Source of the DNA: a virus | Taxonomy: Duplodnaviria; Heunggongvirae; Uroviricota; Caudoviricetes | DNA: 7,472 nucleotides | Virus record (IMG/VR): IMGVR_UViG_2660238346_000032 | Location: 1-7,472 of that record | Direction: 5' to 3' (one strand) | Shown: positions 1-7,472 of the stretch, one piece after another | Layout: each line of letters begins with the position of its first letter | Numbering within the stretch: position 1 is the first letter of the stretch | The notes under the pieces: model-generated | Database searches by the model: none | What the model was told of the DNA's origin: nothing | The model's input: the letters and a program-made list of their open reading frames with translations, nothing else | Program-made: the position numbers and the translations under genes

Positions 1-74
1 TCCGTAACGCCTCTGCCACGCGCGTAACGTGACAGGGATTAAGGGTAAACTAATTGATTTTGCAAGTTTTTATT

Positions 75-1361
75 TTACCCAGCTTTCTTATGGGGCATAC
101 ATGGGACACTTTCAGATAGTCTTTTGTTAAGGAGTTCTGTCTGTTCGTGATTGTTGTCTTTCATCCATGCTCCGTAAACATTGAATACCATTTGTGCGTT
201 TGTGTGGCCCATCTGGCTTGCGATAAAACTAGGATTAGCTCCTGCGGCAAGTGACCAGCATGCATAAGTATGCCTGGATTGGTACGATTTTCTGTGTCTC
301 AGACCTGCGCGTTTTAAGATACTTGTCCATGACTCCCTGATGGAGTCAACCTTGTAGTGAGGTCCGGACAACTGCTGCTGTTTTGTTACCTGAGGACTAA
401 AAACAAAAGTGCATTTATGCACAGCAGTTCTCCCATATTCCCTCTGCTTCACCTCTACAGAATGTTGCTTTCCAAGCATGGTCATTTCCGCCTGGCTTTT
501 AAGAGCATCAATAGCTGGTTGAACCAGATGAATTGTCCTTCCGGTGCCTGCATCGGTTTTTGGTGGAGTGAATTCGCCAAGTTTTGTATAATTTCTACGG
601 ATGGTTATAGTCCTTGCTTTAAGGTCTATATCTTCCCATGCCAGCGATACCAACTCCCCGTGACGAATACCCGTGTATACAGCGAGAATCCACAGGTTTT
701 TTGTTTGTTGATGACGGCAAGCCTCAATAAAACGAATAAATTCGTCACGGGTGAGAGGATCTGGTTTTACCTTGGACTTTTTTAAGGGAGCCAGACCGTT
801 AAATGGGTTTCCTGAGGTATAACCATTATCTGTTGCAAATTGAAACATTCCAGCTATGGTTGTCATATAGTAGTTTACCGTGACCACTGAGCGCCCTTTT
901 ATGGAAGAAGTCTTTCCATTAGAAAGCTTTTGGTAACCGGTCAACAAATCTCTCCTTACGAAAAGTAAATCCTCTTTTGTTATGGATGAAACCAGTTTTT
1001 TTTCACCTAACATTGGTAACATGTTTTTAATTACTGACTGGTAACGGTTAAGTGCATTCGCACAAATCTCAATTTTCTTAAGGTCCAACCATTTTTCCGA
1101 AAGTGCCTTAACGGTTATCTCTCTTTTTCCCAGACCAAAGTGTTTCAGGTTAGGGGAATTAGGGAACTGCGCGGCATAGTCGAAACTCCCCATTCTGATT
1201 GCAAAACAAACGGAAGTGCGAAGTTCACCAGCGATCTTCCGGTTTTTGGCTGTGTCAGGAACACCGAGGTTTTCTCTGACACGTTTGCCATTATAGTGAA
1301 ACCATATACGGAGTGATCCTCCATGGTTTTCAACGCCTGTCGGGTATGATGCGTTACTCAT
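75..1361 (-). CDS. int: Phage tyrosine integrase (lambdoid prophage Int, IntR-like)
   Basis: 428-aa ORF. ATG at 1361..1359 is preceded by GGGAGG with a 5-nt spacer. C-terminal region carries the tyrosine-recombinase catalytic signature (TGIRHGEL, SRHTYAC, MGHTNAQMVFNVYGAW, i.e. R / HxxR / Y). Overall architecture resembles E. coli Rac-type IntR as recalled from memory. It is the first gene at the left end of the block, as expected for a prophage integrase. Confidence 0.9.
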   Translation of the reverse strand: MSNASYPTGVENHGGSLRIWFHYNGKRVRENLGVPDTAKNRKIAGELRTSVCFAIRMGSFDYAAQFPNSPNLKHFGLGKREITVKALSEKWLDLKKIEICANALNRYQSVIKNMLPMLGEKKLVSSITKEDLLFVRRDLLTGYQKLSNGKTSSIKGRSVVTVNYYMTTIAGMFQFATDNGYTSGNPFNGLAPLKKSKVKPDPLTRDEFIRFIEACRHQQTKNLWILAVYTGIRHGELVSLAWEDIDLKARTITIRRNYTKLGEFTPPKTDAGTGRTIHLVQPAIDALKSQAEMTMLGKQHSVEVKQREYGRTAVHKCTFVFSPQVTKQQQLSGPHYKVDSIRESWTSILKRAGLRHRKSYQSRHTYACWSLAAGANPSFIASQMGHTNAQMVFNVYGAWMKDNNHEQTELLNKRLSESVPCMPHKKAG

Positions 1362-1394
1362 TAAACCTCCCAGACGTCCAGGAGCATTAACAGG

Positions 1395-1649
1395 TTAACC
1401 GGAACTTGCATTTTTGGCACCTGGTTGTTTCTGGTTTTCGATCCATCGCATAATTTCTTCGATGTTGTACAGGCATTCACTGTAGTGCCCCGGATCACCT
1501 TCTACAGCGTAATGGCGGTATTCTTTTCCCTGCATCCATGACTTTCTTCTTGCCCGCTCAATGGTGCCAGGCTTTAGCCCTGTTGATGCAATGAGGACTC
1601 TCTCCGTACACCATTTGCTGGGGGTTATCTGATAGATGATTGTCTGCAT
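1395..1649 (-). CDS. xis: Putative excisionase / excisionase-like DNA-binding protein
   Basis: 84-aa ORF immediately upstream of int with a 33-nt gap, in the same orientation. ATG at 1649 is preceded by GAGGT. Small basic protein (WCTERV, ERARRKSW, GKEYRHYA) in the canonical xis position. Family assignment rests on position and size, not on a verified alignment. Confidence 0.55.
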   Translation of the reverse strand: MQTIIYQITPSKWCTERVLIASTGLKPGTIERARRKSWMQGKEYRHYAVEGDPGHYSECLYNIEEIMRWIENQKQPGAKNASSG

Positions 1650-1667
1650 GCCAACCTCATAAAATTT

Positions 1668-1802
1668 TCATCCACGGCAGTGGCACCACACGTCAAACAT
1701 TCGCTTCACAACTTCACGACAGTAGAAGCCGTCAACATCTCGCGTCAGGTCATAGCGATTGCCGTAACGCTGGTGGACCCATCGTTCAAATGCTTTATTC
1801 AT
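1668..1802 (-). CDS. Small hypothetical protein (44 aa, Cys/His-containing), not in the supplied ORF track
   Basis: Hand translation of the minus strand gives MNKAFERWVHQRYGNRYDLTRDVDGFYCREVVKRMFDVWCHCRG with a TGA stop at 1668..1670. ATG at 1802..1800 is preceded by AAGGAAG with about a 7-nt spacer. It fills the gap between the upstream gene stop (1806..1808) and the xis start exactly. Three Cys and two His (C28, C41, H42, C43, H10) could form a small metal-binding site. Confidence 0.4.
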   Translation of the reverse strand: MNKAFERWVHQRYGNRYDLTRDVDGFYCREVVKRMFDVWCHCRG

Positions 1803-1805
1803 TCT

Positions 1806-2048
1806 TTACTTCCTTTTTATGGCTCGTAATTTTTTCAGGTGCTTTTCCTGCTCAGTGTCCGCGAGAATTTTGCGGTACTCCTGGTGGTCAATATGTTCGA
1901 ACAGGCTGTTGAACTCAGTGATGCGTACCCGCCCGGATCGTCCGTCCATCCGTCGAAAGAACACTGAGTGCTCAGTGATGCGAGTAATCACCACGGGGTA
2001 TCCGGCTCTGTCCGTGTATATCTGCCCGCGTTGAATCAAAGCGAACAT
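1806..2048 (-). CDS. Hypothetical phage protein (80 aa from ATG 2048; track ORF extends to a TTG at 2084)
   Basis: ORF in the same orientation and tightly packed. The first ATG is at 2048..2046 (MFALIQRGQIYTDRAGYPVVITRITEH...), preceded by a weak GGGGA SD. The track's longer 92-aa form starts at a TTG with no SD. Contains an internal RITE(H/F) repeat. No family recognised. Confidence 0.5.
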   Translation of the reverse strand: MFALIQRGQIYTDRAGYPVVITRITEHSVFFRRMDGRSGRVRITEFNSLFEHIDHQEYRKILADTEQEKHLKKLRAIKRK

Positions 2049-2132
2049 GTGGTTATCCCCATCGACAAATCGAGTACACAACAAACGCTGCTGCGAATAC
2101 CATCCCCAGAGTTACGATTGCATCAGGCCAGC

Positions 2133-2498
2133 TCATTGATTCACCTCCTGCGGCGGCTCCGGTAGCGGCATCCAGTGGGTTACTTTCGATGCCGGTTCTT
2201 CCCCATTGTCAGTAACTGCCCACCATTTGTTTCTCGAACAATCGTAATACCCTTCGAAGGTATCGCACTCAGTCCAGCCGTAAGACTTACCCCAACACCA
2301 AACATACTGTTTATCGTTCGGCATTCGCTCACTACAGCTTATCCAGCCATCCGTAGTTACCGGAGAATTGCCAGCCTTGCGCATGGCAATCTCCATGATT
2401 TCAACCATATCCCCTGGTGGAATTTTACAATGCTGACCAGTATGCCTCTGCTGTCTGGCATATTCGAGGATGTGCTCCAGCTTGGTACGATTAATCAT
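2133..2498 (-). CDS. DUF551-domain phage protein
   Basis: 121-aa ORF. The C-terminal half (WISCSERMP ... VTHWMPLPEPP) matches the characteristic DUF551 W...W / THWMPLPEPP pattern seen in many enterobacterial prophage proteins. ATG at 2498 overlaps the upstream stop as ATGA and is preceded by GGGAGA. Confidence 0.7.
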   Translation of the reverse strand: MINRTKLEHILEYARQQRHTGQHCKIPPGDMVEIMEIAMRKAGNSPVTTDGWISCSERMPNDKQYVWCWGKSYGWTECDTFEGYYDCSRNKWWAVTDNGEEPASKVTHWMPLPEPPQEVNQ

Positions 2499-3004
2499 GA
2501 TTTATCTCCCTTAAGCATGGCAGCGCGGCAGGCATCCTCTACGCCCTTAACTGCATCTGCGCAGTAGTTATAGCGATTGCATTCCACTAACTTCTGCTTG
2601 AGATTTTCAATTGATTGCGCGATATCAGCCTGTATTACCGGAGCTGGCGGAACGGCTGTCTGCACTCGAACGTCATCAGGTACTACCGGCTCTACTGCCA
2701 ACTGACTGGCATATTTGTTAATGGTAACGATAAGCTCTTGCTCGGCCTCATCCAGACAATCACCGATACCTCGCCTGTCACCATCAAAATCATCGAAATC
2801 GGCGCGAATCCTGGCAACCTCCCGGATTGCGGACAACACCTCACCAGGAATTACCGTAGAGTTGCCCGATAGTACATTCTGCTCCAGTGATGCCAGTGCA
2901 ATCCGTGCCAGCTCACGAATCTCACCGCCGTCTATATCGTCAATGTCATCACGGCCAGAAATGTTAGCCAGCCATTGCAGTCGCTCTTTGGTAATAGTGA
3001 TCAT
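2495..3004 (-). CDS. Hypothetical acidic phage protein (169 aa)
   Basis: ATG at 3004 overlaps the upstream gene stop as ATGA and is preceded by AAGGAA. Strongly acidic composition (DDIDDIDGGE, ADFDDFDGD). N-terminus MITITKERL resembles the N-terminus of the 101-aa protein at 4179..4484. Confidence 0.6.
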   Translation of the reverse strand: MITITKERLQWLANISGRDDIDDIDGGEIRELARIALASLEQNVLSGNSTVIPGEVLSAIREVARIRADFDDFDGDRRGIGDCLDEAEQELIVTINKYASQLAVEPVVPDDVRVQTAVPPAPVIQADIAQSIENLKQKLVECNRYNYCADAVKGVEDACRAAMLKGDKS

Positions 3005-3516
3005 GCCGCGTTTCCTTCTTCCTTATTAACAATTACACCGTCATATATTTCATTAAGGTGCCCTCTCAACTCCATGCGCCTTAATGCAGATAACATGTAA
3101 TCGCATTCAACCTGCTTATTCCCAGTAAATGGCTTATCGTCAGGATTACCCCAACAGCAATTACCCCTGGGCCATCCATGTACTTTCCGTACTCTTCCGT
3201 TAACAACGTGAAGTAATCCCCAGCCGGGAGGTAAATCCTCAACTGAAATAATTTCCGGCTCACTAATAAAGAATCGCCAGTCGCCCATGCCAAGTGAGGG
3301 ATTTTTACGGAAACGCTTTTTTCTATCTGCCAACAAGTCAGCACGAGAACACTTCGCTTCTATCAGGCATGATGCTGAATTTCTGAATCCCATAGCATCT
3401 GGCTGTTCTCCGGTACTGGTTACAGCTATAAAGCGGTCATGAAAACAAACCTTGAACCCGTTGCGCTTAAGGAACTTGTACGCAATCTGACAGAGTTCGC
3501 GGTGTGTTAACGCCAT
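3001..3516 (-). CDS. Putative PD-(D/E)xK-fold nuclease-like protein (171 aa)
   Basis: The track ORF runs to 3597 but would overlap the upstream gene by about 80 nt. ATG at 3516..3514 (MALTHRELCQ...) is preceded by AAGGAGAG and lies 1 nt after the upstream stop. Motif E7 ... G-E-Q-P-D40 ... L-I-E53-A-K55 has the spacing (12 residues between D and ExK) and context of Hjc/VRR-NUC/RecB-like PD-(D/E)xK nucleases. The C-terminal roughly 90 aa (GWGLLHVVNGR ... CCWGNPDD) is unrecognised. Confidence 0.55.
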   Translation of the reverse strand: MALTHRELCQIAYKFLKRNGFKVCFHDRFIAVTSTGEQPDAMGFRNSASCLIEAKCSRADLLADRKKRFRKNPSLGMGDWRFFISEPEIISVEDLPPGWGLLHVVNGRVRKVHGWPRGNCCWGNPDDKPFTGNKQVECDYMLSALRRMELRGHLNEIYDGVIVNKEEGNAA

Positions 3517-3517
3517 A

Positions 3518-4192
3518 TCACTCTCCTTTGATGCGAATGCCAGCGGCGCGTGGCACATTAACTTCCACGATGCGCACAGTTGGTTTGTACATCTCAATCG
3601 CTGTCAGCCAGTCAGCGCCAGTCATGCGCTTTTCTGCATCGCCATTAGTCCACTTAACCGGTACACCAATAGCCTTCATCGCGATTTCTATTTCCCCGGC
3701 AATGGCGCTTTTTCCGCAACCAGTAAAACCAGAAACAACGACAAGAACTTCACCTTTGGCTGGTTTTATTTCCCGTGCTTCCAGTTCAGCAATACGCTTA
3801 CTTCCATCCGAGATAACACCTTCGTAATACTCACGCTGCTCGTTGAGTTTTGATTTTGCCGACTCCAGTTGTTTTGTTAGTTCCGCAATACGGCAAACAT
3901 CGTTGATACGCGTTTCCTCTAATGCGTTGATCTCATCCAGTAGTGCCAAAGCAACCTTTGGATTAAAGGCAGCAATAAATTCAGCGTTTGCGTAAGCCTG
4001 AGCATCTGTTTCAACCAGGCAGTTAACATGACATTCTGCAATCACGCCACCGGGTTCTCCTTTCCATTTTTGGCAAACAAAAACTCCTGTTAAATTGCCG
4101 TGCTGGTTAACAGATGTATGCCCTACGATGTAGCTTCCTTTAGTTGCTTTCTCTGCCTTTTCACGCAGTGCCTGATAGTTAATCTCGCTCAC
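3518..4192 (-). CDS. Ea22-like (Ead/Ea22 family) protein with coiled-coil and P-loop-like C-terminal module
   Basis: The most plausible start is GTG at 4192..4190, preceded by a perfect AAGGAGG with a 6-nt spacer. The track's 4234 start is a TTG without an SD. N-terminus SEINYQALREKAEKATKG ... AEFIAAFNPKVALALLDE resembles the Ead/Ea22-like N-terminal domain as recalled from memory. The central segment is heptad-like (LEETRINDVCRIAELTKQLESAKSKLNEQREYYE). The C-terminus contains VLVVVSGFTGCGKSAIAGEIEIAMKAIG, i.e. a strand plus GxxxxGKS Walker-A-like loop plus helix. Confidence 0.65.
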   Translation of the reverse strand: MSEINYQALREKAEKATKGSYIVGHTSVNQHGNLTGVFVCQKWKGEPGGVIAECHVNCLVETDAQAYANAEFIAAFNPKVALALLDEINALEETRINDVCRIAELTKQLESAKSKLNEQREYYEGVISDGSKRIAELEAREIKPAKGEVLVVVSGFTGCGKSAIAGEIEIAMKAIGVPVKWTNGDAEKRMTGADWLTAIEMYKPTVRIVEVNVPRAAGIRIKGE

Positions 4193-4484
4193 TGGCTGCC
4201 TCCTTTGCTGGGCTTTCGAATATATCAAACTCAAACAACTTAACTACGTCATCAAACAGGACATAATCGCCATCAGAATCTTCAGTCATGTCAGCGCCAC
4301 AATCCTGACCGAACGAGTCACAACCACCCATATCAAGCTCGTATCGCTTGAGTTTTGCGATATTTGATAAATTCAGCGCCAGTACAGCAAGGTCATAAAC
4401 CTCGTCAGCGGTATACCCTGCACCATGCCCATACATTTCAATGCGGGATATGATTTCTTCTACACGTTGTTTTGTGATTGTCAT
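4179..4484 (-). CDS. Hypothetical highly acidic small protein (101 aa)
   Basis: ATG at 4484 overlaps the upstream stop as ATGA and is preceded by GGGAGGTGA. I count roughly 23 Asp/Glu against 9 Lys/Arg, with an acidic C-terminal tail (DMTEDSDGDYVLFDDVVKLFEFDIFE). N-terminal MTITKQRV resembles the N-terminus of the 2495..3004 protein. Confidence 0.6.
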   Translation of the reverse strand: MTITKQRVEEIISRIEMYGHGAGYTADEVYDLAVLALNLSNIAKLKRYELDMGGCDSFGQDCGADMTEDSDGDYVLFDDVVKLFEFDIFESPAKEAASERD

Positions 4485-4966
4485 TTTTGCTCACCTCCCT
4501 GTTCTTCCAGAAAAATACGCATAGCCTCAAGCATCTCTTCGGTGTCATACGGTGACAACTTGTCACGCAGGATGTGTTCAATGCTGTTAACGAACTTGCG
4601 GATTGCTTTGCGTTCAATTTCAGCCAGGAAAGCGTCTGTAGCCGGGGTTTGCGGCATACCTCCGTCTGTTGCGCAGATATACGCATCAGATAGTTCATCC
4701 TGCTCGCCATCAAACACGTAGCAACTCTGTACGATAAATTTATTCAGCCCCGCACTCTCCGCTGCCAGCGCCGCGCACTTGGCCTCAAGGTTATCAATCG
4801 TGATTCCAGCAGAACGACACTCCCGCAACGCCGTTTCTAGTTTTGATTCAAGTTCACCGAACTTACGGACAAGATATTCAGCGTTTGTTTCGTTAACCTT
4901 TAAATCTCGGGGGATGCATTTACCTTTCAGAAATCCATCCATCTCAATTAGTGACATTTGTTTCAT
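4481..4966 (-). CDS. Hypothetical acidic phage protein (161 aa)
   Basis: ATG at 4966 is preceded by GGAG. It is the first gene after a 171-bp gap and is followed by ATGA-coupled downstream genes. Acidic, with a predicted helical/coiled-coil central segment. No family recognised. Confidence 0.6.
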
Positions 4967-5137
4967 TTCTTCCCACTCCGCAACATCGCATTCAGATATT
5001 TGTTTTGATTTACTGATGGAAAAGAATTTCTCTTAAGCAATTCCTCTCTCGATGGCATTGGCTTTACGCGTTGGTGAATAATCATTTCTGCCGGAAGAAT
5101 GCCGGGGTTGTATGCAAGTCATCTCATGGTAAATTCC

Positions 5138-5431
5138 TCAGTCATTACTGATAGCGCCATAGCGTGATCGGTAATTACGCAGGCGCGGGTCAATTTCAGG
5201 GAAGTGGGTATATGTGGCTTTGCGGAATGGTCGGATTGATGTCTGGTAAATTCGCTCGCGTTCTTCTTTCTCTGCAAGCCATATACAATGGCGAAATTCC
5301 TTTTCCTCTTTCGTTTCCTGCGGTAGCGACATTATCCGGTCGTAGTTTTTTCTGAATTTATCCAGCACCTCCGATACGGAATTGCCGGAACAGCGGCGCG
5401 CGTCGTCCGCACCATAGAGAGGCGCTGGCAT
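5138..5431 (-). CDS. Hypothetical phage protein (97 aa)
   Basis: ATG at 5431 is preceded by AGGAG with a 7-nt spacer, 13 nt downstream of the ssb stop. Charged protein (KEEKEFRHCIWLAEKEERER). No family recognised. Confidence 0.55.
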   Translation of the reverse strand: MPAPLYGADDARRCSGNSVSEVLDKFRKNYDRIMSLPQETKEEKEFRHCIWLAEKEERERIYQTSIRPFRKATYTHFPEIDPRLRNYRSRYGAISND

Positions 5432-5444
5432 GATTTTCTCCTGA

Positions 5445-5951
5445 TTAAATTGCGTGAATAGCGTGACGAGGGAAGGGGAGAGTTACTGGTGCAAAGGGTA
5501 TATCGTCGTCAAAATCCATCGGAGGTTCGTTGTGTTGTGCTGGTGATGATTGCTGCTGTGGCTTCTGTGATTGCCTGCTGGCTGCTTGTTGTTTGCTGTC
5601 GCCAATGCCGCCAAGCATTTGCATCACGCCATTAATTCCGACATGAACCTCGGTTGTGTAACGGTCTTGCCCTGACTGGTCTTTCCACTTTCTGGTTCTC
5701 AGCATTCCCTCGAAATAAATCTGATCACCTTTTTTCACATACTGCCCCACGACCCCAGCCAGTTTCCCGGATACAGCAACACGATACCATTCAGTCAATT
5801 CCTTTTGCTCGCCAGTATTTTTATCTCGCCATTGTTCTGACGTGGCTATTGTCAGGTTAGCGAACGCTGTACCTGATGGTGAGTATCGAACTTCCGGGTC
5901 TTGTCCTACCCGACCAAGGATAATCACCTTATTTATCCCGCGAGAACTCAT
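5445..5951 (-). CDS. ssb: Single-stranded DNA-binding protein (prophage SSB) with atypical C-terminal extension
   Basis: Probable start is ATG at 5951..5949 ([23 protein letters not shown]...), preceded by GAGGTGGAG. The track start at 5960 is a GTG three codons upstream. The OB-fold region aligns closely with E. coli SSB ([23 protein letters not shown] ... [19 protein letters not shown]) as recalled from memory, followed by a Q/S/P-rich linker and the conserved acidic tip [11 protein letters not shown]. The ORF then continues 15 codons ([15 protein letters not shown]) before TAA at 5445..5447. Confidence 0.9.
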
Positions 5952-6415
5952 TTGCTCCACCTCTTGCCAGTTTTTATGTTGCTTATAATTGATTGAGATA
6001 CACCCATGTCTTTTGCTATCTTGTACTGACTCTCTTTTTCAGAGAGTCTTTTCCTGATTTCTATAACCTGCCACTCTGTTAATTTTGCACCATGATGAGC
6101 ATGACCTTTTTTTGCTCCACGATGCCTTCCTTTTGCTATCTTGTCGTCCATGTTTTCTTGCGCGCTACCTAAAAAGAGATGTTCAGGATTAACGCAGCAT
6201 GGGTTATCGCATTTGTGGCAAACCATCTTCCCAGATGGGATGGGGGAGTGATAAAGCTCAAAAGCAACCCGATGAGAAAGCATTGTTACGCCAAAGGCTA
6301 CAAATTTTGTGTATCCTCCTTTGTTTTTTGAATAGGTAGACTCCCAGCAACCTGTTGTTTCATTAACTTTGTAGCTGGACTCGAATCTTTTAATAATTCC
6401 GTCCAAGTGAGACAT
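5948..6415 (-). CDS. HNH endonuclease (HNH_3-type homing-endonuclease-like) with C-terminal putative DNA-binding region
   Basis: 155-aa [17 protein letters not shown] ... [42 protein letters not shown] matches the phage HNH_3 pattern (GCWE, KGGY, HR, CH.CDN..C.NP.HL). ATG at 6415..6413 abuts the upstream TAA stop (6416..6418). Its TGA stop (5948..5950) overlaps the ssb ATG as ATGA. Confidence 0.85.
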
Positions 6416-7123
6416 TTATGCCGCCTGTTTTAGTTCGTTAACTCTGATGTTCATTACATGAACGCATTTAGCCTGCGCATCCTCATTGCCAGCCATTAAT
6501 TGCCAGTCATGCTGATAACGTTCGATGAGTTTTTTCTTGTCAGTTTCTGTCGACGCATAATCGCTGAAGTCTTTCAGGATTTGTTCGCAGTCAACCGATG
6601 GAGATTTCTGGTTGGTATTTTCTGGTGATGGTTGATTGCCAGATGCTGGTATTGCCCATCCCGGCAGCGATGGAGGGGACCAGTAAAATCCTGTTCCATC
6701 CTTAAGTTTTTCCCTGTGCCATCCCTGCTTTTTATCGAGAGATGTTTGTGCGAAACCTTCCTCAAGGTTATACAGATACCGACCGATTCCCCACTGAACG
6801 GCAGCGCGCTTCATTGCACTGGAACGACCACCTTTTACGGCTTCTACCTGCGTGTTTTCAGCAGCATCCCATTTGGTTACCCATTCGGAATCAATCCTGA
6901 TTGATATGCCGCATTCAACGCCTCCGTTGTTGGGAATATCGCGGTATTCATTGCGCCATCCTGCTTTGCCGCAAACATCGTCCAGGCGTTTCATGATTGC
7001 CCTGTTCGTGACATAAGCCAGCACCATAGCCCACACCTTTCCATCGCGTGTTTTACCGCTTTGCTGTATTCGCCATTCGATATCTTCAGGGCTGAATGGC
7101 TCATCGAATTTATTCAAATCCAT
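6416..7123 (-). CDS. Single-strand annealing protein / phage recombinase, Rad52(Sak)-like
   Basis: 235-aa ORF. ATG at 7123 is preceded by GAGGTGA with a 5-nt spacer. Segment YVTNRAIMKRLDDVCGKAGW aligns position-for-position with the Rad52 core [20 protein letters not shown], and AMKRAAVQWGIGRYLY matches the conserved SSAP motif. It sits next to ssb, as in a recombination module. Confidence 0.7.
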   Translation of the reverse strand: MDLNKFDEPFSPEDIEWRIQQSGKTRDGKVWAMVLAYVTNRAIMKRLDDVCGKAGWRNEYRDIPNNGGVECGISIRIDSEWVTKWDAAENTQVEAVKGGRSSAMKRAAVQWGIGRYLYNLEEGFAQTSLDKKQGWHREKLKDGTGFYWSPPSLPGWAIPASGNQPSPENTNQKSPSVDCEQILKDFSDYASTETDKKKLIERYQHDWQLMAGNEDAQAKCVHVMNIRVNELKQAA

Positions 7124-7131
7124 AATTCACC

Positions 7132-7302
7132 TCAGAATGGACATAGCCCAAGGAAATAACGCTGATTTAATACTTCGACTCGGGACAAATTAAGGCATAC
7201 CCGCATTCCTTCGCGGTCACCATTATGGCGATACCAGAGAGCTTTCTGCGTGTATATGCGTCTCTGTAACTTGCTCTCCTTCACTGTGGTTGCAAGTGAC
7301 AT
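7132..7302 (-). CDS. Small hypothetical protein (56 aa) or remnant of a gene disrupted by the adjacent IS
   Basis: ATG at 7302..7300 (MSLATTVKESKLQRRIYTQKALWYRHNGDREGMRVCLNLSRVEVLNQRYFLGLCPF) is preceded by AGGAGA with a 5-nt spacer. The track start at 7338 is a GTG that lies inside the presumed IS end. The ORF stops 8 nt before the SSAP start. Confidence 0.35.
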   Translation of the reverse strand: MSLATTVKESKLQRRIYTQKALWYRHNGDREGMRVCLNLSRVEVLNQRYFLGLCPF

Positions 7303-7312
7303 GAATATCTCC

Positions 7313-7472
7313 TGAGGTAGCCTGAGTTTAACGGACACTCCTTCCTGAAATAGAATGGCATCAGAAGGAGCTAATAATGAGCAGAAAAACCCAACGTTAC
7401 TCTAAAGAGTTCAAAGCCGAAGCTGTCAGAACGGTTCTTGAAAATCAACTTTCGATCAGTGAAGGCGCTTCC
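7313..7472 (+). mobile_element. IS3-family insertion sequence, left end (partial; continues beyond window)
   Basis: A divergently oriented transposase OrfA begins at 7377. The roughly 65 bp upstream begins TGAGGTAGCC..., consistent with the TG-initiated left inverted repeat typical of IS3-family elements. The exact boundary at about 7313 is approximate. It resembles an IS600-like element from memory, which I could not verify. Confidence 0.6.
7377..7472 (+). CDS. IS3-family transposase OrfA (N-terminal 32 codons; truncated by window edge)
   Basis: ATG at 7377 is preceded by AAGGAG with about a 7-nt spacer. The translation MSRKTQRYSKEFKAEAVRTVLENQLSISEGAS has the N-terminal helix-turn-helix pattern (SxEFKxEAV ... 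LS.SE.A) of IS3-family OrfA proteins. Confidence 0.8.
   Translation, partial: MSRKTQRYSKEFKAEAVRTVLENQLSISEGAS

Follow-up and report, generated by a model that had tools for sequence, protein, structure and literature searches.

CGTAACG repeats at the int end of an Sp15-family prophage: a coincidence of mlrA codons in and beside a known attachment site

In phage lambda, site-specific recombination involves Int, Xis and IHF, the arm-type sites P1, P2 and P'1-3, and the core sites C and C' around a 7-bp overlap; arm-type sites, by definition, lie in phage arm DNA. Among the Shiga-toxin (Stx)-type prophages, the best comparison for the locus described here is the attL of Sp15/VT1-Sakai (also CP-933V, YYZ-2008, BP-4795 and JLK-2012), located in yehV (= mlrA) of E. 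coli O157:H7 and O55:H7: core (21 bp) and insertion point (mlrA codons 16-23) are the same in both. The attP of Sp15 was amplified and sequenced from the excised prophage of O157 Sakai (Asadulghani et al. 2009, PMC2669165), and Fig. S5 of that paper gives a core that is the same in Sp15 L, R and P as positions 17..37 of our sequence. Prophages inserted in mlrA limit csgD- and curli-dependent biofilm formation (PMC3874044, PMC5931665). The present analysis concerns a 7,472-nt stretch of a tailed-phage record of IMG/VR (IMGVR_UViG_2660238346_000032, positions 1 to 7,472), hereafter the window. A first-pass annotation of its sequence had pointed to CGTAACG direct repeats next to the integrase gene as possible arm elements of an attachment site.

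The closest genome is that of E. coli AR_0017 (NZ_CP024886.1), in which a prophage adjoining mlrA is 99.9% identical to window 1..1500. The int-xis end of the window also shows ~95-96% DNA identity to VT1-Sakai, YYZ-2008, BP-4795 and JLK-2012. The predicted Int carries two Pfam domains, Arm-DNA-bind_2 (residues 7-70, E 2e-24) and Phage_integrase (E 5e-18). Thus the left end has, as its neighbours, a gene for an arm-binding tyrosine recombinase and a gene for an excisionase, both recognized by Pfam (Table 1). That positions 1..74 lie downstream of the int stop codon, and that an attL is to be expected there, had both been proposed at first pass, and correctly: the host/phage junction maps to 17..37. 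The annotation had also named an observation that would speak against it, a junction situated further left of the window; we looked for this and it does not hold. We conclude that the left end of the window is the attL (B-O-P') of a lambdoid prophage of the VT1-Sakai/Sp15, YYZ-2008, BP-4795 and JLK-2012 family. Judged by its sequence, the feature is an already known one, the yehV/mlrA attL of Sp15-family (Stx-type) prophages, and it fits this group in every such test that was run.

Table 1. Features at and near the attL, in window coordinates. Int-binding and IHF-like entries are candidate sites.
Feature	Position	Strand	Basis or remark
Host mlrA (yehV) coding DNA outside the att core, B arm of attL	1..16	-	Non-lysogen matches; alignment to K-12 mlrA and translation
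CGTAACG copy 1	3..9	+	mlrA codons Arg26-Tyr27-Gly28 (CGT TAC GG) on the minus strand; host DNA, 8 bp outside the core
Half-site B, GCCACG (attP counterpart C = GTCACG)	15..20	+	Predicted from the inverted repeat
21-bp common core, CACGCGCGTAACGTGACAGGG	17..37	.	mlrA codons 16-23; GenBank att features; attL, attR and attP identical
7-bp overlap (strand exchange), CGCGTAA	21..27	.	Predicted; centre of the inverted repeat
CGTAACG copy 2	23..29	+	mlrA codons ACG TTA CGC (Thr-Leu-Arg) on the minus strand; inside the core
Half-site C', CGTGAC	28..33	+	Predicted from the inverted repeat
IHF-like site, AATCAATTAGTTT	47..59	-	12/13 to the consensus WATCAANNNNTTR; between core and P' units; H' equivalent
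int	75..1361	-	428-aa tyrosine integrase with N-terminal arm-binding domain; RefSeq WP_000063648.1
Candidate arm-type site P'1, ATGGGGCATAC	90..100	+	De novo repeat search of the reconstructed attP
Candidate arm-type site P'2, ATGGGACACTT	101..111	+	11 bp after P'1; same basis as P'1
xis	1395..1649	-	84-aa excisionase (recombination directionality factor); Pfam DUF1233 putative excisionase, E 2e-29; RefSeq excisionase family protein
CGTAACG copy 3	1763..1769	+	Inside a 44-aa hypothetical-protein ORF, 1668..1802 (-); 1.7 kb from the core

Many viral contigs of IMG/VR with this int begin exactly 74 nt past its stop codon, as the window does (e.g. L017, L018). Because so many contigs start at this identical spot, the left edge of the window is probably a prophage-prediction boundary, 16 nt outside the true att core. 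At the other side, the match to the VT1-Sakai family ends at ~4200, and from there to 7472 other lambdoid phages match (the PhiR12 series, mEpX2), which makes the early region of the window a mosaic. The genes beyond ~4.2 kb encode an Erf/Rad52-type annealing protein, an exonuclease, an SSB and Abc2. A scan for promoters and terminators over window 1..400 returned nothing promoter-like or terminator-like.

The limits of the core can be read from several independent records. A repeat of 21 bp is annotated in GenBank entries FJ184280 and JQ347801 ("direct repeat due to prophage insertion", attL/attR); one copy corresponds to window 17..37, and the other stands at the opposite end of the prophage. 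AR_0017 carries these 21 bp again ~49.7 kb away, at its attR, beside the 5' fragment of mlrA and btsS. The core is therefore present in attL, in attR (AR_0017 and three phage records) and in attP, both in the published Sp15 sequence (Fig. S5) and in the IMG/VR contig L093, an uninterrupted attP with one core copy that brings independent support. The unoccupied attB of K-12 is identical to it at 20/21 positions, the one difference (AAT for AAC) being synonymous. On its minus strand, window 1..37 reads as mlrA codons 16-28 (N P V T L R A W Q R R Y G), and the prophage insertion point corresponds to codons 16-23 of this host regulator gene.

A comparison with the uninterrupted bacterial locus, which had been suggested at first pass, indeed fixes both the core and the boundary. 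When 5,426 complete E. coli genomes were considered, 461 contained the full junction, and ~4,900 matched window 1..42 alone, inside mlrA. Non-lysogens align as far as position 42 because, past the core, K-12 mlrA shows a one-base gap and then five bases, ATTAA, that match the phage DNA again (window 36..42 versus codons 15-16). We are as good as certain that host DNA occupies window 1..37, that the common core is 17..37, and that phage DNA begins at 38. Codon 16 of mlrA is AAT in most E. coli, K-12 included, and their identity to attP is accordingly 20 bp and not 21; the AAC allele is found at attR in the lysogens examined. Another possible attP reference, phi330 (PV189401.1), was set aside in favour of L093 and Sp15: it contains a tandem duplicated core, 20 bp followed by 21 bp (1481..1521). 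L093 and the sequenced Sp15 attP show a single core, and the duplication in phi330 probably arose artificially when prophage ends, each with its own core copy, were joined.

The attP was reconstructed over 504 bp and searched de novo for repeats and half-sites. The best inverted repeat around the core was GTCACG-CGCGTAA-CGTGAC, a 6/6 match that spans 15..33 in window numbering; in attB, the half-sites match at 5/6 and 6/6 positions (left = GCCACG). Because of the centre of this repeat, and because related phages have the same geometry, including an exact 7-bp duplication, we place the overlap at 21..27, a placement in which we have modest confidence as to the exact base. With this overlap, the 8-bp palindrome ACGCGCGT, whose position (18..25) had been given correctly at first pass, would consist of the B half-site and the start of the overlap, and CGTAACG copy 2 would combine the end of the overlap and the start of C'. 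The second-best inverted repeat of attP, GTTGCG-TCACGCG-CGTAAC (5/6), was rejected as a core geometry: its spacer includes position 16, where attP has T and attB has C, attB contains nothing that corresponds to its left half-site, and the relative with an 83% identical Int (Stx2_12E129) has not preserved it.

A prophage joined to another gene bears on the position of strand exchange. In contig L037 (2825..2845 and flank), a prophage with the same int and core adjoins fimD, the type 1 fimbria usher gene, instead of mlrA, and this junction appears to be a natural secondary att site. Opposite GTTACGCGCGTG of the core, uninterrupted fimD has GTTGCGCGCGTG (L176 ~370..400); the fimD sequence, ...CAAGTTGCGCGCGTGTCAGG..., matches 11/12 bases of the core's GTTACGCGCGTG, with CACGCGCG and AAC in common and a mismatch, C for T, at window-equivalent position 25. 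The perfect match thus covers 17..24, and an overlap at 17..23 or 18..24 would fit the fimD site slightly better than one at 21..27. Strand exchange might accordingly occur further left, with an overlap within 17..24 (CACGCGC or ACGCGCG) and the palindrome ACGCGCGT marking the crossover. The data from Stx2_12E129, in which the attL and attR copies differ only right of the spacer, require merely a crossover left of window position 28. However, no inverted symmetry flanks such an overlap in attP, whereas GTCACG-N7-CGTGAC is perfect, and this latter geometry recurs in two sets of relatives, in one of them with an exact 7-bp duplication between CATG half-sites. Moreover, secondary att sites of phage lambda commonly tolerate mismatches in the overlap, as the fimD site would at position 25. 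We therefore regard a leftward overlap as unlikely, if still deserving of consideration, and retain 21..27 in what follows.

Between the core and the int gene, window 47..59 is the sole match with at most one mismatch to the IHF consensus in the 504-bp attP; it may be an IHF site, an assignment that we offer tentatively. A 7-bp inverted repeat, GGGTAAA (43..49) and TTTACCC (74..80) with a 24-nt spacer, brackets the IHF-like site. This repeat overlaps the int stop codon (75..77), and the terminator scan did not flag it as terminator-like.

Arm-type sites should exist in this attP, because Int has an arm-binding domain. The top repeats of the de novo search were ATGGGRCAY units, phased by 11 bp and all in one orientation. 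Counted from the core centre, the P-arm units ATGGGGCATCA, ATGGGGCATGT and ATGGGACACTT are at -151, -140 and -129, and the two P' units at +66 and +77. The motif is matched twice in the window, both times within 90..111 (0.32 expected), and over 64 kb of AR_0017 six of its eight matches form two arrays beside the core. The P' pair is kept in all 80 related IMG/VR loci (80/80), in one of them as ATGGGACAT, and the core was situated exactly 52 nt beyond the pair in each of the 39 related loci with enough flank (39/39). The number of P-arm units varies: AR_0017 has four (attR, L008 ~13,990-14,140, plus strand) versus three in YYZ-2008, JLK-2012, phi330 and L093, and this polymorphism of the ATGGGGCAT array is an indel of exactly one unit (11 bp). 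In terms of sequence, ATGGGRCAY thus behaves as expected of arm-type sites: P' has two units and P has 3-4, the motif is arm-specific, and relatives keep it.

The P' units overlap the last codons of int (S-V-P-C-M-P-H), in two different reading frames, and since they fall in different frames the repeat is not an amino-acid repeat. Conservation of the P' units could in part reflect constraint on the protein, but the different frames and the non-coding copies of the P arm argue against this. We consider that the ATGGGRCAY units are probably the arm-type sites of this Int. No description of arm-type sites for this Int family, or for Stx-phage integrases, was found in the searchable literature, a coverage that leaves out most subscription journals. 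It may be, with the balance about even, that the 11-bp-phased ATGGGRCAY and TTGGGGCA arrays serve the whole Sp15/933W integrase family (Arm-DNA-bind_2) as arm-type sites that have not yet been described, with the P' pair in the last int codons; the number of P-arm units, 3 or 4, could then tune integration and excision, and the arrangement could couple evolution of the Int C-terminus to its own sites. The P arm at attR also contains TCGTCGA-type repeats between the arm units and the core (L007 ~815..895; L008, reverse strand): two in tandem, 10 bp apart (AAATTCGTCGAAGTTCATCGAC), at ~-105 and -95, and one at -33 (CTTCGTCGAT). These repeats could be excisionase-binding sites.

The CGTAACG copies are exactly where the first-pass annotation had put them (3..9, 23..29 and 1763..1769), all on the plus strand. 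Their reading as P'-arm and core elements survives in part: copy 2 and the palindrome do lie inside the 21-bp core, but copy 1 is host DNA and no arm site. The repeats do not qualify as arm elements, copy 1 belonging to mlrA, copy 2 to the core and copy 3 lying 1.7 kb off, with the attP arms lacking the motif. Indeed, the host origin of copy 1 excludes it as an arm-type site of the phage. A search of attP outside its core, through both the P and the P' arm, found no CGTAACG, and attP immediately left of the core reads ...AAAATGTTGCGT, again without the motif. It was likewise absent from the sequenced att junctions of Int relatives and from the 200 nt of host flank at the fimD secondary-site junction.

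Taken alone, the motif count seems high: three copies in the window versus 0.41 expected, a number reached in 2 of 200 shuffles. Because the motif had been chosen after reading the sequence, a look-elsewhere control was used, based on dinucleotide-preserving shuffles. Exact 7-mer direct repeats within 7-30 nt of each other numbered 17 in the window versus 14.3 +/- 4.7 in the shuffles, and perfect 8-bp palindromes 18 versus 29 expected. Over the 64 kb of the AR_0017 prophage and its flanks, CGTAACG occurs 11 times versus ~8 expected (an estimate from uniform base frequencies), which is background. Its significance as a repeat was thus rejected both by the look-elsewhere control and by the 64-kb count. 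The motifs do exist, then, but their repetition does not exceed chance.

A constraint on the DNA beyond coding need would be expected to preserve both copies in mlrA, and orthologues of 80 species were compared for DNA-level conservation. The peptide INPVTLRAWQRRYGL is essentially invariant in these species, and CGTTACG, the minus-strand form, is present at the core position in 21/80 and at the distal position in 32/80. It follows that both copies drift freely at synonymous positions, and conservation of the two CGTAACG copies beyond coding need fails across the 80 orthologues. The pair is a coincidence of mlrA codon choice, and copies 1 and 3 are almost surely irrelevant to att.

Copy 1 might alternatively act on the host side, as an accessory of an extended attB, that is, a second partial core-like sequence 20 bp off that aids the choice of mlrA. 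It does share a 7-mer with part of the core, and it is present in the Escherichia mlrA alleles that carry the core; yet the identity stops at this 7-mer (window 2..9 = CCGTAACG, 22..29 = GCGTAACG), copy 1 is at least 12 bp outside the predicted B half-site, and the same phage family inserts at fimD without such an element. Across species, moreover, the distal copy is seen both together with the core copy and in its absence, as independent synonymous drift predicts, and we hold this reading to be very improbable. Harder still to sustain is the proposal that the three CGTAACG repeats (3..9, 23..29 and 1763..1769) are arm-type or other dedicated Int-binding elements: two copies within 27 bp where an attL is expected, the single-motif count and the arm-binding domain of Int speak for it, but neither copy 1 nor copy 2 is in a phage arm, attP holds the core copy alone, such pairs are expected by chance for a motif at background frequency over 64 kb, the copies drift across species and are absent at fimD and in relatives, and the ATGGGRCAY units are a far better arm-site candidate, so that it is scarcely credible.

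The prophage also interrupts its host gene. Insertion separates mlrA from its promoter and first 15 codons, in agreement with the loss of curli and biofilm described for lysogens (PMC3874044, PMC5931665). In RefSeq, the mlrA of the lysogen is a 233-aa CDS with an ATT start in phage DNA (window 52..54; window 1..54, minus strand; L001 853..1554), and it gains six phage-derived codons in frame (I S L P L I). The true mlrA promoter and first codons are ~49.7 kb off at attR, where they are annotated as a partial pseudogene (L008 13904..13969). As the promoter and first codons stay at attR, the 233-aa "MlrA" is a 5'-truncated gene, and it is probably an annotation artefact rather than an expressed chimera.

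A scheme for recombination at this site may be proposed. Int would be heterobivalent. It would contact the inverted half-sites GYCACG and CGTGAC (15..20 and 28..33) through its catalytic and core-binding domains, and strand exchange would take place across the 7-bp overlap CGCGTAA (21..27). Its N-terminal domain would bind the 11-bp-phased ATGGGRCAY units, two in P' (90..111, in the last int codons) and three or four in the P arm (attR, ~50 kb away), and bending at the IHF-like site (47..59) would bring the P' arm back to the core. For excision (attL x attR), the DUF1233 excisionase (1395..1649) would be required in addition. All together, we consider it very likely that the window begins with the known mlrA attL, that the CGTAACG copies are a coding coincidence and that the arm sites are elsewhere.

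The CGTAACG observation itself matters little, since it falls on the well-known yehV/mlrA attachment site. What is gained for the window is the exact host/phage boundary, with host DNA at 1..37 and the core at 17..37. Mildly new is the predicted site map for a medically relevant integrase family, comprising the half-sites, the 7-bp overlap, the P' units at 90..111 and the P-arm array. It could be of use in predicting the integration sites of Stx phages, in explaining secondary insertions such as that in fimD, and in designing excision and occupancy assays.

Compared with known systems, the prophage of the window shares its gene order, attL-int-xis ... dinI-attR, with Sp15/VT1-Sakai. Its gene set differs from that of VT1-Sakai beyond ~4.2 kb, and VT1-Sakai covers 46% of the window; also in contrast to Sp15/VT1-Sakai, the AR_0017 prophage is without an annotated stx gene and its P arm has four ATGGGRCAY units rather than three. 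As in lambda, the integrase is a predicted heterobivalent tyrosine integrase with an arm-binding N-terminal domain, xis is located beside int, and the prophage order is attL-int-xis. The candidate sites also resemble those of lambda: a 7-bp spacer lies between inverted half-sites, both arms contain repeated motifs that bear no relation to the core, and an IHF-like site is found between the core and the P' units. Unlike in lambda, the arm-binding domain of the window Int belongs to another Pfam family (Arm-DNA-bind_2), the arm motif and the core are different, the candidate P' units are inside the int coding sequence, and attB is inside a gene, so that insertion disrupts it.

The phages of the wrbA/933W type (PA12, Stx1_2409) are more distant, with an Int 66% identical and a core, GTTTCAA, in wrbA. 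Their TTGGGGCA units are also phased by 11 bp, 2 in the 3' end of int and 4 in the P arm, and the duplication is of exactly 7 bp, GTTTCAA, between CATG half-sites (CATG-GTTTCAA-CATG). Stx2_12E129 (LC567841.1) is closer, with an Int 83% identical, but its target is inside the prophage PPompW and its core, GTCATGCAGTTAA... (GTCATGCAGTTAATGTGACGG), differs. The Int of Stx2_12E129 keeps the ATGGGRCAY units, with the geometry GTCATG-CAGTTAA-TGTGAC, and dinI and the P arm are common with YYZ-2008 almost up to the core (...AAAATGTTGC, then GTCA...). In this phage, the arm module seems to have been kept while the core specificity changed.

Follow-up and report, generated by a model that had tools for sequence, protein, structure and literature searches.

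The Ea22-like gene of the window (the whole stretch of 7,472 nucleotides analysed here) ends in a 69-residue module that includes GFTGCGKS, and this module is an autonomous, mobile and self-contained unit of about 68 residues, which phages encode as a very small protein in its own right or attach to the end of a longer one as a plug-in domain. It has the look of the first half of the ATP-binding P-loop fold, is smaller than any curated P-loop family that it resembles, and almost certainly descends from the P-loop NTPase lineage. The reading that we favour, with some reserve, is that of a minimal phosphate- or nucleotide-binding unit that would act as an oligomer, with its terminal Glu as Walker B. 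Ea22-family proteins affect the lysis-lysogeny decision of lambdoid and Shiga-toxin phages; the literature describes their role as pro-lysogenic, they are not known to have a biochemical activity, and the conserved predicted phosphate-binding module provides a mutable handle (K161, S162, E210) on one Ea22 variant. The features discussed below are the following:

3518..4192, minus strand: Ea22-like gene, 224 aa, GTG start at 4192..4190 (most likely) and TGA stop at 3520..3518 (ORF list, Shine-Dalgarno, Pfam/PHROG alignment starts)
3779..4189, minus strand: Ead/Ea22 N-terminal region plus long helix (coiled-coil part), aa 2-138 (Pfam PF13935)
3548..3754, minus strand: mini P-loop module, aa 147-215, GEVLVVVSGFTGCGKSAIAGEIEIAMKAIGVPVKWTNGDAEKRMTGADWLTAIEMYKPTVRIVEVNVPR (constant homology footprint, stand-alone proteins, AF2)
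3707..3730, minus strand: Walker A / P-loop GFTGCGKS, aa 155-162, with Lys161 and Ser162 (read from the sequence; conservation; helix start)
3608..3634, minus strand: conserved segment EKxxT(G/H)ADW, aa 187-195 (E 1.00, K 0.98, T 0.97, A 0.98, D 0.99, W 0.98)
3563..3577, minus strand: last strand VRIVE, aa 206-210, candidate Walker B (hhhhE) with the near-invariant Glu210
3514..3529, minus strand: gene junction AAA GGA GAG TGA T ATG (read from the sequence)

The Ea22-like gene and its surroundings

The minus-strand ORF at this locus covers 3518..4234 and has TTG as its mechanical start codon in the ORF list. The true start is most likely the GTG at 4192..4190, which gives 224 aa, because an AAGGAGG Shine-Dalgarno sequence (4199-4205) lies 6 nt upstream of it and because the Pfam Ead_Ea22 and PHROG alignments both begin at the residue that it encodes; the residue numbering used in the first-pass annotation of this DNA agrees with this start. 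The match to PF13935 (Ead_Ea22) has an E-value of 1.8e-28 and 100.3 bits, against a cut-off of 27, and covers the full model (1-139), and by its N-terminal domain the whole 224-aa protein can be assigned as a bona fide Ead/Ea22-like protein. A single-sequence AF2 prediction of the whole protein placed a long helix directly before the module, at low confidence; with a pLDDT of 50.7 this prediction was unusable as a model. The Ea22 proteins of lambda and of Stx phages are mosaics: they share their N-terminal part, their coiled coil is tetramerising and bears the Ead_Ea22 signature, and their C-terminal domains are unrelated to one another; according to the literature the full-length proteins are tetramers via the coiled coil and the C-terminal domains are swappable. 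The published descriptions of lambda- and Stx-phage Ea22 that were consulted make no mention of a P-loop, of ATP or of a P-loop variant.

At the 3' end, the ATG of the next gene (3516..3514) lies 1 nt past the TGA stop of the Ea22-like gene, and the last three codons of the latter (K-G-E) hold the AAGGAG ribosome-binding site of the former. A "+GE" ending of Ea22 proteins has been reported without an explanation (PMC7093339); as read from this junction, the Shine-Dalgarno sequence of the following gene probably accounts for this conserved C-terminal tripeptide.

The downstream gene itself (3001-3516, minus strand, 171 aa from its ATG) is translationally coupled to the Ea22-like gene. Its matches are to phrog_9263 (E 4.5e-121) and phrog_631, two families with no assigned function, and the string QPDAMGF...CLIEAKCS within it resembles a PD-(D/E)xK nuclease motif; no Pfam, NCBIfam or PDB match to this gene was found. 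We considered this gene as a partner of the module and discarded the idea, as other phages pair the same module with a different downstream gene. Elsewhere in the neighbourhood, phrog_60 (461 positions) is split over three minus-strand genes, that is, the N-terminus of the Ea22-like protein (1-103), ORF 2495-3004 (116-155) and the DUF551 ORF 2133-2498 (203-283), and ORF 4481-4966 shares phrog_368 with the Ea22-like protein; this looks like module shuffling or gene fission within an Ea22/DUF551 mosaic. The window as a whole (1-7472) is a lambdoid early-left region of mosaic make-up, of which no single close match spans more than 53%, and its annotated matches comprise an integrase, an excisionase, a DUF551 protein, the Ea22-like gene, SSB, an HNH endonuclease and a Rad52/Rad22-family recombinase.

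Conservation and distribution of the module

The segment VLVVVSGFTGCGKSAIAGEIEIAM (aa 149-172; 3677-3748 of the window, minus strand) embeds GFTGCGKS directly after the hydrophobic stretch VLVVVS; GFTGCGKS has the Walker A form GxxxxGK[ST] of P-loop NTPases, and the helix predicted by AF2 starts at its Lys. The members collected, 374 in all, were aligned with an HMM; in the P-loop columns, to which 373 of them extend, the loop reads G (0.99), x, x, G (1.00), x, G (0.99), K (1.00), S (1.00) and A (0.99), and the next helix turn is G-E-I-E-I (0.99-1.00). Thus, the Walker-A-like motif that the first-pass annotation had pointed out in the C-terminal domain is present as described, with 62 residues counted past GKS for the "about 60" given there, and the outcome that was to speak against it, a motif not conserved among homologues, was not observed, G..G.GKSA being 99-100% kept in the 373 members. 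The same alignment has a W after the second strand (replaced by Y in 9% of members) and a Y-K-P segment (0.97, 0.82 and 1.00), in addition to the EKxxT(G/H)ADW segment listed above, whose Glu and Trp are retained even in the copies of jumbo phages. Indeed, the Ralstonia and Burkholderia jumbo-phage copies, which are 35-40% identical, keep G..G.GKSA and the terminal Glu, and in an alignment that includes them the invariant positions are G, G, G, K, S, A, two more Gly, one Trp, the Glu of EK and the terminal Glu; a second Trp is invariant in a six-sequence alignment with the jumbo-phage copies. A conserved Arg able to serve as a finger is absent from the module family.

The last strand has the form V-x-[IL]-V-E, and its terminal residue is Glu in 370 of 371 members and Asp in the remaining one. 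The first-pass annotation had found no obvious hhhhDE Walker B; TVRIVE, which ends in this Glu 49 residues past the Lys of GKS, is nevertheless a good candidate, and Glu210 is a plausible Walker B residue. This feature is seen at the level of the sequence, the AF2 monomer having no DSSP strands by which Glu210 could be placed near the P-loop. The comparison with the copy of a Yersinia phage gave a non-synonymous divergence (pN) of 0.105, with synonymous divergence (pS) saturated at 0.80; by this measure the module is under purifying selection. The suggestion that it might be a "degenerate" nucleotide-binding module is therefore unlikely, because its motifs are near-invariant and selection is purifying.

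The extent of the family was assessed with the last 84 residues as query in an exhaustive phmmer search of 1.84 billion cluster representatives (clusters at 50% identity), which yielded 444 clusters at E<=1e-3 and 350 at E<=1e-10. All of the 150 representatives listed of these 444 share the same footprint of about 72 residues (query ~5-77), and among these 150 the module is C-terminal in 131, N-terminal in 11, internal in 6 and nearly the whole protein in 2. A second search, with a profile built from divergent (35-58%-identical) copies, retrieved 108 proteins, every one of them of at most 146 aa and many of 68-85 aa, that is, the module alone; no full-size relative was found among these 108 matches. 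The stand-alone proteins end 2-5 residues past the terminal Glu. Many members of the family, like the protein studied here, end in ...KGE or ...EGE.

As regards the stand-alone copies, one of 75 aa is a complete gene, with ATGA overlaps with its neighbours at both start and stop, and is located among the early genes of a Mu-like phage, with the transposase genes on one side and gemA on the other. Others are found in Achromobacter-type prophages between ERF/RecT/YqaJ recombination genes and methyltransferase/excisionase/integrase genes, a position that is the equivalent of that of ea22 in lambda, and further ones adjoin thyX in unclassified phage contigs. The prophages with stand-alone genes are of Mu-like and lambdoid type and belong to alpha-, beta- and gamma-proteobacteria, the three classes in which the representative genomes place the family as a whole. 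Among the copies at 35-58% identity in other phages, the module is N-terminal in gp37 of Burkholderia phage BcepC6B, and it is internal to a protein in the Ralstonia and Burkholderia jumbo phages of about 225 kb. The C-terminal part of BcepC6B gp37 (2417-3016) matches many PHROGs of unknown function (e.g., phrog_6628 and phrog_9763), and the cluster representatives P0198-P0239 have an N-terminal module followed by variable modules with repeated linkers (..AARQPVGEPV.., and ..DSQAVGNG at the C-terminus). The module is found among the interchangeable C-terminal domains of Ea22, as proposed previously under the heading of a "variable Ea22 C-terminal domain"; that description does not hold in so far as the module is not confined to Ea22 and also exists by itself, in proteins of 68-85 aa.

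The genomic context is always a phage early or accessory region. The partner domains of the multidomain members include Ead_Ea22, Lar, zinc-ribbon-like modules, one DUF4406 and many unknown PHROGs, with no common theme found among them, and no constant partner gene was found beside the stand-alone members; partner domains and neighbouring genes give no functional hint. Module DNA is carried by 365 of 5426 complete E. coli genomes (~7%), on chromosomes and on plasmids of about 92 kb. The latter account for 81 of 395 E. coli places (e.g., NZ_CP196034.1 and NZ_CP148392.1), and the module is also present in phage D6 (91 kb; NC_050154.1 82430-82693) and in phage JL22 (99.6 kb), which suggests carriage by phage-plasmids besides integrated lambdoid prophages. 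In E. coli O157:H7 TT12B (NZ_CP038494.1 3953636-3953856) a copy of the module DNA with 100% identity is not part of any annotated CDS; it lies downstream of replication genes and not int-proximal, and the annotation gives the Ea22-like gene on its upstream side as a pseudogene, "missing C-terminus". A 98%-identical module in the actinobacterial MAG "Collinsella sp." (JAIHTM010000290.1, a 3-kb contig) is most likely a mis-binned E. coli phage contig.

Predicted structure and proposed mode of action

The AF2 model of the module, built on a 68-sequence alignment, has a mean pLDDT of 77.8, with values of 84-91 over the first 40 residues, and contains helices at module residues 21-34 (starting from the Lys of GKS), 44-51 and 55-62. 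The reading of strand, GxxxxGKS loop and following helix made from the bare sequence was borne out in that the helix begins exactly at this Lys. DSSP assigned no strand to the monomer, its three extended segments being unpaired and without a hydrogen-bonded sheet; the model is compatible with a phosphate-binding loop, and as evidence it is not strong. A Foldseek search of this alignment-based model against the PDB gave no match, and one against BFVD gave a single match, a viral protein of 82 aa that is apparently another member of the family.

None of the Pfam, NCBIfam and PADLOC models gave a significant match to the module. Below threshold, 29 Pfam families were found, nearly all of them P-loop NTPases and aligned on strand 1, P-loop and helix 1; among 68 diverse members these matches were to AAA_16 (35), AAA_18 (26), APS_kinase (25), nSTAND_NTPase5 (24), AAA_30 (18) and ATPase_2 (11). 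The match to the APS kinase family (PF01583) is not full-length, as it covers profile positions 3-40 of 152 with 16-17 bits against a cut-off of 21.1. A complete STAND NTPase domain (nSTAND_NTPase5, PF25199; AAA_16) is not found either, the best score being 25.6 bits against 34; at most, positions 43-103 of the 145 of nSTAND_NTPase5 are aligned, in some cases from the P-loop to the terminal Glu (e.g., residues 5-68 against 43-103), and there is no helical sensor domain and nothing after the module. The three-layer alpha/beta/alpha core of P-loop NTPases, with a parallel sheet of at least five strands, is likewise lacking, because three strand segments only fit, the footprint ends 2-5 residues past the third, and some complete proteins have no more than 68-75 aa. 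Since the core sheet is absent and no curated match exceeds its threshold, we placed the module in no named family. Our search of the literature, incomplete in its coverage, found no paper on this module or on natural P-loop proteins this small.

The layout that we propose consists of strand 1, the Walker A loop (GxxGxGKS), helix 1, strand 2, a pair of short helices and strand 3 with the invariant Glu, which would match a P-loop NTPase core over about its first half and no further. The Lys and Ser of the P-loop would most likely hold, with Mg2+, the phosphates of a nucleotide or of another phosphate-rich ligand, and the Glu at the end of strand 3 would serve as the acidic residue of Walker B. 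The working unit is probably an oligomer, because three strands cannot form a closed site; by analogy with other Ea22 proteins, the Ea22 coiled coil would gather the copies in the present case. The other invariant polar residues (GEIEI, EK, T-x-ADW and Y-K-P) would give inter-subunit or ligand contacts, and the protein would act early in infection or induction, from the accessory region that runs from recombination genes to the integrase. A bolder version, which we put forward as a tentative possibility, is that these phage units of about 68 residues and three strands are the smallest natural P-loop proteins and bind (perhaps hydrolyse) NTP or polyphosphate only when assembled.

Other explanations were weighed against a minimal binding unit. 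The motif by itself is only mildly unlikely and hence suggestive, because shuffles of the Ea22-like protein contain the loose pattern [AG]xxxxGK[ST] in 2.7% of cases and the strict GxxGxGK[ST] in 0.1%; the former figure, and two further six-frame Walker A matches in the window (both within stop-interrupted frames, which are not genes), could be taken to indicate a chance event in a glycine-rich linker. Such an origin is hardly credible, given the rarity of the strict form and a motif invariant throughout the family, and we rejected it on conservation grounds; it is conservation, as judged from the aligned homologues, and not the motif string, that is decisive for a real Walker A. The module is also shorter than every canonical P-loop domain, and the Ea22-like gene that carries it is annotated as a pseudogene in one O157:H7 genome, as might be expected if it were a truncated, decaying and functionless remnant of a full-size NTPase gene fused to ea22. 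This is very improbable, and the conservation data effectively refute it: the module has constant boundaries across the 150 of 444 cluster representatives listed, intact stand-alone genes exist, the motifs are near-invariant with pN far below pS, and the module DNA persists in the 365 E. coli genomes mentioned above.

It is less easy to set aside the idea that the module is P-loop-shaped and binds no nucleotide, its invariant surface gripping instead a conserved host protein, a nucleic acid or polyphosphate, in aid of the pro-lysogenic role. Unusually many polar and aromatic positions outside the P-loop are invariant (GEIEI, EK, T-x-ADW, Y-K-P), designed P-loop prototypes bind ssDNA, RNA and polyphosphate besides NTPs, and nothing within 69 residues could perform base recognition. 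We nevertheless regard this reading as rather unlikely: invariance is highest at the Lys, the Ser and the Glu of hhhhE, which are the residues most characteristic of NTP-Mg chemistry, and the hosts span alpha-, beta- and gamma-proteobacteria, so that any protein target must be universal. A different function is that of a decoy, or poison subunit: as a phage-made imitation of the first half of an oligomeric P-loop ATPase of the host (e.g., a STAND- or AAA-type defence protein), the module would insert into the host complex and block it. The frequent weak matches of STAND type (AAA_16, nSTAND_NTPase5 and ATPase_2), some of which span the whole module, are in agreement with it, as is the location in early accessory regions, where anti-defence genes are common. 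All these matches are sub-threshold, though, and kinase-type families (APS_kinase, AAA_18, CoaE) are about equally frequent; PADLOC gave no significant match, and all 108 profile matches are of at most 146 aa, with no full-size relative, which makes a decoy quite improbable. We therefore retain the minimal, oligomeric phosphate- or nucleotide-binding unit as the preferred reading.

Comparison with known systems

The unannotated clusters phrog_11761 (E 6.3e-22, aa 145-238 of the 3518..4234 ORF), phrog_31825 (aa 161-227 of the same ORF) and phrog_250 cover the module, and the jumbo-phage protein SURPRISE13_138 is a full-length member of phrog_31825; these clusters carry no functional or structural description. 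As the family has no Pfam or NCBIfam model, a curated one would annotate several hundred protein clusters. Lambda Ea22 and the present protein share the Ead_Ea22 N-terminal region, the coiled coil and the K-G-E ending, and both genes lie in the early-left region between recombination and integrase and have a mosaic, swappable C-terminal domain. The module, however, is unrelated to the C-terminal domain of lambda Ea22, a dimeric alpha/beta domain for which an NMR structure is available (PMC10834534); the PDB sequence search with the module returned no lambda Ea22 chain even at E<=10.

With the N-terminal beta1-Walker A-alpha1-beta2 part of P-loop NTPases (APS kinase, AAA_16, nSTAND_NTPase5, and SIMIBI proteins such as BioD, ArsA, ParA/MinD and SRP54/FtsY) the module has in common the hydrophobic strand, GxxGxGKS and the helix, and also a hydrophobic strand ending in Glu about 49 residues past the Lys, as in Walker B. 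The structural superposition is weak and involves about 45-54 residues. APS kinase carries LDGD at the turn after strand 2, and the [ND]-G-[DQE] turn of the module at this point resembles it. In contrast to these NTPases, the module stops at the third strand and is without strands 4 and 5, a lid or base-binding element and sensor or finger residues, whereas its GEIEI, EK-x-x-T-x-ADW and Y-K-P motifs have no counterpart in the P-loop NTPase families.

Neither the module nor the family profile, each used as a query against PDB sequences, revealed a significant natural relative; the best matches of the family profile were man-made, namely the designed ATPase 9jix (PL2x4_2; E 0.0027) and the designed "phosphate-loop protein" 6c2u. 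This likeness reflects closeness to an idealised P-loop and carries no information on descent. The designed proteins (6c2u/6c2v, 9jix) and the P-loop prototypes are, like the module, very small beta-(P-loop)-alpha units; they differ in being a man-made consensus, whereas the module is natural and has extra invariant motifs. It has been proposed that a beta-alpha-beta fragment with a P-loop and an acidic residue at a strand tip was the seed of the P-loop lineage. Designed beta-(P-loop)-alpha polypeptides bind NTPs, polyphosphate and ssDNA, and do so only as oligomers (Vyas et al., bioRxiv 10.1101/2020.07.30.228619). The oligomer-only behaviour that we propose for the module would be that of these prototypes. 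Function of a half P-loop fold by self-assembly has so far been explored with designed polypeptides only, and a natural, strongly conserved P-loop unit as small as about 68 residues, found as a complete protein too, could allow a direct test of it. If the module should prove to be the smallest P-loop protein, working only when assembled, it would represent a nucleotide-dependent switch for the Ea22-type proteins that modulate lysogeny and, at the same time, a living counterpart of the designed "P-loop prototypes" that model the origin of NTPases.

Follow-up and report, generated by a model that had tools for sequence, protein, structure and literature searches.

The open reading frame (ORF) that lies between the annealing protein (SSAP) gene and ssb in this phage DNA is probably the free-standing gene of an HNH_3, I-HmuI-like homing endonuclease. 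Its lineage appears to be specialised, among temperate phages, on ssb genes of bacterial type and on their 5' end. The gene is present in some recombination modules and absent from others that are otherwise almost identical, it is linked to a rewritten patch at the start of ssb, it occurs ahead of divergent ssb bodies, and throughout its clade it is found next to ssb. The family to which the protein belongs and its predicted fold are those of enzymes described as homing endonucleases.

The locus and the HNH protein

The window, which is the whole stretch of 7,472 nucleotides that was analysed, places the HNH gene among SSAP, ssb, abc2, ead/Ea22 and integrase genes of the early-left arm (Table 1). 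The first-pass annotation had described the HNH start codon as abutting the SSAP stop and the HNH stop as overlapping the start of ssb, and every coordinate given for this arrangement was confirmed. On the minus strand the SSAP TAA occupies 6418..6416 and the HNH ATG begins at the very next base (6415..6413); at the other end the HNH TGA (5950..5948) overlaps the ssb ATG (5951..5949) as ATGA. An in-frame GTG at 5960, upstream of this ATG, had been taken as the ssb start in the ORF listing; the ATG at 5951 is the start in all homologues, and the annotated ssb genes of homologous loci agree. The Shine-Dalgarno-like sequence ahead of ssb lies within the 3' end of the HNH gene, where the conserved codons for K-R-W encode it, and AAR-AGG-TGG is retained there across all ssb-linked HNH lineages.

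Table 1. Positions in the window of the HNH gene, its neighbours and the elements within them.
Feature	Position	Strand	Basis
HNH_3 endonuclease ORF, 155 aa, free-standing	5948..6415	minus	ORF listing and Pfam HNH_3
Phage ssb, 168 aa; host gene of the element	5445..5951	minus	Pfam SSB, E=5.8e-35
SSAP gene, Rad52/Rad22-type; its stop is the left edge of the insertion	6416..7123	minus	Pfam Rad52_Rad22, E=1.5e-25; PHROG 1097, E=1.3e-127
abc2 anti-RecBCD gene, recombination-module member downstream of ssb	5138..5431	minus	Pfam Anti-RecBCD_p2, E=5.6e-63
Putative His-Me finger nuclease core, HNH residues 48-89	6149..6274	minus	extent of the Pfam HNH_3 match
Predicted C-terminal helix-turn-helix (HTH) DNA-binding module, HNH residues 111-152	5960..6085	minus	weak Pfam matches and model
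Shine-Dalgarno-like GAGGTGGAG ahead of ssb	5955..5963	minus	sequence reading; putative ribosome-binding site
Rewritten patch, ssb nt 4-16	5936..5948	minus	alignment with HNH-less alleles

With junctions of its own at both ends (TAA-ATG and ATGA), the HNH gene is a separate ORF outside any intron or intein. No Rfam family was matched anywhere in the window at E<=1, and the possibility of an intron-encoded endonuclease was rejected on this result and on the finding that what sets filled alleles apart from empty ones is a plain ORF.

The HNH ORF is a real gene, as shown by its Pfam and PHROG matches, its 400 homologues at E<=1e-10, its ratio of pN to pS and its intactness in all 28 of the copies sampled. 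The Pfam match is to HNH_3 (PF13392; 51 bits against a cut-off of 24.8, E=1.1e-13), with a partial match to zf-His_Me_endon that falls under the cut-off (22.1 bits against 27), and HNH-endonuclease families of PHROG were matched at E=1.8e-33. A search of NCBIfam gave nothing useful for the protein, and a search of the PDB by sequence gave no meaningful match. Comparison of the gene with that of a 74%-identical lineage gave a pN/pS of 0.19/0.78 (0.24), indicating purifying selection, and the sole truncated copy that was met with is at a rearrangement breakpoint.

Residues H67, C69, D70, C74, N76, H79 and N88 are invariant across 69 homologues. By analogy with I-HmuI and I-PpoI, H67 may be the catalytic residue, D70 and N88 may be metal ligands, and C66, C69, C74 and H79 may be ligands of zinc. 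An AF2 model of the protein (pLDDT 90.7) predicts strands at residues 64-67 and 80-83 and a helix at 85-94, the arrangement of the beta-beta-alpha-metal fold, as well as three C-terminal helices (114-149). The C-terminal region has weak matches to Pfam HTH_38 and CENP-B_N, and serine recombinases and other regulators are among the proteins whose HTH domains it matches in fold. The top fold matches in the PDB were I-HmuI (E=5e-4) and I-PpoI, with a probability of 1.0 and a TM of only ~0.39. In its profile, its modelled fold and its predicted DNA-binding module, the protein thus appears to be an HNH_3, I-HmuI-like member of the His-Me finger group.

I-HmuI, from the Bacillus phage SPO1, is encoded in a group I intron of the DNA polymerase gene and nicks one strand. 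The present protein resembles it, its best fold match in the PDB, in belonging to HNH_3, in having a predicted His-Me finger with a Zn-binding loop, and in the order of its parts, with the nuclease N-terminal and the HTH C-terminal. It differs from I-HmuI in being encoded by a free-standing gene, in sharing just 16% identity with it across the structural alignment, and in having no detectable NUMOD or AP2 modules. Small phage-encoded nucleases of the HNH superfamily also include the HK97 gp74 type, which adjoin terminase in cos packaging modules and stimulate cos cleavage. The present gene, in contrast, lies early-left between SSAP and ssb, is adjoined by early-left genes rather than by terminase or cos, and matches the Pfam HNH_3 model and not the classical HNH model. 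Together HNH_3 and zf-His_Me_endon make up group 2 of the His-Me superfamily, whose members have been described as homing endonucleases (PMC5714182).

Empty and filled sites and the start of ssb

It had been proposed that the gene is a homing-type insertion and that a comparison with related prophages could reveal SSAP-ssb junctions without it. Such junctions were indeed found, in near-identical modules that are in the majority, and the empty site can be read directly as GGCATAA|ATGGCAAGCAGAGGCGTAAATAAGG. As HNH-less modules exist and predominate, the gene is not a fixed component of the recombination module. Phages mEp235, mEpX2, HK75, epsilon34 and g341c match this SSAP and ssb at 90-98% identity and have no HNH gene, and the flanks of filled and empty sites are 97-99% identical. 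In E. coli the gene occurs at 45 places in 41 genomes, which is about 10% of the 454 places that hold the module, and the exact unrewritten junction is found at 298 places, so that at least this number are empty. The E. coli copies are 98.7-99.6% identical to one another, and E. coli E2348/69 is among the strains with an HNH-carrying prophage. The IMG/VR counts are 23 loci with the gene and over 120 without it. None of the 93 records of cultured phages with the module has the gene; as few of these are independent E. coli phages, no claim is made from its absence.

The difference between the two kinds of allele continues into ssb. Nucleotides 4-16 of ssb read AGTTCTCGCGGGA in HNH-carrying alleles and GCAAGCAGAGGCG in HNH-less alleles, so that 10 of the 13 positions differ, compared with 3 of 491 in the remainder of the gene (P about 1e-11). 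Although codons 2-6 are rewritten, the N-terminus of SSB is barely altered (MASRGV to MSSRGI), and one of the changes, AGC to TCT, is a synonymous serine switch that needs three base changes. At the junction between SSAP stop and ssb start, the empty sequence of mEp235 or HK75 is ...AAACAGGCGGCATAAATGGCAAGCAGAGGCGTAAATAAGGTGATT... and the patch is ATGAGTTCTCGCGGGATA. Across 5,426 E. coli genomes the linkage between patch and HNH gene is perfect, the patch being present in every HNH-carrying allele and in no HNH-less allele. The mobile unit is the HNH ORF together with the rewritten 13-nt patch of ssb, and more than the ORF alone. The rewriting of the first five codons of ssb in HNH-carrying alleles had not been among the observations of the first-pass annotation.

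On the basis of these alignments we propose that the patch may be an altered target site that gives immunity from the HNH nuclease. Linkage is not in itself proof of immunity, since a 13-nt patch so close to the HNH gene would be linked to it by adjacency alone, and the ATGA overlap allows only A at one of the bases concerned, ssb nt 4. The patch could also be a fragment of the ssb of the original donor instead of a site selected for resistance. The idea that the patch opens the translation start of ssb was not supported, as the rewritten sequence folds into a more stable structure than a hypothetical unrewritten one (-7.7 versus -4.0 kcal/mol) and neither value is significant against shuffled sequences. 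Nor is the patch needed for termination of the HNH ORF, which with the unrewritten sequence would run on for 6 more codons, to the TAA in GGCGTAAAT.

Different ssb backgrounds and a possible homing pathway

Two ssb bodies with just ~72% identity to each other have the same cassette ahead of them, and the points of crossover differ. The HNH genes in these divergent backgrounds are identical or 99.6% identical; at locus L005 the HNH gene is 99.6% and the patch 100% identical, and the body of ssb 72% identical. Crossovers in ssb are placed at ~nt 29 in L005, L025 and L030 and at ~nt 80 in L021. Localised gene conversion, which had been suggested earlier for such elements, receives indirect support from these different crossover positions in HNH-carrying loci; ordinary lambdoid mosaic recombination could likewise put the cassette in different ssb backgrounds. 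Both types of ssb include HNH-carrying loci, these loci are polyphyletic on SSAP and on ssb, and for 13 of 25 of them the nearest SSAP neighbour is HNH-less. Judged from the sequences, the history of the HNH gene appears discordant with that of its host genes, which points to lateral spread.

A second lineage, of Cronobacter/Citrobacter type and with an HNH protein 74% identical, has 30 empty sites that read ATGGCTAG[C/T]AAAGGC and 6 filled sites that read ATGAGTTCTCGCGGA, the sequence downstream of the filled sites being the same as that of the empty ones and the patch being the same as in the first lineage. Where the HNH protein is at least 51% identical and downstream DNA is available, ssb is adjacent in all 35 loci; among more distant relatives it is adjacent in only 2 of about 95, and their contexts are scattered. 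The genes upstream of ssb-linked relatives are unrelated to each other (Rad52-type, ERF-type, RdgC, Gp157 or unknown). The linkage of the HNH gene is to ssb and not to the annealing protein. The earlier suggestion of an insertion into a conserved SSAP-ssb junction is thus upheld as regards the insertion, but the conserved partner is ssb alone, and the genes on the upstream side vary. The architecture of the junction is conserved from E. coli to Vibrio and Shewanella. A scan of one genome per species with a profile of the clade found only relatives of 50% identity or less in unrelated contexts, and the sole new ssb-linked cases were two Rhodobacterales loci.

From these comparisons we infer nuclease activity, a target position, immunity by means of the patch and spread by gene conversion, which could be joined in a single pathway. 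The HNH gene would be transcribed with the early-left operon, and its translation would be coupled to that of its neighbours through TAA-ATG upstream and ATGA downstream. The C-terminal HTH and the N-terminal His-Me finger would bind the HNH-less allele and nick or cut it at or near GGCATAA-ATGGCAAGCAGAGGCGTAAA. Repair off the HNH-carrying copy, whether by the phage SSAP and SSB or by host recombination, would bring in the 464-nt ORF and the rewritten ssb codons 2-6. The patch would strip the target from its carrier and leave SSB nearly as it was, and the 3' end of the ORF would provide a new ribosome-binding site, so that expression of ssb would be preserved.

The Mob proteins of T4 are of the classical HNH group and bind DNA through zinc-finger domains; they are found in T-even phages, which are virulent, and the sites that they cut are often distant from the mob gene itself. 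MobE and the other Mob and Seg cases of 'intronless homing' are similar to the present one in that a free-standing HNH-family gene lies between conserved genes of DNA metabolism and is polymorphic among relatives. However the host here is a temperate lambdoid/P22-like prophage, and the gene is inserted with single-base precision, start and stop codons overlapping and a rewritten patch lying at the junction. T4 mobE is free-standing between nrdA and nrdB, and its spread, along with that of the markers beside it, is attributed to break repair (PMC2790892, PMC2988022). The cleavage sites of free-standing phage endonucleases are sometimes hundreds of bp from the gene (PMC2988022).

Alternative explanations and significance

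Alternatively, the HNH protein may be a true working nuclease of the recombination (Rec) module, perhaps a domesticated one, which makes nicks or ends for SSAP and SSB and replaces Exo, RecE or a DnaQ-like exonuclease. The tight packing and translational coupling of the gene between SSAP and ssb would suit such a function, as would its purifying selection (0 of 28 copies decayed) and the retention of a position next to ssb over 51-100% protein identity, whereas an HNH gene present in only about 10% of otherwise near-identical modules, and with varying upstream partners, would not. No other nuclease is found in 23 of 28 HNH-carrying modules (82%), against 42 of 110 HNH-less ones (38%; Fisher P=3.5e-5), an excess of the kind that a working module nuclease should produce, and the enrichment is also seen within one ssb type (P=0.006), but both values come from phylogenetically non-independent loci; moreover, the 42 HNH-less modules that have no nuclease at all suggest that the module needs none. 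The HNH gene also co-occurs with a DnaQ-like exonuclease (L025, L027, L028) and with an Sf6 gp26-type nuclease (L021, L030). Strict replacement of the DnaQ-like enzyme was rejected, since both are present in those first three loci and in L008. A role in the module would in addition leave unexplained the 10/13 patch and why a second lineage has it too. In a survey of lambdoid Rec modules from 2025, HNH is treated as a fourth type of nuclease, the HNH genes of these modules are regarded as probable working members, and that of ES18 is considered very likely to be a legitimate one (PMC12315714). ES18 gp47 belongs to the same kind of module (Rad52-type SAP, SSB, Abc2), matches HNH_3 at E=8.6e-13 and is 35% identical to the present protein, but its gene is downstream of ssb and the ES18 ssb start is unrewritten. 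For the type upstream of ssb the evidence points to selfish insertion, unlike the view taken in the survey. Overall we consider the module nuclease an unlikely account of the gene, while noting that function in the module and selfish homing are compatible and not mutually exclusive.

It is also conceivable, but very unlikely, that the enzyme serves mainly in competition, cutting, upon induction or infection, the ssb region of HNH-less relatives that reside in or infect the same cell, and perhaps ssb of the host as well, with the result that the markers of those relatives are excluded and copying of the gene is incidental. Marker exclusion has been documented for the T4 seg and mob homing endonucleases (PMC2988022, PMC2790892), the unrewritten target-like sequence is common to most related prophages, and many E. 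coli genomes hold several related modules, at up to 4 places each. The chromosomal ssb start matches the target-like sequence at 26 of 29 bases, although the portion of the junction upstream of the ATG is missing from the host gene. Competition of this sort depends on the same putative cleavage specificity as homing, from which sequence alone cannot separate it. Passive cargo, that is, an inactive or no longer mobile remnant carried about by ordinary lambdoid mosaic recombination, seems to us extremely improbable. Flanking genes in the region are extensively shuffled, and the 98.7-99.6% identity of the E. coli copies would fit a single recent origin, but a remnant would be hard to reconcile with a pN/pS of 0.24 across lineages, invariance of all the putative catalytic residues, 28 intact ORFs out of 28 with the one truncation at a rearrangement breakpoint, crossovers no more than 30 nt from the HNH gene in three loci, and a junction architecture that is the same from E. 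coli to Vibrio and Shewanella.

Free-standing homing elements, among which we would place this gene, are of a well-known kind. The ssb-linked HNH lineage itself does not seem to have been described: the literature consulted, which lay mostly outside the subscription journals, nowhere described an HNH gene lying upstream of ssb, nor the rewritten junction. A broader proposal, which we regard as rather doubtful, is that an undescribed HNH_3 homing lineage targets the near-universal 5' end of ssb (MASRGVNKV), maybe including that of the host, that phage ssb is a two-ended homing hot spot driving the mosaicism of Rec modules, and that the HNH 'nucleases' of these modules are parasites of ssb. If this were so, the near-universal target would allow the element to cross between phages of Escherichia, Cronobacter/Citrobacter, Vibrio and Shewanella whose recombination genes are unrelated, and the two ends of the hot spot would be represented by the upstream HNH gene and by the nucleases inserted independently at the ssb 3' end (Sf6 gp26-type, ES18 gp47). 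Because of the match of 26 of 29 bases between the empty site and the chromosomal ssb start, the enzyme might also cut the essential ssb of the host in lytic growth.

Since the population evidence favours selfish insertion for the HNH gene upstream of ssb, classification of Rec modules and the inference of function from position need care. To our knowledge, almost all mechanistic work on homing has been done in virulent T-even phages. The present data predict a candidate target of ~30 bp, which in mEp235 or HK75 comprises the stop codon of SSAP and the start of ssb, and a natural resistant version that differs at 10 bases; together with cultivable HNH-less phages and HNH-carrying prophages, this would make it possible to study homing in temperate coliphages in a simple system. 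By targeting the conserved start of ssb, an element could move between otherwise unrelated phages, and the recombination breakpoints that it would make inside a core gene may help to explain why mosaic boundaries are found there.

The HNH gene and its empty sites

On the minus strand the window reads as the early-left arm of a lambdoid or P22-like prophage (see table). The junctions described in the first-pass annotation, with the HNH start abutting the stop of the annealing protein (SSAP) gene and the HNH stop overlapping the ssb start as ATGA, are both exactly as claimed. The 155-aa ORF is a real gene, with matches to Pfam HNH_3 (E=1.1e-13) and to PHROG HNH-endonuclease families (E down to 1.8e-33), and 400 homologues at E<=1e-10. 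Pfam also matches a homing-endonuclease Zn-binding loop below threshold and, weakly, a C-terminal HTH, and all of 69 homologues share residues C23, R49, H67, C69, D70, C74, N76, H79 and N88. Together, HNH_3 and zf-His_Me_endon make up group 2 of the His-Me finger superfamily, which has been described as a large homing-endonuclease set (PMC5714182). The AlphaFold model (pLDDT 90.7) has a sheet at the N terminus, a beta-beta-alpha core and, at the C terminus, an HTH of three helices. In the PDB it best matches two homing endonucleases, I-HmuI (E=5e-4) and I-PpoI, with the low TM-scores (~0.39) that are expected for extended multi-domain proteins. Since no Rfam family was found within the window, the gene is free-standing. 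It is intact in all 28 copies sampled, where variable sites are 8 synonymous and 4 non-synonymous, and the only truncated E. coli copy (L008, Z0117EC0133) lies at a rearrangement breakpoint.

Positions of features in the window and in compared loci (L-numbers)
Feature	Locus	Position	Remark
Integrase	window	75..1361	
Ead/Ea22-like and other small genes	window		early-left arm
abc2	window	5138..5431	
Rad52/Rad22-type annealing protein	window	6416..7123	
SSAP stop TAA	window	6418..6416	
HNH start ATG	window	6415..6413	base directly after SSAP TAA
HNH stop TGA	window	5950..5948	ends 155-aa ORF
ssb start ATG	window	5951..5949	overlaps HNH stop as ATGA
ssb 3' end	window	5445..5492	minus strand
Region of the ssb 3'-end hot spot	L002	1501..1980	
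Region of the ssb 3'-end hot spot	L003	1501..1968	
Region of the ssb 3'-end hot spot	L094	1164..1685	
DnaQ-like 3'-5' exonuclease	L001	944..1492	between ssb and abc2
DnaQ-like 3'-5' exonuclease	L006	2444..2992	between ssb and abc2
DnaQ-like 3'-5' exonuclease	L008	1941..2489	between ssb and abc2

Junctions lacking the HNH gene were looked for and found to be the majority. SSAP and ssb are directly joined (TAA-ATG), with no HNH gene between them, in phages mEp235, mEpX2 and HK75, at 97-98% identity, and in epsilon34 and g341c, at 90%. Most E. coli prophages with the module are of this kind: in 5,426 complete genomes the module occurs in 454 places (420 genomes) and the exact unrewritten junction in 298, while the HNH gene, always beside ssb and 98.7-99.6% identical, occurs in 45 places (41 genomes). 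In IMG/VR there are 23 filled loci against >120 empty ones. The HNH gene is thus not a fixed component of the module, and both its anatomy and its population pattern are directly observed.

Several further observations concern this region. A 5.4-kb IMG/VR contig, L018 (IMGVR_UViG_2693429642_000001), matches the window at 100% identity throughout SSAP, HNH and ssb; it could be the window's source or a clonal relative. ISCro1 (IS66-family) interrupts SSAP ~130 bp upstream of the HNH start in L009 (E. coli MFDS1001074) and L010 (Z1323PEC0012), both of which retain HNH-ssb-abc2 intact. Inside the HNH gene an 8-bp inverted repeat GACTCTCTTTTTCAGAGAGTC with a T-rich run (window 6028..6048, plus strand) resembles a terminator for antisense transcription; terminator-like sites in the region do not exceed shuffled expectation.

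A rewritten ssb start

Alignment of empty alleles (GGCATAA ATG GCA AGC AGA GGC GTA AAT AAG, MASRGVNK) with filled ones (GGCATAA ATG TCT ...HNH... AGC AA ATG AGT TCT CGC GGG ATA AAT AAG, MSSRGINK) shows that the insert comprises the HNH ORF together with a rewritten stretch of ssb. Against mEp235 or an empty E. coli allele, the window differs at 10 of 13 bases in ssb nt 4-16 and at 3 of 491 in the rest of the gene (hypergeometric P ~1e-14 for these 13 bases, or ~1e-11 once every window position is taken into account). Three codons (Ser, Arg, Gly) keep their residue, one of them through a three-base switch between both serine codon families (AGC to TCT), while two change conservatively (A to S, V to I). 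Of the altered bases, only the first is dictated by the ATGA overlap. The HNH gene and the rewritten start share all of their 45 places and 41 genomes, no HNH-less E. coli allele has this start, and an HNH 3' end precedes none of the 298 unrewritten junctions. This linkage is complete, yet adjacency alone would produce it, and it is the density and mostly protein-preserving nature of the changes that are informative. The patch UUCUCGCGGG is also partly complementary to the Shine-Dalgarno region CUGGCAAGAGG in the HNH 3' end (window 5925..5973, minus strand). The predicted hairpin around the ssb start (-7.7 kcal/mol) is not significant against shuffles (z=0.21); through it, ssb translation could depend on ribosomes finishing the HNH ORF.

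The cassette is found in varied backgrounds. In E. coli 97.3 (L005) identity to the window is 99.6% in HNH and 100% in the patch but only 72% in the rest of ssb, its ssb body being of the type of Sf6 and other HNH-less loci. The change to divergent ssb falls within the first 40 nt in L005 and two other loci (L025, L030), and after ~80 nt in another (L021). Among 133 loci HNH+ copies are present in both ssb types (21/74 and 4/59), and for 13 of 25 HNH+ loci the closest relative by SSAP lacks the HNH gene. This pattern is consistent with repeated invasion in which co-conversion tracts were short and of varying length, but ordinary mosaic recombination could give a similar distribution. A second lineage, in Cronobacter/Citrobacter-type prophages, has a 74% identical HNH gene in the same place and the ssb start ATG AGT TCT CGC GGA GTA AAC AAA GTG; 30 HNH-less loci with the same SSAP end have the ssb start ATG GCT AG[C/T] AAA GGC and the same downstream sequence. 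The 11 bases after the ssb ATG are identical in both HNH lineages despite saturated synonymous sites (pS 0.78, pN 0.19).

The association with ssb

In our comparisons the conserved partner of the HNH gene is ssb rather than SSAP. Relatives at 51-62% identity lie directly upstream of ssb, their stop codon overlapping its start, and the preceding gene varies: an ERF-family SSAP in Vibrio phage 1.079.O (L012), an unknown gene in Shewanella (L054), an RdgC/FtsK-gamma protein in L056 and a Gp157-like protein in L058. At >=51% identity ssb is adjacent in 35 of 35 loci with downstream DNA, and at <=50% in only 2 of ~95, the others being in scattered, unrelated contexts. The canonical ssb start ATG GCN AGC is found in none of the ssb-linked lineages. 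This refines the earlier proposal of insertion into a conserved SSAP-ssb junction.

A second insertion hot spot lies at the other end of the gene, the ssb 3' end. Where no nuclease gene is present there, as in the window and other such alleles, SSB continues for 15 residues after ...DFDDDIPF, which leaves the canonical C-terminal tip short of the protein end. In Sf6 and Huey ssb stops directly after ...DIPF or ...EIPF, its last codons also rewritten, and is followed by a 155-159-aa CxxC...HHCDYSKP...CHVEWH nuclease ORF (Sf6 gp26) ending in frame with the same 14 C-terminal tail codons. A 2016 paper describes Sf6 as having no homing endonucleases. ES18 has another nuclease here, gp47 (HNH_3, 35% identical to the window protein). 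Two IMG/VR loci (L021, L030) carry both the upstream HNH_3 and the downstream gp26-type gene, so that an ssb of ~470 nt has endonuclease genes on both sides.

Proposed homing and its alternatives

The homing-type endonuclease proposed in the first-pass annotation is supported, and sharpened, by the empty sites, the patch, the varied ssb backgrounds and the second lineage. From the sequences we infer the activity of the protein, the position of its target and the role of the patch. Translational coupling on the early-left transcript would yield the protein, which would bind HNH-less alleles and nick or cut them in or close to the SSAP-stop/ssb-start junction. With an HNH+ copy as the repair template, the ORF would be imported together with the rewritten codons, and the carrier would lose the target through the patch. 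At the HNH 3' end, conserved K-R-W codons (AAG AGG TGG) may act as a Shine-Dalgarno for ssb, which would thereby stay expressed.

A 2025 survey counts HNH genes as the fourth type of nuclease in lambdoid Rec modules and, while noting their apparent mobility, regards tightly packed ones such as that of ES18 as very likely legitimate members (PMC12315714). Tight coupling and purifying selection would agree with a working module nuclease, a role compatible with homing. No other nuclease is present in 23 of 28 HNH+ modules against 42 of 110 HNH-less ones (Fisher P=3.5e-5; P=0.006 within one ssb type), although the loci in both tests are not independent; the DnaQ-like exonuclease, absent from the window, is found in 46 of 110 HNH-less modules and only 3 of 28 HNH+ ones. 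However, we consider this role improbable, as the HNH gene has a prevalence of ~10% among near-identical modules, many modules lack any nuclease, the gene is found together with the DnaQ-like exonuclease in 3 loci and with the gp26-type nuclease in 2, and the patch is left unexplained. A weapon against related prophages or the host would look the same as homing by sequence, and seems to us less probable still. In its favor, the chromosomal ssb start ATGGCCAGCAGAGGCGTAAACAAGGTTAT (E. coli K-12, L175 61..89) matches the unrewritten phage start, the empty site (L001, L007), at 26 of 29 bases, so that the host ssb would carry most of any target inside ssb. Selection on the gene and its conserved architecture make passive cargo unlikely.

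For the putative homing-type endonuclease the closest mechanistic analogues are the free-standing Mob/Seg genes of T4 (intronless homing), such as mobE between nrdA and nrdB (PMC2790892, PMC2988022), and the closest structural relative is I-HmuI. In contrast to these systems, a temperate lambdoid phage is the host here, start and stop codons overlap in a base-exact insertion, a rewritten patch lies right at the junction and the clade is specialised on ssb. No description of the ssb-linked lineage was found in the searchable literature, with subscription journals mostly outside it. The main value of the finding is that it predicts target and immunity sites cleanly and in directly testable form, and that it calls for caution in taking HNH genes for components of recombination modules.

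Follow-up and report, generated by a model that had tools for sequence, protein, structure and literature searches.

The stretch of DNA analysed here (the window, 7,472 nt) carries a block of leftward prophage genes that stops, near the right-hand edge, against the left end of an IS3-family element. The question raised by this locus is where in the leftward operon the element lies, and whether the genes on its left still receive transcripts from the early promoter PL. We consider it probable that IS600 transposed very recently, as a simple insertion, into the PL operon of a lambdoid prophage of mosaic composition at mlrA, between kil and the block that runs from gp42 to int. The element lies in the delayed-early leftward operon of an E. 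coli prophage, inside annotated gp42.1, and its transposase gene points away from the visible prophage genes. The window corresponds, bar two, to the last 7472 bases of contig CCCD01000080.1 (GCA_000939215.1), to which it was 100% identical.

The element was identified as IS600 (IS3 family). Its left end occupies positions 7313–7472 on the + strand, and the window stops within the element. Over the leftmost 160 nt, the part open to comparison with a full 1264-bp IS600 copy from E. coli O145:NM (L014, 2511–3774), 160/160 positions were identical; PGAP labels this full copy ‘IS3-like element IS600 family transposase’, with a programmed frameshift. By the ISfinder convention, copies count as the same IS when their nucleotide sequences agree at about 95% of positions or better. 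A megablast search with positions 7300–7472 as query matched 3423 E. coli records (E about 1e-78), 3170 of them at least 99% identical, and 435 Escherichia/Shigella plasmids, 318 of them at least 99% identical. Among the matches listed, the underlying features were ‘IS3-like element IS600 family transposase’. The first bases of the element at 7313 read TGAGGTAGCCTGAGTTTAACGGACACTCC. The right end of the full copy terminates in ...ACCTCA, and its reverse complement agreed with the left terminal inverted repeat (IRL) at 20/29 positions, including the terminal TGAGGT and the GCGGACAC core. A Shine-Dalgarno sequence (AAGGAG, 7365–7370) lies ahead of the orfA start codon, and the 32 visible orfA codons matched PF01527 HTH_Tnp_1 with an E value of 5.9e-8 and 33.3 bits (gathering cutoff 24.1). 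The family features visible in the window were found, namely the identity with IS600, an imperfect inverted repeat that starts with TG, and an orfA helix-turn-helix downstream of the IRL. In this family orfA and orfB overlap, and a -1 programmed frameshift yields a DDE OrfAB transposase; orfB, the frameshift site, the right end, and the target duplication of this copy fall beyond the window edge.

These results agree with the preliminary description of the window, which had placed an IS3-family left end at about 7313. The rightward orfA it reported, divergent from the prophage genes, was also recovered (orfA ATG at 7377 on the + strand, prophage ORF 7132–7302 on the - strand), as was the distance of about 10 nt between the IS and the last visible prophage ORF, whose ATG lies at 7302 and leaves a gap of 10 nt (7303–7312). 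Compared with annotated IS600 copies, the left terminal repeat, the promoter-like site, the Shine-Dalgarno sequence, and the first 32 orfA codons were identical in the window, and the 160 visible nucleotides showed no distinguishing feature. IS600 was first described in Shigella sonnei and is common in Shigella, EIEC, and STEC. It has expanded in Shigella and EIEC and has been amplified in several STEC lineages (PMC7373316, PMC9397093). The full copy L014 is located inside yfdR of E. coli O145:NM, with no obvious 3-bp direct repeat flanking it; its flanks (2490–2515 and 3765–3790) read ...ATCTC on the left and CACCG... on the right, so some IS600 copies have no clean target duplication. The coordinates of the features are collected in Table 1.

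Table 1. Features of the leftward prophage arm and of the IS600 left end, in window coordinates.
Feature	Position	Strand	Evidence
Leftward arm downstream of the IS relative to PL: HNH, ssb, anti-RecBCD, ea22-like, DUF551, xis-like (DUF1233), integrase	75..6415	-	
Rad52/Rad22-family single-strand annealing recombinase, next gene downstream of gp42	6416..7123	-	PF04098, WP_044694927.1
Small prophage gene, HK97 gp42 / Sf6 gp29 homologue, 56 aa	7132..7302	-	phrog_1723, E 5.5e-34
gp42.1 / Sf6 gene 30 3' remnant, 29 codons + stop	7223..7312	-	intact ORF matches phrog_2123, E 2.1e-41
Insertion point with candidate 3-bp target duplication TCC	7310..7312	.	Alignments with Sf6, E2348/69, L003, L007
IS600 left terminal inverted repeat (IRL), 5'-TG start	7313..7341	+	20/29 vs right end
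Promoter-like TTAACG-17-TAGAAT, within IRL, facing orfA	7328..7356	+	sigma-70 consensus match only
IS600 orfA, first 32 codons (MSRKTQRYSKEFKAEAVRTVLENQLSISEGAS)	7377..7472	+	ATG 7377, Pfam match

The insertion point was located by alignment. Homology to Sf6, to the E2348/69 prophage, and to two IS-free E. coli contigs (L003 and L007) ends at 7312, and the T at 7313 is common to the empty site by chance. Across the prophage/IS junction (marked here by a slash) the sequence near the right edge of the window is ...GCAAGTGACATGAATATCTCC/TGAGGTAGCCTGAGTTTAACGGACACTCCTTCCTGAAATAGAATGGCATCAGAAGGAGCTAATAATGAGCAGAAAAACC..., and the empty site reads CATGAATATCTCC/TTCGTTACCGAT, with the continuation TTCGTTACCGATTAATTC. 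If the insertion was simple, TCC is the predicted 3-bp target duplication, and the right junction predicted for it is ...GTACACCTCA-TCC-TTCGTTACCGATT... (also written ...GTACACCTCA-TCC-TTCGTTACCG...). The 69-nt right-hand target sequence was uninterrupted in 129/129 other copies from IMG/VR and the fetched loci, and none of the closed E. coli genomes carried the prophage/IS600 junction, which indicates that the insertion is lineage-specific. Compared with other lambdoid prophages, the kil/gp42 site was found occupied only here among the sequences examined.

An empty allele of the same prophage was found in contig JAAGYL010000001.1 (GCA_010686485.1; L003/L017). This twin contig was 100% identical over window positions 1–7313 and carried no IS600. 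Beyond the site come gp42.1, kil, cIII, and a DUF2528 gene, after which the contig runs into an IS1 end. The filled and the empty alleles differ by 0 substitutions over 7.3 kb, and the transposition must therefore have been very recent. The far side of IS600 in the filled allele would be expected to carry the N-terminal part of gp42.1, followed by kil, cIII, DUF2528, and so on. The twin contig itself begins with the IS1 end (L003, 1–125), 1.1 kb from the IS600 site, and a terminator-like hairpin (AGGCCGcatagtCGGCCT) with a T-run was observed next to it. A distance of 207 nt separates the IS1 end from the start of the DUF2528 gene. A search of IMG/VR for this IS1 junction gave no match. The operon in the twin's lineage may already have been cut from PL by IS1 before IS600 arrived, in which case IS600 would have changed little. 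The preliminary description had suggested a defective prophage, and the IS1 end 1.1 kb upstream in the twin gives some support to a decayed one.

Every junction-bearing contig terminates inside IS600, and a draft contig break in a multicopy IS explains the right boundary of the window. The exact recombinase protein (WP_044694927.1) was recorded only under E. coli, for which reason a Shigella host, the first guess, was rejected. The protein is present in 17 contigs, none longer than 1 Mb, and none of the 17 contigs with this exact Rad52 allele extends across the IS. An integrase look-up returned related prophages, none with a contig crossing the IS. Homology search with the DUF2528 protein of the twin strain gave no 100% identical representative. 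A 39-mer spanning the left junction was absent from GTDB representative genomes and from JGI metagenomes; in IMG/VR it occurred once, in a 5.4-kb draft contig that was already among the junction carriers.

These contig ends leave room for a second explanation, which we regard as unlikely, though to be taken seriously. IS600 would then mark the boundary of a rearrangement (a deletion, an inversion, or IS–IS recombination) by which the right side was lost or moved, leaving a remnant arm and no duplication; the material removed or relocated would comprise kil, cIII, N, the immunity region, and the late genes. The predicted right junction (IS600 right end, 0–8 nt, then TTCGTTACCGATTAATTC) gave 0 matches in IMG/VR, JGI metagenomes, and GTDB representatives, as expected if the right side were gone. 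However, a short right-hand draft contig would hardly be expected in the collections searched, and these negatives carry little weight. The twin prophage already ends in IS1 only 1.1 kb away, IS600-associated variation is present in the same prophage in another sample (an IS600 right end at about window position 5124, in opposite orientation, in L021), and the L014 copy shows that IS600 copies lacking an obvious 3-bp duplication exist. Against this, 0 differences over 7.3 kb mean a very recent event with little time for a secondary rearrangement, and most IS copies are simple insertions.

Under the preferred explanation of a simple insertion, transcription from PL would have to proceed through 1264 nt of IS sequence, giving antisense RNA that is not translated, provided that the far side is intact. 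Untranslated RNA normally provokes Rho-dependent polarity. The predicted outcome is a polar block, in which the recombination, anti-RecBCD, and xis/int genes would be uncoupled from PL, partly or wholly depending on N antitermination. The antisense strand of IS600 contains two weak terminator-like hairpins, not above the number in shuffles. Transcription modified by N passes through terminators in lambda-type phages, and Adhya, Gottesman and de Crombrugghe reportedly found in 1974 that lambda N antitermination suppresses the polarity of IS insertions. On this reasoning, genes downstream of the 1.26-kb insertion could still be expressed if the prophage has kept N, nutL, and PL. The preliminary description had called the operon probably severed from its native promoter; as N antitermination could largely suppress the polarity, that word is too strong, although its underlying statement, that the IS lies between the visible prophage genes and their early promoter to the right, was borne out. 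Classical polar IS insertions in lambda likewise place an IS in an N-antiterminated early operon, upstream of the recombination and xis/int genes. In the present lineage, N, nutL, and PL lie outside the sequences that were seen.

IEE (IS-excision enhancer)-promoted precise excision of IS600 is documented (PMC9397093). The insertion could be viewed as a selectively retained ‘grounding’ mutation, which locks the prophage, and the disruption of the curli regulator gene mlrA, into a clonal lineage and is perhaps reversible by IEE, but we consider this improbable. If it were true, the xis/int and recombination module would be uncoupled from PL, with kil, cIII, and N left on the promoter side; combined with IEE excision, the prophage and mlrA state would be switchable.

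Promoter-like sequences were searched by a sigma-70 consensus scan, which is blind to cII-dependent pI-type promoters. The whole window contained five sigma-70-like sites, compared with 11.2 +/- 3.3 in shuffles, so that such sites were under-represented. On the - strand there were two, both weak, at 4093 and 2817. This scarcity of promoter-like sites is consistent with one long leftward unit fed by an upstream promoter. TTAACG-17-TAGAAT was the sole sigma-70-like match in positions 6900–7472 and in the whole IS600 copy, and is probably the weak transposase promoter of IS600 itself. The scan detected no leftward (-) sigma-70-like site in 7313–7472 or on the - strand of the full IS600, so that no read-out into gp42 is predicted. 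On its left end, IS600 offers no recognisable outward promoter for the downstream genes.

It is accordingly very improbable that an outward or hybrid promoter of the IS600 left end activates the recombination/xis/int block. IS3-family elements can create hybrid promoters, and the Shine-Dalgarno sequence of gp42 (GGAG, 7309–7312) was kept directly at the IS boundary. However, the known outward -35 of IS3-family elements is located in the right end, not the left. The best candidate found manually across the junction, GTTAAA-17-GATATT, had 3/6 and 4/6 hexamer matches, and its start would fall at or beyond the gp42 ATG.

The position of the element within the operon was determined by synteny with relatives. 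In Sf6, the region rightward of the equivalent point contains the rest of gene 30, kil, cIII, gp33, tL2A, and gp34, and then ral, gp36, N, nutL, and OL/PL, with PL about 3.2 kb from the equivalent point. The cIII-kil pair is located directly upstream of the site in HK97, HK022, HK75, mEp235, and H-19B; gp42.1 is annotated upstream of the site in the first four of these, but not in H-19B. HK542 has a different cIII-labelled ORF at that place, without kil. As for the prophage itself, the genes from gp42 to int are in the window, all on the - strand, and kil and cIII are in the twin contig; the full order is seen in Sf6. The synteny with Sf6, together with the continuation of the twin to gp42.1, kil, cIII, and DUF2528, places the insertion in the middle of the operon, and judged by these alignments IS600 is located inside annotated gp42.1. 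The element separates the side of kil and cIII (and of N, if present) from gp42, the Rad52-type recombinase, HNH, ssb, anti-RecBCD, ea22-like, xis, and int.

In the preliminary description the IS had marked the upstream end of the early-left operon, and this placement is contradicted by the synteny of Sf6 and the twin contig, both with kil and cIII upstream. The comparison with intact relatives that it proposed thus upheld the IS600 insertion, but the presence of gp42.1, kil, and cIII upstream in those relatives spoke against its location at the upstream end. The corresponding explanation, in which the operon starts with gp42 and IS600 directly abuts or has replaced its native promoter and regulators, is likewise very improbable. 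It draws on gp42 being the last leftward ORF visible, with the IS 10 nt from its ATG. However, kil and cIII were upstream in 6/7 annotated relatives (not HK542) and in the isogenic empty-site contig, Sf6 has a further ~2.9 kb before N, nutL, and PL, and the uninterrupted site was the same in 129/129 other copies, with no promoter annotated or predicted there.

The identical junction was present in at least eight assemblies or read sets (L004, L005, L006, and L008–L012), of which two are Logan contigs, produced with a different assembler; L013 is the IMG/VR copy of L006. Among the carrier strains are those of assemblies GCA_000939215.1, GCA_000936775.1, and GCA_000941535.1, with ERR738820 as one of the read runs. 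An assembly chimera of a prophage contig with a collapsed IS600 repeat can practically be dismissed, since the same junction came from eight independent assemblies or read sets, Logan contigs included, and breaks exactly at the canonical IS600 terminus, even though the window ends inside a multicopy repeat, essentially at a contig end.

The insertion point falls in a region of overlapping small ORFs, which we compared over window positions 7132–7312, L003 1043–1292, and the HK97 locus (L026, 405–656). The pN/pS of gp42 was about 0.34 versus the HK022 phage group, indicating purifying selection in this frame, and gp42 is therefore a genuine coding gene. The overlapping gp42.1 ORF (52–56 aa when intact; Sf6 gene 30 is 52 aa) is cut by IS600 after codon 23. 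This ORF was intact in L003, L007, Sf6, HK022, HK75, mEp235, HK542, and H-19B, and was open in all nine relatives examined; its ATG overlaps the kil stop codon. In the part of gp42.1 that overlaps gp42, almost all substitutions were non-synonymous in the gp42.1 frame, which makes its coding status doubtful; the unique 5' part was nearly invariant in DNA, and hence uninformative on coding. The selection analysis backs the gp42 frame only, and this raises the question whether gp42.1 is a gene in its own right or belongs to a gp42 that is frameshifted or extended. In HK97 (L026, 405–656) a 2-nt indel was observed to fuse the N-terminus of gp42.1 to the C-terminus of gp42, giving the 83-aa Gp42.1. 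A 90% protein cluster uniting gp42 with ‘ERF family protein, partial’ entries was set aside as a clustering oddity, as those entries show no similarity to gp42.

The content of the arm at 75..6415 was taken from the ORF list and from the gene and Pfam tables of identical contigs (L003, L004). The recombinase gene is a homologue of Sf6 gp28 with 97% nucleotide identity, and identity to Sf6 was 97% over window positions 6413–7313 as a whole. The C-terminal ~55 residues of the recombinase (...ETDKKKLIERYQHDWQL...NELKQAA) presumably resemble the C-terminus of P22 Erf, so that this single-strand annealing protein may be a mosaic. Between the recombinase gene and ssb, an HNH endonuclease gene was observed (PF13392, 5948–6415, -). 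At this place E2348/69-type prophages also have a gene, whereas Sf6 has none, and the HNH gene looks like a mobile cassette.

The early-left operons of Sf6, HK97, and HK022 have the same order distal to kil, namely gp42.1/gp42, annealing recombinase, ssb, abc2, ea22-like ... xis, int. In contrast to these phages, the window arm is mosaic: its int-proximal 4.2 kb was ~96% identical to O157:H7 mlrA prophages, and the remainder was ~97% identical to E2348/69-type prophages. Among closed E. coli genomes, none carried more than 55% of the prophage arm in one place. The prophage is integrated at or in mlrA (yehV), as seen from window positions 1–1361 and the flanks in L004/L017, and yehW-like ABC-transporter genes follow. 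Prophages at the mlrA site are reported to impair curli/biofilm regulation in O157:H7 (PMC3874044, PMC5931665). Some O157:H7 prophages at mlrA bear IS1203 in the related int-proximal arm.

More widely, pathogenic E. coli have IS3-family elements (IS629/IS1203, IS600) inserted in their lambdoid prophages, which represent the same kind of element in the same setting; some of these insertions are reversible through IEE. The window thus presents a known IS in a known kind of place, and such insertion is already known as a routine event in the species. Lambdoid prophages of pathogenic E. coli and Shigella commonly carry IS insertions, and the polar effects of such insertions are described in textbooks. 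The finding has little importance beyond annotation, but it is useful for judging whether excision of the mlrA prophage is still possible, and the IS600 junction serves as a lineage marker.

A further IS600 end was observed in a metagenome scaffold with the same prophage arm (L021; ENA ERZ28586990 scaffold_34), which had 3 mismatches in 5.1 kb. Positions 1–54 of this scaffold are an IS600 right end (...GTACACCTCA) joined at window position ~5124, just downstream of the abc2-like gene (5138–5431), in the orientation opposite to that of the window's IS600. This junction may stem from another insertion, independent of the first, or from an inversion mediated by IS600.
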